From IMG/VR virus record IMGVR_UViG_3300010214_000031, positions 1 to 56,558 of that record: a stretch of 56,558 nt of DNA; one strand, given 5' to 3'. The translations under genes and the position numbers were made by a program. The stretch is from a virus (Duplodnaviria; Caudoviricetes). The notes beneath the pieces are model-generated. The model ran no database searches. It was not told the origin of the DNA and worked only from the letters and a program-made list of their open reading frames with translations. How positions within the stretch are numbered: position 1 is the first letter of the stretch; every line of letters starts with the position of its first letter. Positions 1 through 56,558 of this stretch are shown here, piece after piece.

Positions 1-249
1 ATGGAAATGGAATGCACGGCCCTCGTGGGGAAGGCCTATTACGAGATCAAGCTCGACGACATTGCCGAGTGGTGGGTTCTTGGAGGCCGATGCGGCTGCT
101 GCGGACACAAGGGGCCGCTCGATCGCAACAGGCTTGAGCGGCGAGCGCAAAACCGGTTTCTGCGGTTCGCCAGCCGCTTCATCTACTGCACCAGGTGCGG
201 AAACCGGCACCTGAATTCTTTCTACATCGCTGGTAAGCTGTCCCGATGA
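1..249 (+). CDS. Small putative Zn-binding hypothetical protein
   Basis: 82-aa ORF with two Cys pairs (CGCCGH, CTRCGN); start is at the window edge. Confidence 0.6.
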   Translation: MEMECTALVGKAYYEIKLDDIAEWWVLGGRCGCCGHKGPLDRNRLERRAQNRFLRFASRFIYCTRCGNRHLNSFYIAGKLSR

Positions 250-268
250 ACAGCAAGGATCAGCGCCG

Positions 269-511
269 ATGATGTGGTTCTCTCCTGCCGTGCAGGTCAA
301 GGAAATCGCGAGCGGCCATACCTACAACGTAAAGGCTGTAGAGATCTGCGTCGAGCAGATGGAGACCTGGCCAAAGCGCGGCCCCAGGTGGCGCAAGGCC
401 TATAAGGTCTGTTTCGATGCGCTCGAGGGCATGGCCACCCCTGACGACGCCCGCAAAGCATTTGAGGCCGCCGCCGAAGAAGCCGGCGTCCTTCGCCACA
501 TCGCCCCCTGA
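269..511 (+). CDS. DUF982 family protein
   Basis: WF.PAV N-terminus, WP...GP..RKA...C..AL.G....ARKAFEAAAEEAG pattern. Confidence 0.8.
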   Translation: MMWFSPAVQVKEIASGHTYNVKAVEICVEQMETWPKRGPRWRKAYKVCFDALEGMATPDDARKAFEAAAEEAGVLRHIAP

Positions 512-520
512 GCTGGAGCA

Positions 521-820
521 GTGCCCATGAACGGCCGCATAGACTTCGCCAACGAGATCGAAAGCGCCTCCAATCGCATCGCCGACATCAGTCGTGCAGA
601 CCTTCAGATCATGCTTCGCCGGGCAGCCTTGCGGCTGAGAAACGCGGAAGGCATCGTCCTGGCGCAGAAGGTCGAAGACGCTCTTGCGGCCGCCGGCGTC
701 ACCTATGGCCTCCAGCGCAAGGAGATGCTGGCCAGCCTCATCCACGACTGGCTGCAGGGTCACGGCTACCTGCCGACCGAAGAGCTATCCGACGACAGCG
801 AGACCGACGGCAACGCATAG
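521..820 (+). CDS. Hypothetical protein
   Basis: 99-aa ORF with GGAG RBS; in series with the two upstream genes. Confidence 0.6.
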   Translation: MPMNGRIDFANEIESASNRIADISRADLQIMLRRAALRLRNAEGIVLAQKVEDALAAAGVTYGLQRKEMLASLIHDWLQGHGYLPTEELSDDSETDGNA

Positions 821-902
821 CGTTTCAGTGGCCAAACGGCCGTCGGCAAACGCACTAAGTAAACATCTATATCGGGTCACAAAATCTGCATAAACGCCCC
901 CC

Positions 903-932
903 TTGACGACGGTAAGTCAAAAGGCGCACCAT
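903..932 (+). promoter_or_regulatory. Putative sigma70 promoter for the 43-aa peptide gene
   Basis: TTGACG (903-908), 18 bp, CACCAT (927-932) in an AT-richer intergenic region. Confidence 0.4.
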
Positions 933-975
933 TTCTTTGTCGGCAGTTCTCCTTTTTCTTCAAATGGAGAGCTGT

Positions 976-1107
976 ATGTCCAAGAAAAAACCTTCCCGCC
1001 CCCGTCGCCCTGCCAACGCTCGCTTCCGCGGTGTCAGGTTTGATCTTGCTGCAGCAATCTCCCTGGCAAGGCTTCTCTACGAACTTGCGCGCGACTGGCT
1101 GGTATGA
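976..1107 (+). CDS. 43-aa basic/amphipathic peptide (not in ORF track)
   Basis: Hand translation MSKKKPSRPRRPANARFRGVRFDLAAAISLARLLYELARDWLV; GGAGAG RBS upstream. Confidence 0.55.
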   Translation: MSKKKPSRPRRPANARFRGVRFDLAAAISLARLLYELARDWLV

Positions 1108-1111
1108 ACGC

Positions 1112-1143
1112 AAAAGCCCGCCCCGGTCTCCCGGCGCGGGCTT
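1112..1143 (-). terminator. Rho-independent terminator ending the late/lysis transcript (possibly bidirectional)
   Basis: GC-rich inverted repeat AAGCCCGC...GCGGGCTT followed by TTTT on the minus strand. Confidence 0.75.
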
Positions 1144-1164
1144 GCATGGCGCTTCATGTGGATT

Positions 1165-1548
1165 TCAAGGTGGCGGACGGCCGGTCAGCCAGGAATAGAG
1201 ACCGACCGCATAGCCAACAGCACCCACTATGCCGATGCCGACCTTTATCAAGACCCGGCCTGCGGTTCCGGCACCTTGCGCTTGGTTGCCCAACTTCACG
1301 ACGTCGTCGGTCACCGCCTTTGCGGCCGCAACGTCCTTGGTGAGAACGGCGACGCTGGTTTTCATGTCGCCGACCTCATCCACGAGCTCGTCCACACGCC
1401 GATGCATGGTCGCGCGATGCTGTTCCGCTCGCCGGTTGTCTTCGCCTGCCTTTTCCTCGGCCTTGTCTATCTTCTGACCTAGATTCTTGACCTCGTTGGT
1501 GAGTGTTCCCAGCGCCCGGAAAATCTCTGGCAGGCTACCTTCGGTCAT
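1165..1548 (-). CDS. DUF1515-like coiled-coil protein with C-terminal TM helix
   Basis: Heptad N-terminal region, hydrophobic VLIKVGIGIVGAVGYAVGLY; last gene of the lysis cassette. Confidence 0.65.
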   Translation of the reverse strand: MTEGSLPEIFRALGTLTNEVKNLGQKIDKAEEKAGEDNRRAEQHRATMHRRVDELVDEVGDMKTSVAVLTKDVAAAKAVTDDVVKLGNQAQGAGTAGRVLIKVGIGIVGAVGYAVGLYSWLTGRPPP

Positions 1549-1575
1549 GACTTCGCCCCTCCGCCGCCAGCGATG

Positions 1576-1845
1576 TCATCCCTGCCCCCGATTCCATTGC
1601 CTGATGCGCTCAAGCTGGGCGGCGCAGGTGGCGCGCGACGCTTCGGTGGCGTCGTAAGTCGAGACGATGGCCTCGACGTCCGGCCAGGGCCGCGTGTCCT
1701 TGCCCGGGCACGACACCAGCAGCCCCTCGGGAATTTGCTGCTTCACCGGTTCGGTCTTGACCACGATGCGCTCACCGGCCGCGCAGCTTGCGATAATCGT
1801 CAGGCACGCGAGCGCGCAGAAAATTGCGAACTTCCTCGTTGGCAT
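1576..1845 (-). CDS. o-spanin (Rz1-like lipoprotein)
   Basis: Signal peptide with lipobox IIASC; overlaps the 3' end of the i-spanin gene. Confidence 0.75.
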   Translation of the reverse strand: MPTRKFAIFCALACLTIIASCAAGERIVVKTEPVKQQIPEGLLVSCPGKDTRPWPDVEAIVSTYDATEASRATCAAQLERIRQWNRGQG

Positions 1846-2137
1846 TTTTCAGCTCCTCCTGCTTCTTCGACATATCGGCCACCGCATCGCCGACCTGCCG
1901 CATCTCTTCGATCAAGGAGGCCATCAGCCGCCCGTCGAACCGCCGCTGTTCCTGCAGCGCGTAGATGGTTTTGACGTTGTCGGCGTTGGCGGCGACCGCT
2001 TGGTCACGCTCGAGGGTGACGCGTGCTGCTTTGGCCTCGGCCTCTTTGGCGTTGCTGCGCCAGTAGAGTGCCAGCCCGCCGACGGACAGGAACGCGATTG
2101 CCGCCAGGCCAGCGAGAATCAGGCGAAGCTGGGCCAT
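1772..2137 (-). CDS. i-spanin (Rz-like)
   Basis: N-terminal TM helix plus coiled coil, directly after the endolysin. Confidence 0.75.
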   Translation of the reverse strand: MAQLRLILAGLAAIAFLSVGGLALYWRSNAKEAEAKAARVTLERDQAVAANADNVKTIYALQEQRRFDGRLMASLIEEMRQVGDAVADMSKKQEELKNANEEVRNFLRARVPDDYRKLRGR

Positions 2138-2138
2138 C

Positions 2139-2723
2139 TCAGATCCCCGACACGCACAATTCTGCTTCGCCGATGCGCTGCGCGTCGCCCATCTCGCGGC
2201 GGTTCACCAGCCCGATACGCACCTGGCCGCCGGCCTTGTTGAAGGCGGTCGCTGCAATGCAGCTATCCCAGAACCTTCCTGCCGTCCCCAGACGGGCAGC
2301 AGTCGAGCTGCAGGCGCGCGCCGGGCCAATGTTCCACGCCAGCGAGATCATCATCGATCGCCAGCTCAACGGCTGCTCCTCCCAGCCATTGATGCAGCGA
2401 ACCAGTGGCGGTCGATAATCGCGCTCCATCTTCACGGCGAGGCGCTTGTCGCAGCCGGCCGGCGTCTCGACCATGCCAGGCTTTACGTTGGTCGTGTCGC
2501 CGTCGCAGATGGTCCACACAGCCGGCCTTGCCAGCGTGTCGAGATAAGCGCGCAGCTTGCGCCCCTCCCACGGCTGGACGAGCGTATTGATTGCCAAGGC
2601 GACGTCGTCATGCACCGGCGGCTGGCCGGGAAACAGCGCCACCATGCCGCCGATCGCAACGGCGACGATCGCGGCGATAGCGGCCTTGGCCCGGCCGGAA
2701 GGCCTGATCTTATTCAGGGGCAT
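2139..2723 (-). CDS. Endolysin, GH24 lysozyme, probably SAR-type
   Basis: WEG...YLD......WTICDGDT catalytic pattern, GLVNRR; Ala/Gly-rich N-terminal anchor; start re-assigned to MPLNK. Confidence 0.9.
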   Translation of the reverse strand: MPLNKIRPSGRAKAAIAAIVAVAIGGMVALFPGQPPVHDDVALAINTLVQPWEGRKLRAYLDTLARPAVWTICDGDTTNVKPGMVETPAGCDKRLAVKMERDYRPPLVRCINGWEEQPLSWRSMMISLAWNIGPARACSSTAARLGTAGRFWDSCIAATAFNKAGGQVRIGLVNRREMGDAQRIGEAELCVSGI

Positions 2724-2946
2724 CGATCTCTTCTCCGGCGATGGAGGGCTGCGGAATGAGCCGCAGCAGCGGAATGGCCAGTGCCAGCCCACCATTCAGG
2801 ACGGCGAGCCAGATCGGCGGCACCGGCAGCGATGCAGTGATGATCGCGACCGTCACATAGACGGCGTTCACTACGGCCAGGATGATGCCGACACGCACGG
2901 TCCACGCGTAGCGCAGCACGGCGCGCCAGTTCGAAACCAGCTTCAT
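2710..2946 (-). CDS. Holin
   Basis: 78 aa, MKLVSNWR..LR.AW start, two TM helices, overlaps the endolysin start. Confidence 0.75.
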   Translation of the reverse strand: MKLVSNWRAVLRYAWTVRVGIILAVVNAVYVTVAIITASLPVPPIWLAVLNGGLALAIPLLRLIPQPSIAGEEIDAPE

Positions 2947-2972
2947 GGCTAAGTCCTTTTCGGTTGGCTGGA

Positions 2973-5306
2973 TCAGTAGAGGCCGCCGCGGCCCGCTTCG
3001 ATCTCGCGGGATGCGGCTGGGCTGATGTCGCGGCCCCGGCTGACGTCGTAAGAGCGATCGGAGCCGGAGGGACGAGACGGTGCGTTGGGGAATGGGCCGC
3101 CGGCTACGGGATTGGCGAACTTCATCTGCTTGCCCAGGATGTTCGTCGTGTAGCCACCCATCAGCTTCGACAGCAGGCTGTTCTGGGTGATGTTGCCACT
3201 GGAGACCTTCTGCCCCAACTTCGCCCCTACAGCGCCGCCTATGGGGCCGGCGACCATGTTCCCCAGCACCGCACCAAGGAGGGAGCCGGCGATCTCCTTG
3301 CCAGGCGGCAGGCTATCGAACATGCCCTTGAGAGGATCGGACAGCCCCGACTTGCTCAGAGTGCTGCTGCCCGGCCTAGAGGCCATCTGGCGGCCGTCCG
3401 CGCCTACCTTCGTCGTTGCGCCGAATTCGTTGGTGATCGAGATGTTTCCGAACGGATCTCGATCGACCTTGCTGCCGTCGTTGGCAACGCCAGAGGTGGC
3501 CCGCCCGGAATAGACGTCGCTTGCGGTAAATTGCGGTTCGGCCGGTGGTGCTGACACGCTGAAGGCCTCGTCGATCCGCTGGTTCGGCGTCTTCACCGTC
3601 TTCGGCTGAAGTCGCGGCCCTTTCGGCGTCGTGACGGGCTGCGGCGGCGCTGTCACGAACAATGGCTGCGCAGGCTTGGGCGCAAAGGCCTGCTTGGGTC
3701 CGAGAAGCGTCGACGACAACAGATCGGCGTTGATGTCGACCGTCTGTGGGACAGTGCCGCGCTGATACTGCCCATATTGCGCCGCGAGTTCTGCAGCCGT
3801 CGGCCCTGGCGCCGGAGCTGGTGCAGCTCGGCTTGCTGCCGCCTGTTGATAGACCTGTGCCTGCTTCTGCGGTGAGGGAGCCTGCTCAAATGTCTGCTTC
3901 GGCGTCGTCTTAGCCGGCGCAGTCATCCGAGCCGAAGCGAAGGATGGTGCTTTGACTGTACCCTGCCCCAGCAACGTTTCCATAGATGCGGGCCGGTTGG
4001 GCATGGTTGCTGCTGCCGCCGGCGACACGAACGCTGCCAACGGGTCCGACTTGGCCGGAAGCCTGTCGGTCTTGGCGACGGTCGTTGCCGAACGCGGCCC
4101 AAACCTTTCGGGGTCGGGCTCGTGCGGCTTTGCCTCAGCGATCTTTTCGCGCTGGACGTTGCCCGCTGGCGCCGCGATGAGATCGGCCGGCCGCTGCGAT
4201 GCGGGAGCAAGGGGCTTGCGATCAACCGGGCCAACAGGTGCTGGCGCCAATGGATCGGGCATCCGTCCTGCCGGCGCCTGCATCTCCGCCGGCAGGGCGG
4301 CCTCATAGAAGCTCGACGGCATCAGAGCCGAGTTGCGGGCGTCGGCGAGGAGATCGGCATTGGCATTGCCGACTGATCCCCATTCGAAATCCTGCCCAGG
4401 GTGAAGGTCGGTCACCGTGTCCAGGTGCATGGTGCCGTTGCCCATGTATTCCGGGCCATAGCCCACGCCCATGCCACCCTTGGCGGCAAAGGCCTGCGCA
4501 ACGTCCATCATCTTCTGCGGGTCGGTGATCCTCTTGCCCGTCGTCGTGTCGACGAATCGGACATCGCCGGCGAGCCCGCGCGGATCACGATGCCTCGAGG
4601 AGCCGTACTCGCCTTGTCCCGAGACAATGTCTACCCGCACGTTCGGGCCGAGCACATCAGTCGCCGCATCCTGGACGAGACTGACAAAATCAGCGCCGGG
4701 AGGATTCGGCCGGTGTTTGCCCATGGCGAGACCGACAGTGGCCATCTGCCGCGCCGGTAGATCACTGTTCGGGTCGGGCAGCTCGGAGACCGGCTCGAAC
4801 TCTGCTGTCCTGAACGCGCTGCCCGCCCCGCTCAGCGCATCCATCACCTTCGCCACCACTTCCCGCACCGGCGCCGACAACGTCTCTAGCACGCTCGCCG
4901 ACGGCTGCGGCTTGGCCCAGCCTACTGCCGTGCGGAAGGAGCGGCCTTGCGGGTCGGTGAAAAATTGGTGCCCTGTGGTCGTCGCAACGCGCTGGAGACC
5001 ATCAGGCAGGTTGGAAACCGCCTTCGGCGTCGCGTAATACATACCGGAATGCGTCGGCCCGTTTTTGGCGACGTGGTTCAGGGCTTTTTCGGCCAATCCA
5101 CGGTACTGGTCCACGCCAGCCGGCAAATTGCGGTTGTAGGCATTGAACTCGCCGCTGTGCGCCACGACATCCTGTTGCGACAGGCCAGAGGCACGGGCAC
5201 GATTGTCGATCACCGACGCAATGGCCAGCATATCCTTGAAGCGCTGCTGCCTCGAACCCGAGACGGCCTCGCCGAGGATGACATCGGTGACGGATTTTGC
5301 TCTCAT
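2973..5306 (-). CDS. Virion-associated cell-wall hydrolase (SleB/Hydrolase_2-like plus M15-like peptidase, Pro/Ala-rich tail)
   Basis: ILGEA...IASVIDNRA...EFNAYN...YYATP...GHQFF; SSRH...GLAGD...MHLD; C-terminal glycine zipper; start re-assigned to MRAKS. Confidence 0.7.
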   Translation of the reverse strand: MRAKSVTDVILGEAVSGSRQQRFKDMLAIASVIDNRARASGLSQQDVVAHSGEFNAYNRNLPAGVDQYRGLAEKALNHVAKNGPTHSGMYYATPKAVSNLPDGLQRVATTTGHQFFTDPQGRSFRTAVGWAKPQPSASVLETLSAPVREVVAKVMDALSGAGSAFRTAEFEPVSELPDPNSDLPARQMATVGLAMGKHRPNPPGADFVSLVQDAATDVLGPNVRVDIVSGQGEYGSSRHRDPRGLAGDVRFVDTTTGKRITDPQKMMDVAQAFAAKGGMGVGYGPEYMGNGTMHLDTVTDLHPGQDFEWGSVGNANADLLADARNSALMPSSFYEAALPAEMQAPAGRMPDPLAPAPVGPVDRKPLAPASQRPADLIAAPAGNVQREKIAEAKPHEPDPERFGPRSATTVAKTDRLPAKSDPLAAFVSPAAAATMPNRPASMETLLGQGTVKAPSFASARMTAPAKTTPKQTFEQAPSPQKQAQVYQQAAASRAAPAPAPGPTAAELAAQYGQYQRGTVPQTVDINADLLSSTLLGPKQAFAPKPAQPLFVTAPPQPVTTPKGPRLQPKTVKTPNQRIDEAFSVSAPPAEPQFTASDVYSGRATSGVANDGSKVDRDPFGNISITNEFGATTKVGADGRQMASRPGSSTLSKSGLSDPLKGMFDSLPPGKEIAGSLLGAVLGNMVAGPIGGAVGAKLGQKVSSGNITQNSLLSKLMGGYTTNILGKQMKFANPVAGGPFPNAPSRPSGSDRSYDVSRGRDISPAASREIEAGRGGLY

Positions 5307-5331
5307 AAGGGCACAACCTTCGGAGGCGGGG

Positions 5332-5631
5332 ATGTTGAGGGCTCTGGCTGCCCTTCTGATCATGACGGCACCGGCTGCCGCCAAGATGTGGAAGGACAAG
5401 GAATGCACCGTCGGCCTGATGTCGCAGGACGGCGGATTTTCGTTTCAGCCGCACGACCAGGACGCCGTGCGCTGCGTCATCAAGGACTGGCCGGTTGATC
5501 GGCCTGATGCTGACTTGAGTTGCGAAGACGGCACCATGCGAAAAATGGTGCTGGTCTCTGACGACAAGCTCGTCTTCGACGGCATCGAGATGTTCGCCGT
5601 CACCGACATAGAGGCTTTCTGCAAATGGTGA
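5332..5631 (+). CDS. Small secreted Cys-containing protein (moron-like)
   Basis: GGAGG RBS, signal peptide MLRALAALLIMTAPAAA, 4 Cys in the mature part. Confidence 0.65.
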   Translation: MLRALAALLIMTAPAAAKMWKDKECTVGLMSQDGGFSFQPHDQDAVRCVIKDWPVDRPDADLSCEDGTMRKMVLVSDDKLVFDGIEMFAVTDIEAFCKW

Positions 5632-5855
5632 GGACCGCCCCGCTCGCTGCCGTGATCCTGCTGCTCGGCGCTGCCTATCTCTGGGCCGACCGGCTCTACA
5701 TCATCAACGATGCCGGAGCGATGGTAACCATCGTCAACAAGTGGACCGGCAGCATCCAGTTCTGCAATCCGAGCGACTGTGCGCCGGTCAGGATGGCCAG
5801 CGCTGGTCAGCCGGCGATCCCTGCCCCGCCGCCAGGCTTCACGATCGACGAATAA
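5625..5855 (+). CDS. Small membrane-anchored protein (moron-like)
   Basis: N-terminal TM helix, CxxxxC, C-terminal PAPPPGFTIDE; overlaps the upstream gene. Confidence 0.65.
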   Translation: MVRTAPLAAVILLLGAAYLWADRLYIINDAGAMVTIVNKWTGSIQFCNPSDCAPVRMASAGQPAIPAPPPGFTIDE

Positions 5856-8800
5856 CTACTTGCGCGCGGCGGCTTCAACGTAGGCGGTGCGGGCACCGCG
5901 CATCGCCTCCAGCTCCCGCTTCTTCAGCTCCTCGAGCTGTGCCTTGTCGGGATCGCCACGACGGCGCTGCTTGTTGATCGCACGCCTGGCCTTTTCCGCA
6001 GCCTTGAAGGCACCAAGCGCCTCGAGTTCGACGCGATGCCGGCCCATGAACTCGCGCAGCGCCGCCTCGTCGCCCTTCTCCTGGTAGGCCTTCATGTAGC
6101 CTTCGACGGCAAAGACCGCTTCGCGCTTTCGGAAATACTCGGTCCGCTGGCTGTCTTCGTCGATCGCGCCGTAGAAATTCCTCACCCATGGCACTTTCTT
6201 GGGCTCAAGCTCGCCGCGCACCGCGCCTTCGGCAGATTGCTCTGCCTGCGTGACAAAACGGCCAAGACCGCCGACGAAATAGCCCCAAAGGTGCTCCAGC
6301 GTGTCGGGATGGATGTCCACCGCACCAGGTTCGATCTCGTTGCCGCCGCTGGCCCTGTTGAACATCTTGGCGATCCAGATGAACGCCGGGTGGGTGGCCG
6401 CAAAGGCTTTGCTGCTCTGCGGATCTGGCGACCGATCAAAGGGATTTTCCTCCGGATAGATCGGTGCCCCGGCAAAGTTCTCGTTGGCGAGGATGTCTAC
6501 GGCCGGGTCGACAATGGTCGGCGACACCATGTTGGCGATCGAGCCCGAGCCAATGGGGTTGAAGGCGTCGAAGGCCACACGAACGGCGTCGAGGATGGCT
6601 ATCACGGGCGCCTTGTCGCCTGTCATCAACGCCGCGCCCTGCGTGCCAAGGTGGTGGAAGGCGTTGTAGCCGTAAGGCATCGGGAACGCGACATAGCGCT
6701 CGGTGCCGGGGATGAAGAACACGAACTGGCGTTCCAGCTTCCACGGCTCATTGACGAGCATTTTGCGATAGTAGGATTCGCCGTCGTCGTCCTCTCCCGA
6801 CATCATGCTGTTCCAGAGGTGCTGCATCATGCCGCCGAAGATGAACGACGCCACGGCGGCCCGAACGGCCTTCGACTGCACCATGCGCTTGGCGATGTTG
6901 TAGTTGCCCTGCAGCGCGGCGTTGAAGAAGACGAACCAGGCGCTCATCTCCGGCCCCTTCTCGCCGTGCTTCTTGAAGTCCACGGTCAGGTCACGAGCCA
7001 TGTATGCGGCCTGCTTGGCGGTGCGACCCTGCGCCTTGCGAGCAGCGACATAAGCTGCAAGGCGGATGCCGTTTTCGCCGGCATCGTTGAGGTCGCCGAT
7101 GAACCTGAAAACAGCCTTTATCGCCGCCACAAAGTGGTTTTCGCCATCGACGGATCGCGAGACCTGTTTTTCCAGTCTCTTCAGGCTCTCCTCAAGGGTC
7201 GCGTAGTTGTGGAACGAGATCTTGCCGCCGGCGTCGAAATACTCCTTGGCGAAACGATCCCATTCGCTCGAACCCGCAGTTTGGCGCTGCTGGCGCCAAA
7301 TCGCACCCCAAGCCTTCGGGATGTCACGAACAACCCCGGCAACCTGGACGACTGAAAAGCCCTCATCGAGCAGGTGCACCGCTCCGGCCTGGACGTCTCG
7401 AATGACGTTGATCGGCGTGAAGGCAGGGTTTGCCCGCGTGTTGACGATGGACTGCCACACAGTCAGCGGTCGCACGATCTTGGTGAGCGACCCGATTTCC
7501 GCGGTGCCAAGCTTCCGGAGTGCGCGGCCGATCTTCGGGTCTTTGAACCTGATCCAGTAGGTTTTGCCGCCGACCTTGGCCGCGAGCACATCGTCGCGGT
7601 TCGAGAACGGATTCGGCACACGCTGCTTCGTGACCTTGCCGCTTGCGTCAATCACTCGCTTGTAGACAGCCGGTGCCTTGACGATGTCGAAATCGCCTTC
7701 TCCGCCCCAGAACACCTGCGCGATCTGTTCTCCCTTGGGGTCGAATTCGTTGATGAAGCGCAGCATGGCCTTGCCGACGTCGTTCTTCTTCTGGCGAAGG
7801 ATCGACGACTCGCTCTGCACGATCGCGTGCGCGACGATGTTGTCCGCCTCGGAATAGCGACCCAACGCGGCCTTGAACTCGTCGCCGCGCACGTCGAAGC
7901 CCGATTTGCCCGGCTTCCAGAAACCTTCCTCGTCCTGCCCCTCGTTGCCTTTCAGCGGCACATAGTGCTGCCACTGCTCGGACAGCAGCCGATAGGTCTC
8001 GTCGGAGATCAATCCAGCTCGGCGCTGGTTGCGCATTTCGTTGTCAAGCATCTGCCGCACATGGCCTGCGGCTTCGTTCAAGCCACGGAACCGCTGCGGG
8101 TCTTTGCGATATCCGGTAATGATGCGCCTGGCCTCATTGGTCGACATGCCGGAGGCACCGATTGCGTCGTGATCGGTGACGGCCTTGAACAGCTCGCTAT
8201 CAGGCGGATTTCGCTTGCCGACGACACGGTTCCGCTCTTCGGCATGCAGCGCATAGAGGTAGCGGTGCAAATCCTCGATCGAAGCATTGGCAGCCACCAG
8301 AGCGTCGACCATCGGCGTCACATAGACGTCGTGCATCGTCTGGATCTGGGCCAGGGCCGCATCTTCAGCCAAGCGGGCGTTGAGATAGGCGTCGTTCAGC
8401 TCGGTGAGTTTGTGGCCACTCCGCTCCTGCATCATCCGCAACGGATGGAGGTAGTCGACCCATTTCCGATGCAGATAGTCGGACGCCGTCTCGCCGTCGT
8501 TACGAATGCCGCGGTCCCGCGATGAGAGCCCCTTCATGGCGGCGACACCACGACGAAGGGCTCGGTCGAGCCGCTGGCCGACGAGCGCACCAGGAACATC
8601 CTTGGCGGGGACACTGGCTGGCACGCGCTCGGCTAGTGAATAGAAGCGCTCCACCTTGATGCGGCTGTCGTCATAGATGACGTAGTTGTAGGTGCCCTCC
8701 CCCTCGTCACGCGACATGCCATCGAGATATCGATGACCAGGTAGACCAGCGCGCAAGAATGCCTTTGACGTTTCCTCAGGGCCGTTCAGCAAGCTCACGG

Positions 8801-11800
8801 TCTCTTCGTACAAGTCGGCGCCGCTGAAACCCATCACCATATCCAGCGCAACGTCTTCACTGATGCCACCATAGTGCATATGAAGGTTCACGAGGTCGCG
8901 GATAAATCGATCGACCTTGATCAGCACCGGATCTGGTTGATCTCGCAGAGGTGCATCCCAATTCAGCAACTCGCTGTCGTCAGGGATGTCTACTTCGAAC
9001 AGTCGGCCGTCCTTGAGCTTCGGCTTAAAGCCTTTGACGAGGCTCGCAGCTAGAGTGAGATAGTCGCGCTCATCGTTGTAGCCGTAGTCTTCCTCGGGGT
9101 TGATGCCGGTGTCGCGCAAGGCCTGTTTTGCCCGCTCGATCTCGCCGTCTGCCGGCCTCGCCAGGGCGTTCCGATAATACTCGGCGACTTCCTTCCTGCC
9201 GGCAAAGTAGAGCCCCCAGCCAAAGGCCTGGTTGCCCTCGCCTGAACCAATATGCTCCGTCGAGAAGTTCTCGAACTGGTGCGGACTGCCGTGGTAGGCA
9301 GCCTGGTATGAACGCCGGTGGAGTGGCTTGCGGGCAATCCTACCGCGCCGAGCCGTCTCGCCACTCCTGGCGCGCGCAAACACATCCTCCGACGTCTGAT
9401 AGCCCCGACCACGCAACGCGTTCCTGACGCGGCGCAGGGTCTGCCTGATGCGCTCCCATGCGCGGCGTAGGCCAATGTGAAGCCGGATGCCGTCGGCGTT
9501 GTTGCGGTCCATCTGGTCGGACCAGATCGCAAAGGCTTCTGCCTCAAGCTCATGCTGGGCCATGCCCGCGATGCCGGCGCGCCGAAACTCGTTGGTTGCC
9601 ACGATCTGCCGCAGCCGTTCGGTTTCCCCGGCAAGCACGCGTCGCTCGGCTTCGGTCAGGAAGAAGTGTTGAAGCCGATGGAACGCCTCATGGTATGCGG
9701 TGCGGCGGTTTCCAGAATCGAGTGCGATGACGACAATGTCGCGCGTCGGCTCGTAGAAGCCGCCGGCCGAACTCCTGCCTGTCGTGCCCCAGCCTTGAGC
9801 CCCATCCGGAAGTGAGATGTGCGGCCAGAAGCTGACGTTGCCCAGGCCAGCCACCTGCTCCACGATCTGGCGGATGTCTGCCTGCACCTCGGTCGGCATC
9901 GGCTGGGGAGCGTCCATTTCGCCAGCAACATCCCAACCAGCAGGTGCATTGCGTACCTCCGGCCAAACCATTAGATTGATGTCATCGGCGGCAACGTCGG
10001 TAGAGCTGGCGGTGCTCTCACTGCTGTCTATGGAGAACTCTCCATCGGCCAACCGGGCACCAATCCCCGGACCGCCAGCATCTCGGTCGAAGTGCAGGTC
10101 ATAGTGCAAAGTGCCATCTGCGGTGCGATGCACTGTCACCGCCAGTTGCTGAACCTTCCCAGCAAACTCCACAGGTGCCGAAATGACGATGCGTTCGCGG
10201 ACAAAGTCGCGATCGCCGGGCTCGACAAGCACCACATGGCCGTTCTCGATGATGTCGCGAATCGCAGGGATTGACCGCAGCAGCATGTCGCCCTTGCCGC
10301 CCGACACAGACTTGTTGCGGCCGCGCTGGTTGAACGAGACGACCGAACCATCCCGCATCGTCGCAGTCGTGCCGCGCAGATGTTCGTCGTACCATTTCCG
10401 GGCCGCTGCGCGCAGCGCCGGCATGTCGGCGCCACCCTTGAAGTCCATCACCTCGAGACCGGTCAATCTGACCACAGGTTCGGCGGTCGAGTAGAGACGG
10501 ACCGAACCGCCTTCCTCCTTCGCCTCGATCGCCGAAAACAGTTGGTCGTAGGCGGCGCGGATGCCGCTATCCATCTCCTCCGACGTCGGATAGGCCCCGC
10601 CATCAAGGTTGATGTTGGCGAGATAGTCGTTGCTGAAACCACGTTCGGCCAGCCGATCGACGATGTAGCGCTCGAATGACCGGGCAGCCTTTTCGATCGT
10701 TGTCGAGAAATACGGCTTGCTGCGTGCGCCATCGAGATCGGCCGAGCGCGCCGCAAAGCTGCCACGGGTGATCGACTTTTCCACCGCCTTCCACGCGTCA
10801 TACACCTCTTGCCGGACCGGCCCAGCCACCCGACGGCGATCGCTCATGAAGCCGCCGGCCTGGTCTTCCTTCGCGAAGTAGTTGTCGAGCGCATGCAGCC
10901 ATTCATGCGCCAATGAGCCCGGGCCGGCGTTCTTTGTCAGGTTGATCACCACCTGGCCGGGCTCATAGTGCGCCGCGGCAGCGTTTTTGCCACCGTGTCC
11001 CCGCGCACCGAAGGCGAGACCAAGCTTGCCGTTGAGCGACAGTGCCTTCGGTGGCAGGGTCACAGCGTCGGCGAGGTCCATCAACGCGTCGTAGGCGCGA
11101 TTCAGATCGGCCTGCCGGCGAGCACCCTCGACATAGTTCCCAAACTGTACGCTGCGGAAGCCGAAGGCCTCCGAGAAGGTTTCCGGGGCGATATCGCCCT
11201 CGCGCCAATCCCTACCTTTGCGCGGATCGTTGGTGGCGCGACGCTCGGCTGGACCTGCCCTCATCTCGTCGATCTTCGCCTGCAACTCGTCGCGGCTCTC
11301 CTCGACATAGGCTCGTGCTTCCTTCGAAGTGGCGAAGCCGCCCTTCAACCGGATGACGGTGCTGCGAACTTTGAAGCCTATGAAGATGCTGTTTCCGGCG
11401 CGATCACGGTACAGCCCAACAGGTGTGTAGTTGGAGCGTTCCGCCGGCTTCGCGTCGGCCAGGACGCGCGCGAGCAGGGTCTTGAGGTTGGTAATCGCGT
11501 CGTCAGCGGTCTCCGCGTGGCCGATGCTCCGGTCCAAGCCCGACAGCATGCGGCCCTTGGTGTCGACGATGTAGAACATCTTTTTGGGTGGATTGTAGCG
11601 TTGGCCCCCGAACATGCTGTAGTTGCCGCTCATGATGCGCCATTTTGCCGCCTCTGCGAGCTTGCTCGGCTCGACATCAACCAGCGCGCGGGCGGTGTAT
11701 CCCAAGGCTTGGAAGTCACTCCATCCATGCGCTTCCAACTGCTGAAGCATCTTCTCGGCAGAAACCTTGCCCGAAAGAACCTTGCCGGCGAAGTCACGCA

Positions 11801-14800
11801 TGGACTGAGCGATGAAGACCCAGCGGTCCAACTTCCATGATTTTTTCGGCTTTGGCGGAATCTGGTCTCGAAAAACGGCGACAAGCGCCAGGGTGGCACG
11901 GTCGACGCCCTCTTCAGCCAGCTTGGCATAGTTCGGCAGCGGAAAGGTCTTGCTCAACGGATCGACGGCAACATTCGCGGCCTGGTCCTGCAACTCGTCC
12001 GACAGGAGCGAGACCATGTCCTTGCGCGCGCCATGGATCTTCTCGCCGAAGTCCTCGATCTTCGCTGAAGGTGTCGGGGCCGCTTTTTCGCTGGGCATGG
12101 GCGGACGGCTGTCATCGGCCTTCGACGATGCCGTCTCCCCACCGCTCGGCTTGCGAGCCATGTCCACCAGGTCGGATTGCTTGGAGTCGTCCGAAAACAG
12201 GCCGCCCGGGTCTTTCTGGGGGGCCTTGGAGCGCAACGGCTTCGCTGCCTTGCGTTCGGCTTCCTCTTTCTGGGAAATCCTTTCCGCGCCCGGCAGGACG
12301 AGCTGCGGCTTGCCGTCGGCGCCTACTTCTTCCGGCTGGCGCTCTGCTGTGCTTTCTGCAGCGCTTCGTCCGTCAACTTCTGGGCTGACGCGGTCCTTGC
12401 CACCTTCGCCACGACCTTGCGTCGGCGGGCGGCTTCCTTCAGCGCCGACTTCTTCGTCGGGTCCGTCTCGGCTTTCGCCTTCTGCTCGAACGTCCGAGCG
12501 GCTTTCAGGTGCTCCTCGGCGCTGTGCTTCATCGGGCCTCTCCTCGAAGAACGGCAAATCATCTGCCGCCGCGGCGCTTATACCATCTTCTGCCTCGAGT
12601 TGCAGTGCTGCTCGCTCAAGAGCATCGGCGGCATCCAGCCCCTCATCGACCATTACGGATACGGCCCGATCGAGGAACGGGTCGCCTTCTTTCAAGCCGG
12701 CCAGCTCCTGAAGCTGCGCCCGAGCGCCCTCCGCGCGCCTGGCGTCGGTCTCGCTGGCTTGATGGCTCGACCATGCGGACGACCATTCCTGGTCCGTGGA
12801 CGAAAACCGGTGTTGTCCGGCCATGTCATCGCGCAGGGCCATGAGCAGATCATCGACTGTCGAAGTCGCAAGCTGATCCGCTTCGGCGTCGCTGAGATAG
12901 CCGTTTTCGACAGCAAGGGCGCGCGCCTTGTCGAGCGGGAGGCCGTTGGTCCTGACCAACCTGCCAGATCCGGGCACGAGCACCTTGTGGGCGTCCATGG
13001 CGCGCAGCTCGCCGCGCTCGTCTTTCAGGCCGCCATTGCCAGCCAGGAACTCGGTCAATGTGGGTGGACGCTTCACCCGGCCCTTGGCATCGGCCGGGTG
13101 GCCAGTTTCCGTCAACCTGACGCGGCCCATGCGATAAGGCTTGGTCGTCTCGCCGCTCGCCAGCCACTCACGGAAGGCCTTGGGTGTCAGTGCAGAAATG
13201 GCCCCGATACGGGCGTTGCCGGTGCCGTCGCTGAAGCCGCGAGCATACAGCTCGCGCGCCTGCTCCATGCTGTCGGCGCCCATCACCACCTTGTGCTCGT
13301 CAAACCGGCCATTGGCCGATGGCGCTTTCTGGTCAACGATGTAGATGCGCTTCGACTTCGGATTGTCACCGATATAGACGTCCACATGGTCGCCATCGGC
13401 GCCCTGGGTCCGCTTGATGTAGCCGTAGTGGCCCGGCATCGTCGTTTCCCACGGCGTGCCCGTCGGGCTCACGCCACGCCGCACCGATCCCTTCGGGTTT
13501 TCGATCGTCACGTCGTGCCCGGCTATCTTGATGTGGCCCTTGGTGTAGTTGCCGGCTTCCTTCTGCGCATCGGACGGCTCGGGCTCGACCCGCTCGCCCG
13601 CTCGCGCGACATCGTCGGCCGTCTCGACCTTGGCGGGCCGGCTGCGCGTACCGAATGCTTCAGGAGCGACAGACATCGCTTCTGCCGGGTCGGCGTCGAC
13701 TGCCAGAGAAGGACCGCGCCTTTCGACCATAGCTGGGGCAGGAACGGCCTCGGGCGCAACGGACGACAACTCGGTCGGCTCGACCGGAACGGGCTCTGGC
13801 GGGGCTGCCAGAGGCTGCTGGACATTTGCCTGCCTGGCGCGCTCGACTTCGGCGGCCACCTCGTCGGGGCTCATCTGGTCGATGTCATCGTCGACAAGGC
13901 CAGAAGCCCGCAACAGGGCGCGATCCTCCGGCGTCGCCGAAGGCTGGAGTGTGGTGGCCGGAGCGGGTTCGTCGGCTTGAGGCAGTACCGCCTCCCCCAG
14001 CTCCGGCCCTGCGGCGGCAGCGACAGGGGCGCGCGCATCCGCATTCTCTGTCGGCTGGTCGAGAACAAAGCCATCCGGCAGGGATGGAACCCCTTGCGCC
14101 GCCGACTTGGTCCCACCGCCGAATACCTTTGACGCCGACTGCTCGCCGACCTTCATGCCACCGCCGACGATAGCGCCGAGCGCTGCCGATTCGAGGACGC
14201 CTTCCGTAAGATCCTGATCGGGGTTGTAGACGTAGCGCGAAATCATGTTCTGGGCGGCCTGTTGCAAGGCCTCCTGCCCGCCTTCAGCGGCGGCCTGCGC
14301 CAGAACTTTGCCGACAACGCCAGCCAGCTTGCCGGCAAGCGGCAGAGGCACGCGCTCAAACAGGATCTCGATCGGCACCTGGTCGGTCAGGCCGGGGAAA
14401 CGACCAAGCCGAACGGCGTCGATGATCTGCTGTTGCGACGCGCCAGCTTGGACGGCCCGGTCTATCGCCTCACCCGATGACGCTGCCGAACCACCGACAG
14501 CGCCGACGACCATGCCTGCGCCGCCGAGCGGCGCGGTCGCCAGGAACGGAACGGTGCTGCCAAGACCCTCGCTGATCGAGCGCGTCCAGCTATCCTCGTA
14601 GTCCTTGGTCGACTTGAACTTGTCGGACGCGAAGTCGTGGACCTTCTGGCCGGCCTTGTAGAGCGGCGTTTCCTTCACCGACAGGGTTGGCAGGATCGCC
14701 GGCAGGTTCAGGCGCTTGGCGGCCTCATCGACAGGCATCTGACCGGCGCGCACCGATGCAGCCAGTGCGAGCATGTCCATCTCTTTGAGACCACGGATAC

Positions 14801-15176
14801 CCTTGCCGGCCTTGATACGGAATTGATTGTACTCGGCGTCCGACATCTGCGGGATGCGTGGGAAGTCGGCGGCGAGCTGGTTGGCTGTCGCCTCCTCTTC
14901 TGGAGAGCGCGCCTGCTCTGCCGAGAGCCCCTTGAGCATAGATCCTACGACATTGGTCGCGCCAGCGGCCACGCCCTTGCCGACCTCCTTGACGAACGAG
15001 CCGCTGTCGGCGGCCGGTGCCGGTTCGCTGTCGAGCGTGAAGCCTTCCGGCAACGGTGGCAGCTTCGGCGCAGCCGCCATAGGCGCGTCGAGCTGAAAGC
15101 CGGGGGGCAGTGGTGGAATGCCGTCGGCCGGCCGCTGGGTTGGCAGCGGCGCGGCCTTCGGAAGTTCGAATGCCAT
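5856..15176 (-). CDS. Giant polyvalent virion-injected protein (~3106 aa): InPase, LPD5, LPD1, LPD3-like, zincin peptidase, ART-like, LPD38-like domains
   Basis: GNYTKGH...YGYIKRTQGADGDHVD; KIEDFGEKI.GARKD; FG.VQFGNY...LAHEWLHALD; AYHEAFH; AYHGS...GLYFA; TVDF...FFNA.LQG; TAATG coupling at 15176. Confidence 0.85.
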   Translation of the reverse strand: MAFELPKAAPLPTQRPADGIPPLPPGFQLDAPMAAAPKLPPLPEGFTLDSEPAPAADSGSFVKEVGKGVAAGATNVVGSMLKGLSAEQARSPEEEATANQLAADFPRIPQMSDAEYNQFRIKAGKGIRGLKEMDMLALAASVRAGQMPVDEAAKRLNLPAILPTLSVKETPLYKAGQKVHDFASDKFKSTKDYEDSWTRSISEGLGSTVPFLATAPLGGAGMVVGAVGGSAASSGEAIDRAVQAGASQQQIIDAVRLGRFPGLTDQVPIEILFERVPLPLAGKLAGVVGKVLAQAAAEGGQEALQQAAQNMISRYVYNPDQDLTEGVLESAALGAIVGGGMKVGEQSASKVFGGGTKSAAQGVPSLPDGFVLDQPTENADARAPVAAAAGPELGEAVLPQADEPAPATTLQPSATPEDRALLRASGLVDDDIDQMSPDEVAAEVERARQANVQQPLAAPPEPVPVEPTELSSVAPEAVPAPAMVERRGPSLAVDADPAEAMSVAPEAFGTRSRPAKVETADDVARAGERVEPEPSDAQKEAGNYTKGHIKIAGHDVTIENPKGSVRRGVSPTGTPWETTMPGHYGYIKRTQGADGDHVDVYIGDNPKSKRIYIVDQKAPSANGRFDEHKVVMGADSMEQARELYARGFSDGTGNARIGAISALTPKAFREWLASGETTKPYRMGRVRLTETGHPADAKGRVKRPPTLTEFLAGNGGLKDERGELRAMDAHKVLVPGSGRLVRTNGLPLDKARALAVENGYLSDAEADQLATSTVDDLLMALRDDMAGQHRFSSTDQEWSSAWSSHQASETDARRAEGARAQLQELAGLKEGDPFLDRAVSVMVDEGLDAADALERAALQLEAEDGISAAAADDLPFFEERPDEAQRRGAPESRSDVRAEGESRDGPDEEVGAEGSRPPTQGRGEGGKDRVSPEVDGRSAAESTAERQPEEVGADGKPQLVLPGAERISQKEEAERKAAKPLRSKAPQKDPGGLFSDDSKQSDLVDMARKPSGGETASSKADDSRPPMPSEKAAPTPSAKIEDFGEKIHGARKDMVSLLSDELQDQAANVAVDPLSKTFPLPNYAKLAEEGVDRATLALVAVFRDQIPPKPKKSWKLDRWVFIAQSMRDFAGKVLSGKVSAEKMLQQLEAHGWSDFQALGYTARALVDVEPSKLAEAAKWRIMSGNYSMFGGQRYNPPKKMFYIVDTKGRMLSGLDRSIGHAETADDAITNLKTLLARVLADAKPAERSNYTPVGLYRDRAGNSIFIGFKVRSTVIRLKGGFATSKEARAYVEESRDELQAKIDEMRAGPAERRATNDPRKGRDWREGDIAPETFSEAFGFRSVQFGNYVEGARRQADLNRAYDALMDLADAVTLPPKALSLNGKLGLAFGARGHGGKNAAAAHYEPGQVVINLTKNAGPGSLAHEWLHALDNYFAKEDQAGGFMSDRRRVAGPVRQEVYDAWKAVEKSITRGSFAARSADLDGARSKPYFSTTIEKAARSFERYIVDRLAERGFSNDYLANINLDGGAYPTSEEMDSGIRAAYDQLFSAIEAKEEGGSVRLYSTAEPVVRLTGLEVMDFKGGADMPALRAAARKWYDEHLRGTTATMRDGSVVSFNQRGRNKSVSGGKGDMLLRSIPAIRDIIENGHVVLVEPGDRDFVRERIVISAPVEFAGKVQQLAVTVHRTADGTLHYDLHFDRDAGGPGIGARLADGEFSIDSSESTASSTDVAADDINLMVWPEVRNAPAGWDVAGEMDAPQPMPTEVQADIRQIVEQVAGLGNVSFWPHISLPDGAQGWGTTGRSSAGGFYEPTRDIVVIALDSGNRRTAYHEAFHRLQHFFLTEAERRVLAGETERLRQIVATNEFRRAGIAGMAQHELEAEAFAIWSDQMDRNNADGIRLHIGLRRAWERIRQTLRRVRNALRGRGYQTSEDVFARARSGETARRGRIARKPLHRRSYQAAYHGSPHQFENFSTEHIGSGEGNQAFGWGLYFAGRKEVAEYYRNALARPADGEIERAKQALRDTGINPEEDYGYNDERDYLTLAASLVKGFKPKLKDGRLFEVDIPDDSELLNWDAPLRDQPDPVLIKVDRFIRDLVNLHMHYGGISEDVALDMVMGFSGADLYEETVSLLNGPEETSKAFLRAGLPGHRYLDGMSRDEGEGTYNYVIYDDSRIKVERFYSLAERVPASVPAKDVPGALVGQRLDRALRRGVAAMKGLSSRDRGIRNDGETASDYLHRKWVDYLHPLRMMQERSGHKLTELNDAYLNARLAEDAALAQIQTMHDVYVTPMVDALVAANASIEDLHRYLYALHAEERNRVVGKRNPPDSELFKAVTDHDAIGASGMSTNEARRIITGYRKDPQRFRGLNEAAGHVRQMLDNEMRNQRRAGLISDETYRLLSEQWQHYVPLKGNEGQDEEGFWKPGKSGFDVRGDEFKAALGRYSEADNIVAHAIVQSESSILRQKKNDVGKAMLRFINEFDPKGEQIAQVFWGGEGDFDIVKAPAVYKRVIDASGKVTKQRVPNPFSNRDDVLAAKVGGKTYWIRFKDPKIGRALRKLGTAEIGSLTKIVRPLTVWQSIVNTRANPAFTPINVIRDVQAGAVHLLDEGFSVVQVAGVVRDIPKAWGAIWRQQRQTAGSSEWDRFAKEYFDAGGKISFHNYATLEESLKRLEKQVSRSVDGENHFVAAIKAVFRFIGDLNDAGENGIRLAAYVAARKAQGRTAKQAAYMARDLTVDFKKHGEKGPEMSAWFVFFNAALQGNYNIAKRMVQSKAVRAAVASFIFGGMMQHLWNSMMSGEDDDGESYYRKMLVNEPWKLERQFVFFIPGTERYVAFPMPYGYNAFHHLGTQGAALMTGDKAPVIAILDAVRVAFDAFNPIGSGSIANMVSPTIVDPAVDILANENFAGAPIYPEENPFDRSPDPQSSKAFAATHPAFIWIAKMFNRASGGNEIEPGAVDIHPDTLEHLWGYFVGGLGRFVTQAEQSAEGAVRGELEPKKVPWVRNFYGAIDEDSQRTEYFRKREAVFAVEGYMKAYQEKGDEAALREFMGRHRVELEALGAFKAAEKARRAINKQRRRGDPDKAQLEELKKRELEAMRGARTAYVEAAARK

Positions 15177-15991
15177 TACATCGGCTCCCAAGCGCCGTTG
15201 CGGAGCACCACCTTTTGCCCGTTAGGGCCGGTGGCAGTGAGTTCTTTGCTCGTGGAGAGCCCCTTCGAAGAGTCGGACAGGCCCGTGCTTGTTCCGCCGC
15301 CGGCGGAAAACTGATCGAGCAGCCGCTGACGGGTGTCGTCGATCATCTTCTGGCGCTCGGTGCCGTAGAGGTTTTCGCCGGCAGCCTGCGAGATGCGTTC
15401 GATCTCCAGCGCCTGGCTGACCGAAATGCCGTTGTTGCGAGCCAGCGCCTTGATCTCGGCAAGGGTCTTCTGGTTCTGGAGATCGGCCGTCTTCGCCTGC
15501 CTGGCCTCGGATGCACGCCGCAACTCAAGGTCTTCAGCCGCACGCCTGTCCGTGCGCTTCAGCTTCTCGGCGTCCTGCTGGCGCTCATAGGCCATCGCTT
15601 CGTTTGCCGCGGCGCTTTTGGCGGCGATCAGATCCTGTTCGTCTTGATAGGCGGTGGCACCACCGAAACCGCGCCCGAAGGCCACGAACGGATCACCGCC
15701 GGTGTTGCCCATGTTGGCCATGCCAGCGCCCATCGCACGCACGAATGGACGCGCGCCCCCGCCGCCGCCGAGAAGCGACAGGAGCTGCGGATTGGCCATT
15801 GGCTGCATGGGCTGCCGATTGGGCGCGAAAGAGCCCTGCGGTAGTCCTGCTGGACGCGGCGTCGGCGCAGGTGCCGATTGCGGAAGAACGATGCGCGCCG
15901 GTTGCTGGGCAGGCGCACCTTCAGCCGGCGCTGGCTGTGCCTGCGCACCTCCGGTGATCAACGAAACGAGGCTTTCGAGGAAATTGGCCAT
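15176..15991 (-). CDS. Internal virion / DNA ejection protein
   Basis: Gly/Ala-rich segments, coiled coil, C-terminal TATGPNGQKVVLRNGAW hairpin; position before the giant protein. Confidence 0.65.
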   Translation of the reverse strand: MANFLESLVSLITGGAQAQPAPAEGAPAQQPARIVLPQSAPAPTPRPAGLPQGSFAPNRQPMQPMANPQLLSLLGGGGGARPFVRAMGAGMANMGNTGGDPFVAFGRGFGGATAYQDEQDLIAAKSAAANEAMAYERQQDAEKLKRTDRRAAEDLELRRASEARQAKTADLQNQKTLAEIKALARNNGISVSQALEIERISQAAGENLYGTERQKMIDDTRQRLLDQFSAGGGTSTGLSDSSKGLSTSKELTATGPNGQKVVLRNGAWEPM

Positions 15992-15993
15992 GG

Positions 15994-16383
15994 CTAGTCG
16001 TCCCAGGAACGGGGCCTGCGATTGATGGGATTGATCCGTCCCGGCGCAGGCGTCGGTGCGGGCGTCGGTTTCGGAGCGGGTGCCGGTGCAGGTGCCGGCG
16101 TCGGCGCGGCCGGCGGAGCCCGATCGAGGATTTCCTTGAGCGGATCAGGCGTCGCAGCGACCGGCTGATAACCGGTGAAGGAAGGTGCGGTGCGCGTCAT
16201 GCCGCTGACAGGCCTGGCTCCGCCCATCTGGATGTCAGCACCGATGTTCTCGCGCATCGCCTCGTTGTAGCCAGTCGGGCCAACCTCCAAGGCCCTTATG
16301 GCGGCCTGCACGATCTCCGGAACCGGAGGTGTCGCCGTTGGTGCCTGCGTAGCTGTGCCCTTCTTGTTGCCGCCGCCGCACAT
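15994..16383 (-). CDS. Small Pro-rich virion protein
   Basis: Start re-assigned to MCGGG right after the GNAT stop; PAPAP tract. Confidence 0.6.
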   Translation of the reverse strand: MCGGGNKKGTATQAPTATPPVPEIVQAAIRALEVGPTGYNEAMRENIGADIQMGGARPVSGMTRTAPSFTGYQPVAATPDPLKEILDRAPPAAPTPAPAPAPAPKPTPAPTPAPGRINPINRRPRSWDD

Positions 16384-16384
16384 G

Positions 16385-16846
16385 TCATTGCTCCTTGATG
16401 TAGAGGCCACCCAACGCGACGAAGCCAAAGCGCCGCAGGAAGCGGCCGACCAACTCGGGCCTGTCTGCATTGAAGGGCATGATGACGAGCGGCTGGACGA
16501 GCTCGTCGGCGTAGCGGCTGGCAGCGTCGATCAGCACCGCGGCGGCCGCAGGCGTGCGCCACTCAGGGCGGACGTAGAACCACCCGTCACGCAGATAGGA
16601 AACGTCGGTCCACCAGAGTTCGTCCGGCACGACCGAGATGGAGCCAATGATCTCGTCCCCCTCCCGAAGCGCCCAGACGACACCTTCAGTGAAGGTGCGC
16701 CAGATGTGCTGCCAGGATCGGTCTATGTTGACGCCTGCTGTCCTCTGGCTGCCGAAGCGGTGCTCCTTGGCGAAGGTGCTGGCCAAGAAATGGGCGATCG
16801 CCATACCGTTCGCCTCGGTCGCCTCGAGGCGGTCGACGATCATCAC
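16385..16846 (-). CDS. GNAT family acetyltransferase
   Basis: FYVRPEWR...AAAVL...FLRRFGF motifs. Confidence 0.75.
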   Translation of the reverse strand: MMIVDRLEATEANGMAIAHFLASTFAKEHRFGSQRTAGVNIDRSWQHIWRTFTEGVVWALREGDEIIGSISVVPDELWWTDVSYLRDGWFYVRPEWRTPAAAAVLIDAASRYADELVQPLVIMPFNADRPELVGRFLRRFGFVALGGLYIKEQ

Positions 16847-17688
16847 AAGAACGCACCGCCTAGCGCGCCAAGCAGGCCCCAGATGCCGTCATTGCTCTTC
16901 TGGGTCGATGTCGACGATGTGGTGTAGGGCGAGCCCTGAATCGCGCCCAGCAGCTTCATGGCGTCGGTGTATTTCTTTTCCTTGAGCGCTTCCTGGAAGG
17001 CCCGCATCGTGTCGTTGCGCTCCTTCTCGGTATCGCGCTCGACCTCGCCGGCATTGAACAGCGCGTCGTTCACATCCATGAAATTCTGGAAGTTCTGTTG
17101 TCCAAGGCTCGCGATGCCTGAAGCTGCCCCGGCACGAGCCGACCTGTCGGCGCCGCGCATCTCCATCGCGTTGTCCCATGCGCCGGCATAAGCCTTGCCG
17201 GTGACGTCGGTCGCCTGGCGCGCGGCATCGTCGTACAGCTCGCCCTCGACAATGCCGTGACGTGCATCGCCGAAGGCGCCCGACATGGCCGCGTTGGCGC
17301 CAAGGTCGCGCCGGCCTGCTTGAAGGCTGTCGCTGATTTGCTTCAGTTGGGGGTCGAGCACCCGCTGCAGGTACGGGTTCATGTAACTGTCGATCGAACC
17401 CAGCCAGCCCGTTTCGTCGGTCAGCTTGCCCGAGGCGTCCTCGAGCATGGACCCGGCCTTGTTGATGCCGAACAGCGACGCCAGATCCTGGTCGGCCAGC
17501 CAGTTGACGTTGCCGATGGCCTTCTGCTGACCTTGCGACAAGGGCGTGAAGAGCTTTTCGCCCGGCTTGGAGCCATAGACGTAGTTGTCCGGGCTCTTGA
17601 GGTAGCTCTCGATATCGCCGAGCGCGCGCTTGGTCGGGTCCTGAATGTAAGACGGGATCTGGCTGCTGGTTGTGGTCGTGTTGGCCAT
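16843..17688 (-). CDS. Internal virion / DNA injection protein
   Basis: TTTTSSQIP start, YMNPY, SGAFGDAR, Gly-rich hydrophobic C-terminus. Confidence 0.7.
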   Translation of the reverse strand: MANTTTTSSQIPSYIQDPTKRALGDIESYLKSPDNYVYGSKPGEKLFTPLSQGQQKAIGNVNWLADQDLASLFGINKAGSMLEDASGKLTDETGWLGSIDSYMNPYLQRVLDPQLKQISDSLQAGRRDLGANAAMSGAFGDARHGIVEGELYDDAARQATDVTGKAYAGAWDNAMEMRGADRSARAGAASGIASLGQQNFQNFMDVNDALFNAGEVERDTEKERNDTMRAFQEALKEKKYTDAMKLLGAIQGSPYTTSSTSTQKSNDGIWGLLGALGGAFL

Positions 17689-17692
17689 GGCC

Positions 17693-17953
17693 TTACTTCC
17701 TGTTCACGCCGCGCTTCTTCATGTCGTTGAGGATGGTCGCCAGCACGTTCGCCACATCGGCAACGGTCGCCGTGGCTGGGTTGAGCGTGCGGGTTTCCGT
17801 GAAGGTGCCAAGCTGGTAGGCGTCGGCGATCTCTTCGGTGATTTGCTCGTGCGATGCGCGCGACAGCTCAACGATCGCGTCAACCGTCCATTTTTGCAGT
17901 GGCGTCAGGTTGCCCTGGTTGGCCGGCTGCTGGCCGACCGTGGTCTTTCTCAC
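17693..17953 (-). CDS. Small tail-associated protein
   Basis: GTG start overlapping the upstream stop (GTGA). Confidence 0.6.
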   Translation of the reverse strand: MRKTTVGQQPANQGNLTPLQKWTVDAIVELSRASHEQITEEIADAYQLGTFTETRTLNPATATVADVANVLATILNDMKKRGVNRK

Positions 17954-19743
17954 CGCTTGGTGCCTGCTCCAGCCAGTTCCAGACCCCAACGACCGAGACG
18001 GAAATCACCCCCGATGACGTTCGAGAACAGGGTCATGCCGAACTGCCGGCCTGCCACCTTGGCGTCGATCAGCTTGGACGTTGGCGAGATTGCAAGGATT
18101 TCGCTCATCATCACGCTGTCGCGCGGGTGGTCGAGCCCGTAGATGTAGAGGCTCATATCCCCCGACTGGCGCTGGAAATCCGGCACGAACCCGAAGATGT
18201 CGATCGTCCGGTTTCCGCTTTGGATATCAGTTGGCCCAAGCTCAATGAACGCCGGCAGCGGCTGGGAGTCGTTGTCCGGGTTCTCGACCACGTCATGCGC
18301 ATAGACATGGCCGCCGCCGAACAGGATGGGGCGCAGATCGCCGACGGTGTATTGGGTGGCGGCGGACCGGTTCCATGTGCCGTGCGACCACGAATAGTCC
18401 TCGAGGCTGACCATGACGTAGAGGTCGGGCTCGGTCGACAGCTTGGAGGGGTAGACGAACCACACCTCGTTGAAGAGCGCGTTGTGAAAAGCGAACGCCT
18501 TGCCGAGATGCTGCTTGTTGACGTTGTCGAAGACGTATTTGCGGATTTCGTCGCGCCGCGGAATAGGCTGAGCCGACCCCGAGTACATCCAGAAGTCGGT
18601 GCCCGACATCCAGTAGACCGTGCCATTCGCCATCGCCCAGGCATGCTGGCCGATCAGCCCACAATTGGTTGCGATCTTGCGGCTGTCGTAGATGAACTTG
18701 CCGCCGGTGAACTGCAGCAGGAACAGCGACGAGTCCGACCAGACGACGCTGATGCCTTCAGTGATCGCCGTTCCAGCCATCAACCGAGTCCCGCCCTGCA
18801 ATTTGCGCTCGTTCGACGTGTTGGTGGCCGCCGGCGTCCAGTCGGTCATGTTTTCGACGTCAGCCCAACGAACGGTCATCAAGTCGACGGCCCCGGCGAT
18901 CGTATTGCAGCCAAGCGCCATGATGTAACGTTCAGGCGTCACGAAGACATAGCGCGCGCTTGCCGGCGAGTTGGCGATCCTTTGCGGCCGCTGGTTGCCG
19001 CTCGACGTGTCGTAATGCCAGATCGCGTCATTGAGGCGGTTGACGATCAGATCTTCGCCGTAGAGGTCCATGGACCAGTTGGTCGGCTCGGAGATCAGCG
19101 CGCGCGACAGCGGCACATCCGTTCCCCAATAGCCGACGCCCCATTGGCCAACGCCCCAGCCCAGCAGATAGGTCGGGTCAACGCTACCGCAGTTGAGTTC
19201 GTAGGACGCCGTAACGGTGCCGCCGCCTGTCGCGCTCGAGGCCGCATTGGACGGGTGGGTGATCGTGTAGCTATCAACATCGACAATCGCGGTGACAGCA
19301 TAGTCACCTGCGATGGTGATGCCGCCGACCGCCGTTGCGCCGCTGAACGTGACGATCGTGCCGGCAGCAGCGATGCCGTGGTTTACGTCAGCTACGGTGA
19401 CGACCGGTGAGCCGGCGGACGTTGTGAATGGATTGCTGAGCGTCAGGCCAGTCGCGTCGGCGCGATACGGCGTGATCTTCCGCAAGGTCTCTTCGCGATA
19501 TAGGAAGAGCGCGCAGGGCGTAGCCCACACCAGGCATTGAATGCCGCTGTAGCTCGACCAACCCTGTGCCGCCCTGGCAATGCCGGAAAAGCTGGCCGGG
19601 AACAGCTTCTGGACCCCGCCAATCTTCTCCGGTCGGCCGTTGACGAACCGCACATGATCCATGTCGATCCAGCGGCCGCCAGCCGCATACTCCGACTCGG
19701 ACTTAACCACACCGGGAGGGACATCTATCGGGGCAAAACCCAT
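17950..19743 (-). CDS. Tail nozzle / DNA stabilization protein (podovirus tail tubular B-like)
   Basis: ~597 aa, beta-rich, VRWAD, FNEVWFVYP; start re-assigned to MGFAP; synteny. Confidence 0.75.
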   Translation of the reverse strand: MGFAPIDVPPGVVKSESEYAAGGRWIDMDHVRFVNGRPEKIGGVQKLFPASFSGIARAAQGWSSYSGIQCLVWATPCALFLYREETLRKITPYRADATGLTLSNPFTTSAGSPVVTVADVNHGIAAAGTIVTFSGATAVGGITIAGDYAVTAIVDVDSYTITHPSNAASSATGGGTVTASYELNCGSVDPTYLLGWGVGQWGVGYWGTDVPLSRALISEPTNWSMDLYGEDLIVNRLNDAIWHYDTSSGNQRPQRIANSPASARYVFVTPERYIMALGCNTIAGAVDLMTVRWADVENMTDWTPAATNTSNERKLQGGTRLMAGTAITEGISVVWSDSSLFLLQFTGGKFIYDSRKIATNCGLIGQHAWAMANGTVYWMSGTDFWMYSGSAQPIPRRDEIRKYVFDNVNKQHLGKAFAFHNALFNEVWFVYPSKLSTEPDLYVMVSLEDYSWSHGTWNRSAATQYTVGDLRPILFGGGHVYAHDVVENPDNDSQPLPAFIELGPTDIQSGNRTIDIFGFVPDFQRQSGDMSLYIYGLDHPRDSVMMSEILAISPTSKLIDAKVAGRQFGMTLFSNVIGGDFRLGRWGLELAGAGTKR

Positions 19744-19744
19744 G

Positions 19745-20335
19745 TCAGGTCCACGTAATCCTGATGCCGCCAGAGCCGCCGTTTCCACCAGAAACTGCGG
19801 TGCCTCCAGCACCAACGACACCGTTGATCACAGTGCCAGGCGGTAGCGTAGCTTTCGTATAGGTCTTCGTGCTCTTGCCGCCGCCGCCGCCGCTAAGGCC
19901 GTTACACCACCAAGTCCCATACTCAGTGTCGTTTCCTTGGCGCGCGGCGCCGGTGCCACCATTGCCCAACCCAAGTCCGCCGGCGCCAGAACCTCCTGGC
20001 GTTCCACCAATTCCGCCGCTCGCACCCGACCCGCCCGTTGTATTCGTGTCGCCACCACTGGCCGTGCCGCCCGATGAACCGGAACCACCGTTCCCCTGCA
20101 AACCAAGCGACGCTATCGATGAGGCTCCACCCGCCGGCATGGCTAAAGTTTGGCACGCCCCGTTGTTGCCAACGGGGTTGCCATTCCGGCCAGCAGAACC
20201 GCCGCCGACCACATCAAACGTGATGGTTCCACTAAAGTATGGAACGGTAAAACTCATTGCCCCAGGTGTCGAAAATGTCTGGGTGTCCGGAGGATCATAG
20301 GGGCGTACAGGCATGAAACCTACATGCGGAAGCAT
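19745..20335 (-). CDS. Glycine-rich tail fibre-associated protein
   Basis: FSTPG..SFTVP...VGGG...VGAGG...GG.IRITW pattern. Confidence 0.65.
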   Translation of the reverse strand: MLPHVGFMPVRPYDPPDTQTFSTPGAMSFTVPYFSGTITFDVVGGGSAGRNGNPVGNNGACQTLAMPAGGASSIASLGLQGNGGSGSSGGTASGGDTNTTGGSGASGGIGGTPGGSGAGGLGLGNGGTGAARQGNDTEYGTWWCNGLSGGGGGKSTKTYTKATLPPGTVINGVVGAGGTAVSGGNGGSGGIRITWT

Positions 20336-20343
20336 GGCGGAGC

Positions 20344-21504
20344 CTACGCGCGGGCGATCACCAGGTGAGTGCGGGTACCCACCTTCGTGATATAGAAATT
20401 AAACACCCGGCCGACAGTATTGTCCCAATTTTCCCCACCAGTTGCACTGAAACCGGATGGTGTGACAACAGCGCCGGACGCATTCGTCACTTGCACCACC
20501 AACTGATATGAGCCTGCGGCGACTGGCGGCAAGAACTGGATTGGGCCGCCGGCAATGATCTTCTTGTAGTTTCCGCCTGACGGCGTCGGCGTATAGTTGC
20601 CGGATACGATGGTGCCGTCGTCATCCTCTGTTGAGGTGAAGCCCGCTTCGAGGTTGGCATCAGCCGTGGTTACGAGAACTGTCCCGCTTACGTTGGGCCA
20701 AGTCACGGTACGCATCGTGGCGGTCGTAAAGCCGGCGATCGCAAACCTGAGCTTTTTGGTAGCGTCCGATGTGTCGACGAAGAGGGCCTTAGCCGTATCG
20801 AACGGGGCGGCCGCCCCCAGGATCGCCCTGAAGGCGGTCCCCGTACAGAACACCACGGCACTCGCCCCGTCCGGCACCGTCAGCGTCGCAACTCCGTTGA
20901 CCAGCTCGGTGCTGTTCGGGTCGAGTACGACATCGCCAGAGCCGGCCTTAACGGTGCAGTACCAACCGGCGCCGAGAATGGCCGCAGCCTTGAAGGACAA
21001 GGTGGCCGCCGCGGTGAACTCGATGAGCGAACCATCGTCGCTCTGCACAGCCTGATAGTTGGCCGCCTTGCTCCCGACGGAAGGCTTCGGCGCCGAGCCG
21101 TTCGCCCCGGCCGATGTCATGCGGTAGATGTTCGTGCCATCGGAAACCAGAATGCATCTGGTGCCCTGGGGCACCACGACGCCCGAGCCGCTGGTTGTAC
21201 GGAAAGTGACGTTGAAGTCGCCCGTCGTGTCGTTGCTGACGAACCAGAAGCCTTTGCGGTCGTTGGTCAGCACGGCGGCATTGGCGGTGAGCGTGCCCGT
21301 CAGCTTGATAAGCAGCGAGCGCTCTTCGACCGCGCTGAGCGTCACATCGCCCGATGTCAGGGCCTTGGTGCTGACCTCTCCCAGCACCGCCTCGAGGCGC
21401 TTGAAGTTTTCGTCGGCGACATCACCCCAATTGCCGAACGCGCCATAGCTGGACTCGCCCTGCGCCATATCGATGAGCTGAAGGATCGCGGTAAGGCTGG
21501 GCAT
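20344..21504 (-). CDS. Tail fibre protein
   Basis: WG...DENF anchor-like N-terminus, LTGTLTAN, beta-rich; start re-assigned to MPSLT. Confidence 0.65.
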   Translation of the reverse strand: MPSLTAILQLIDMAQGESSYGAFGNWGDVADENFKRLEAVLGEVSTKALTSGDVTLSAVEERSLLIKLTGTLTANAAVLTNDRKGFWFVSNDTTGDFNVTFRTTSGSGVVVPQGTRCILVSDGTNIYRMTSAGANGSAPKPSVGSKAANYQAVQSDDGSLIEFTAAATLSFKAAAILGAGWYCTVKAGSGDVVLDPNSTELVNGVATLTVPDGASAVVFCTGTAFRAILGAAAPFDTAKALFVDTSDATKKLRFAIAGFTTATMRTVTWPNVSGTVLVTTADANLEAGFTSTEDDDGTIVSGNYTPTPSGGNYKKIIAGGPIQFLPPVAAGSYQLVVQVTNASGAVVTPSGFSATGGENWDNTVGRVFNFYITKVGTRTHLVIARA

Positions 21505-22139
21505 CAGGCGCTCTCCTCCCAATTGAAGTCAAATTCCATGCCGCGAAGCCCGAGATCGCCTTCCACCTTGATGTCGTCGACCATGGCCATCGCCTTGATC
21601 TCGGCCCGGTCCATGACGTCGAACTCCTTGCGTGCTTCCGCCGCGAACATCAGGCAGACGCGGCGCAGCAAGGTCGGATAACGGTCTGTGAGGAAATTGG
21701 TCGGGTTATCGGAAGAGAGGGCGTCCGGCCGCCGGTAGAAGGCCATTTTGGCCGTGTAGGCTTGATCCGGCCTGTGATTGAAATTGATCTGCCGATCCAT
21801 GTTGGCCCAGCGCGTCGGCGGTGCAACAGGCAGCACCGCAGTCTGGTCCCAGCCAAGCCCGGCCTGGAAGCGTGACGGGTCAACGTAAATGATCGTGGGG
21901 ATGTGGCCGGGGATGCCGAGGTGTATTGGGTCGAGGTAACCAGCAGGGAACGGGACATACGGGATGTTCGCGGCGATGGCGACGTCAGCTCTTGCTAACA
22001 TCTCCATGACCCGCAGCTTCGAATAGATCCACTTTTCGGCCTCATCGAGAATGCCGTCGGCATCGATCCTGGACCAATTGATCCAGTATTTGATCGATCC
22101 GACGACAAGCTCGGACCCGACAAGGGTCGTGTAGTCCAT
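21504..22139 (-). CDS. Head-tail adaptor (tail tubular A-like)
   Basis: MDYTTL...AE..I...LRV..M...TNFLT..YP pattern. Confidence 0.7.
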   Translation of the reverse strand: MDYTTLVGSELVVGSIKYWINWSRIDADGILDEAEKWIYSKLRVMEMLARADVAIAANIPYVPFPAGYLDPIHLGIPGHIPTIIYVDPSRFQAGLGWDQTAVLPVAPPTRWANMDRQINFNHRPDQAYTAKMAFYRRPDALSSDNPTNFLTDRYPTLLRRVCLMFAAEARKEFDVMDRAEIKAMAMVDDIKVEGDLGLRGMEFDFNWEESA

Positions 22140-22145
22140 GGCTCG

Positions 22146-22790
22146 TCAGCCCCGCCTGGCGTCTTCCTCGCTGACCACACCATGAGTGATGAGGCCGGCG
22201 ACGATGGACTTGGTGGTGGCAGTATCGATATCGGGATACTGCTCGCTGACGACCTTGCGGACGCTGAAGAAGGCGTAGTTCGCCTCGTTCTTCGCCCATG
22301 CGGCCAGGTCGATCTCGCCGACATCGACATTCGGCTGCGGTGCCGGCTTCACAGGCGGCGTCTGGGGCGGTGGCGGCGCCTGGTTACCACTCTGCGGGGC
22401 AATGTCGTCCAGCACCGCCCGGACGGCGTCAACACTGACGCTTCCGGTGGTCAGGGCGCCCTTGAGCAGATCCATGACATCAGCACTGCCTTGCTGACCG
22501 CTGCCGCCGAGTTCGGCGACAATGGCTTCGAGTTCGGCAAGCGTCACATTGCCGTCGGCAATCGCATCCCTGAGAAGATCGGGCAGGAGGCGAGGTTCCG
22601 GATCAGTGTCGGGAGAAGGCTGCGGAGCGGGGACATACGTCCCCGCCCCTGCCTCCGGCCCCTCGCCCTCGCGGAAGAGAAATTGACCCGAACCGTCGAA
22701 GTAGGCGCCGCTCTGGTTGAACATGGCGCCGAAATAGGGCGGATGGATCGAGCTGTGCTCGCGATCGCGATTGAAGGCTGGAGTTTTCAT
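22146..22790 (-). CDS. Hypothetical protein, head module
   Basis: 214-aa ORF in operon. Confidence 0.6.
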   Translation of the reverse strand: MKTPAFNRDREHSSIHPPYFGAMFNQSGAYFDGSGQFLFREGEGPEAGAGTYVPAPQPSPDTDPEPRLLPDLLRDAIADGNVTLAELEAIVAELGGSGQQGSADVMDLLKGALTTGSVSVDAVRAVLDDIAPQSGNQAPPPPQTPPVKPAPQPNVDVGEIDLAAWAKNEANYAFFSVRKVVSEQYPDIDTATTKSIVAGLITHGVVSEEDARRG

Positions 22791-22801
22791 CGATCCGACC
22801 C

Positions 22802-22981
22802 TCAGTAGGACCGCACCTTGCCGTCCTTGATGGACGACGAGATGTCGGTGGTTCCGCCCTTCATGTCGTTCTTGATGCCCTTGGTCGACTTGTCGCCATA
22901 GGACGAGTTGTCGAGGCCGGTCTGCTTGACGAGCTTGGTGCCCCGGGCACCGCTGGTCTGGACGGTGTTGTTATTGCCCAT
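22802..22981 (-). CDS. Hypothetical small protein
   Basis: MGNNN start 1 bp after the upstream stop. Confidence 0.5.
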   Translation of the reverse strand: MGNNNTVQTSGARGTKLVKQTGLDNSSYGDKSTKGIKNDMKGGTTDISSSIKDGKVRSY

Positions 22982-22982
22982 C

Positions 22983-23213
22983 TCAGTCGTCTCCGTAGAG
23001 TGTCTTGAAGCGGGCCTCGTCCTCATTCATGAGGCCGTCGCTGGCGTGGTTTTCGCCATAACGGCTGTCACGAGGGAAGTCGGACCGCTCAAGCGGCTTG
23101 CGAGAGCGGACGGTGTAGCCGTCCGCGGCGGCGCTTCCCGTCTCGTCGGTCGCCATGCCAATAGGCGTGCGCGGGTTCCGAGGATCACGGGAAACGTATC
23201 GGCGCTTGTCCAT
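22983..23213 (-). CDS. Hypothetical small protein
   Basis: 76 aa, AGGAG RBS. Confidence 0.6.
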   Translation of the reverse strand: MDKRRYVSRDPRNPRTPIGMATDETGSAAADGYTVRSRKPLERSDFPRDSRYGENHASDGLMNEDEARFKTLYGDD

Positions 23214-23262
23214 GGGAAAGCTCCTTGGCTTGCCGGTCGCCCGGAGGCGGCCGGCGCGCTGG

Positions 23263-23655
23263 TTACAGCATCCAGTCGATGACGACGGTCACGGTGCCGA
23301 CGCCGGCAGGTGAGCCACCGGTCGGCGCGACAAACGACATAAGGACGTCGGTATCGGCCGGCAGACGGTTCTGGGTGATGACCGGAGCCGTGCGGGCGCT
23401 GTCGTCGGACGCGATGGCGCCGCCGGCTGCGGTGGTGCCGAGCGGCAGGCTGGCATAGGCCTGCGGCGTGCCGGTGACGCCCACATCGACGCGGCCCTGC
23501 GTGGTGGTCGCGGTGAACGTGGTCGTCGCCGACATCGAAATGCTCTGCAGCAGGGCCATCTTGCCCTTCGGGCCGCGAATGGCCTGGGCCGAGTTGGTGG
23601 CGAAGTTGACAGCCGGAAATGAGTAGGTCCGGCGATCGGCATTGGCGTAGGACAT
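23263..23655 (-). CDS. Putative capsid decoration/cement protein
   Basis: 130-aa Thr/Ala-rich beta protein right after the major capsid gene; AGGAGG RBS. Confidence 0.6.
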   Translation of the reverse strand: MSYANADRRTYSFPAVNFATNSAQAIRGPKGKMALLQSISMSATTTFTATTTQGRVDVGVTGTPQAYASLPLGTTAAGGAIASDDSARTAPVITQNRLPADTDVLMSFVAPTGGSPAGVGTVTVVIDWML

Positions 23656-23732
23656 TGCGTCCTCCTATGGATCATTGGACGAGCAGGCCGGTTGCCCGGC
23701 CTACTGGCGGTTCGAGATGGTTGGAGGTCGCT

Positions 23733-24740
23733 TTAGGCGGCGCTGTCCCACATCATGGCGCGCGCGTTGAACGCGTCCGGATGGCAGAGGCCGGCACCGC
23801 CCACATAGTAGTAGGCGACCGCATTGTCGCGGCCGAAGTCCTGGGGCAGCTTGGCGCGGATCTCCTCGGGCACCGAAGGTGCTTCGATGAAGGTGTCGGC
23901 GCCGAAGAAGATCGCCCAGGACGACTGAGCGTTGTTCCACGGGTCGTCGACCGCGTCGTAGATGTAGTTGGCACCCATCGACGTGGAGAACGCCGCGTCG
24001 TTGGCATGGCCCTTCGGCATCTCGTTCTGCTCGATGAAGCGGCAGCTTTCGTAGCGGCCAACCTCGCCGGCATAGATCATCTCGACACCCGACTGGGTGT
24101 ACTGATGGATGCCCTCGAGCGAGTTCTTGAAGGGACGGAACGTCGTCGGGTGGCCGATCGACAGGTAGTCGTCGCCCTCGTACGGCGGAATGTTCCGCTC
24201 CTTCATGAGGTCGACGATGGCCTTGACGTGGTTGTTGACCATCGGCGTGTTGTTGGTGATGCCGGTCGCGCCATTAGTCGACAGCGTTACGCTGGTGGTC
24301 GAGTTGCCACCGGTCGGCGCAACGCGAAGCGGCGTGCGGAAGAGCTGGTAACCAGCCATGCGGTCCAGTGTCTTGCGGGCGTCGTCGCGCAGCGTCTGGT
24401 CGATGACGTCCTTGACGTCGTGCTCACCCAGACGCTCGACCTTCTCGGTGAATGGCACCGAGTTGCCGTATTCCTGGATGGTCATCGAGCGCTGCTGGAT
24501 CGAGAAGCTGGTCTCGGGCATGCGCTGCATTTCACCGATAGGACCGCCGCGCTTGCCGAGCGACGAATAGACGTTCCACCTGTACGTGTCGCCACGATGC
24601 AGGCCGAGCGCGTCTTCCTTGGCGTCCGACAAGTTGCGGAACTTGGTGCGCGGCTGAAGTTCGAACCGCAGATATTCCGACAGGTTGTCGGAGTAGAGAA
24701 AGCCGCCGCTGGTATCAACGGCCCAGATCTGACCAGTCAT
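23733..24740 (-). CDS. Major capsid protein (N4-gp56-like, HK97 fold)
   Basis: 335 aa; EYGNSV, Y...HP, GEVGRYE..RFIE; follows the scaffold gene. Confidence 0.85.
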   Translation of the reverse strand: MTGQIWAVDTSGGFLYSDNLSEYLRFELQPRTKFRNLSDAKEDALGLHRGDTYRWNVYSSLGKRGGPIGEMQRMPETSFSIQQRSMTIQEYGNSVPFTEKVERLGEHDVKDVIDQTLRDDARKTLDRMAGYQLFRTPLRVAPTGGNSTTSVTLSTNGATGITNNTPMVNNHVKAIVDLMKERNIPPYEGDDYLSIGHPTTFRPFKNSLEGIHQYTQSGVEMIYAGEVGRYESCRFIEQNEMPKGHANDAAFSTSMGANYIYDAVDDPWNNAQSSWAIFFGADTFIEAPSVPEEIRAKLPQDFGRDNAVAYYYVGGAGLCHPDAFNARAMMWDSAA

Positions 24741-24769
24741 GAGAGTGGTCCTTCCCGATGAAGGCCGGG

Positions 24770-26056
24770 TTATGCCCTGCCGCGGCGCGCAGCGCGCATC
24801 TGACGAACCGCCGAAAGGCGGGCCTCTTCGCGGGTGCGTTCCTGGGTATCGGCATTGGGGGGCACATTGGCCCGGCGTGGTTGCGTGATGATCTCGCGCT
24901 TCAGCGCATCGCGCTGGCTGGGATCGAACTGCTGTTGACGAGTTTCCGACGTGGGCTGTGGACGCGGCTGCATTCCGAACTGCTTGCGCAGGGATTCCGC
25001 CGATTCACTGAGCACCGCCCCATGGTCCGGCAGGTCATAGCCTTTGAGCTTCAGTGTCCGGTACGCGTAGCCGATGGCTTCCGTGTCCGAGAACTTGTGC
25101 TCTGTCTTGATCCTGTCGAGCGACTCCTCAGTGACGCCGATGTCGAACATCCGATTCCGCATGGTGTTTGTGGTTTCGGTTGCAAGGGCGGCCTGAAGAG
25201 CGGGGCTGTTTTGAAACTCCGGATTTTCTTCGCCGAAGGTACGGAGCGTCGTCAGCGTTTCGTGCCGCCTGCTGTTGGACTCGTTAACGATCGTCACCTG
25301 GTCGGCGATGGTCGTTTTCAGGTCCCCGATGCGGTCGATAATGCGCTGCTCGATCGATGCGCCGTACTTTGCCAGGGCTTCCTTCGCCTGGCTGGGATCA
25401 CCGACCTGAATCTTGTCGATGATGTCGTCCAGTTCCGCATCGGCCAGTTGGTGTCCCTGGGGTGCTTCCCTGGTGGTGGACGCTTCCTCGGGCTCGGCTG
25501 GGTGTTGCCGGGCCTTGCGGACCTCGTCCAAACTCTGCTCAAGTTCACGCTTGAGGCCTTTGGCGACGTCGAGAATGTTCCCGGCCGCCATGGCCTGCTG
25601 CGCGAGCGCAACGACCTCCTTGTCGTCGACTTCGACTTCCCTGCCATTGACCGTCAGCTTGCGCTTGGCCGGCGGCTGGGACTGTTCCTGATGCTGAACC
25701 GGCGGCTGAACGACTTCGCCGCGCTCGGTGGCACGCCGTGCCTCGCGGTCGCCGCGGGTTTCGACACGCTCGCCGAAGAACTCCTTCTCGCGCTCCGGCG
25801 GGATCGAAATGAACTCGCTCTCGCCCTCTGCCGGCTCGCGGTTGCGCTTGGCCTTGTCGTAGATCGCCTTGCGCTTGTCGGCGAAAGGCGAACCGACTAC
25901 AGGCCCCCTGCTCTCAGGAGCTTCGGCGGCCTCGGGCGCCTCCCTGCTGACGGCATCGCCGCCGCGAACTTCGACGTCGTCAGCGACGAGATCCGTGGCG
26001 TTGCGGTTTTCTTCGGCAATCACATCCGGTGACAGTTCTGTACCAGCCATGGTCAT
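24770..26056 (-). CDS. Capsid scaffolding protein
   Basis: Acidic helical protein, KLTVNGREVEV motif, basic C-terminus. Confidence 0.75.
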   Translation of the reverse strand: MTMAGTELSPDVIAEENRNATDLVADDVEVRGGDAVSREAPEAAEAPESRGPVVGSPFADKRKAIYDKAKRNREPAEGESEFISIPPEREKEFFGERVETRGDREARRATERGEVVQPPVQHQEQSQPPAKRKLTVNGREVEVDDKEVVALAQQAMAAGNILDVAKGLKRELEQSLDEVRKARQHPAEPEEASTTREAPQGHQLADAELDDIIDKIQVGDPSQAKEALAKYGASIEQRIIDRIGDLKTTIADQVTIVNESNSRRHETLTTLRTFGEENPEFQNSPALQAALATETTNTMRNRMFDIGVTEESLDRIKTEHKFSDTEAIGYAYRTLKLKGYDLPDHGAVLSESAESLRKQFGMQPRPQPTSETRQQQFDPSQRDALKREIITQPRRANVPPNADTQERTREEARLSAVRQMRAARRGRA

Positions 26057-26415
26057 GTATCCTTTGGTTGTGCCTCTTCGCCCCTAAGCATCGCCTCGAG
26101 TTCGGCCGCCTTGTCTTCCGACAGGTCTTCGGTGGCGTAGCGCCCTGCCTCCATGATCTTGGCGAGGTAGTCATGGAGATCAGTGAAGCGGGTCACCTTC
26201 CATTGAAGATCGCGCACCTTGTTGCCGTCGAAGGGATCGCAGCTCACCAGATCGGAAACGGCCTGGCGCGCATCGTCGCGAGCCTGATCAAGGATGAACC
26301 GCAGCGCGCTGCTGGGCTTCTTGAGCCCGTGAGCCACCTCGAGGGCGGCATCGAGCGTGGCAATACGGGCGTATTCCTCATCCAGAATCTCGCTGGGGCC
26401 GTCGTCGTCATCCAT
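26053..26415 (-). CDS. Hypothetical head-module protein
   Basis: 120-aa acidic ORF with ATGA coupling to the scaffold gene. Confidence 0.65.
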   Translation of the reverse strand: MDDDDGPSEILDEEYARIATLDAALEVAHGLKKPSSALRFILDQARDDARQAVSDLVSCDPFDGNKVRDLQWKVTRFTDLHDYLAKIMEAGRYATEDLSEDKAAELEAMLRGEEAQPKDT

Positions 26416-26430
26416 GGGTGCCTCGTGCCT

Positions 26431-28044
26431 CTACGCGACCAGCAAGAGCGCGATCGCGATGTCCTCATCCTCTGCCATCGCCGTGTCGCGCCGGCCCTTC
26501 TCCGCCAGCAGCGCCACATCAGCCTCGGCTTGTGCTCGGCGTGCCGCCTCTGCCCGCTCGGCTGCAACCGCCGCTCGGCGGGCCTGTACCCGCTCTTGAC
26601 CGATGGTCGAATTGAGCTGTCGGGCCAGCGCCCTGATGGCTGCGGCGGTCTCGGCAAGCGAGGTGGCGGCGATCAGGGCCTCAGTTGCCAGCCCCTGTTC
26701 TCTCGCGACTGCGATGGCCTCGGCACGGGCTCGAGCGCGCAGCTCGTCGTCCTTGGCCTTCCTGGCAGCCTTGACCACCTGGTGGATGGTCTTGACGCGG
26801 TGGCGAGCTTTCCTGCGGTCGTCCGAACCGCCACCAACCACCGGGGCGTCGATGATCGGCGTCTGATTGGCAACGAGATTGGCCGGCGCGCCAGCGATGG
26901 CATATGCGCCGTTGGCGGCAGCGACCTTGCGCGCAAAGCGCAGCGTGGCAGCGGTGCCCGACAGCAAGTACCCGCCGGCCGATGCCGTGAAGCGGCGAGC
27001 ATTTCGCAATGCTGCCGGCTGCCCAGCGAGGCTGTAGGAGCTGCCGACGGCGAGCAGCACCGTGTTGCCCGTCTTGCCAAGGCCCGCCGCAGATCCGGTG
27101 ATCGAATAAGCGCCTGCCGCCGCAGCCACCTTGCGCGAAGCCACCAGGCTGACCGGTACGCCGCCAAGCGAGTAGCTGGCGGACGCTGCGGTGACCTTGC
27201 GGCCTGTCTTGAGCGCGGCGGCGACACCCGAGATGCCATAGCTGCCCACGGATGCCCCGACCTTCCGGCCGATCTTGACCGCAGCCGCCTGCCCAGAAAT
27301 CGCATAGGAGCTGCTCGCCGCAACGACTTTCCGGGCTCGGCGAACCGTGGCCGCTTGGCCTGTGATCGAGTAGCTGCCGGCATTCGCCGCGACCGTGTAG
27401 GCCTGTCCACCTGCCGCCTCGGCAATCGAGATGCCGCCCAGCATGTAGGTCTGGTTGACGGTATGGGCGATTGTGAAGGTGCCCGCCGACACACCGTTGG
27501 CAAGACCCGTCGCCGCAGTCAGGTAGAGACCGCCGGCATCGCTGCGGAAACTCGTGAGCGTGCTGGTCGAGCCCGTGAAATTGAGCGTCGTGCCGCCGCT
27601 GCTGCCGGCATAGCCAACCACCAGGCCGTTGGCGGTCGTGGTGAGCGGGATAGTCTGTGTTGCCGGGTATCCGCTGTGGACGATGCTGGCAGCGTTTACC
27701 GCGCCGGCGCCTCGAACCACCAAGGCATAGATGACCGGGTTGTCGCCGAAGGCGTCGGTGGCAGTGCCGATGCTGCACGACTGCACGCCTGAAACATTGT
27801 CCGGCAGCATTGCCGACAAGATGCTCGTCGGCAGATACCCATCATCTGAGCCTGCTGCATGCAGTGCCGCGACAGCTCCGGCAAAGGTGCCGCCATTCGA
27901 AGTCGGGCCATCAACGCAGGCATGGAAGACGACAAGACGTCTGTTGGCGGCAGCCGCGCCAGTGTCGACGTTGAAGCTGATCGTGTGCGATGGCCATACC
28001 GCACCTGGCGTTATGACCTGAACAGCGTCAGGAGTTGTTGGCAT
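26431..28044 (-). CDS. Repeat-containing putative structural (fibre-like) protein
   Basis: Beta-rich N-terminus, eight ~22-aa repeats, helical C-terminus. Confidence 0.65.
   Translation of the reverse strand: MPTTPDAVQVITPGAVWPSHTISFNVDTGAAAANRRLVVFHACVDGPTSNGGTFAGAVAALHAAGSDDGYLPTSILSAMLPDNVSGVQSCSIGTATDAFGDNPVIYALVVRGAGAVNAASIVHSGYPATQTIPLTTTANGLVVGYAGSSGGTTLNFTGSTSTLTSFRSDAGGLYLTAATGLANGVSAGTFTIAHTVNQTYMLGGISIAEAAGGQAYTVAANAGSYSITGQAATVRRARKVVAASSSYAISGQAAAVKIGRKVGASVGSYGISGVAAALKTGRKVTAASASYSLGGVPVSLVASRKVAAAAGAYSITGSAAGLGKTGNTVLLAVGSSYSLAGQPAALRNARRFTASAGGYLLSGTAATLRFARKVAAANGAYAIAGAPANLVANQTPIIDAPVVGGGSDDRRKARHRVKTIHQVVKAARKAKDDELRARARAEAIAVAREQGLATEALIAATSLAETAAAIRALARQLNSTIGQERVQARRAAVAAERAEAARRAQAEADVALLAEKGRRDTAMAEDEDIAIALLLVA
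26870..27399 (-). repeat. Eight ~22-aa protein repeats (KVxAxxGSYxIxGxxAxLxxxR); approximate bounds
   Basis: Visible in the translation of 26431-28044. Confidence 0.85.
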
Positions 28045-28059
28045 TGGTCAGGCTGACGC

Positions 28060-28326
28060 CTAGCGCACATCCCAGAGCGGACGGACGTCGCCGCCGCCGC
28101 ACATGAAGCGCGAATGCTTCCGACCGCATGTGCAGTGGAAGATGTAGATGTCGGGCACTGGCTCGCCGGCGACACTGAAGAAAGCCTCAATGTCGTGCTC
28201 TTCAGGATGCCTGCAGCACGACGCAATCTGCTGGTTGTGCTCCAGCGCTTCGAAGAACTTCGCCGGGATCAGGTCGGCCGGAAGGCTCGATACCTTGACG
28301 CGCGGGCAGGCTTGGACGTGAGCCAT
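28060..28326 (-). CDS. Small Cys/His-rich protein
   Basis: MAHVQAC start with TGATG coupling; CCRH, HCTCGRKH. Confidence 0.6.
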   Translation of the reverse strand: MAHVQACPRVKVSSLPADLIPAKFFEALEHNQQIASCCRHPEEHDIEAFFSVAGEPVPDIYIFHCTCGRKHSRFMCGGGDVRPLWDVR

Positions 28327-28748
28327 CAGGTCACCGTGTGGACGGATGCGCCGAAGTCGACCGTGAACGTCTCGCCGGTCGCAAGCGTCACCGCCGAACC
28401 ATAGTCCCAATAGCAGATCAGAGGATCGGCCGGCGACGTCGGCGTGTCGTTGTACATGATCGAGTAGCGGAACGGGCCGACCGCGCCCGAGGCCGTCCAG
28501 GTGATGTCGACGCCGGTCATCGTGACCGTGCCGCCGGTGCGTGTGCTGTCGTTCTGCGAATCCGCGCCACCGGACGTGTAGCCATTGCCGGCGCTGATCT
28601 CCGACACGTTGGCCCGAACGGCATGGGTGGCCGTGTTCGGCGCCGTGTTCGACAACAGCACGTTGACCGTGTCGGTGGCGCCGAACAGATCGTGGATCTT
28701 GTTCCACATGTCTTCGACGAACTGGTCGTATTTTACATATGAAGCCAA
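28326..28748 (-). CDS. Putative virion structural protein
   Basis: 140 aa; EIS..NGYT.GG...DITWTA...GPFRY...YND...LI.Y.D.G pattern; TTG start with GGAGG RBS. Confidence 0.7.
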   Translation of the reverse strand: MASYVKYDQFVEDMWNKIHDLFGATDTVNVLLSNTAPNTATHAVRANVSEISAGNGYTSGGADSQNDSTRTGGTVTMTGVDITWTASGAVGPFRYSIMYNDTPTSPADPLICYWDYGSAVTLATGETFTVDFGASVHTVT

Positions 28749-28758
28749 GTCGGCCTCC

Positions 28759-31179
28759 CTACTTTGCCTGGGAAACGGACGTGAAGGTGCGGCCGTCCGG
28801 TGTTACGACTGTTCGCGGCGCGGCCTGTGCTTCCGCCATTCGCTCGATTGCCTGGGCGAGCAACTGCTGCCCTGTGCTCATCTCGGCCATGAGTTGCGTG
28901 ACCATCTGCATTGTCTGCTGGCGACCAGCTTCCATTTCTTGCAGCATCTGCATCCATGCCTGGTCGCCGGGCAGGCCTGCGGCGACGCGCTGGCCATCGG
29001 CGTCGGCCGCTTGCGTCTGTAGCGTCTGCGCATGCTGGTTCTGACGCGCCGCCTCTTCTGCCGCTCGATCCTGGCGCGCCCACTCATGCTTTTCGCGCTC
29101 GCGCTCCATTTGCGCGTTATCCGCCAGCGTCTTGCGCTCGGCCTCTTCCTTTCGGGCCTTCATGTCCAGGAGCTGTTTCTGGACCTCGGGCGGTGGGCTT
29201 TCCTCGTTGCCGGCTGGTAGGCGCTTGAAGAAGCGATCGGCGTCCTTGTAGCCCAGCAGGCCCCAGCCCTCTTGCGACATCGCAGCACCGTCAGGGACAA
29301 TGCCGTCCTGCTTGAGCAGCGGCATCATCTCCATGGTCATCTTTACGCCGCCCATGAACTTTTCGAGCTTCTGGCGGTTGTCGAGGGCGCCGATGCCGAT
29401 GTTCACTCGGACTGAAACCCGGGCGCTGCCGAATGCGTCCATCACTTCGGCGAAGGTGATCGGCTCCTTGATGTTCTTGGCATCGACCGATTCGAGATTG
29501 CCGGGCTGCGGCGGCTCCTGTGCGCCGATGATAAGGCCGGCGCGCTCGCCGGCAATGCCCATGACTTCCTCGTTCGACTCGTAAAACTGGATCGAGCGAA
29601 CGACTTGGCGCAGCGTTGGTTCAAGCCAGGTCTCCGCCCAGACGCGCAGATCGAACTCGGTCAGGGCATTTGACGCCGCCGACATGATGTTCATGCCGCC
29701 GACCGTCTCATTGAGCTGACGGTTCGTCTGCACCGAGCCTGTCGAGAACACGCCGGACAGCTCGTCGAAGTCGACGTTGAGGCTGTTCATCTCGACTTGA
29801 TGACCGGCATCGGCCGGTGCTCTGTCGAAGGTGACGTCTTCGGGCTTCTCAACCATGATCGCGGCGTCGGGGCCACGGTTTTGGACCTGGTTGAAATCGA
29901 TGTTCTTGCCACGCACGATCTTGGTGATGGGCGAAATCGCCATCTTGCGCGCGTCGAGCGCAAGATTGGTGAGGTCGTTCATCTCCTGCTGGAGCGGCTG
30001 CCACATCTCGACAGGTGCAGTCGGGTGGGTCTTGTGCGATTCAAGCGAGCCCACACCCATGGTGTAGGGCCGGTCGCCCTTCTGTTCAGGATAACTGTCA
30101 CGCGTCGGGCGCGGGTCCGACAGCAGAATGGTCTCGCCGAGCATCCAGAAGTGCCAGTCTTCGCCGTCATAGCGGTAGAAGCACTCGTACAACCAGATGA
30201 TTTCGCCATTGCCGTCGGAATGACGGCTCTCGTAGCGGTCGATGCCGTCTTCACGAGCGCGGCGCACACCGTCGTTGCGGCGCATGGTGCTCGCGCGCGC
30301 CTGCAAGACGCGCGACAGGTCGATGTTCTTGCGCCAGGCGCCGCCACCCATCATCGGCCGCGCCGCATTGCGCTGGATCGTGGTCTCGCAATCCTCCTTG
30401 CGCATCGGATAGCCGGCGATGAAGTAGCCGCCTTCCTGGATGGGATCGCGCCAGTCGCCCGTGGGGTCGATGAAAGCGTGCTCAGGCGGCAGAAGCGTCA
30501 CCATCGGCCGGTCGCGGACCTTCTCGCGATCCATCTCGATCCACTGGTCGTCGCTGCCCTCGCCCGTCTCCGGGTCGATGACAGGGATGCCGTTTTCGTC
30601 CATCTTGGGGCCGGTGACGAGCACTTCGAACTCGCGCTCTTCGAACTCCCAATGCTGCTTTGACACGCAGATGCCGGTGAGCTGGGTATCCTGGCGGGCG
30701 CCGATGGCCGTCATGAACCAGTTGGGGCCGGTCATGCGCGTGCTTTCCTCGAACCGATAGTTCAGCACGGCATGGATGAAGCCGGACGTCGCCACCTGCA
30801 CGCGGTCGGACTTGCGCACCGCCTCGATGTTGACCACCTCTGCGGTCGAGAACAGCGCCGAGGCAGCGGCACCGTCATTCTTGCGCACCGCCATGCGGGT
30901 CTTCGGCTTGAACAGCTTCGACCGATGCCGATACCGCTTCGAATCGTACTTCGAACCGTTCATGTGCCGGTTCTGGAAGGCGCGATAGTTGCGGCTCCAT
31001 GCCGGCTTGAGCTTGAGCTGCTGGAAGTCCGACGACGCCTTCAACGCCGCCTTGAACATGCGGAGCCAGTCCGCATCGCCCAGATAAGCCTCATCGTCCA
31101 GCCCGGCGTCTGCCGGACCGCCGGCCTTGGTCAGGCCGTCCTCGAGGTTGTCGTCGGGACCGTCAGAGGAGGGGCGCAA
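28759..31179 (-). CDS. Portal protein
   Basis: ~800 aa after the terminase; SKLFKPKTR, NETVGGM, C-terminal coiled coil; start uncertain. Confidence 0.85.
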   Translation of the reverse strand: MRPSSDGPDDNLEDGLTKAGGPADAGLDDEAYLGDADWLRMFKAALKASSDFQQLKLKPAWSRNYRAFQNRHMNGSKYDSKRYRHRSKLFKPKTRMAVRKNDGAAASALFSTAEVVNIEAVRKSDRVQVATSGFIHAVLNYRFEESTRMTGPNWFMTAIGARQDTQLTGICVSKQHWEFEEREFEVLVTGPKMDENGIPVIDPETGEGSDDQWIEMDREKVRDRPMVTLLPPEHAFIDPTGDWRDPIQEGGYFIAGYPMRKEDCETTIQRNAARPMMGGGAWRKNIDLSRVLQARASTMRRNDGVRRAREDGIDRYESRHSDGNGEIIWLYECFYRYDGEDWHFWMLGETILLSDPRPTRDSYPEQKGDRPYTMGVGSLESHKTHPTAPVEMWQPLQQEMNDLTNLALDARKMAISPITKIVRGKNIDFNQVQNRGPDAAIMVEKPEDVTFDRAPADAGHQVEMNSLNVDFDELSGVFSTGSVQTNRQLNETVGGMNIMSAASNALTEFDLRVWAETWLEPTLRQVVRSIQFYESNEEVMGIAGERAGLIIGAQEPPQPGNLESVDAKNIKEPITFAEVMDAFGSARVSVRVNIGIGALDNRQKLEKFMGGVKMTMEMMPLLKQDGIVPDGAAMSQEGWGLLGYKDADRFFKRLPAGNEESPPPEVQKQLLDMKARKEEAERKTLADNAQMEREREKHEWARQDRAAEEAARQNQHAQTLQTQAADADGQRVAAGLPGDQAWMQMLQEMEAGRQQTMQMVTQLMAEMSTGQQLLAQAIERMAEAQAAPRTVVTPDGRTFTSVSQAK

Positions 31180-31576
31180 GGTGCCCTCGCCCGGTCAACC
31201 GGCTGCCCAGCGGCATCGCCTCGAGCGCATTGCGCCAGTGGTCGAGATTGAAGGCTCCGCGCCTGATCTGGTAGCGCTCCAGCAGCTCACCGGCGCCCTT
31301 CAGCACCGTGCGCTTGCCACCGACGTCTGAAATGACGTCGTGGAGCTTGACCACATACCAGCGGTTGGGCGGCATGATACCGTTGAGCCGGATCTTGATG
31401 ATGCCGCCGTTGGCGTACATCACCACCTCGACGAGCCAGGCATGGCCCGGATACTCACGATTCAGCAGCTCACCGGTCCATTTGGCCGTCGCCATCTTGG
31501 CCTTGGCAAAAGGATCCTCGGAGAGGTCATCTCCAAGGCCGGGGTGCTCGTACTTGAGCGACATTTCGAATTTCAT
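31163..31576 (-). CDS. Hypothetical phage protein
   Basis: L.REYPGH.W...GAGELLERY; GGGAGGAG RBS. Confidence 0.65.
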   Translation of the reverse strand: MKFEMSLKYEHPGLGDDLSEDPFAKAKMATAKWTGELLNREYPGHAWLVEVVMYANGGIIKIRLNGIMPPNRWYVVKLHDVISDVGGKRTVLKGAGELLERYQIRRGAFNLDHWRNALEAMPLGSRLTGRGHLAPLL

Positions 31577-31589
31577 GGTCGCTCCTCCC

Positions 31590-31856
31590 TTAGTTGCCAG
31601 CACCGACGCTCACCGAGTAGCCGATGGCCTTGCCGTCGTACTCCTCGTCCTGGAAGAGGAATGGAAAGATTGCCTCGCTTCCATCGATGGCGACTGTCGG
31701 GTGAGCAGGGTTCACGCCAGCCGGCCCGCGAAAGTTCGCAGCCTTGCCGCACTCGCTGCACTTGCCCTGCACCTCGAGGTACTTGATGTTCGTATCCCCG
31801 AAGTGCTGCAAGTTCAGATGCCAATGCATTTGCTCGGCGCAATTGTGCTGTGCCAT
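31590..31856 (-). CDS. Small Zn-ribbon-like protein
   Basis: MAQHNC start, CSECG. Confidence 0.55.
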   Translation of the reverse strand: MAQHNCAEQMHWHLNLQHFGDTNIKYLEVQGKCSECGKAANFRGPAGVNPAHPTVAIDGSEAIFPFLFQDEEYDGKAIGYSVSVGAGN

Positions 31857-31864
31857 GAGGCTTC

Positions 31865-32035
31865 TCACTCGTCCGGATAGGCGGTGTTGATCTTGTTGGG
31901 GTCGCCGCGGAACTGGCGGCCGTTCGAAAACTCGAACAGCTTTTCGCGCTTGCGCTTGGCGTAGAAGTCGGGGTCCGCTTTGAGCACGATCGACCACCAC
32001 GAAAATTCGATGTTCTTGACGTCACCGTCCGGCAT
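31865..32035 (-). CDS. 56-aa hypothetical protein (not in ORF track)
   Basis: Hand translation MPDGDVKNIEFSWWSIVLK...YPDE; GGAGG RBS; fills the operon gap. Confidence 0.6.
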   Translation of the reverse strand: MPDGDVKNIEFSWWSIVLKADPDFYAKRKREKLFEFSNGRQFRGDPNKINTAYPDE

Positions 32036-32426
32036 CTGACCCTCCTATGAGCAGACGGCGGACCTCCGCCATTTTGCGGTCAAACCATGCGACGCGTGCT
32101 TCGCCTTCGATCGGGTCGGCGAATGTGATCAGATCGCCGTCCTGTCGCATGGCGATGATGACGGCCAGATCCTCTGGCTTCTCCTTGAGCAGCCGCCGCA
32201 GCACCAGTTGCGGTGCATCTGACGCGATAAGCACTCGGTCGACCCTGGCAGGCGTCGCGGGATTGGCCGGCACGGGTTCCTTCACCCACTCCCCAATCGC
32301 GCTCGCTGTTGCCTTGCACTGAGCGCATTCGATGTGCTGGTCGTCGAAAACCTTGAACGTCGAGCAGCCACATTCGCAGATCCATATCAGCGGCTGGCGA
32401 CGCGGAAAGGAAACGACATCGCTCAC
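32022..32426 (-). CDS. Hypothetical Zn-ribbon protein
   Basis: GTG start with GTGA coupling; CECGC...CAQC. Confidence 0.6.
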   Translation of the reverse strand: MSDVVSFPRRQPLIWICECGCSTFKVFDDQHIECAQCKATASAIGEWVKEPVPANPATPARVDRVLIASDAPQLVLRRLLKEKPEDLAVIIAMRQDGDLITFADPIEGEARVAWFDRKMAEVRRLLIGGSDAGR

Positions 32427-32761
32427 GGCTTCGGCGCCCCGATCTTGTGGAACGCCAGCGCCCTCATGTCGTCGAGATGGGCTTTCGTCGCCTTCATCGA
32501 CTCGCGGGTGTCGTTGAAGCCGTCGGGACGCAGACCGAGTTCCCATGCGCAGTTCATCGCGGCTCGCAAGAAACCTTCCACATCTTCCGACAGATCGTCG
32601 AAGGGTGTCGCACCACGCGGGACGGCCTCATCGACCCTTATCTGTTTGAAAGTCAGGCCCGTCACCAGGTCCAGACTGCCGTTGTCATGTCGCTTCCCGA
32701 AGATCAGTACAGGACCGCGCAACAACGGGTCTTGCTGGGTGTAGAACTTCCACTGGCTCAT
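32423..32761 (-). CDS. Hypothetical phage protein
   Basis: MSQWK start after the terminase; AWELGLRP...HLDDMR. Confidence 0.65.
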   Translation of the reverse strand: MSQWKFYTQQDPLLRGPVLIFGKRHDNGSLDLVTGLTFKQIRVDEAVPRGATPFDDLSEDVEGFLRAAMNCAWELGLRPDGFNDTRESMKATKAHLDDMRALAFHKIGAPKP

Positions 32762-32775
32762 GGGGCGCCTCTCCC

Positions 32776-34488
32776 TCATGCATCCGCTGCGGCCGGCAGC
32801 TCGGGGATGATGTCGTTGACCGAGGGCGGCACTGGCTCGATGTCGTAGATGCGGCTCGTTGCGTCGACCAAATCGTCGTGGGTCGCGAACGGGAAATACA
32901 GCATCTCGTCCATCAGCATGCGCGTCAGGTCGTAGACTTCCTTTTCGTCGTTCTTCCGGGACAGTGCCTTGCAGGCCAGATAGCCCTGGCCGCGCTGCGT
33001 CACCGCCTTGATGGTTTGCAGCTCGCCCTCGAGCGGGCGGAACTTCATCTGGCCGGCTTCCTCGTCCACCTCCCACAGGCAGGTGCCTGCGCCGGTGACG
33101 TGCACCAGGCCCGGCAGGTAGAAGGAACCGAACTCGAAATCTGGCTGCAGGCGCTCGACGCGGTTGACCTTCGACGCCGAGCCCTCGCGCGGCCAAGCCA
33201 GCTCCTCGATCGCGAAGACATAGCCCTCGGTGCGCATGCGCTCGCGGAAATGCTCGTCGTCGGTCTGTTGGCCGAAGCTCTCGTAGCCGACCTTGACGAT
33301 GCCGACGCCCGGCGTCGTGCTCCACTTCTTGTGCAGGTGCTTGAGGTGATCCCACCTCTGCGACAGCGTCATGCGGTGGCAGAAGCCGTCCAGCAGATAC
33401 TTGTTGCCGCCTGCATCGAGCCCGATGACCGCCATGGCGGTGCGGTCGCTCTTGGCCGTCCTGCCCTTGCTTGGGTCACCGAGGATGTAGACGTTCATGG
33501 TCGCCGGCCGCACGAACCAGGGCCTGAACCATTCTGGCAAGAAGCGCTGTTCCTTGCCCGACAGCGGGTTTTGCAGCATCTGGGCGGCCAACGTAGACCG
33601 CTGGGTCTTCTTCTTGTTGTCCCATGCCTGTTGCGACAGGAAGATCGGCCGGCCGTCTATCTTGCCATTGTGCGTCGCCGGGTAGATGCGCGGCGTCACG
33701 ATGTTGCGGTCGAGGATGTCCGCATATGTGTCGGCGAAGCTGTAGCGGGTGCCGATGTACTGCACCTGGCCGCCATGGGCGCCGAGGTTGTCCGACATTT
33801 CCCACGCTTCGGTGGTCTTCTTGACCTGATCCGACGTGTTCACCGATTCCAGCGTCACCACGTCGTCATAACAGCGCAGCTTGAAGTGCTTGGACGTCGG
33901 CTGCCCGTCGACCAGCCCCCAGCCCTCTATGGTGGCTTCCTTCGGATTGCTCTTGCGGCGCACCGTGAAGGCGTCTTCGGTCCAGAGCGGCGCGTGGCTC
34001 GTCTTGCGCCAGCAGATGTCCTCATAGACGGAACGGAAGCGCTCGTTGCGCTCGAACTCGCCACGGATCTGCTTCACGAACGCCTTGGCGATCTTCCTGG
34101 TGTGCGAGAAGATGCCGATGGTGATCTCGGGATCGTTGACGATCTCCTGCAGCGAGCCCGCGAAGGTGATGATCGTCGACTTGTAGTGTTCGCGGCTCCA
34201 CAGGTCGATGTGCCCATATGGTGCCAGCTCGACCTCGCGGCAGCGGTCGTAGAGCCACGGGTGGAGCACGTCATGGCGCCCGAGCAAGTCGGACAACAGG
34301 AAGAACCTGTCGACGCAGCCCAGGTAGGCAAGCGTGGTGCGGCCCATGTGGGGCACCATGTCCATGTAGAATTCCAGCGCCTCGATAAAGTCGAGACTGT
34401 GCAGCTTGCCGGCATCGACGAAATCGACGAGTGCCTGCTCGACCTTGCCAGTGGCCTTATACCTGTCGCCCTTGTAGACGAGCTGCAT
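32776..34488 (-). CDS. terL: Terminase large subunit
   Basis: SREHYKST Walker A, YDD Walker B, GTRY, nuclease DPS...HDDLVDA. Confidence 0.92.
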   Translation of the reverse strand: MQLVYKGDRYKATGKVEQALVDFVDAGKLHSLDFIEALEFYMDMVPHMGRTTLAYLGCVDRFFLLSDLLGRHDVLHPWLYDRCREVELAPYGHIDLWSREHYKSTIITFAGSLQEIVNDPEITIGIFSHTRKIAKAFVKQIRGEFERNERFRSVYEDICWRKTSHAPLWTEDAFTVRRKSNPKEATIEGWGLVDGQPTSKHFKLRCYDDVVTLESVNTSDQVKKTTEAWEMSDNLGAHGGQVQYIGTRYSFADTYADILDRNIVTPRIYPATHNGKIDGRPIFLSQQAWDNKKKTQRSTLAAQMLQNPLSGKEQRFLPEWFRPWFVRPATMNVYILGDPSKGRTAKSDRTAMAVIGLDAGGNKYLLDGFCHRMTLSQRWDHLKHLHKKWSTTPGVGIVKVGYESFGQQTDDEHFRERMRTEGYVFAIEELAWPREGSASKVNRVERLQPDFEFGSFYLPGLVHVTGAGTCLWEVDEEAGQMKFRPLEGELQTIKAVTQRGQGYLACKALSRKNDEKEVYDLTRMLMDEMLYFPFATHDDLVDATSRIYDIEPVPPSVNDIIPELPAAADA

Positions 34489-34502
34489 GCATCAGTGCCG
34501 GC

Positions 34503-35096
34503 CTACTTGGCAAAGCGCTTGAGCGCTTCGTCGAAGTGCAGCACGTTTGAGCCTGCCGGCTTCTCGGCATCGGGCTGTTGTTCCTCGCCGCCCTCGCCTT
34601 CGCCTGTGTTCAAGATCCGCAGCAGCTCCACCAGCGCGCCGCGCTTGTCGTAGAACTTGATCTTGATGCCTTCCTTGGTGTTGGACACCTCGGAGATGGC
34701 GGCGGCGGTCTCCTCGTCGATCTCGCTACTGTCGAGCAGGGTGACGCCATTCGACATGACGATGTTGCCATCCAGCATTTCGCGGATCTTCTGCGTCGGG
34801 CCCCACTTCACCGCCTTGCGGATGTCGGCAAAGCCTATGCGGCGCAACTGCTCGATCACCTGCTCGCGCGTCACGCCTACAGCTTGGATGGCCTGCTGGG
34901 TGGCGGCCTTCTCGATGTGCTGCCTGGTGGCCTTCAGCTCTTCGACGCGATCGACGATGTATTGCTTGCGGCTCAGCGTGCTTGCATTGCCGCGATTTTC
35001 GCTGAAGCCTGCCAGCACATAGGCTGTGCTTGCGGTCAGGCCTTCCGCCAGCTTTTGCGCGAAAAGCTCATGCTTTGCTTTTGAAAGCGCCGGCAT
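34503..35096 (-). CDS. terS: Terminase small subunit
   Basis: KHELFAQ...AYVLAGFS HTH, IKFYDK; directly upstream of terL. Confidence 0.85.
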   Translation of the reverse strand: MPALSKAKHELFAQKLAEGLTASTAYVLAGFSENRGNASTLSRKQYIVDRVEELKATRQHIEKAATQQAIQAVGVTREQVIEQLRRIGFADIRKAVKWGPTQKIREMLDGNIVMSNGVTLLDSSEIDEETAAAISEVSNTKEGIKIKFYDKRGALVELLRILNTGEGEGGEEQQPDAEKPAGSNVLHFDEALKRFAK

Positions 35097-35308
35097 TAAT
35101 TCAGCTCGTGCGTCTCGACGACATGGCCGACGTCGTTGATGACCTCGACCTTGCCATGGAGGTACAGGCGCGCAGCGTCCGTTCCATTGACCTCGTGGGC
35201 GCAGAAGAACGCCTTGGCGACATGGCCCTTCGCCTCATGGAAGCTGCCGACCGCGCATGGCGTGTAGGTCGTGCCGTCGGCAGTGGTGTGCTTTACGGTC
35301 AACATCAT
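35096..35308 (-). CDS. Hypothetical small protein
   Basis: TAATG coupling to terS; GAGG RBS. Confidence 0.6.
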   Translation of the reverse strand: MMLTVKHTTADGTTYTPCAVGSFHEAKGHVAKAFFCAHEVNGTDAARLYLHGKVEVINDVGHVVETHELN

Positions 35309-35354
35309 GTGCCTCGGATGATGTGGCCCCCGACAATGCGAGGGCCGTTGGTGC

Positions 35355-35627
35355 TTAGGCCTGCTGTTCAGCAGGCAGATCGGGGGGGATCAGATCGGGG
35401 GGGATCGGGTACAGGATGCGCTCATCACCGGGCGCCCAGCCCTTGCTCTCATGCTCCGCCTTGCAGAGGGCGTATCCAACCTCATAGGCCACCGCCTCAG
35501 TGTCGAACTCGCCCTTTGTCGAGCAACCACTACTGCCGCGCCCGTTCTCGTCAGGGCCAGAGGTTTCGAAACGCGTGATGACATAGCGCGTCACAGGACG
35601 CACCCTGTATTCGATCAGCATGGTCAT
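35355..35627 (-). CDS. Hypothetical phage protein
   Basis: IEYRVRPVTRY.ITR; AAGGA RBS. Confidence 0.65.
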   Translation of the reverse strand: MTMLIEYRVRPVTRYVITRFETSGPDENGRGSSGCSTKGEFDTEAVAYEVGYALCKAEHESKGWAPGDERILYPIPPDLIPPDLPAEQQA

Positions 35628-35714
35628 TTCCTTTCGTTGAAAGCGGCGGCCTCAGCCGCCTATCCGAACGATTTCGGATGCCATTGCCGCGCTGTGGCGG
35701 CGAAATCTGATTGG

Positions 35715-35786
35715 TGGAGCGGACTGCCGGAGTCGAACCGGCCTTGGCAGCTTGGAGGGCTGTTGCCTCACCACGAAGAAGCCCGC
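35715..35786 (-). tRNA. Atypical tRNA-Gly(TCC), possibly pseudo-tRNA
   Basis: Acceptor GCGGGCT/AGTCCGC, U73, CCA; T arm GCCGG-TTCGACT-CCGGC; loop CCTCCAA; short D arm. Confidence 0.65.
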
Positions 35787-35965
35787 GAGATCGAAAGGTG
35801 GGCGTGCACCTGATAGCGCAAGCACACGCCCCGTCTGACGTCTTTGCTGGCCGCTCCTCCGTCCGTGTGACCCCGTGTCTCCTGCCACCCGAAGGGGAGG
35901 ACTGACCGCGCATCCCGCGCTTCCGGCACGTCCCGCCCCTCCTAGCCAGCGTGGGGCGGCCATTC

Positions 35966-36043
35966 TGGTTGCAGGGGGAGGATTTGAACCTCCGACCTCG
36001 TGGTTATGAGCCGCGCGAGCTGACCGGACTGCTCTACCCTGCG
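35966..36043 (-). tRNA. tRNA-Met(CAT), initiator type
   Basis: Full cloverleaf, C1:A72 mismatch, loop CTCATAA, TTCAAAT, encoded CCA. Confidence 0.9.
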
Positions 36044-36344
36044 AAACTGGCTGCCGGGGACCAAACCGGCGTTTAGGCTTTCGCCATGGTCTCTTCCCGT
36101 TGACCATACGGGTCCTGGGAATCTGATTGCCGGGCTACCCTCCCGGCTGGCCGCTGGTGCCGGATACCAACCCGGCTTAGGTTGCGAAATGCGGGGCGCA
36201 GCGGCTTCCCCTGATATTCGTGTAAGTCTTTGAAATAGCTACGCTATCACCGCGAGAACGTCGCCGCTCTATCGCCGTGGGGAGAATGCTAGTCGCTCGG
36301 CCAATATCGGCTGCGATCTGATCAGCGGCTCGTCCCGATTGCGG

Positions 36345-36373
36345 CTCTAGGGTGATTTGCTTTTGCTTTGCAA
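36345..36373 (-). promoter_or_regulatory. Putative late promoter
   Basis: TTGCAA-17 bp-CTAGAG on the minus strand at the head of the non-coding leader. Confidence 0.4.
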
Positions 36374-36386
36374 GGCGTCGCGCGCG

Positions 36387-36743
36387 TTACGTTTTGCCAA
36401 ATTTGCGCTTCAGCCGCTCGTACTCGGCGCGGTCGGTTTTGTTAGTCTCCTCCCACTTGTCGATCGCACGGATATCGTTGATCGCCTGCTCCCCGCGCCA
36501 CGTGGGCGTGACGAGTTCGCGCCAGTTGGGATTGAAGGCAAAGAACCCGTTCTGGTTCAGGAAATTGGACGAGACCGACATCTTCTCATTGTCGCGGTGC
36601 AGCTCGATCCAGTCGCGCGATGTGTCCACCCCGGTCATCTGGCTATGATGGGTAATCCTGGTGATGCCGCCCCTGGCAAGCCAGCGAGCATCGTTTTCGC
36701 TCATCTCGTGTGTCCAGGCTGGACGCTCGTTGCTCTCGCTCAT
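36387..36743 (-). CDS. Hypothetical protein
   Basis: 118 aa, ATGA coupling; ends EYERLKRKF. Confidence 0.65.
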   Translation of the reverse strand: MSESNERPAWTHEMSENDARWLARGGITRITHHSQMTGVDTSRDWIELHRDNEKMSVSSNFLNQNGFFAFNPNWRELVTPTWRGEQAINDIRAIDKWEETNKTDRAEYERLKRKFGKT

Positions 36744-37129
36744 GTGCGCAACTGAATGTTGAAGTGTATCTCAGGAATCGTGCCCCGGATTACGGTGGTG
36801 GGGACAGGCCGATCCAGCAACGAATAGGCCGTCAGATCGACACGCATTGACCTGCTGCTGTCGGCCTTGCGATCTGATGCCAGCACCCGCTCGGCGACGG
36901 GAACAAGCTGCGGCCCCAGCGTCCGGCCCAACTGGAAACCGATCTGCTTGACGCACTCGCCGATGTAATCCTGCTGCTCGGCCAGGCGCTGGAACGCATC
37001 CTCTACCGCGAGATGCTGGCGGCTTCGGGCAGAATGGGCCAGCCGCTCAGCGACTCGTAATGACGCCTCGAGTTCGGCAATGCGCTCTCGCGCTGCGCGC
37101 CTCTGGTTTCGACCGTATCGCTTAGCCAT
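36740..37129 (-). CDS. Hypothetical protein
   Basis: MAKRYGRNQRR start, GGAG RBS. Confidence 0.65.
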   Translation of the reverse strand: MAKRYGRNQRRAARERIAELEASLRVAERLAHSARSRQHLAVEDAFQRLAEQQDYIGECVKQIGFQLGRTLGPQLVPVAERVLASDRKADSSRSMRVDLTAYSLLDRPVPTTVIRGTIPEIHFNIQLRT

Positions 37130-37373
37130 GGTGTTTCTCCTGCAGCGCCTGCCGAAGCTTGCGTGCCGTCTCCGGGTGCATGTGGATCGAGCCATCCGGC
37201 ATCTGATAGCCGTTCGGGTCGGGATCTCGTCGGATGATGATGTTCTGGCGGTGCTTGGCGCGCCGACGACGAGCTCGCCCCGGTGAACGCACACTCGACC
37301 AGTCCTCGACCGGAATGGTGAGGAGAACGCTCTCGCAGATTTCGACGCTCCCGAAGCGACCGAAGTCAGTCAT
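37122..37373 (-). CDS. Hypothetical protein
   Basis: MTDFG start; DWS.VRSP.RARRR...MHP. Confidence 0.6.
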   Translation of the reverse strand: MTDFGRFGSVEICESVLLTIPVEDWSSVRSPGRARRRRAKHRQNIIIRRDPDPNGYQMPDGSIHMHPETARKLRQALQEKHHG

Positions 37374-37674
37374 GACCTGTGCCCTCCAGACGCAGGTTGG
37401 CGTCGCCGTAGATGTGCAAGAAGCCGGGCTCATGCTCGACCACGTAGCGAACCTTGCCGGCCGTGGTCTTGAAGACGGCGCGGACCTCGCCGACGAGCTG
37501 GTAAACGCCGGTGTACTTCTCGACGCGCTCGCCGACGGCATAGGTCGCGACTTCGCCCTTGTGCTCGGCGAGCGCGGCCCGCAGTTTTCGATATTCCTCG
37601 CGGGCGGGGTGCTTGGATTTGGCATGCTGACTGACCAGCGCCCAGATCGCACCGGTTTTGACGGTTTCAGGCAT
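37366..37674 (-). CDS. Hypothetical protein (SH3-like C-terminus)
   Basis: MPETV start; VGERVEK..G....GEVRAVF...RYVVE. Confidence 0.6.
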   Translation of the reverse strand: MPETVKTGAIWALVSQHAKSKHPAREEYRKLRAALAEHKGEVATYAVGERVEKYTGVYQLVGEVRAVFKTTAGKVRYVVEHEPGFLHIYGDANLRLEGTGHD

Positions 37675-37927
37675 TGCCGCGCTCCGGCTTAATGGTGGTG
37701 TCGGCGCGCAGGGCGTCGCGCAGGTCGGCGCGCAGGGCGTCGCGCAGCGCCTTGGATGTACCCGCGTTCCCGACCTTGTCGGACAGCCACACCAACATGT
37801 CGGCGCCGTTCGAGAACGACGCCAAGAAGTGGCGAGGCATCTGCGGATGCTCTGGCAAGTCAAAGATGATCCACCCGCCATTTTCAGCCTTCTCAGCGCG
37901 AAAGCCGGTAAAAATCTTCATTTCCAT
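37667..37927 (-). CDS. Hypothetical protein
   Basis: 86 aa, KAENGGWII. Confidence 0.6.
   Translation of the reverse strand: MEMKIFTGFRAEKAENGGWIIFDLPEHPQMPRHFLASFSNGADMLVWLSDKVGNAGTSKALRDALRADLRDALRADTTIKPERGNA
37700..37747. repeat. Perfect 24-bp tandem duplication
   Basis: GTCGGCGCGCAGGGCGTCGCGCAG x2. Confidence 0.9.
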
Positions 37928-37936
37928 GGGCTTGCC

Positions 37937-38473
37937 TCAGTAGGTTCGAATGAACTGCTCCTCGACCGTGATGGCGCGGGGGCTCCCGAACATCTGGTCG
38001 AGCACGACGCGGACGAAGCCGGCCTTGGCCCGTCCGTCCTTGAAGGTGGCGAGCCAGCCGTCGAAGAGCCCGCCATCGACGATCAGCACGCGATCGCCGC
38101 GGTTGAAGCCCTCGCCGTTGCGCTTGCCCTGGTCGAATTTGCCCTTGGCGCACATGCGCTGAAGCTGGGCCACCGCCTTGGGCTCCGCCGGCAGGGCATA
38201 GTCGCTGCCAGGCGGGACATAGACCGCCGCCACATGCTTGAGCTTCCCCGGTACGCTGGCGAGCTGCGTCTGGTCGAGCCGCGCGAAGATGTAGCCCGGC
38301 ATGAGCAGCATCTCGGTCGTTTTCACCTGCGCCTTGGTGTGCCTGATGACGCTGTAGCGCTTGTAGGTCGGCATGAAGTGCTCGACCTTCGCCTCCTTCA
38401 GCTCTTCGGCCGCGCGGCGGTCGCCCCTGATGGTCGGGCGAAGCACGTACCAGGGCAATGTCTGCTCGGTCAT
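37937..38473 (-). CDS. NusG paralogue, putative late antiterminator
   Basis: NGN domain (WYVL...FMP...LMPGYIFARL) plus KOW (GDRVLIVDGGLFDG). Confidence 0.85.
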   Translation of the reverse strand: MTEQTLPWYVLRPTIRGDRRAAEELKEAKVEHFMPTYKRYSVIRHTKAQVKTTEMLLMPGYIFARLDQTQLASVPGKLKHVAAVYVPPGSDYALPAEPKAVAQLQRMCAKGKFDQGKRNGEGFNRGDRVLIVDGGLFDGWLATFKDGRAKAGFVRVVLDQMFGSPRAITVEEQFIRTY

Positions 38474-38664
38474 GCCTGCGCCTGCTCCTCATAGGGATTG
38501 GCCTGTCCGAGCCGCATGGAGCGCTGCATCGTCACCCAGCGCTCGGCGGCGGCCTCGTTGATGTGGAAGTGATCGGCGATCTGTCGGGTGTCCCAGCCCT
38601 CCCGGAAGAGCTGCAGGGCGATGAACGCACGGCTTGGCCAGAAATGCGGGTCACGCTGGTTCAT
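38470..38664 (-). CDS. Small HTH protein
   Basis: LFREGWDTRQIADHFHINEAAAERW. Confidence 0.65.
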   Translation of the reverse strand: MNQRDPHFWPSRAFIALQLFREGWDTRQIADHFHINEAAAERWVTMQRSMRLGQANPYEEQAQA

Positions 38665-38933
38665 GACGTCTGCTCCCGGTGCTTGGCGGCGCAACTCTTG
38701 CCGCGGTCGGACAGGTGGTAGGGCGTGGAGCGCCGTCCTCCGAGGCGTGCGCCAGGCTGGCCCTGGATGAGCATCCCCTTGGTGACGAGCGCATCGACGA
38801 GCACGAACGGCGCTGTCCGGCCAGACGGCTCGACCGTCCACGAATAGCTGCCGTGCCGATCGTCATGGCCGACCAGACGCGATCCGCCGAACAGATCGAG
38901 CAGCAGCTCAAGCTGCGGGTCAGTCAGCCGCAT
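38661..38933 (-). CDS. Winged-helix-like hypothetical protein
   Basis: MRLTDPQ...ALVTKGML...YHLSDRG. Confidence 0.55.
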   Translation of the reverse strand: MRLTDPQLELLLDLFGGSRLVGHDDRHGSYSWTVEPSGRTAPFVLVDALVTKGMLIQGQPGARLGGRRSTPYHLSDRGKSCAAKHREQTS

Positions 38934-39348
38934 GGATGAACTCCTTGGCACGGCCGTACAGCGTCGGCAGGTACGGCAGGGAGATGGTCACCGTCTGCGA
39001 CTTGCCAATGGTGCCGAGCGCGTAAGACGGCACCGTGCGGCTTACCGAGATGGCTCGAATGCCCAACTCGCGGCCGACGGGCGACGTCAGCGACCACACA
39101 TGATGCTGCTTGCGCAGCTTGATCTTTGGCGGTGCCGCCGGCTTCTTGGGCTGGACGTAGAACTTGCGCCCTACCCGCTCCCGCGATTCCCGCAGCCACT
39201 GGCGCCGGCGCTCGGCATAGATCGGGTCAATGGCGGCGCAGGCCGTGTCTCCGCTGACGCCGAACGTGCGACCGATTTCGCGGAACGAGTGGCCGGCCAA
39301 GCGCATGCGCCTGGCCTCCTCGAGCAGAGGCCCTTCAAGCTTGTTCAT
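38920..39348 (-). CDS. HTH-containing protein
   Basis: GHSFREIGRTFGVSGDT; ATGA coupling. Confidence 0.6.
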   Translation of the reverse strand: MNKLEGPLLEEARRMRLAGHSFREIGRTFGVSGDTACAAIDPIYAERRRQWLRESRERVGRKFYVQPKKPAAPPKIKLRKQHHVWSLTSPVGRELGIRAISVSRTVPSYALGTIGKSQTVTISLPYLPTLYGRAKEFIHAAD

Positions 39349-40217
39349 GACACAACTCCAACGTTCGGGCGGTGGCCGTCTGGCCAGCGTTCCTTGACGA
39401 GAATCTTGCCGATGCGGACATAGGACTGGACGCCGGCTTCGCCGTGCCGGTTTCGGATCTGACCCAGCCAGGGCGACCATTCGGGCCGCTTCGGGGTGAT
39501 GATGAAATCGCCGTCGCGATCGAACTCGGGGCCGTCATCCAGATCGTCGAAGACCTTGGATTTCAGGTAGACGATCATGCGTGGCGGCTTCTTCCGTGCC
39601 GCCATGAGCCGGAAGAACGTCGGGGCCTGCGCCACCGCTCGGGCCGCTTGCGACAGCGTCAGCTTGAGGAAGAGCTTTTGCGCAGTTTCGCGATTGTCGG
39701 GACGATGGTGGCTGTCCCACAAATCCCAAAAATGAGAAAAATCCTCCTCCCTCACGCGCGCATGCGCGCGCTGGGGTTCCGTTACTGGTTCTCTTACAAG
39801 GTTAGGCGGCAAATTCTGCCGGTGGCTGGCGTCGCGATTTGCCGGTGGTGACAGTTCCGATTTGCCGGTGGCACCACCGGCAAAATTTGCCGGTGGCTCG
39901 GCTGGATCACCACCGGCAAGATTTGCCGGTTGAAAATCGGGTTCGAACGAAAGCTGGTAGCGGTTGACGCACCGGCGCCCAACCTCGCGCATCTCGTCCC
40001 ACGCGATCAGCCCGCGATCGCGCAGCCGCGCGAGCTGGTCGCGCACCGACCGCTCGGACAAGTTGGTCTTGCGGACGATGTAGTCGTGGCTTGGAAAGCA
40101 GCCGTTGATGGGATTGTGGCAGTCAGCCAGCACCATCAGCACCGCCCACTCGTTCGGCTTCATGTCGATGAATATCTCGGGCTGGTCGAAGGCCCACTTG
40201 GTGGCGACATGGCTCAT
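39345..40217 (-). CDS. Replication initiator (N-terminal winged HTH)
   Basis: VLMVLAD.HN...CFPS...LSERSVR...L..RGLI...NRY; internal DNA repeats. Confidence 0.85.
   Translation of the reverse strand: MSHVATKWAFDQPEIFIDMKPNEWAVLMVLADCHNPINGCFPSHDYIVRKTNLSERSVRDQLARLRDRGLIAWDEMREVGRRCVNRYQLSFEPDFQPANLAGGDPAEPPANFAGGATGKSELSPPANRDASHRQNLPPNLVREPVTEPQRAHARVREEDFSHFWDLWDSHHRPDNRETAQKLFLKLTLSQAARAVAQAPTFFRLMAARKKPPRMIVYLKSKVFDDLDDGPEFDRDGDFIITPKRPEWSPWLGQIRNRHGEAGVQSYVRIGKILVKERWPDGHRPNVGVVS
39806..39932. repeat. Iteron cluster, putative phage origin
   Basis: Five T(T/C)TGCCGGT(G/T)G copies; two lie within CCGGCAA-N3-TTGCCGG palindromes. Confidence 0.75.
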
Positions 40218-41038
40218 GCCGCTTCTCCGCAGTGCAGGCCGCACTCGACGTCGTATTCTTCGTCGTCGACAGAATCGAACAGCGTTGGGGTGCGCTGGAC
40301 ATAATCAACTATCTCGGCCACGCTTTCCCTCATGGCGAAGGTCTGATCTAGCCCGACCTCTTCAGCGATCCACCAATTCGGCACATCGGGATTGTCACGA
40401 GCGATACGCTCACGAATCTTGCGGCCCTTGTTGAAGCAAAGGTCGCAGTTTCCTTCCCATGGCCTCAAAGCGAGATCGAAAGGATGGGCCTTCCAAAATG
40501 CCATGATGTCGGCCTTGACGATCTTTGCCTTCGACAGCGGTGCCACGCATTGCCGGTGATCACGATCATTATTGGCGTACATGGTGAGTAGGCGGCGCCC
40601 TTCGTCGTGACGCAGGCCGACCACCTCCCGATAGGTGCCCGGCGCGTGGCCTATTGACGCCATGAAGCCATGCATGGGTTCGATTTTGAGGGTACTGGTG
40701 CAGAAGCGCGCGGTACCGTTGGGCAGCATCTTCTTCTTGGCAATCAACGCCCGGAACGGCTCGCCATCACGGCTGGCACTATCATATCCGACCACTTCGA
40801 ATGCAGGATCGGCATCACGCCATTCCAACCAGGTGACGCGAACATTCCAGCGCGTTTGAACTTCATTGACGAAGCGCAGCGTTTCCTCGCGCTCCTTGCC
40901 CGTGTTGGCGAATGCCACGACGACATCGGCAGGCAGAACACCACCATGTGCCTCAAGAATCTGGTGCAGCATGTATGCCGAGGTGCGCCCGCCGGAGAAT
41001 GAAATCAGGGCAGGCCCCTCCATGAAATAGGGGGTCAT
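40214..41038 (-). CDS. PAPS reductase family protein
   Basis: ISFSGGRTS, FANTGKE, CTSTLK, GLR.DE, CDLCF. Confidence 0.85.
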   Translation of the reverse strand: MTPYFMEGPALISFSGGRTSAYMLHQILEAHGGVLPADVVVAFANTGKEREETLRFVNEVQTRWNVRVTWLEWRDADPAFEVVGYDSASRDGEPFRALIAKKKMLPNGTARFCTSTLKIEPMHGFMASIGHAPGTYREVVGLRHDEGRRLLTMYANNDRDHRQCVAPLSKAKIVKADIMAFWKAHPFDLALRPWEGNCDLCFNKGRKIRERIARDNPDVPNWWIAEEVGLDQTFAMRESVAEIVDYVQRTPTLFDSVDDEEYDVECGLHCGEAA

Positions 41039-41280
41039 GCCGAAAGCTCCTCGAGCCGACGGGTGACGACGAGGATGCCCGTGGAGCCTGCCCTACCGCC
41101 TCCAAGCCGCTGCACGAAGCCACCGTCGATAAGCCGGTTCAGGTGCAGGTAGAAGGTCGAGAAGCACTGTCCGAGATCCTGCAGCACCTGCTCGCGCGGC
41201 ACTTCGACGAGCTGGCCGACGGGGGCAAGGCCGGTCAGGTATGACAACAGCTCTTCGGCGCGATATGGCAGGTGGGTCAA
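41035..41280 (-). CDS. Small winged-HTH protein
   Basis: DLGQCFSTFYLHLNRLIDGGFVQR. Confidence 0.55.
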   Translation of the reverse strand: MTHLPYRAEELLSYLTGLAPVGQLVEVPREQVLQDLGQCFSTFYLHLNRLIDGGFVQRLGGGRAGSTGILVVTRRLEELSA

Positions 41281-41756
41281 AACAGCCTCCCCTGAGTGTC
41301 AGTCGTTGTCTTGGGCTGGGCCGGCAGCATCCATTTCGCCGGCAGAGCCGGGTCGTTGGTCTCCTCGGCACGCTTCCACTCGAAAAAGCCGAGCTGCCCG
41401 TTGCAGCGGATGAACGGTACCGGCTGCGCGCCGGCCACAACGAGCCCGCGCGGCCCGCAGAACCACGGGCTTTCCGATTCCTTGACGATGTCGACGACTT
41501 CGCCGATGCCGATGATGCCGCCGCGCAAAAGGTCGGCCGGCGGAGGACACTCAAAGCCGCAGTGCTCGAACGTGTCGGCCGCATCCTCGTACTCGTCCCT
41601 GGTCATGCCGAGCGATGCGTGGATGGCGAAGGGGCCGCGGTGATGCAGCGCCGGGTTCGGTGCGCGCCATGAGCGGTTTTCGACGTCCTTCCAGCCCATG
41701 GCGAGCCCGTAGGCCCAAGGCTGGCGGACGGAAAGGGCAAGGCGAGGAATGATCAT
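41277..41756 (-). CDS. ASCH domain protein
   Basis: LSVRQPWA...KDVENRSW...IHAS...GGIIG. Confidence 0.85.
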   Translation of the reverse strand: MIIPRLALSVRQPWAYGLAMGWKDVENRSWRAPNPALHHRGPFAIHASLGMTRDEYEDAADTFEHCGFECPPPADLLRGGIIGIGEVVDIVKESESPWFCGPRGLVVAGAQPVPFIRCNGQLGFFEWKRAEETNDPALPAKWMLPAQPKTTTDTQGRLF

Positions 41757-43678
41757 GCGGCCATCCTCACGCGAGCCAGGTGATTGCAATTCGCTGAAAC
41801 CAGTGCCTGCGCCATGGGGGGCGACACGCTGTTGCCGCAGCACGAAATCTGACTGGATTTCGGCAAAGGCTTGCCTTCGAACATCAGGTCGATGATGTAG
41901 TCCGGCGGGAAACCCTGGGCGTTGAATAGCTCGCGCGGCGTCAGCATGCGCATGCCGATATCGACGATGGTGAAGGTCTCGCCATCGATCTCGACAGTTA
42001 CGAACTCGCGCTCGTCCCAGAAGCCGTGAGCACGAAGGAAGTCAGCAACCTGGCGTGCCCGGGCCGCCACCTCTTCGGTAAACGGCGGCCAGTCGACCGT
42101 CGCTTCCACATGGCCGAAACGGGCTTTGCCAGTCGCGGTATGCAGCGGTTCGTCGAGCCCGCTTTCCTGCTCGACGCCATAATATTTGGTGATGAACGGC
42201 GTCACCAGCGCGGACTTATTGACCTCGGCGGTGGCAGTGTGGGTCGGCTCGCGCATGCCATGACCAACTGACGTGCCGAACTGACGCGACATGAAGGCGG
42301 CGACGATACCCTGCGGTGCTTTCCCGGTCGTCGTCGATAATGGTTCGGTCGCCGGACGGCCAGCATTTGGCGTCGTGCCGCGATCATTGTTGTGCTGGGC
42401 AAGAAACGCCGCGGTAACACAAACGTCCGCCTTGGCAGTAGTGGTCGCCAGGGGCTCGCCACCGCTTCGCGGACGGCTCTGACCTGCCCGACCACCGCAT
42501 CCGACGAGAGTCGGAACAGCAAGCGCGTGTTTGACGCCGCCGGCGACCGTGGTACCAAGCGGCGCCCTGATGTTCAGCGCGCGCGGCGCTTGGCCTTTGC
42601 GCTCGCCATAGCCGATCTGGATCAAGGTAGGCGCTATCAGCGCGTTCTGGTCTTTGGGGCTGGCAGCCACCGTATGCAGCGGCTTCTTGATACTTCGATT
42701 GGCACCGCCCTGCTGTGCATACGTCACCAACGGTGTGATCAAAGCGTGGCTTATGCCGCCGGCTGTGACGACGCCGTACGGGTCGCCGATCGGATATTCT
42801 CGCCGACCGCCGGAATAGCCGTGGGCCACACTGACCAGGAACGGCTCGATGGCCTCAAGGACGTATCGCGAGGTGCCGCGCGCCACTCTGCTCATGGTTG
42901 CGCCAGCCAACGGCCTGATAGCACGAAGGCCATACTTGTCGAAAATCTCTTCTGTGGTGTCGAAGATCGACGGGCATGGCAGTGACCAGTCGATGATCTC
43001 TGCCGCGATCCGCCACGGGAGCTTACGACCGGCGATGACGTCGGGATCGGTAGGCTTGCCATGCGACGGCTTCGGCCAGACGATAGGCATGCCATCGAAC
43101 CGCACGATGACGAAGAGGCGCTTTCGAATCGTTGGCGCGCCATAGTCGCAGGCGCGAAGTTCGCGCCATTGGATCTTGCCGCCGAGGCTGCGCAGCTTCC
43201 GGCACCAGCGCTTGAAATCCTTGCCCTTCTGCTCCGGGTCCGGCATCAGGCCGCGCTCGGTTTCGATCAGCGGCCCCCACTCGCGGAATTCCTCAACGTT
43301 CTCGAGGATGACGACGTCAACCCGGCCGCCGCTCTTCTGGATACGCTCGATCCAGCCAGGGATGATCCATGCCAGGTCACGCACGTTGCGTTCGACCGGC
43401 TTGCCGCCCTTGGCCTTGGAGAAGTGCTTGCAGTCGGGGCTGAACCAGGCGAGGCCGATATGCCTGCCGCGCACATAGTCGAGGACGTCGACCTTGTAGA
43501 CGTTCTCTGACAGGTGCAGCGTGTCGCGATGGTTGGCCTCATGCAGCGCCAAGGCTGCCGGGTTGTGGTTGATCGCGATGTCCGGCGAGCGACCAAGGGC
43601 CATCTCGATGCCTGTCGAGGCGCCGCCGCCACCGGCAAAACTGTCCATGATCAACGGCAAGCCGTGGTCGAAGTACAT
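41753..43678 (-). CDS. DNA (cytosine-5) methyltransferase with repeat-expanded variable region
   Basis: FAGGGG, SPDC, ENV, RKRLF, RMLTPREL..AQGFP, GNSV. Confidence 0.92.
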   Translation of the reverse strand: MYFDHGLPLIMDSFAGGGGASTGIEMALGRSPDIAINHNPAALALHEANHRDTLHLSENVYKVDVLDYVRGRHIGLAWFSPDCKHFSKAKGGKPVERNVRDLAWIIPGWIERIQKSGGRVDVVILENVEEFREWGPLIETERGLMPDPEQKGKDFKRWCRKLRSLGGKIQWRELRACDYGAPTIRKRLFVIVRFDGMPIVWPKPSHGKPTDPDVIAGRKLPWRIAAEIIDWSLPCPSIFDTTEEIFDKYGLRAIRPLAGATMSRVARGTSRYVLEAIEPFLVSVAHGYSGGRREYPIGDPYGVVTAGGISHALITPLVTYAQQGGANRSIKKPLHTVAASPKDQNALIAPTLIQIGYGERKGQAPRALNIRAPLGTTVAGGVKHALAVPTLVGCGGRAGQSRPRSGGEPLATTTAKADVCVTAAFLAQHNNDRGTTPNAGRPATEPLSTTTGKAPQGIVAAFMSRQFGTSVGHGMREPTHTATAEVNKSALVTPFITKYYGVEQESGLDEPLHTATGKARFGHVEATVDWPPFTEEVAARARQVADFLRAHGFWDEREFVTVEIDGETFTIVDIGMRMLTPRELFNAQGFPPDYIIDLMFEGKPLPKSSQISCCGNSVSPPMAQALVSANCNHLARVRMAA

Positions 43679-43684
43679 GAAACC

Positions 43685-43867
43685 TCACTTGGATTCGCGG
43701 TAGTCGTCGGCGATCTCGCGCAGCACAGCGACCTCTCGGCGAGCGGCCTCGATCTCGTGGTCGGGGCGCTTGTTTCGGCCTTGGGAAAAGCTGTTGAGCC
43801 AGTCCAGTTTGCGGCTGGCGATCGAGATGACCATGTCGAGCTTGGTTTGGCGGGTGAAGCAGCTCAT
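43685..43867 (-). CDS. Hypothetical small protein
   Basis: MSCFT start, ATGA coupling. Confidence 0.55.
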   Translation of the reverse strand: MSCFTRQTKLDMVISIASRKLDWLNSFSQGRNKRPDHEIEAARREVAVLREIADDYRESK

Positions 43868-44196
43868 GGCCCACCTGGCAGCGACTTGGAGTAAGCCTTC
43901 CATCCGGCCAGGATCTTGCTGACCAGCGTCTCGGGGATGCCCGTCGCCTTGGCGATCGCCTCGGGCTTGAACTCACCGGACAGGCAGAAGACTGCCCGTA
44001 CCATCTCGTCGAGTTCGGCGTCGGTCGCCGGCACTCCTCGCTCGTATCCGATGCGCTCGGCATAGGCAGCATCGAACATCAGCCGGGCATAGGTGCTGAT
44101 GGGATAGCCCTTCTCCGCAGCGCGTTTCTCGACGCTCGCGAAGATTTTCGGCTCCATCCTCATGTTGATCTGCTTGGGGGTGGCAGGGGAATGCAT
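43864..44196 (-). CDS. Putative DNA-binding protein (RHH-like plus HTH)
   Basis: KQINMRM...STYAR; EAIAKATGIPETLVSKIL. Confidence 0.6.
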   Translation of the reverse strand: MHSPATPKQINMRMEPKIFASVEKRAAEKGYPISTYARLMFDAAYAERIGYERGVPATDAELDEMVRAVFCLSGEFKPEAIAKATGIPETLVSKILAGWKAYSKSLPGGP

Positions 44197-44200
44197 GACA

Positions 44201-44740
44201 TCACCTGCACTGGATCGAGCGGAGGACATGATGGCGGCAGTAGCGTTGGCCCAGCTGCACCGGCTGGGCGCAGAACAGGTAGACGTCGCCCTTCTCGGGC
44301 TCGTTGACCGGCCAGTGGCAGTCAGCCTCCTTCAGCTCCCCCAGGAGCTTCTGCTTGCTGCTCGCGTCATAGGCCTGCTTGTCGCCCAGCTCCTCCGAGC
44401 GGGGACGCGGAATCTGTGTCAGCATCTCGTAATCCGTGGGCTCGCGAGGTTCGAAATCAGGCGTGGCGCGCAGGAACGCGAGCTGAGGCATCCTGCTGGG
44501 TGCCGGGCTTCTCGCCCTGGCGGGTGCCGTTTTGGCAGTCTTGTCGCTGCGCACCGGCAGCTTCTCGGTGAAGCCGATGGCCTTCAGGTCCTTGTTGCGA
44601 TGGACGAGGCCAAGGATGGCGTTGCGGCTGACGCGCTCGCCCCGCATCTCGCTGATGCGGTTGGCGATCTGCGATGCGCTGAGCCCGTCGGTGAGACAGA
44701 CCTTGATCTGGTTGATTTCGGCTTCCGGGTAGCTAGACAA
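44201..44740 (-). CDS. gcrA: GcrA cell-cycle regulator homologue
   Basis: GLSASQIA...VSRNAILGLVHR HTH; L.EL....CHWP...FC......YC..H C-terminal domain. Confidence 0.88.
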   Translation of the reverse strand: MSSYPEAEINQIKVCLTDGLSASQIANRISEMRGERVSRNAILGLVHRNKDLKAIGFTEKLPVRSDKTAKTAPARARSPAPSRMPQLAFLRATPDFEPREPTDYEMLTQIPRPRSEELGDKQAYDASSKQKLLGELKEADCHWPVNEPEKGDVYLFCAQPVQLGQRYCRHHVLRSIQCR

Positions 44741-45956
44741 TGCACTGCTCCTTGAAGAGAGGGCCGTGGTCGACGTTGGCGGCCGTGGGCTTCCTGCCCT
44801 TCACCCGCCATTCGGCTTCAATCCGCCGGCGGGACATTTCCGCGTAGTCGGGATTGAGTTCGATCAGGGCTGCGCGCCGTCCGTGGCGCAGCGCGACCAG
44901 GGCAGTGGTCCCGGCGCCGCCAAAGGGGTCGAGGACGAGGCCGTCCTTAGGGCAGCCAGCGAGAATGCAGCGCTCGGCCAGCTCCGGCGGGAAGGTCGCG
45001 AAATGGGCCTCGCTGAAAGGTTTTGTGGCCATCGGCCACACCTCGAGCGGCGCGGGCTCATAGTTGCGGAGGTTCCGCCCCTCGCCTCTCGGCGTCCCCT
45101 CTATCCCGGTGTGGTTGATGTGGCCGGCATGGCGAGGAGACGCGACATCGGCAGCACGCACCTTGCTGCGCGGCTTTCTCTCCATCATCGACTTGGAGAA
45201 ATTGGCCTTCTTGACCTTGCCGGTGCCGTCATCGTCGACTTCAGGGCGCGTGGTGCCGTAGACCGTCAGCGTCTTAGGACGTAGATCAAAGCGCACAGCC
45301 TCGGCGTCGTACCAATATCGGGCAGACTTGGTGAGCAGGAAGATCTTCTCGTGAGACGTCCCTGGCCGATCCTTGGCGCTGTCGGGCATCGGGTTGGTCT
45401 TGCCCCAGATGATTTCCGAGCGGATCCACCAACCATCTTCCTGCAACAGGATCGCCAATCGGTTCGGGACCATGCAGAGGTCTTTAGGCTTGAGAAAACC
45501 TTGGCCGGCATAGTTGCGGCGCACACCATCTGAGGCGGTGTTCCCCTTGTTTTGCGAACGGCCTGAGCGCTTGGAGCCTTCGCCGGTGGCGACTGGACCG
45601 ATTGTCGAAAACGGCTTGTCACGAAAAGTCCGGTCATCCTTGCCGGTTGCCTTTGCGGCTGCCGCAGTTCGCCCGTTGGGACTGGTGGCGTAGCAGTCGC
45701 CGTAGTTGATCCAGAGCGTACCCATCGGCTTGAGGACGCGGCGTATCTCACGGAAAACGGCTACCATTGCCGCAAGGTGCTCGGCCAACGTCGGCTCAAG
45801 GCCCAACTGCCCCTCGACGCCATAGTCGCGGAGCCCCCAATAGGGAGGGCTCGTCACCACGCAATCGACGGAACAGTCCGGCAGCAGGGCGAGCTGCGCC
45901 AGGCAATCACCGACGTAGAGCGTGACGCGATCGTCGAGGAACACCACAGGCGCCAT
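44733..45956 (-). CDS. DNA amino-methyltransferase (N4-C/N6-A, beta class)
   Basis: TSPPY, IIW.K.NP, HFATFP, LDPFGGAGTT, IELN. Confidence 0.92.
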   Translation of the reverse strand: MAPVVFLDDRVTLYVGDCLAQLALLPDCSVDCVVTSPPYWGLRDYGVEGQLGLEPTLAEHLAAMVAVFREIRRVLKPMGTLWINYGDCYATSPNGRTAAAAKATGKDDRTFRDKPFSTIGPVATGEGSKRSGRSQNKGNTASDGVRRNYAGQGFLKPKDLCMVPNRLAILLQEDGWWIRSEIIWGKTNPMPDSAKDRPGTSHEKIFLLTKSARYWYDAEAVRFDLRPKTLTVYGTTRPEVDDDGTGKVKKANFSKSMMERKPRSKVRAADVASPRHAGHINHTGIEGTPRGEGRNLRNYEPAPLEVWPMATKPFSEAHFATFPPELAERCILAGCPKDGLVLDPFGGAGTTALVALRHGRRAALIELNPDYAEMSRRRIEAEWRVKGRKPTAANVDHGPLFKEQCIV

Positions 45957-46165
45957 CAGATGCCCCTCGACACCAGCAGCGCGACGCCGCCGAAGAACAA
46001 GGCAAAGCCGACAACGATGCCGAACACGATGAGGACGGCTTTGTGTTCGCTGATGCGGCTAATCAGCTCGTCGGCCGCGCATTCGCCAACGTCGCACTGG
46101 CAATCCGGCCACATCGAGCATTTCGACGGCAAATCGGTTTTGTCGCTTGACCCGGTAGATTTCAT
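45956..46165 (-). CDS. Small membrane protein (start uncertain)
   Basis: C-terminal TM helix; TGATG coupling to the MTase. Confidence 0.4.
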   Translation of the reverse strand: MKSTGSSDKTDLPSKCSMWPDCQCDVGECAADELISRISEHKAVLIVFGIVVGFALFFGGVALLVSRGI

Positions 46166-46271
46166 AGCTGTTGGTCCCCTCGTCAGATGCTTCGATGTCG
46201 TGCCGGGCCTCACGGTCCGCCGTTTCGTCGGCAGCGTTCAGCACGACCTGCTTCCGCCACGCGAAATGCAT
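46059..46271 (-). CDS. Hypothetical small protein
   Basis: Starts 2 bp after the sigma stop; overlaps the next candidate ORF. Confidence 0.4.
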   Translation of the reverse strand: MHFAWRKQVVLNAADETADREARHDIEASDEGTNSYEIYRVKRQNRFAVEMLDVAGLPVRRWRMRGRRAD

Positions 46272-46273
46272 GT

Positions 46274-46747
46274 TCAGCCTCCGGCCAGCGCGTGGAGCGC
46301 CGCTCGGCCGCGGTGCGCCCGAGACTTGACCGTGTTGATGGGAATGCCCTCGGTGGCGGCGATCTCGTCGAGATGCCTGCCCTGCCCCACCTGGTCGAGG
46401 ACGCGGCGAAAGCTGTCAGGCAGCTTCGCCATCAGCGCCACGATCTGCTTGGCCTCATAGGCAGCCGCCTGATCGTCAGGCGCGGCCCGATAGAGTGTCA
46501 GCAAGCCGTCGGTGTCGGGAAACACGAAGACCTTTCGGCGCTTCTGCGACAGGAACAAGTTCCTCAGGATCGTGATCAGCCATGCCTCGATCTTCGCGCC
46601 GTCGAACTTCTCGCGGTTCGCCAGAGCGCGGAGCATGGTCTCCTGCACGAGATCCCGAGAGTCCTCGTGGTTGCGCGTCAGGCCCATGGCGAAGGCCGTC
46701 AGCATCTGCCTGTGCGTGTCGAGTGCTGGACCGAATGCGTCGCTCAT
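46274..46747 (-). CDS. ECF sigma factor (EcfG/PhyR sigma-domain-like)
   Basis: DLVQETMLRA...AWLITILRN region 2; LPD..R...EIA...TVKSR.HRGR region 4. Confidence 0.85.
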   Translation of the reverse strand: MSDAFGPALDTHRQMLTAFAMGLTRNHEDSRDLVQETMLRALANREKFDGAKIEAWLITILRNLFLSQKRRKVFVFPDTDGLLTLYRAAPDDQAAAYEAKQIVALMAKLPDSFRRVLDQVGQGRHLDEIAATEGIPINTVKSRAHRGRAALHALAGG

Positions 46748-46800
46748 CTGGATTGCCCCCATGCATGAGCCGGCGCGACCGAAGCCGCGCCGGCAATCGG

Positions 46801-47655
46801 TCAGTTGCCGCCGTAGAAGACCTGGCGTTGGGTGGCGTTGCCGATCACCATGACCAGCTTCTCGAAAGCGTCCTGCTCGCCCTGCTGGCGGTTCAGGATG
46901 TCGATCTTGAATTTGAGTTCACCGCGATCGAGGCTGTAGCGAAGCTTGGCCCCGAACTGGTGATTGTCGCAGCCCTGGAAGACCGGGCAGACGATCGTCA
47001 GATCCTGCGGAACCACGATCTTGCCGTTCTTGCCGGAGGTCGAATCCGTCTCCTCGTAGGCCAAGGCGACTGTGCCATCGTTGAGCCGACTGCCGCTCTT
47101 GAACTTGACCTCGCGGTCGACCTTCAGCTCGGACGCGATCTCCAGCAGCAGCGCGCCGGCGGGTTCGGCGATCGTGTGCAGCATCTCCTCGAGGAAGATG
47201 CCGAGTTCCTTCTGGGTCTTGGTCTGACCGTCGATGGCGCGCCAGCGCTTCCAGTCGATGGACCAGGGGCACGGATGCGAAACGCGGTGCTGCAGGTAGT
47301 CGGCCTTGGCTTCGACAATGCTCTCACCGGCCCCGCCGACGCCCGCGTGATAGTCGAGGATGCCAAGGATCGTGTTTTTGTCGATGTCGGCGAAGATGAC
47401 CGAGTGCTCGGTCTTGTAGCGGTTGAAATACTCGACGAAGCTGTCCGGATCATCCATGCGCGGCGCGGCGCGAATACGCGTCAGCTTGGCGTCGAGCTGC
47501 GGAAATTTCTCGATCTTGAAACCGTCCGGCACCAGGTAGCCGACACTGCCGTCCGGCAAGGTGATCTCGTTGAGATCGCTCAAGGCCATACCGACGCGGA
47601 AAGCGGTCTGGAGATTGCTGTCGGAAATAGGTTCGTTCGGGACGACGCGGTCCAT
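46801..47655 (-). CDS. DUF2303 (YfdQ) family protein
   Basis: SFVEYFNR...ILDYH...W..IDG....Q.EL..FLE...PVF.G. Confidence 0.85.
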   Translation of the reverse strand: MDRVVPNEPISDSNLQTAFRVGMALSDLNEITLPDGSVGYLVPDGFKIEKFPQLDAKLTRIRAAPRMDDPDSFVEYFNRYKTEHSVIFADIDKNTILGILDYHAGVGGAGESIVEAKADYLQHRVSHPCPWSIDWKRWRAIDGQTKTQKELGIFLEEMLHTIAEPAGALLLEIASELKVDREVKFKSGSRLNDGTVALAYEETDSTSGKNGKIVVPQDLTIVCPVFQGCDNHQFGAKLRYSLDRGELKFKIDILNRQQGEQDAFEKLVMVIGNATQRQVFYGGN

Positions 47656-47658
47656 GGT

Positions 47659-47991
47659 CTACTCCTGAGGGTGCTTGCGGGGGTTGCGGAAGTCGGCTTC
47701 GACCACGGCCGACAGCTCGGGCTGTCGGGGGTCTTTGCGGGAGAACTCCTCGCTCTCCTCGTCGAAGAAGAAGATGCTTTCGACGCGCGGCGGCTGCGGC
47801 ACCGAGAACTTCAGCTCGGACAGAAACAGGAAGGCATCACCCTTCTTCTTGACCTTGAGCTTGATGGTGATGTCGCCGGTGCCGCCATATTGGTCGATGG
47901 CCGCCCTGATCTGTTCGAGCGCGTCTTCAGCGTCGTCGACCAGCTTCTTGCGGTCCGCCTCGCGGATGATCTGAATCAGTGATTTGCCCAT
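47659..47991 (-). CDS. Partner of DUF2303 (YfdP-like)
   Basis: G.ITIKLKV...P......IFF....FSRKDPRQ.EL; usual adjacency. Confidence 0.7.
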   Translation of the reverse strand: MGKSLIQIIREADRKKLVDDAEDALEQIRAAIDQYGGTGDITIKLKVKKKGDAFLFLSELKFSVPQPPRVESIFFFDEESEEFSRKDPRQPELSAVVEADFRNPRKHPQE

Positions 47992-48033
47992 CTGCCGGGT
48001 GCCCTCTCTCGTGGCCCGGTAACAGCGTCGGGC

Positions 48034-48390
48034 CTACCTCACCAGGGCCGCCTTCTCGGTGCGAAGACGGTCCATCTGTTGGTCGATCTCATGCAGGCGC
48101 TCTGCCTCGCAGGCGCGCTCAATCCAGGTTGCCGGCTCGCGGATGGCCGCGCGGAACAGGGATGGCCCGAAGGCGCACAAGAGTATCGACAGGTGCTCGG
48201 CTGACGGTCGCGACCGCCGTTGGAGCCAGTTGGCGACGGACGCCGCCGAAATGCCGGTCGAGGCCTGAACGTGAAACTCGGTCGAGGTGGGAAACCTCAC
48301 CTTCAGCCAGCCGATAAGGCCGGACATGTCGAACAGGTCTGCGGATGGTTTGCCGCAACGTTGCGGGTGGGAATTGGCAGAGTTGCGCAC
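48034..48390 (-). CDS. CII-like HTH regulator
   Basis: GTG start with GGAG RBS; TGISAASVANWL...SRPS; position after cro. Confidence 0.6.
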   Translation of the reverse strand: MRNSANSHPQRCGKPSADLFDMSGLIGWLKVRFPTSTEFHVQASTGISAASVANWLQRRSRPSAEHLSILLCAFGPSLFRAAIREPATWIERACEAERLHEIDQQMDRLRTEKAALVR

Positions 48391-48708
48391 GGTTTTGCTC
48401 CACGATTGGCGTCGTGAAGTCACCGGGCTGGCCGGTTGGAACTCCGGCCCCTCTGAGATGGCTGACAGGCCGAACATGGCCCCCTCGAACTGCTGGAACA
48501 CGCAAATGGCTTTCGAACACATCGGCAAGCTTGCGCGCGGCATTCTGGAACAATGCCGCGCTGCCAAAGGTGAAAACCGATCCCAGGATATCGAGAGCCG
48601 CGGGGAGGCTGAGATCACTCGACACGATCTCCACCTCCCCGCGACCGTTCCTTGCTGCCGCAGGGCGGGGGGCTTGGGGTACACACGGCACAAGGAAATC
48701 TGAGCCCG

Positions 48709-49497
48709 TCATGGACGTGGCTCCTTGGCCTCTGCCGTCTTCTGGCAGGGACCACAATGGACGCTCCCGTAACCGCCGCAGCGGTCAAGGTGAAGGCAAT
48801 GTGGACGCAACTCTTCAATCGACTTGGGACGCAATGCGACCCCTGTGGCCCCGCCGGCATCGGGAGTGAGTGCCGACGCGGCCACAGGAGTATCGGGGCC
48901 GCCGACCGGGCCGACCCGATTGTCTGCCGCCGGCGAGCCAGCGGGCTCATCAGCGGTCTTCAAGCTGTCGCCCGAGGCTGGTTGCCCGGCCTCGGGCTTA
49001 TCCGCAGCGTCATCCCCCTGCCCTGCGAAAGGCAGGTCGCTTGTCCCGGCGGTTGGTGTTTCGGCTGGGGATTGCTTGGCCTCGCCCGTGGCGATGCCGG
49101 TATGCTTGGTGACGATGTCGGCGCCGCTGTCAGATCGCTTGCCGACGACACGAAGGTTCGGCTTCTTGCCAGCCTCACGTGCATGCGCCTGCGCGGCGGC
49201 CTTGGCTTTGGCATCCTGATACGCCTGGCGGTACAGGTCGACGAGCGTGTCGCGCTCTTCGACATGCGCCTTGCCGTGCTTCGCCTCGTTCCGCTGCTCA
49301 GTGACGAGCACGCCGATTGCCTGCTTGTCGAGGCCAACGCCATGAGCCTCGGCGTAGACCTCGCGGACGTCAGCGCCGATGTCGTCCTGCTTGCTCTTCA
49401 GCGCCAGGATGCGATCGACGAAGACCATCATCTGGTCGCCTGCGATGTTCGCTTCGGTCGGATTGACGGTGCCTGGGGTGGTACGGTGCTTGATCAT
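48709..49497 (-). CDS. GapR (DUF2312) domain protein with long C-terminal extension
   Basis: FVDRI..L...DI..DVREVYAEA.G.GLD...E.D.L.DLY..A. Confidence 0.8.
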   Translation of the reverse strand: MIKHRTTPGTVNPTEANIAGDQMMVFVDRILALKSKQDDIGADVREVYAEAHGVGLDKQAIGVLVTEQRNEAKHGKAHVEERDTLVDLYRQAYQDAKAKAAAQAHAREAGKKPNLRVVGKRSDSGADIVTKHTGIATGEAKQSPAETPTAGTSDLPFAGQGDDAADKPEAGQPASGDSLKTADEPAGSPAADNRVGPVGGPDTPVAASALTPDAGGATGVALRPKSIEELRPHCLHLDRCGGYGSVHCGPCQKTAEAKEPRP

Positions 49498-49706
49498 GCT
49501 GCCCATTCCTTCCGGGCCTCATTGATCCTGGCGCGCTCGGCGACCATGAAGCCCCTGATCTGGGCTTCCGTCTCCGGCCAAACCCTCTTGCCGGAACGTA
49601 GACGCTCCATCAGCCGGCCATTGCGCACAGCGCGGATGCCGAACTGGTAGTCACCGATGCCGGTGAGCTTCAGGAACTCGTTGATGTCTGCGAGCAGCTT
49701 GTCCAT
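49494..49706 (-). CDS. Cro-like regulator
   Basis: LL..I..FL..TG....FG..A.....L.ERLRSG...PET...IR.FM; divergent from the repressor. Confidence 0.8.
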   Translation of the reverse strand: MDKLLADINEFLKLTGIGDYQFGIRAVRNGRLMERLRSGKRVWPETEAQIRGFMVAERARINEARKEWAA

Positions 49707-49717
49707 GGCGCGCACAA

Positions 49718-49775
49718 TACACGCATTTGCGTGGATGGCAATACGCGGAATTACGTGCACACGCAATTCCGTCTA
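49718..49775. promoter_or_regulatory. Three 18-bp operators overlapping the divergent cro/cI promoters
   Basis: TACACGCATTTGCGTGGA (49718), TACGCGGAATTACGTGCA (49742), CACACGCAATTCCGTCTA (49758). Confidence 0.75.
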
Positions 49776-49793
49776 TTGTGCTAGGCCTTCGCC

Positions 49794-50108
49794 ATGACTG
49801 AGGACTGGAAAGAGCGCATCCTGGCGGCGGCTGCAAAGGACGGAAGGTCCGACCGCGCCATCAGCATTGCCGCCGGGCTGGGTGAAAACTTTCTCAACCA
49901 GCTCCGGCATCAATCACGTGTCTCGCCAAGCGTCGACAAGGTGCTCCAGCTCGCCAGCGAATTGAAGCTCAGCCGATCGCAGCTTTTCATCGGCGACGAC
50001 ATCAGCCAAGAGGACGAGGAGTTTTTGGAACTTCTTCGGAACTCTGCCCCGGCTGAGCGGCAGGCGCTTTTGTTGCTCTTGAAAGGTCGGCTTCCCGCCA
50101 AAGAGTAA
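49794..50108 (+). CDS. CI-like XRE repressor lacking an S24 peptidase domain
   Basis: SDRAISIAAGLGENFLNQL...PSVD.V..LA..L HTH; only 104 aa. Confidence 0.85.
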   Translation: MTEDWKERILAAAAKDGRSDRAISIAAGLGENFLNQLRHQSRVSPSVDKVLQLASELKLSRSQLFIGDDISQEDEEFLELLRNSAPAERQALLLLLKGRLPAKE

Positions 50109-50175
50109 GCCGACGGCGCTTTTCCTCCGCCGTCAGCTTCAGCCACTCCCTGATCAACTCTCCAACTACACGCAC
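50002..50175 (-). CDS. 57-aa antisense ORF, candidate antirepressor (not in ORF track)
   Basis: GGGGG RBS-like run then GTG; MRVVGELIREWLKLTAEEKRRRLTLWREAD... Confidence 0.45.
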   Translation of the reverse strand: MRVVGELIREWLKLTAEEKRRRLTLWREADLSRATKAPAAQPGQSSEEVPKTPRPLG

Positions 50176-50214
50176 TGGATTTCCCCCGCATCTTCTGCCG
50201 GCGGCGATAGGATA

Positions 50215-50243
50215 ATGTTCCTACATTTTTACACGCATGCCAA
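50215..50243 (-). promoter_or_regulatory. Putative promoter with degenerate LexA box
   Basis: TTGGCA-17 bp-GAACAT; TAAA-N7-GAAC versus the alphaproteobacterial GAAC-N7-GAAC. Confidence 0.4.
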
Positions 50244-50314
50244 GCCCCGTCGGCTCTAGGCCCGTACGGCCACTATAGTAGCGCCACCTGATTAGGCACA
50301 TACAATTGCAGATA

Positions 50315-50366
50315 TACACGAATTTGCGCGTACATTGATTGACACCCACGCAGTTGCGTGTATCGT
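50315..50366 (+). promoter_or_regulatory. Early promoter with two operators
   Basis: TACACGAATTTGCGCGTA (50315), TTGACA (50339), CCCACGCAGTTGCGTGTA (50345), TATCGT (50361). Confidence 0.75.
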
Positions 50367-50395
50367 TATGCCTCGAAACGACCCGAGGCACAACC

Positions 50396-50773
50396 ATGAA
50401 CGTCAATCGCATCCACGAAATCCTGCGCATGACGACGCGCCCCTTCCGCAAGGGGCCGGCAGTCCTCAAGCAGCATGCATCGACCGCGTACTTCGCGATG
50501 CCGCACGTCGATACGGCGGCGCCCAACCTGCGCAAGGTCGATGTCCACTACATCGTCGTGACCGTTGACCAGGATGTCGCCGAGACGCTGGGCAATTGCT
50601 TAGGCAGCACCATCGCAGACTTTTCCAGGAACGTCGACACGTCTGGCCGGCTCGCCGACGCCCTCTATGGCCACATGCGCCGGGCCATTCGCGCCAGCAT
50701 GACGGATAGCTGCGAGGTCGACTGCCACACAGCGAGTTTTCACGTGCCCATCACCGAAGGTGGCTCGGCATGA
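50396..50773 (+). CDS. Hypothetical early protein
   Basis: GAGG RBS, MNVNR start; first gene after the promoter. Confidence 0.6.
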   Translation: MNVNRIHEILRMTTRPFRKGPAVLKQHASTAYFAMPHVDTAAPNLRKVDVHYIVVTVDQDVAETLGNCLGSTIADFSRNVDTSGRLADALYGHMRRAIRASMTDSCEVDCHTASFHVPITEGGSA

Positions 50774-50836
50774 CGAACCACAAACTCCGTCGCGTCCTCC
50801 ACGACCGCGAACGCCACCTGCTGGAAGGGCAGACCA

Positions 50837-51943
50837 ATGTCTGAGAACGCTTACGCCTATTGGTACGAAGAACTCGACAAGCCGGGCTGCAATCCTCGCG
50901 ACACCGACCGGCGCGACCTTGCCGGCTTCTACCGGATGAAGGGCGCCGAGACCAAGCCGGACTTTCCGGTGGCGATCTGGCCGCGACAGGGCGACGGCAA
51001 GCTGTTGCTGAAGGTCGGCCGCACGCGGGAAATCGAAGAGGGCACGGACAAGTTCTGGGACTTCCTGATGGGCGGCTGGCTGGCGTCGTCGGCTGTGCCA
51101 CACGAATCCTATCAGCATGCGCTCGACCAAGGCGTCTGGGCTGACAATGGCAAGGCCGCTCGCCAGGTCGAGAAGGTGCCAGAGAAGCGCAAGGAGCCCG
51201 AGCAGGCACCGGCACCGGTCGAAGTGCACAATCGCCCTGCCCAGCCTCCTGTGCGCCAGCCAGGCGTGCAGGTTGCTGCAGGCGACAATGGCGGCCCTGC
51301 CCTTGGCCAGGAGATCGCCGAGAAGGTGAAAGCCGAGAACGCGCTGCTGCGCCAGCTCACGGCCCAGCCTGTCACCGACAAGGACACCGCCGAGAAGGTC
51401 GGCGAATGCGTCAATCGCCTGCTCAAGCTCAAAGGGACTGCCGAAACGGACCATAAGGCGGCCAAGGCCTACTGGCTGGAAGGCGGTCGCAAGGTCGATG
51501 CTGCCTTCAATCCGTCGATCAAGGCGGCCGATGAAGGCATGAAGTTCGGCCGCCTAAAGGTGAAAGCCTTCCTAGACGCCGAACAGAAGCGCCTCGAGGC
51601 CAAGGCCGCCGAGGAAGCCGCCATCAAGCAGGCGGAGATGGACCGCAGGGCCAAAGAGGAAGCCGAACTCACCGGCAAGCCGCTGGAAGAGATCGAGGTC
51701 AAGCAGGTCCAGCCGAAGCATGTCGTGGCTAAGGTTGGCGGTGCCGCCGGCAAGTCGATCACGGTCAACCAGCGCCGCTACTACCGCGCCGAGATCACCG
51801 ACTATTACGCGCTTGTCGACGCCTTCAAGGACGAGCCCGAGCTGTATGACGCTGTCGTGCGCATCGCCCACCGGCTCGCCAACGTCAAGGATGCCACCAT
51901 CCCGAAGGGCATGCGCGTCGTCGAAGTGCAGGAGGCCGCATAA
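50837..51943 (+). CDS. Coiled-coil phage protein of the recombination module
   Basis: 368 aa; K.AE..HK..K...LE.GRKVDA.F helical region. Confidence 0.7.
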   Translation: MSENAYAYWYEELDKPGCNPRDTDRRDLAGFYRMKGAETKPDFPVAIWPRQGDGKLLLKVGRTREIEEGTDKFWDFLMGGWLASSAVPHESYQHALDQGVWADNGKAARQVEKVPEKRKEPEQAPAPVEVHNRPAQPPVRQPGVQVAAGDNGGPALGQEIAEKVKAENALLRQLTAQPVTDKDTAEKVGECVNRLLKLKGTAETDHKAAKAYWLEGGRKVDAAFNPSIKAADEGMKFGRLKVKAFLDAEQKRLEAKAAEEAAIKQAEMDRRAKEEAELTGKPLEEIEVKQVQPKHVVAKVGGAAGKSITVNQRRYYRAEITDYYALVDAFKDEPELYDAVVRIAHRLANVKDATIPKGMRVVEVQEAA

Positions 51944-52218
51944 TGCTGGACTCCAAGCTCTTCAAGGAAATCTGCCACGTCCTGCTGAACATCGACAAGC
52001 AGGACCTGGAAGAGGCTGGCGTCATCGAGCGAGGCGCCACAGGCGGATCGTCTTGGGACCGGTTCAACAACGACGTCTGCATCTTCGTGCTGAAGCTGCC
52101 CGACCAACGCCGCGACGCCCTTTGCCGGCTGATCGACGAAAAGCTCAACCCGCCACCACCACCCATTCCAGCCAGCGCCTTTGTGGACGCTGAAGACCGT
52201 TCAGGGGAAGTCCAATGA
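51943..52218 (+). CDS. Hypothetical protein
   Basis: TAATG/ATGA coupling on both sides. Confidence 0.6.
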   Translation: MLDSKLFKEICHVLLNIDKQDLEEAGVIERGATGGSSWDRFNNDVCIFVLKLPDQRRDALCRLIDEKLNPPPPPIPASAFVDAEDRSGEVQ

Positions 52219-52832
52219 CCAAGTTTGCCATCTTCGATACCGAAACCAGCGGCCTGTTCGATTTCTCTCGGCCTGCCGACGCCGAAGGCCAGCCGCGCCT
52301 TGCCCACCTCAACATCATCCTGCTCGACGAGCAGATGGTCGAGGAGGACGTCATCGACCTCTACGTCAAGCCGGACGGCTGGGAGATGCAACCTGATGCG
52401 CAGGCAATCAACGGCCTGACCGATGAGTTCCTGGATGCCAACGGCACGCCCATTGCCGTCGTGCTGGCGAAGTATGCCGAGATCATCGACCAGGGCTATG
52501 CACTGGCAGCCTACAACGCCCAATACGACACCAAGGTCATGCGCGGCGAAATGCGCCGGCTCGGCATCGACGATCGCTTTGAAGCAACGCCCAACGTCTG
52601 CATCATGCGTGCCTGTGGCGGCCTGAAGATCCAGAAGGCTGATGGTGGCAGAGGCTGGCCCAAGCTCAGCGACTGCTGCGCCCATTTCGGCATCGACCAC
52701 AATGCAGCGCACACTGCGGGCGGCGACACGCGCGCAGCACTTGAGGTGTTCCTGCGCCTCCATGCGCTCGGCGCGCTGCCGGATGCCCGGGTTCATTACG
52801 CCAAGAACCGTCCCGACAGCGAAGCGGCGTAG
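52215..52832 (+). CDS. DEDDh 3'-5' exonuclease (DnaQ-like)
   Basis: FDTETSG, AYNAQYD, AHTAGGD. Confidence 0.9.
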   Translation: MTKFAIFDTETSGLFDFSRPADAEGQPRLAHLNIILLDEQMVEEDVIDLYVKPDGWEMQPDAQAINGLTDEFLDANGTPIAVVLAKYAEIIDQGYALAAYNAQYDTKVMRGEMRRLGIDDRFEATPNVCIMRACGGLKIQKADGGRGWPKLSDCCAHFGIDHNAAHTAGGDTRAALEVFLRLHALGALPDARVHYAKNRPDSEAA

Positions 52833-52839
52833 GTGCAAC

Positions 52840-53892
52840 ATGAACGCGCCAGTCAACAACGCCCAGCAATCAAAGGCGGTGGTGCTTCAGCCACCGTCGA
52901 TGCCAATGCCTGACGGCGTGGCATCCGAGTATGGCCTGACAGGTGCGCAGTGGCGTGTACTTGTTGACCAGCTCTTCCCGAGTGCCAAGAGCAGCGAAGC
53001 CATCATCATGGCAGTGACTTACTGCCGTGCTCGCAACCTCGATATCTTCAAGAAGCCTGTCCACATCGTGCCGATGTACTCGAGCCAACTCAAGCGCAAT
53101 GTTGAGACGGTCTGGCCGGGTATCGCCGAAATCCGCACCACCGCCACCAGGACACGCGAATATGCCGGCATCGACGAGGTCGTCTTCGGCCCGATGATCG
53201 AGCGTGAGTTCAAGGGCGTGGTCGACGAATGGGACAATGGTCGAAAGACCGGGTCCAAAACGATCCAGAAAAAGGTCCGCTTTCCTGAGTGGGCCAGCGT
53301 TGTCGTCTACCGCTGGGTGCAGGGGCACAAGGCTGCCTTTCACACGAAAATCTTCTGGGAAGAAACCTACGCGACGATCGGCAAGACCGAAGTGCCGAAC
53401 GACACGTGGGAACGGCGGCCACGAGGCCAGTTCGACAAGTGCGTCGAGGCTGCGGCACTGCGCAAGGCCTTCCCAGAAGAGGTCGGCTCCATGTACGCCG
53501 CCGAAGAAATGGAGGGGCGCGTGCTCTATGAGCACGAGCCAATAGGCACCATGCCACCGCCACCGCCACCGCCACCGGCCACCCGCCATGCAGCCCCACA
53601 GGGGCGCACCGACGTCAACGCAGCCGGATCGGTGGTGGATGCGGAGATCGTTGAAGACGATCAAGCCGAGACATCGTCACAGCAGCAGGAGGCGATGCAG
53701 TTCACTGACCCCGACGAGGTCATCAAGGATGCTGAGACCCGTTTCGCCTGCGTCAAGGATGAAGCCGAGTTCGAGGAGCTGCGCGTCGAGTTCGCGCACC
53801 TGCAAGAAAATTGGTTCCCACCGGATTGGGAAAAGCTGGTCGACGTCATGAGCCGGAACTTTGACCGCGTCACTGCAAAGACGGCGGGGTGA
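52840..53892 (+). CDS. bet: Bet/RecT-family single-strand annealing recombinase
   Basis: YCRARNLD..KKPVHIVP...R..A.RT..YAG...W...P.GQ..KC.EA.ALRKAFP...YAAEEM. Confidence 0.9.
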   Translation: MNAPVNNAQQSKAVVLQPPSMPMPDGVASEYGLTGAQWRVLVDQLFPSAKSSEAIIMAVTYCRARNLDIFKKPVHIVPMYSSQLKRNVETVWPGIAEIRTTATRTREYAGIDEVVFGPMIEREFKGVVDEWDNGRKTGSKTIQKKVRFPEWASVVVYRWVQGHKAAFHTKIFWEETYATIGKTEVPNDTWERRPRGQFDKCVEAAALRKAFPEEVGSMYAAEEMEGRVLYEHEPIGTMPPPPPPPPATRHAAPQGRTDVNAAGSVVDAEIVEDDQAETSSQQQEAMQFTDPDEVIKDAETRFACVKDEAEFEELRVEFAHLQENWFPPDWEKLVDVMSRNFDRVTAKTAG

Positions 53893-53896
53893 CACC

Positions 53897-54325
53897 ATGG
53901 CTGAAGATCTTCGCCTCTACGAGCTGATCAATCCGTCAGACCAGATCACGTTCCGCGCTTCACCTCTGCATGCCGCGATCATCGCCGATCTCATGTCTTC
54001 GTCGCTCTACTTCGTGAAGGACGTCGAGACCGGCAAGGCACCGGCGGACCCTGACGACATCCAGTCTGCCTACAACGCCATCTGGCAGGATGCCGATGCG
54101 CTCAAGGCATACAGCGACGCTTACGCATCGTTCCTGGTCGGGAGCGCGCGCGATCGCGCTCTGTTCGAAGAGATCGTCGCCGGCATGACGCCCGAGGAAC
54201 GCAAGGCAAGGCGCGACCAATGGCACGATGAGCGCTGCTCGTCGATGAACGACATCTGCCGGCAATGCTGGGAGGCAGCCGCAAAGATCGCTGCCTACAA
54301 GCCGGAGGTGCCGACCGATGGCTGA
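53897..54325 (+). CDS. Hypothetical protein
   Basis: YELINPSD.ITF...SSMNDI. Confidence 0.65.
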   Translation: MAEDLRLYELINPSDQITFRASPLHAAIIADLMSSSLYFVKDVETGKAPADPDDIQSAYNAIWQDADALKAYSDAYASFLVGSARDRALFEEIVAGMTPEERKARRDQWHDERCSSMNDICRQCWEAAAKIAAYKPEVPTDG

Positions 54326-55370
54326 TCAATCCCTCATCGAATGGACTGACGCCACATGGAACCCGATCACCGGTTGTTCGGTGGTCTCACCAGGCTGCAC
54401 CAACTGCTACGCCATGAAGCTCGCCGGCACCCGGCTGAAGCATCATGAAAGCCGCATTGGCCTGACGCGCGACAGCAAGGCTGGGCCGGTATGGAATGGT
54501 GAAGTTCGCCTCAACGAGCAATGGCTCGATCAGCCCCTGCGCTGGGCGCGCCCGCGCCGCATCTTCGTCTGCGCCCATGGCGACCTGTTCGCCGAGAACG
54601 TGCCCGACGAATGGATCGACCGGGTATTCGCCGTCATGGCACTGGCGCCGCAGCATACCTTCCAGGTGCTGACGAAGCGGGCACACCGGATGCGCGAATA
54701 TGTATTCCCTGCCCCGTCGGCGACCGGCACGTCGATGCAAGACCGGCTGTGGAAGCTCTACCATGCCATGGGTGGCCAGCACCCGACAGCTTGGCCTCTG
54801 CCCAACGTCTGGCTCGGCGTCTCTGCCGAGGACCAACAGCGAGCCGACGAGCGGATTCCCGACCTGCTCGCCACGCCGGCGGCAACCCGGTTCATCAGCG
54901 CCGAGCCGCTGCTCGGCTCATTGGACATGACCAGCATCCGTCATCCGATCCCAGGCTGGCCAAATGCGACGGTCAACGCTTTGCGGGGCCTGATCAAAGA
55001 CGACGGCACTTGGACGCGTATCGATTGGGTCATCGTCGGCGGCGAAAGCGGCCGGGGCGCCCGACCGATGCATCCAGCATGGGTACGCTCGCTGCGTGAC
55101 CAGTGCGCCGCCGCCGGTACGGCCTTCTTCTTCAAGCAATGGGGCCTTTGGGCTGACATCAACCAAAGCGAGGCGGCCGACAATGCCGGGTGGGAAGCAC
55201 GCGGCAAGTGGATGATCCTCGATCGCAACGGCGAAATGGACATTCCTGACCACCGCTGGCCGGACGAAGAGGCCGGTGAAGTGGCCGTCGTCGACGTCGG
55301 CAAAAAGGCAGCCGGCCGCCTGCTCGACGGCATCGAACACAACGCCATGCCTCAACCACAGGAGAGCTAG
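54318..55370 (+). CDS. Phage Gp37/Gp68 (DUF5131) family protein
   Basis: IEWTDATWNP.TGC..VSPGC.NCYA, LTKR, S.EPLL, WVIVGGESG, FFFKQWG. Confidence 0.92.
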   Translation: MADQSLIEWTDATWNPITGCSVVSPGCTNCYAMKLAGTRLKHHESRIGLTRDSKAGPVWNGEVRLNEQWLDQPLRWARPRRIFVCAHGDLFAENVPDEWIDRVFAVMALAPQHTFQVLTKRAHRMREYVFPAPSATGTSMQDRLWKLYHAMGGQHPTAWPLPNVWLGVSAEDQQRADERIPDLLATPAATRFISAEPLLGSLDMTSIRHPIPGWPNATVNALRGLIKDDGTWTRIDWVIVGGESGRGARPMHPAWVRSLRDQCAAAGTAFFFKQWGLWADINQSEAADNAGWEARGKWMILDRNGEMDIPDHRWPDEEAGEVAVVDVGKKAAGRLLDGIEHNAMPQPQES

Positions 55371-55405
55371 ATGTCTGAACCACTCTATGCACGAGGACGG
55401 ATGCA

Positions 55406-55807
55406 ATGACCTCGCGCGCCGCTTTCCAGCACGCCACCATCGCCGGCACCCATTGCCTCCTGCCGCTCGATGACGAAGGCCTCGAGCTGCTGAAGTCCAT
55501 GAAAGTCGGCCGCGAGGTCATTGCCGAAATCCACTCGCCGCGGAACCCCCGGCACCACCGATTGCTGTTCGTGCTTCGCCGCCGCATCATCGACGGCGGT
55601 GCATGGGAGGGCGACGCGGAAGGCCTACTCGACTGGATCAAGTACGCCACCGGGCACGTGCGCACCTCTGTCGATCACAACGGCAACGTCCACTACACCC
55701 CGAAGTCCATCGCCTTTGCCAGCATGGGGCAGGACAAGTTCAACCGGTTCTTCGACCGTGCCGTCTACGCGATCTGCCACCGACTTCTCGCCGAGAAGGC
55801 CGCATAG
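55406..55807 (+). CDS. DUF1367-like protein
   Basis: PRNP.HHR..F...PKSIAFASM.Q..F..FF; true start may lie further upstream. Confidence 0.7.
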   Translation: MTSRAAFQHATIAGTHCLLPLDDEGLELLKSMKVGREVIAEIHSPRNPRHHRLLFVLRRRIIDGGAWEGDAEGLLDWIKYATGHVRTSVDHNGNVHYTPKSIAFASMGQDKFNRFFDRAVYAICHRLLAEKAA

Positions 55808-55809
55808 CC

Positions 55810-56142
55810 ATGGTCGGTCGCATCCCATGCATCAACCCACGCTGCAGGCGCACCATCCGCGACGACGGCAAATCGGGCGAGATCATCTGCGGCAAGTGCT
55901 TTCGCTGCCTGCCGGCCGCTGTGCGCCAGGAGCACCGCCGCCTATGGCGAGAGCTGAAGAAATGGGAACGCCGCCTCACCCGGGCTACCGATGACATCAC
56001 AGCAAACCGGATTCGCCGTGTGTGCTGGCGGTTCTCGGTGCTGATCAATCGCCAATGGAACAGCGACATCAAGCCTATGTTCCTGGCGCCGGAAAAGCCG
56101 GCCGGGCTGGCATCCTTCTTGGAGGAGGTCGGCCTTGCCTGA
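55810..56142 (+). CDS. Cys-rich hypothetical protein
   Basis: PCINPRCRRT...ICGKCF. Confidence 0.6.
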   Translation: MVGRIPCINPRCRRTIRDDGKSGEIICGKCFRCLPAAVRQEHRRLWRELKKWERRLTRATDDITANRIRRVCWRFSVLINRQWNSDIKPMFLAPEKPAGLASFLEEVGLA

Positions 56143-56335
56143 GATCGCCCTGCCCTACATCTACCGCTGGGACCGGCTTGGCCGCAAAGGCCAGCCCTGC
56201 GCCGTCACGGCTCGAGGAACCCTCAACAGTTGCCGGGTGCAGTTCGCCGACGGCTTCGTGATGATCACCAGCAGGAACGCCATCCGCAAGGCACAGGGAA
56301 AGGAGCGCCATGACAGTACGCCCCCTGCCCGATAG
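56135..56335 (+). CDS. Hypothetical small protein
   Basis: GGAGG RBS; RKGQ.C.V.ARG..NS..V.F.DG. Confidence 0.6.
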   Translation: MPEIALPYIYRWDRLGRKGQPCAVTARGTLNSCRVQFADGFVMITSRNAIRKAQGKERHDSTPPAR

Positions 56336-56558
56336 CCTCCCACCCTTGGGCATTAGCCGCGAGCAGGCTGCCGCCTACATCGGAATCGGCGCGTCCCTGT
56401 TCGATCGGCTCGTCCACGATGGCAAGATGCCTCATGGTCGCCAGATCTACGGCCGTCTCGTATGGGACGTGCAGGAGGTTGCTGACGCCTTTCGCCGTCT
56501 GCCGCACAGGGCCACCGCGGTTGACGGGCAGGCCGAACCCGGCAATCCTTGGGACTGA
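56310..56558 (+). CDS. AlpA/excisionase-like HTH protein
   Basis: GISREQAAAYIGIG.S.FD.LV..G.MP....GR.VWD...LP; terminal position. Confidence 0.8.
   Translation: MTVRPLPDSLPPLGISREQAAAYIGIGASLFDRLVHDGKMPHGRQIYGRLVWDVQEVADAFRRLPHRATAVDGQAEPGNPWD

Follow-up and report, generated by a model that had tools for sequence, protein, structure and literature searches.

Phage morons are independent accessory genes inserted into late operons. Colicin-type disordered translocation domains carry short Tol, Ton or porin boxes. Among the superinfection exclusion systems closest to the locus described here, the inner-membrane protein SieA of phage P22 blocks DNA delivery; its escape mutants map to the ejection proteins, which set its specificity (accessible text of Leavitt et al. 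2024, PMC10883804). InPase and LPD38 are described as phage-only markers in the accessible sections of the work on polyvalent proteins by Iyer et al. 2017 (PMC5512222). The DarB-like giant gp69 of the Bcep22-like phage JC1 was represented by 51 unique peptides in mass spectrometry of purified virions, and two reverse-strand genes come after its gene, one of them coding for a small TM protein (excerpts of PMC9144972). No description of superinfection exclusion by mimicry was found in an open-access library, including the available part of a 2024 review of superinfection exclusion, in agreement with the first-pass annotation, which knew of no account of such a mechanism.

The window (the whole stretch of viral DNA that was analysed) is 56.5 kb long with 63% G+C. 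Its phage encodes an SU10-type portal and adaptor, as well as RecT, methylases and GNAT. The first-pass annotation had proposed that a small antisense membrane peptide, ending in a motif repeated in the convergent giant protein, excludes related phages by acting as a decoy. The features around the junction between the two genes are the following.

2973–5306, minus strand: protein of ~777 aa with a SleB-like cell-wall hydrolase N-terminus, flanking the cassette at the end away from the giant (Pfam Hydrolase_2, E 1.7e-4)
5332–5631, plus strand: first cassette gene, 99 aa, with 4 Cys and an N-terminus that looks like a signal peptide (by eye)
5625–5855, plus strand: small ORF, 76 aa, ending IPAPPPGFTIDE, stop TAA at 5853–5855 (ORF list)
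5637–5687, plus strand: predicted membrane helix, residues 5–21 (AlphaFold2, 20-sequence alignment, block pLDDT 83–96)
5694–5786, plus strand: predicted small beta domain, residues 24–54, with four short strands at 24–28, 34–38, 44–47 and 52–54 (AlphaFold2)
5787–5852, plus strand: variable C-terminal tail, residues 55–76, pLDDT ~59–69, without secondary structure
5817–5849, plus strand: tail motif IPAPPPGFTID, 24.2 bits in a position-specific scoring matrix (PSSM)
5856–15176, minus strand: giant polyvalent protein, counted as 3106 aa when started at the ATG at 15176 (Pfam; the database copy P0002 is also 3106 aa)
5856–15191, minus strand: maximal giant ORF, 3111 aa (ORF list)
14058–14090, minus strand: internal motif VPSLPDGFVLD, immediately behind the conserved N-terminal module (regular expression, PSSM)
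15030–15119, minus strand: tandem N-terminal motifs IPPLPPGFQLD (15087–15119) and LPPLPEGFTLD (15030–15062) (regular expression, PSSM)

Similarly to SieA as described in the accessible text of PMC10883804, the product of the small ORF is a predicted membrane protein of a putatively temperate podovirus, for which we propose an envelope-level block aimed at ejected proteins. Unlike SieA, it is predicted to be single-pass, has 76 aa and shows no similarity to any defence model, and its proposed specificity, a motif copied from an ejected protein of the same phage, is absent from that text's description of SieA. The giant resembles the polyvalent class of Iyer et al. 2017, as set out in the accessible sections, in having InPase, LPD1, LPD3, LPD5 and LPD38; it differs in its N-terminal tandem motifs and in their pairing with the C-terminus of the upstream protein, which were not seen in those sections. 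The JC1 proteins gp70 (79 aa, including a hydrophobic stretch and two Cys) and gp71 (ribbon-helix-helix-like), both inspected by eye, had no evident similarity to the cassette of the window. Like morons, the cassette lies in opposite orientation within a late block, occupies a variable slot and encodes secreted or membrane products; unlike them, it is without a promoter or terminator detected by consensus scan, and its stop abuts the stop of the giant without a spacer. As in colicins, short linear motifs lie in the disordered N-terminal region of an envelope-crossing protein; the giant has no sequence relation to colicins, however, and co-variation suggests a phage protein as the partner.

Judged from its coding signal and family homology, the small ORF is a real gene. 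Its GC3 of 0.82 fits the coding frame, and the ORF enclosing 5332–5631 has a GC3 of 0.75. The stop of ORF 5332–5631 and the ATG at 5625 share bases (ATGGTGA), and the two-gene antisense cassette noticed earlier is therefore real; the slot that it occupies is variable in relatives. At the other end, the TAA at 5853–5855 abuts the reverse-complement TAG of the giant at 5856–5858 with no spacer between them, exactly as first described. The AlphaFold2 model had a mean pLDDT of 78.9 (20 sequences) and supports the prediction of a membrane-anchored peptide with a flexible tail; the helix at residues 5–21 was predicted with high confidence. The beta domain carries the conserved residues R23, T41-G42, C47 and C52. 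A putative N-in/C-out topology was deduced from the charges on either side of the helix together with the conserved pair of Cys residues, with the beta domain and the tail both predicted to be periplasmic.

No model in Pfam, PHROGs, PADLOC or NCBIfam matched the small ORF, which these collections did not place in any known Sie or defence family. The 99-aa product of 5332–5631 likewise had no family match in the four collections and no phage match by tblastn, and a search of cultured phages for relatives of the peptide and the cassette returned nothing. Foldseek found no PDB match to the core of the small ORF at E<=0.001; the best matches were SH3 domains (E 0.5–1.4, TM 0.26–0.36), which are not significant, and an SH3-like fold was set aside. 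The idea that the core mimics the hairpin of the protein upstream of the giant was also rejected (hhalign probability 0.05%). Scanning positions 4800–6400 gave no sigma-70-type promoter-like site with an E. coli-type consensus, which may not apply here, and one weak terminator-like site, inside the first cassette gene.

Pfam analysis indicated that the giant is a phage polyvalent protein with several LPD and enzymatic domains, including InPase (8.6e-49), LPD38 (1.8e-38), LPD5 (6.2e-32), LPD3 (2.5e-20) and LPD1 (4.3e-14); an ART-PolyVal match was weak. Its LPD38 end matched 340 phage records, among them Vibrio, Stx-converting, Escherichia, Ralstonia and Burkholderia phages, and its N-terminal 415 aa had no match among 50,697 phage records. 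The matches of the LPD38 end in Burkholderia phages and the virion association of JC1 gp69, a giant of homologous type, as reported in the excerpts of PMC9144972, indirectly suggest that the giant of the window may be packaged in the virion and delivered.

The motif is conserved among giants: in five aligned giants, ~52–55% identical, the key positions were invariant, the fixed positions being P, L, P, G, F, L and D. PxGFx[LIVMF][DE] was found in 5 of the 38 giants retrieved with residues 1–420 (P0002, P0004, P0005, P0006 and P0038), with 3 to 5 copies each, and the motif was present at 4 of 88 giant loci (L001, L002, L007 and L082). Other giants have different tandem motifs at the same site, just ahead of a conserved 'GSFxPExGKGxAAGA' module, for example GPWTKY, KPWEKY, LLSDDDIFG, LFDDLIPQ, PLDYDPF, GPDDWxP or KPWEQNW. 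An N-terminal repeated 7-mer was found in 52/166 large ORFs. The copy that follows the module is matched in type, with PPGF in the window, L082 and P0038; L003 and P0003 have HPA[EQ]RYA after the module, resembling their own N-terminal PW[EA]KYA, and in L047 residue 374 marks a third FDDLIP copy. We considered a protease site between all domains and set it aside, the copies being confined to the first ~910 residues (P0002, P0004–P0006 and P0038). By these sequence comparisons, the motif is well supported as a putative docking element of the giant that is specific to each lineage.

The sequence IPAPPPGFTID at the end of the peptide and the three copies in the giant were recovered at all their coordinates by the ORF list, a regular expression and the PSSM. 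In a six-frame translation of the whole window, the expression P.GF.[LIV]D had exactly four matches, the three copies in the giant and the C-terminus of the peptide. The PSSM was trained on 18 motif copies, all from giants of other phages, and applied to the 91,973 eleven-residue words of the window. The copies of the giant ranked first to third (39.6, 32.0 and 29.9 bits) and the C-terminus of the peptide ranked fourth, with the next best word scoring 6.8 bits. In 100 random sets of 110,000 residues the maximum averaged 9.8 bits (sd 3.1); the highest set reached 25.0 bits, and the chance of such a match anywhere in the window is therefore ~0.01. At the DNA level the four copies have only 21–24 of 36 nt in common. 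This rules out a recent DNA duplication, and the likeness of the motifs therefore lies at the protein level. On these scores, the match between peptide and giant is very unlikely to be a chance one. The motif also has the properties of a short linear motif, with few fixed positions, a location in the low-pLDDT tail of the peptide and a recurrence in the tail of a second protein, P0059.

P0059 was identified through the family to which the peptide belongs, an unannotated alphaproteobacterial family combining a membrane helix, a small beta domain with a Cys pair and a variable tail. A word-indexed database search with the small ORF returned only the ORF itself. HMMER, run in full against 1.8 billion representatives, returned 8 small proteins of 58–105 aa (E 1e-6 to 1e-3), together with 6 large repeat proteins that were set aside as spurious (Pfam DUF11, Sushi, cadherin and similar). 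A profile search enlarged the family to 15 proteins (E 1e-23 to 1e-7), and genome scans added 10 further alphaproteobacterial loci. Four short family loci in a chromosomal-looking context came from a metagenome scan; a codon-specific DNA pattern for the family hit 41 stretches and no member. The Protein Atlas holds the family as unnamed clusters only. Its core consists of an N-terminal hydrophobic helix, W..R, [IV]V[ND][KR][WF]TG and two Cys, and the tails diverge completely. R23, T41, G42 and C47 are invariant columns and C52 is nearly so; by these columns the peptide is a member.

P0059 is 30% identical to the peptide and has the tail ...PPPPPGFTLD...PPPPPPGFKIE..., making it a second motif-bearing member. 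This tail scored 24.2 bits against a family-composition background, and shuffles of 20 other members reached at least 20 bits in 0.1% of 1000 trials. We then compared 22 family tails with 73 repeated 7-mers of giants, using 2000 shuffles per tail. Five of the 22 tails matched at p<0.01, in four motif classes, where ~0.2 would be expected; the other 17 were not significant. The five matches are listed below.

P0001: tail PAPPPGF, giant 7-mer PALPPGF, p 0.0015
P0049: tail KPWERDW, giant 7-mer KPWEQNW, p 0.0005
P0052: tail TGPWTQF, giant 7-mer KGPWTKY, p 0.008
P0059: tail PPPPGFT, giant 7-mer PLPPGFT, p 0.004
P0061: tail DDWVVPP, giant 7-mer DDWVVPE, p 0.002

An earlier and looser version of the test, with all N-terminal windows, gave 5/17 tails at p<0.05, among them P0041, which is a low-complexity match.

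The candidate partner of the motif is encoded next to the giant, in a region where sequence has been exchanged between relatives.

15176–15991, minus strand: protein of 271 aa, candidate motif partner, immediately upstream of the giant, whose ATG is overlapped by its stop
15179–15244, minus strand: its C-terminal beta module, ...TATGPNGQKVVLRNGAWEPM, with predicted strands 252–254, 260–264 and 267–270 (AlphaFold2)
15000–15300, minus strand: swapped block of ~300 bp, straddling the boundary between the two genes

In the AlphaFold2 model of the 271-aa protein the N-terminal third is disordered; the rest comprises long helices, a linker modelled with low confidence (233–248) and C-terminal strands. 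The protein is homologous along its length in relatives, and its last ~22 residues vary by type, as follows.

PPGF-type giants (window, L001/L007, L002, L082): upstream C-terminus ...TATGPNGxKxxLxNGxWxP
PWEKY or KPWEQNW giants (L003, L081, L024): upstream C-terminus ...GGYxFxGGxPxxPxxW

Motif type and the C-terminal module of the upstream protein thus change together, and they do so against phylogeny. In its body, the 271-aa protein of the window is closest to that of the PWEKY-type L003 (score 517, 125/235 identities), as is the N-module of the giant (score 894, 188/339 identities), whereas the giant modules of the PPGF-type L001 and L002 scored only 48 and 115 against that of the window. DNA identity to L003, the closest relative, was 20–28/60 within the block versus 33–43/60 on both sides of it. 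Because the co-varying elements adjoin in one block of ~300 bp, linkage alone could explain the joint inheritance of motif and C-terminal module. The type-matched internal copy, which lies ~1 kb off, argues for selection. The pattern is suggestive of a predicted partnership between the motif and the beta module. Overall the earlier interpretation is partly supported, and the co-variation with the C-terminal module of 15176–15991, the gene it had proposed as a partner, fits its claim of a docking motif of the ejection apparatus.

The motif that the peptide shares with the giant suggests a decoy role in blocking the entry of related phages. We therefore hypothesize, tentatively and with a confidence that falls short of calling it probable, that the peptide is a moron-type periplasmic decoy that confers superinfection exclusion. 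The source phage would be a temperate SU10/Bcep22-like podovirus, and the 76-aa product a moron-type accessory protein made of a membrane anchor, a disulfide-type beta domain and a flexible tail. The tail would display one copy of PPGFx[LI]D and the virion-borne giant would carry three. The motif of the giants would act as a lineage-specific docking element, its likeliest partner being the beta module at the C-terminus of the 271-aa protein. Exposed in the periplasm, whether of a lysogen or of an infected cell, the tail could compete for this partner while a related phage ejects its internal proteins; the competition would keep the entry apparatus from assembling properly and lead to superinfection exclusion by motif mimicry, and the phage's own assembly in the cytoplasm would be spared. 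A sporadic accessory gene displaying the motif outside the cytoplasm would suit exclusion that leaves the phage's own assembly undisturbed. The sequence data show that the motif is shared and conserved, that the peptide belongs to its family, which architecture is predicted and that motif type co-varies with the upstream module; its topology, expression, binding and exclusion are inferences. The proposal is favoured by the motif match, the vocabulary that family tails and giants have in common, the co-variation, the predicted architecture, the slot content of relatives, the JC1 parallel, the prophage-like setting of one family member (L089) and the SieA precedent. Counting against it are the uniqueness of the arrangement, the chromosomal-looking setting of most family members, possible linkage within the ~300-bp block, the failure of the consensus scan to find a promoter or terminator for the cassette and the 17 tails with no significant match.

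If true, this would be a new exclusion route, in which a prophage or bacterium displays a copy of the invader's docking motif in the periplasm and needs neither receptor modification nor DNA cutting. It would also offer an initial way to study the docking of giant polyvalent proteins in the virion or entry apparatus, so far largely unknown. Because the motifs are short and swappable, the specificity of exclusion by such a decoy could be reprogrammed by exchanging tails. A wider version of the proposal, which we consider unlikely, puts the peptide in a hitherto unrecognised class of membrane-anchored 'motif display' proteins of prophages and bacterial chromosomes. Their periplasmic tails would be docking-motif decoys poisoning the assembly of the entry apparatus, and an arms race would have left its mark in the diversity of both the tails and the giant N-termini. 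The tails would then be read as single or concatenated copies of PPGFxLD, GPWTxF/KPWExxW, PDDWVVP or [FY]DDL[IP], motifs by which the ejected giants of podoviruses would engage the beta module of a partner virion protein.

The genomic context of the family bears on a somewhat unlikely alternative to the phage decoy, in which the family consists of cellular alphaproteobacterial envelope proteins whose tails bind a periplasmic partner of the host. The giants would mimic these tails to hijack the partner at entry, and the phage copy would be a captured host gene that either has retained its function in the host or binds up the host partner, in which case exclusion would come from receptor occupancy and not from trapping of a phage protein. 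Most members of the family do sit in apparently chromosomal contexts. In metagenome-assembled genomes (MAGs), chromosomal members lie beside housekeeping-looking genes, identified by eye as an L31-like gene (L096), an ABC ATPase-like ORF (L136) and a TatD-like ORF (L139), and the longer chromosomal forms have additional membrane segments. A giant was found in 0/5 genomes of chromosomal members with LPD38 and the N-module as queries; for LPD38 this negative is weak, as its control genomes were also blank. The vocabulary common to the tails and the motifs of the giants would fit a host partner as well. Against this explanation, the motif is not common in hosts: neither 401 genomes of the order nor 4 host genomes supported a general host motif. 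More than 3 matches to an LPxGFxLD DNA pattern occurred only in G001 and G239 of the 401 genomes, the others having 0 to 3 each; 4 of the 6 matches in G001 lie inside its giant, and for the 10 matches in G239 the 9 places listed hold one identical word. In addition, the lineage-specific swapping of the motif together with the C-terminus of the upstream phage protein points to a phage partner.

A further reading, distinctly improbable in our view, is that the peptide serves the phage's own cycle, for example as a membrane tether recruiting the partner of the motif for assembly, for the timing of release or lysis, or for loading of the giant. The motif is common to the peptide and a virion protein of the same phage, the gene lies inside a virion and lysis-proximal block, and it is translationally coupled to that of a secreted-looking protein, all of which would suit such a function. 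The gene is antisense to the late genes, however, and co-expression would collide; the predicted compartment of the tail, the periplasm as judged from the way charges are distributed and from the conserved pair of Cys, also differs from the compartment of assembly. Furthermore, the peptide is missing from all related phages examined and so cannot be essential.

Homologues of the 2973–5306 protein, whose Hydrolase_2 match of 22.6 bits is under the 27-bit cut-off, occupy the equivalent position in L081 and L082. In support of the decoy proposal, the slot between giant and hydrolase holds different genes in L001, L002, L081 and L082, antisense or variable, with secreted or membrane products. Against it, the slot cargo of L081 and L082 is without the motif of their own giants. 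In four related PPGFxLD-giant records (three viral contigs searched whole and L082 with 10-kb flanks) no second motif-bearing ORF was found; the three contigs, 85–100% complete, each contain the motif pattern three times, all within the giant. The other 88 giant loci contained no member of the small family. The arrangement is not conserved in any of the four records. As an accessory gene set in a late block whose content varies among relatives, the cassette would count as a moron; an own promoter and terminator, also characteristic of morons, were not found with the E. coli-type consensus, which may not apply. Among the related PPGFxLD-giant records examined, the motif-bearing arrangement is unique to the window, which speaks against its generality.

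That the Pro-rich tail resembles the motif by accident, or that the ORF is unexpressed, is very improbable: a window-wide chance of ~0.01 is not negligible over very many scanned windows, databases hold only one sequence of the peptide protein and the E. coli-type consensus found no promoter-like site, but P0059 provides an independent second case (p about 0.001), the tails matched well above expectation, and coding signal and family homology indicate a real gene.

Members of the family were also sought in viral contigs. The A3 scan returned no small-family member; scanning with single members gave none for P0052 and one contig, L089, for P0045. The 189-aa protein of L089 and the 99-aa protein of the cassette were not retained as homologues (E 0.35). 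L089 is prophage-like, and P0045 follows a secreted-looking protein there, with cI/cro-like genes, an integrase and lysis genes as its neighbours (by eye).

The extreme N-terminus of the giant polyvalent proteins (P0003-P0039) carried tandem short motifs, followed by a conserved module, with a motif type that differed by lineage. More than 10 motif types were observed, and giants with lineage-specific tandem motifs were encoded at loci L003, L024, L047, L051, L070, L081 and L083. A repeated 7-mer was present in 52 of 166 large ORFs. Tandem short motifs at the N-terminus look like a general, undescribed trait of giant polyvalent proteins. In P0026-P0036, the N-terminus opened with a hairpin-like 'PDG/PNG ... 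G' segment (e.g. LPLPDGSSVTIREG), and tandem motifs were absent there. In PPGF-type phages, the protein encoded upstream of the giant has a C-terminal hairpin that this segment resembled.

Alignment of the window with its closest relative (L003, encoding a PWEKY-type giant) revealed a block of about 300 bp with near-random identity, flanked on both sides by sequences 55-70% identical:
15000-15300: low-identity block, spanning the boundary between the 271-aa protein gene and the giant gene
This block looks like a mosaic module that has been swapped, covering the C-terminal end of the 271-aa protein and the N-terminal end of the giant.

The variable tails of the small membrane-anchored family members P0056, P0059 and P0052 contained arrays of several distinct short motifs, some of them repeated; motifs within these arrays included DPWxVVKEEP, QQWPGTP, GPWTxFQK and PPGFTLD. 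A set of 175 large ORFs contained no match to DPWxVV or WPGxP and only one, non-identical, to the more permissive pattern Q.?WPG (QVWPG in the giant P0028).

Motif look-alikes were also encountered. The reverse frame of the conserved InPase domain reads ...EPxGFSI[DE]... (minus strand of loci L011-L085, around position 10100); short open frames containing it matched the motif regular expression and are frame artefacts. Genome G239 had 10 motif matches; the 9 places listed, on 9 contigs, shared one DNA word encoding LPDGFVLD, located near contig ends. This word is probably a repeated mobile element unrelated to the giants.

Immediately behind the giant gene was a slot occupied by small genes encoding secreted or membrane proteins, different in every relative and often antisense:
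L081, 15933-16529 (-): slot gene
L082, 17925-18293 (-): slot gene
L001, 17701-18555 (+): slot gene
L002, 9984-10949 (+): slot gene
L149 (phage JC1), 16702-17288 (-): slot genes
In Bcep22-like phages, the slot contained a small TM protein and an RHH-like protein.

Two other genes of the window were annotated:
2973-5306 (-): hydrolase-like protein, weak SleB-type match (N-terminal only)
16385-16846 (-): gene resembling GNAT-type acetyltransferases (sub-threshold Pfam match, E 2.4e-4)
In the hydrolase-like protein, the SleB-type match was followed by about 650 Pro/Ala-rich, low-complexity residues, and the C-terminal part was Gly-rich and hydrophobic; it is probably another ejected protein. The GNAT-like gene lies within the virion gene block, where JC1 also has an acetyltransferase.

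Follow-up and report, generated by a model that had tools for sequence, protein, structure and literature searches.

A small gene on the minus strand, hidden behind a short cI/XRE-type repressor gene and converging on its 3' end, probably (at roughly 60% by our estimate) encodes a real protein from an SOS-linked antirepressor family that would mimic the tail of a short, non-cleavable repressor. The conserved open reading frame (ORF), the copy of the repressor tail that it appears to carry and the LexA box found in most relatives together suggest that it wakes these phages by disabling the repressor. The window, i.e., the whole 56,558-nt stretch of phage DNA analyzed here, would have been insufficient for this reading: its features taken singly do not exceed chance, and their significance comes only via the relatives. 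An initial sequence-only reading had already proposed antirepression by helix mimicry, an idea that is strengthened by the conserved family, the profile-level link to the tail and the LexA boxes in relatives, and weakened by the degenerate LexA box of the window itself. The features of the locus are as follows.

49494-49706, minus strand: divergent 70-aa gene, a conserved partner of the repressor (ORF list)
49714-49781, no strand assigned: left operator cluster, palindrome CACGCAnTTGCGTG at 49720, 49744 and 49760 (repeat and pattern search)
49794-50108, plus strand: short cI/XRE-type repressor gene, 104 aa (ORF list)
50002-50175, minus strand: 57-aa candidate antirepressor gene starting with GTG at 50175-50173 (ORF list and relatives)
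50028-50042, minus strand: GTTC-N7-GTTC, the sole perfect direct repeat of LexA type in the window, inside the overlap of repressor tail and small ORF
50107-50139, no strand assigned: hairpin just past the repressor stop, within the region coding for the small-ORF core (inverted repeat)
50168-50174, plus strand: lone repressor half-operator ACACGCA, over the small-ORF start codon (pattern search)
50183-50187, minus strand: Shine-Dalgarno-like GGGGG, 7 nt before the GTG (sequence)
50206-50220, minus strand: degenerate LexA-type direct repeat GAAC-N7-TATC, one half perfect and two mismatches in the other (sequence)
50215-50243, minus strand: promoter-like TTGGCA-N17-GAACAT for the small ORF, TTGGCA at 50243-50238 and GAACAT at 50220-50215 (sequence)
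50231-50237, plus strand: lone repressor half-operator ACACGCA, directly adjacent to TTGGCA, the -35-like element of the small ORF (pattern search)
50312-50366, no strand assigned: right operator cluster, copies of CACGCAnTTGCGTG at 50317 and 50347 (repeat and pattern search)

The repressor is modeled by AF2 (pLDDT 90) as an all-helical protein, in which helices at residues 4-16, 20-26, 33-39, 47-56 and 61-65 make up a five-helix helix-turn-helix (HTH) domain (residues 4-65), followed by a linker and a C-terminal two-helix tail (72-83 and 86-99). This model, the length of only 104 aa and the lack of a Pfam family (none at E ≤ 0.1 for either the repressor or the small ORF) bear out the original claim that the repressor has no autocleavage domain. 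It has a weak PHROG match to "transcriptional regulator" (E 0.0025); PDB profile matches are confined to the HTH (ClgR at 1.1e-6, ImmR, SinR and P22 c2), and the fold of the N-domain resembles that of the P22 c2 N-terminal domain (Foldseek, TMt 0.76). We infer that the tail is an oligomerization element. Homologs, mostly of 100-150 aa and aligned over their full length, form 296 representative clusters (E ≤ 0.001); separate from the short type are long-type relatives with the same N-domain and long C-termini, including L006 and L019, which carry a G.SM.P motif. By the repressor-family profile, the gp73 regulator of phage POI1126 is of the short type, and this phage is described as mitomycin-C inducible (PMC5492332). 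Single-protein scans of genome and viral contigs and phage blastn yielded no close relatives of either the repressor or the 368-aa neighbor gene, and a word-based protein search returned only the repressor itself and no match for the small ORF.

The left operator cluster overlaps a leftward promoter-like TTGCCA-16-TATTGT (49741-49714), and the right one overlaps a rightward promoter-like TTGACA-16-TATCGT (50339-50366) that would drive orf125 and the recombination genes. With its predicted five-helix HTH and palindromic operators at divergent promoters, the 104-aa protein qualifies as an XRE/cI-type repressor. Its half-operator sequence ACACGCA occurs 12 times in the window, including five copies within 49719-50361. 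The divergent 70-aa gene, which has no Pfam or PHROG match, has homologs in L001, L006 and Agrobacterium phage Atu_ph08. Upstream of the small ORF, a 220-nt spacer is followed by the oppositely oriented orf125.

All elements initially described for the small ORF itself are present: a minus-strand frame of 57 aa with a GTG start at 50175 and GGGGG upstream, overlapping the 3' end of the repressor gene (its last 107 nt, in convergent orientation). The conserved core comprises residues 1-29 (50089-50175) and is amphipathic and charged rather than membrane-like, while residues 30-57 are an unconstrained read-through antisense to the repressor gene. No Rfam family was found in 48500-51500. A search of public sequencing runs listed no RNA run with this locus; one run labeled as RNA, but probably DNA, covers only 49450-49731 and 50484-50577 of this region, with contigs that continue unlike the window.

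Relatives were gathered by a repressor-profile search of viral contigs and by a degenerate DNA pattern of a conserved HTH stretch (a first, stricter pattern of this stretch gave no loci). Defining the short type by a repressor-family HMM match at E < 1e-20 left 19 non-redundant loci, window included, among which the members of two close pairs (L002/L039 and L030/L025) are not independent. Each of these loci (19/19), and in addition the weaker L012, has a small frame that runs convergently into the 3' end of the repressor gene; it shares the motif h-x-E-h-L-x-x-W-x-x-L-[STDP]-x-[DE]-x-[KR]-x-x-h-L, and in nearly all short-type relatives a start codon is found 4-9 codons before the motif with a G-rich run ahead of it. 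The frame extends 15-140 nt into the repressor gene in every short-type locus, with an overlap of only 18 nt in POI1126. The weak short-type loci L014, L015 and L022 (E 1e-10 to 1e-13), which have neither the motif nor a nearby box, and the truncated L037 were not counted.

Thus, conservation of the ORF beside homologous repressors, which the sequence-only reading had named as a check, is observed, and the comparative data support placing the hidden ORF in a conserved family, hardly ever annotated, that converges on short non-cleavable repressors. Its putative proteins (49-81 aa) include gp72 of Ochrobactrum phage POI1126 and a member in Atu_ph08, whose record has no CDS for it. The family profile retrieved just one protein at E ≤ 0.01 from a collection of 5.8 billion clusters, from which the small ORF of the window is absent. 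The small ORFs matched no Pfam or PHROG family, antirepressor families included, and in a PDB profile search none of their hits had E < 0.1.

A 96%-identical natural variant of the locus, obtained from two public sequencing runs, shows a similar division of the small ORF. In this variant the repressor gene has 16 substitutions that lead to one amino-acid change, small-ORF residues 1-29 have two substitutions and no amino-acid change, residues 30-48 have six amino-acid changes, and the 50176-50255 segment has no substitution.

The likeness to the repressor tail emerges at the level of families rather than of the single pair. The 21-residue likeness originally claimed between the small ORF and its own repressor tail amounts to a BLOSUM62 score of 6 with four identities, a better 21-mer was found in 1000/1000 shuffles, and BLASTP of the small ORF against this tail is not significant (E = 21); as a pairwise resemblance, the claim is therefore not supported. 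Comparison of family profiles nevertheless recovered it in the proposed register: aligning the profiles of 18 small ORFs and 42 repressors with hhalign gave Prob 90% and E 1.6e-6 over 32 columns, pairing small-ORF residues 3-34 with repressor residues 73-104. A tail-only HMM built without the window detected 7/20 small ORFs at E < 0.01 (the search space being those 20), with an E of 7.6e-4 for the small ORF of the window within the same set. Among the 1316 frames searched, that of the window ranks third both with the tail HMM (E 0.12) and with a leave-one-out small-ORF HMM (E 0.65). These profile comparisons support a relationship between the small-ORF family and the C-terminal two-helix tail of the repressor. 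Complex prediction with the repressor alignment and small-ORF residues 1-40 gave ipSAE values of 0.25 and 0.24 (under a mark of 0.32), which weigh neither for nor against binding.

Perfect LexA-type repeats (GTTC-N7-GTTC or GAAC-N7-GAAC) are concentrated behind the short repressors: the first 250 nt past the repressor stop (4,335 bases in total) hold 15 boxes, distributed over 14/18 relatives, versus none in the 63,550 bases that make up the rest of these loci, and a perfect box occurs in this zone in 0/11 long-type relatives. Conservation of the box beside homologous repressors, the other comparative check that had been called for, is hence seen in most (but not all) relatives, the exceptions being L002, L039, L041 and L032, the last with only 85 nt of flank. 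GTTCN7GTTC is listed as the Caulobacter SOS box (PMC9578287, Table 1). In L001, L009, L003, L008, L042, L030 and L025, perfect boxes start 110-120 nt after the stop, which is where the degenerate GAAC-N7-TATC of the window starts (112 nt past the repressor stop). The promoter and LexA half-sites initially described upstream of the small ORF are thus present as sequences; taken alone, the site with its two mismatches is at chance level. Indeed, LexA-like sites with up to two mismatches number 454 in the window (477 expected), the chance of such a site in the 11-nt homologous zone is about 0.09, and a promoter consensus scan missed TTGGCA-N17-GAACAT, listing just 50339-50366 (plus) and 49741-49714 (minus).

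Since the homologous box is degenerate in the window, SOS control of this particular phage may be weak, lost or rewired. The perfect repeat at 50028-50042 is 180 nt from the promoter site, and none of the relatives has a box there; it is kept in the 96% variant, with one change (at 50033) in the spacer. This repeat inside the overlap and the two lone half-operators flanking the promoter are possibly relevant to how the small gene of the window is controlled.

From these observations we favor a dominant-negative mechanism. The repressor tail would be needed for pairing and for binding the palindromes that serve as operators at both divergent early promoters. Upon DNA damage, LexA would be cleaved and the small gene turned on; the small protein would then occupy the repressor tail that otherwise pairs with a second repressor, and the resulting heterodimer would lose operator binding, leading to phage induction.

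At the opposite extreme, the frame could be a chance antisense ORF in GC-rich DNA, with the stem after the stop being the repressor terminator. Several properties of the window agree with this: it holds 388 ORFs of at least 57 aa, gene finders do not call this one, and GC3 of the whole small ORF is only 0.48. This value is forced by the overlap, where third positions of the small ORF are second positions of the repressor gene; the 22 non-overlapping codons have a GC3 of 0.73. The hairpin is substantial (stem 50112-50118/50128-50134, extending to 50107-50118/50128-50139 with 92% complementarity; MFE -19.0 and z = -3.0 for the surrounding 70 nt), and where the variant has T instead of C at 50128, the closing pair survives as G-U in plus-strand RNA but is lost in minus-strand RNA. 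The initial caveat that this stem could be the cI terminator may therefore hold in the window. However, the stem was not called by a terminator scan, is followed by no T-run on the plus strand and is not conserved (z above -1 in 14/18 loci), so it cannot account for a conserved ORF. The frame, motif, start signals and LexA box recur in relatives with non-alignable DNA, and the link between tail and small-ORF profiles adds to this, such that the comparative data already disfavor a chance frame, which we regard as highly improbable.

Two other explanations accept SOS induction and differ in what is induced. According to one, an antisense RNA acts by transcriptional interference or by pairing at the repressor 3' end, and the peptide is incidental. 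The convergent overlap retained in all short-type loci and the lack of constraint on the overlapping part of the small ORF, as seen in residues 30-48 of the variant, are consistent with it, and the same idea was first put forward for aimX (bioRxiv 10.1101/2025.11.23.689978), although the AimX authors credit the peptide rather than antisense pairing. An RNA leaves unexplained an amino-acid motif shared across very divergent DNA, the start codon with its G-rich run, the resemblance of the family profile to that of the repressor tail and the exclusively synonymous changes in the core, and an overlap as short as that of POI1126 also speaks against it; we consider this explanation rather improbable as an alternative, while both mechanisms could coexist. 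According to the other, a real SOS-induced small protein does something other than antirepression, for instance stabilizing the repressor as a co-factor, modulating some other protein of the phage or host, or acting on the host after damage. Conservation and LexA boxes indeed point to regulation and coding, not to a target, and cognate pairs of small ORF and tail are not significantly more alike than non-cognate ones (mean local scores 26.1 vs. 24.1, permutation p 0.09). Nevertheless, the gene is tied to one repressor type, occurring at every short-type locus with no LexA box in the corresponding zone of long-type loci, its core does not look membrane-like, and homology to the repressor tail suggests that the target is either this tail or the surface it pairs with; this explanation seems unlikely. 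The preferred reading thus remains that of an antirepressor mimicking the repressor tail.

A side-by-side comparison with known systems revealed the closest parallel in AimX/AimC of Bacillus phages (phi106, BMBtp14, Wbeta and Waukesha92). As described in the sections of the preprint devoted to these proteins, AimX, a helical protein of 29-80 aa, prevents AimC from oligomerizing by binding its two-helix C-domain, where it takes the place of a second AimC C-domain; aimX lies beside aimC and sometimes overlaps it, and a LexA site is found upstream in the phi106 family (bioRxiv 10.1101/2025.11.23.689978). AimC is likewise a short non-cleavable repressor with a five-helix HTH, a linker and a C-terminal antiparallel helix pair, an architecture that the AF2 model of our repressor shares with the AimC structure as described there. 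Substantial differences are also evident. The repressor profile hits 49 PDB sequences at E ≤ 1, none of them AimC, and the Foldseek match to AimC (9iaq_D) ranks only 34th (E 0.37, rmsd 9.4); in a general scan of the ORFs near the locus, no arbitrium receptor or peptide genes were noted; and the hosts here are Alphaproteobacteria with the GTTC-N7-GTTC box. Moreover, the small ORF is detectably homologous to the tail of its own repressor, which those sections do not report for AimX (bioRxiv 10.1101/2025.11.23.689978).

The other Firmicute precedent, SinI, is a small helical antagonist that resembles the oligomerization helices of SinR and forms a heterodimer that stops SinR assembly on DNA (as summarized in bioRxiv 10.1101/2025.11.23.689978). 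The present pair would be similar in that the antagonist is homologous to the tail helices of the repressor (by the hhalign comparison, with the oligomerization role of the tail presumed), and the HTH domains are related (1b0n_A, E 7.5e-5, profile positions 13-70). The match ends at profile position 70, the repressor tail being unrelated to the SinR C-terminus, and the Pfam SinI domain was found in neither the repressor nor the small ORF (0/18 small ORFs). Rather than a phage switch, SinI/SinR is a biofilm switch encoded on the chromosome; sinI precedes sinR on the same strand and is not known to be LexA-controlled.

Tum of coliphage 186 and the Gifsy antirepressors are described as LexA-controlled (PMC9437464, PMC3121763), and they share with the system proposed here a non-cleavable repressor, an antirepressor gene under host LexA and indirect SOS induction. 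They are larger and unrelated in sequence, as reflected in the above-mentioned lack of antirepressor family matches. They are not known to be paralogs of a repressor tail or to have genes that overlap the repressor gene convergently. Finally, Qtip (79 aa, phage VP882), Coi of P1 and MOR of TP901-1 are likewise phage proteins of < 100 aa that bind cI-type repressors directly, are highly divergent and are rarely annotated (PMC11323111). They have no sequence relation to the small ORF; the trigger of Qtip is quorum sensing, MOR targets the DNA-binding function of its repressor, and none is described as LexA-boxed in the passages of that article dealing with them (PMC11323111).

If the preferred reading of a tail-mimicking antirepressor is true, it would explain the DNA-damage response of alphaproteobacterial temperate phages with non-self-cleaving repressors, POI1126 and Atu_ph08 included, by a small gene that standard annotation has missed, and the logic of AimX/AimC and SinI/SinR would have arisen independently outside Firmicutes. 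A GTTC-N7-GTTC box and a small ORF converging on a short repressor would together also provide a predictive signature for SOS-inducible prophages of this class. A literature search that included phage papers (their supplementary gene tables lying outside its coverage) found no such module described in Alphaproteobacteria in the portions of text it reached.

The profile relationship further points to the repressor as the source of its own mimic. In the relatives P0002 and P0003, the repressor tail is present twice in tandem, and the model of P0002 (pLDDT 89) has two successive helix hairpins. As a tentative extension, to which we give a low probability, the antirepressor may be a duplicated oligomerization tail, with such tandem-tail proteins as an intermediate, that was moved to the opposite strand behind a LexA box while overlapping its source. 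The cassette of the window might then be in the midst of rewiring, its promoter LexA box having decayed, its half-operators establishing a double-negative loop of repressor and antirepressor, and a new perfect LexA repeat having appeared in the overlap. A duplication of this kind, if true, would define a "repressor plus dominant-negative tail" cassette capable of making any short HTH repressor SOS-inducible.

The window has a GC content of 62.8% and encodes a DarB-like protein of 3111 aa, a large terminase and two methyltransferases, a RecT-like annealing protein and a DnaQ-like exonuclease, as well as a GapR-domain protein. Its genetic switch is laid out as a repressor between two repressed early promoters:

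49494-49706 (-): 70-aa gene, divergent from the repressor
49720, 49744 and 49760: left operator cluster, palindrome CACGCAnTTGCGTG at each position, over a leftward promoter-like site
49794-50108 (+): HTH repressor, 104 aa
50002-50175 (-): small ORF, 57 aa, GTG at 50175, candidate antirepressor
50317 and 50347: right operator cluster, palindrome CACGCAnTTGCGTG at both positions, over a rightward promoter-like site
50339-50366: rightward promoter-like site, TTGACA-16-TATCGT

The 70-aa gene fits no Pfam or PHROG family; genes at the same position in two repressor-relative loci (L001, L006) and in phage Atu_ph08 have in common with it the motif ...GRLxERxRxGRxxWPETExxxRxF..., and it may be the Cro-like partner in the switch. 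Contigs from run X4 match the window exactly at 49450-49731 and 50484-50577 and then continue into unrelated sequence, which suggests a mosaic relative with the leftward genes in common and a different immunity region.

The repressor matches no Pfam family, and its model (pLDDT 90) is all-helical, with a five-helix HTH followed by C-terminal helices 72-83 and 86-99, bearing out the claim of the sequence-only reading that it lacks an autocleavage domain. A full HMMER scan matched it to 296 representative clusters (E<=0.001), mostly of 100-150 aa and end to end, with a conserved tail EEFLxLLxxxxPxxRxxLLxLLR. DNA of relatives was collected by scanning viral contigs, by tblastn against phage records (yielding POI1126 and Atu_ph08), by a degenerate pattern for the HTH stretch applied to genome, viral and metagenome contigs, and by a class-level genome search, in which 11 of 401 genomes matched at E<=1e-8, mostly in the N-terminal part only. 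After removal of duplicates, the short type (about 104 aa) comprised 19 loci including the window, each at E<1e-20 to the family HMM, plus a weaker member, L012; the 19 are not fully independent, since L002/L039 and L030/L025 are close pairs.

Taken alone, the window offers nothing above chance for the small ORF: its frame and GTG, the GGGGG run 7 nt upstream and the TTGGCA-N17-GAACAT promoter-like site (50243-50215, minus strand) are all present as first described, among 388 ORFs of at least 57 aa. Comparison with relatives is more informative. An opposite-strand frame at the repressor 3' end occurs in 19/19 short-type loci and in L012, starting 40-130 nt past the repressor stop, reaching 15-140 nt into the repressor gene and encoding 49-81 aa with a common N-terminal motif, h-x-E-h-L-x-x-W-x-x-L-[STDP]-x-[DE]-x-[KR]-x-x-h-L; the conservation named as a check in the sequence-only reading is thereby found in frame and motif. 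In nearly all loci the start codon lies 4-9 codons ahead of the motif, after a G-rich run (e.g., GGGGGA, AGGTGGG, GGGAGG, AAGGAG). A 96%-identical natural variant, present in two wastewater runs, carries 16 substitutions and one amino-acid change in the repressor; the small-ORF core (residues 1-29) has two substitutions, both synonymous, residues 30-48 have six amino-acid changes from substitutions that are silent in the repressor frame, and 50176-50255 is unchanged. The 7-bp stem that the sequence-only reading had set against its own proposal does exist (50112-50118 / 50128-50134), with z = -3.0 in the window but above -1 in 14 of 18 loci; the hairpin is peculiar to the window, and therefore a conserved RNA stem cannot be what holds the frame open. 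The small ORF very probably represents a genuine gene, and sequence comparison shows that the short repressor type is accompanied by a conserved small gene that can be translated.

Gene callers almost never report this family: its profile found one protein match at E<=0.01 in 5.8 billion clusters, and no Pfam or PHROG family fits. The POI1126 counterpart is annotated as a hypothetical protein (gp72, L007 2166-2345, minus strand), and the Atu_ph08 one (L008 1055-1240, minus strand) has no CDS in the GenBank record. The annotated start of gp72 lies upstream of the LexA repeat, placing the repeat inside the annotated coding sequence, and its 3' end contains a hairpin and T-run resembling a canonical terminator.

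The Caulobacter SOS box is given as GTTCN7GTTC (PMC9578287, Table 1). Within 250 nt past the repressor stop, the 18 relatives hold 15 perfect direct repeats of this type, in either orientation, in 14 loci (4,335 bases), as compared with none in the rest of their loci (63,550 bases). Seven boxes start 110-120 nt past the stop; ahead of the small-ORF start, the boxes share bases with promoter-like hexamers or come immediately after them. The four relatives without a perfect box are the close pair L002 and L039 (L002 has, farther upstream, a site with one mismatch), L041 (265 nt of flank) and L032 (only 85 nt). The 250 nt past the stop contain no LexA box in any of the 11 long-type relatives, which have the N-terminal HTH in common with the repressor but a long C-terminus (L005, L006, L031, L016-L020, L023, L013, L014); two of them (L006, L019) carry the S24-type motif G.SM.P. 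LexA-box distribution is complementary between the long and short types. The family thus divides in two, with repressors of the self-cleaving type lacking the module on one side and short repressors accompanied by a small gene with a LexA box on the other. In the short-type relatives, the small-gene family is very probably under LexA control. One locus, L036, has two perfect repeats in opposite orientations, 100 and 170 nt past the stop and upstream of its small ORF; Atu_ph08 has a perfect GTTCGCGTTCTGTTC ahead of its own. POI1126 was isolated via mitomycin-C induction (PMC5492332), and the passages searched in that paper and in the Atu_ph08 paper make no mention of LexA or an antirepressor.

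A LexA box beside homologous repressors is thus perfect in 14/18 relatives but degenerate in the window, where GAAC-N7-TATC (50220-50206, minus strand) occupies the homologous place, starting 112 nt past the repressor stop, with two mismatches, both in one half. No LexA-like site with at most one mismatch occurs upstream of the small ORF. The perfect and degenerate half-sites first noticed there are real, but by themselves not above chance (454 sites with at most two mismatches in the window vs. 477 expected). The sole perfect LexA-type repeat of the 56.5-kb window, GAACTTCTTCGGAAC on the plus strand (50028-50042), lies within the repressor-tail coding sequence and the small-ORF 3' part, 133-147 nt downstream of the GTG, a position at which no relative has a box; the natural variant keeps both it and the degenerate box. 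Lone half-operators ACACGCA overlap the GTG (50168-50174) and adjoin the -35-like hexamer of the small ORF (50231-50237), and 5 of 12 window copies fall within 49719-50361, i.e., within 640 nt at the switch; through them the repressor may also damp its own antirepressor.

The proposed helix likeness to the repressor tail fails pairwise (21 residues, score 6, 4 identities; 1000/1000 shuffles better) but holds at profile level in the register first proposed. When profiles of 18 small ORFs and 42 repressors were compared, small-ORF residues 3-34 aligned with repressor residues 73-104, i.e., both tail helices, across 32 columns (Prob 90%, E 1.6e-6). An HMM of the tail alone, with the window left out of its construction, recovered 7/20 small ORFs at E<0.01 (L004 1.1e-6, L009 4.8e-6, window 7.6e-4; E values for that set of 20). 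Against the window's 1316 frames, this HMM and a leave-one-out small-ORF HMM each ranked the small-ORF frame third (E 0.12 and 0.65, respectively), in both cases a suggestive rank with a weak score; a 29-aa frame at 28017-28103 (+), ranking above it with the tail HMM (E 0.0085), is probably a chance match. Across the loci, small ORFs do not resemble the tail of their own repressor significantly more than other tails (p 0.09; L004, L011 and L044 first, the window 4th of 19). The aligned residues do not come from one stretch of DNA read in both directions: the coding sequence of the core lies outside the overlap, where the sequence-only reading had already placed most of the helix-like segment, and within the overlap the frames are antiparallel. 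At the level of profiles, the small family is homologous to the repressor tail.

These sequence relationships are best read as antirepression by tail mimicry (probability roughly 0.6). The repressor would have to pair via its tail in order to act on palindromic and adjacent operators; the small protein would pair with that tail and block repressor assembly; and LexA cleavage would turn the small gene on. The closest proven case is AimX/AimC of Bacillus arbitrium phages, in which AimX, a small ORF of 29-80 aa sometimes overlapping the repressor gene and preceded by a LexA site in the phi106 family, forms a heterodimer with AimC that blocks oligomerisation and DNA binding, a pair its authors compare to SinI/SinR (bioRxiv 10.1101/2025.11.23.689978). 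The modelled window repressor has the same layout as AimC. Its family has no sequence relation to AimC, neither it nor the small ORFs match a SinI domain, and the LexA box used here is alphaproteobacterial. The tail occurs as two tandem copies in the repressor relatives P0002 and P0003; the P0002 model (pLDDT 89) shows one helix hairpin after another, and both proteins are possible intermediates on a route from tail duplication to the small gene.
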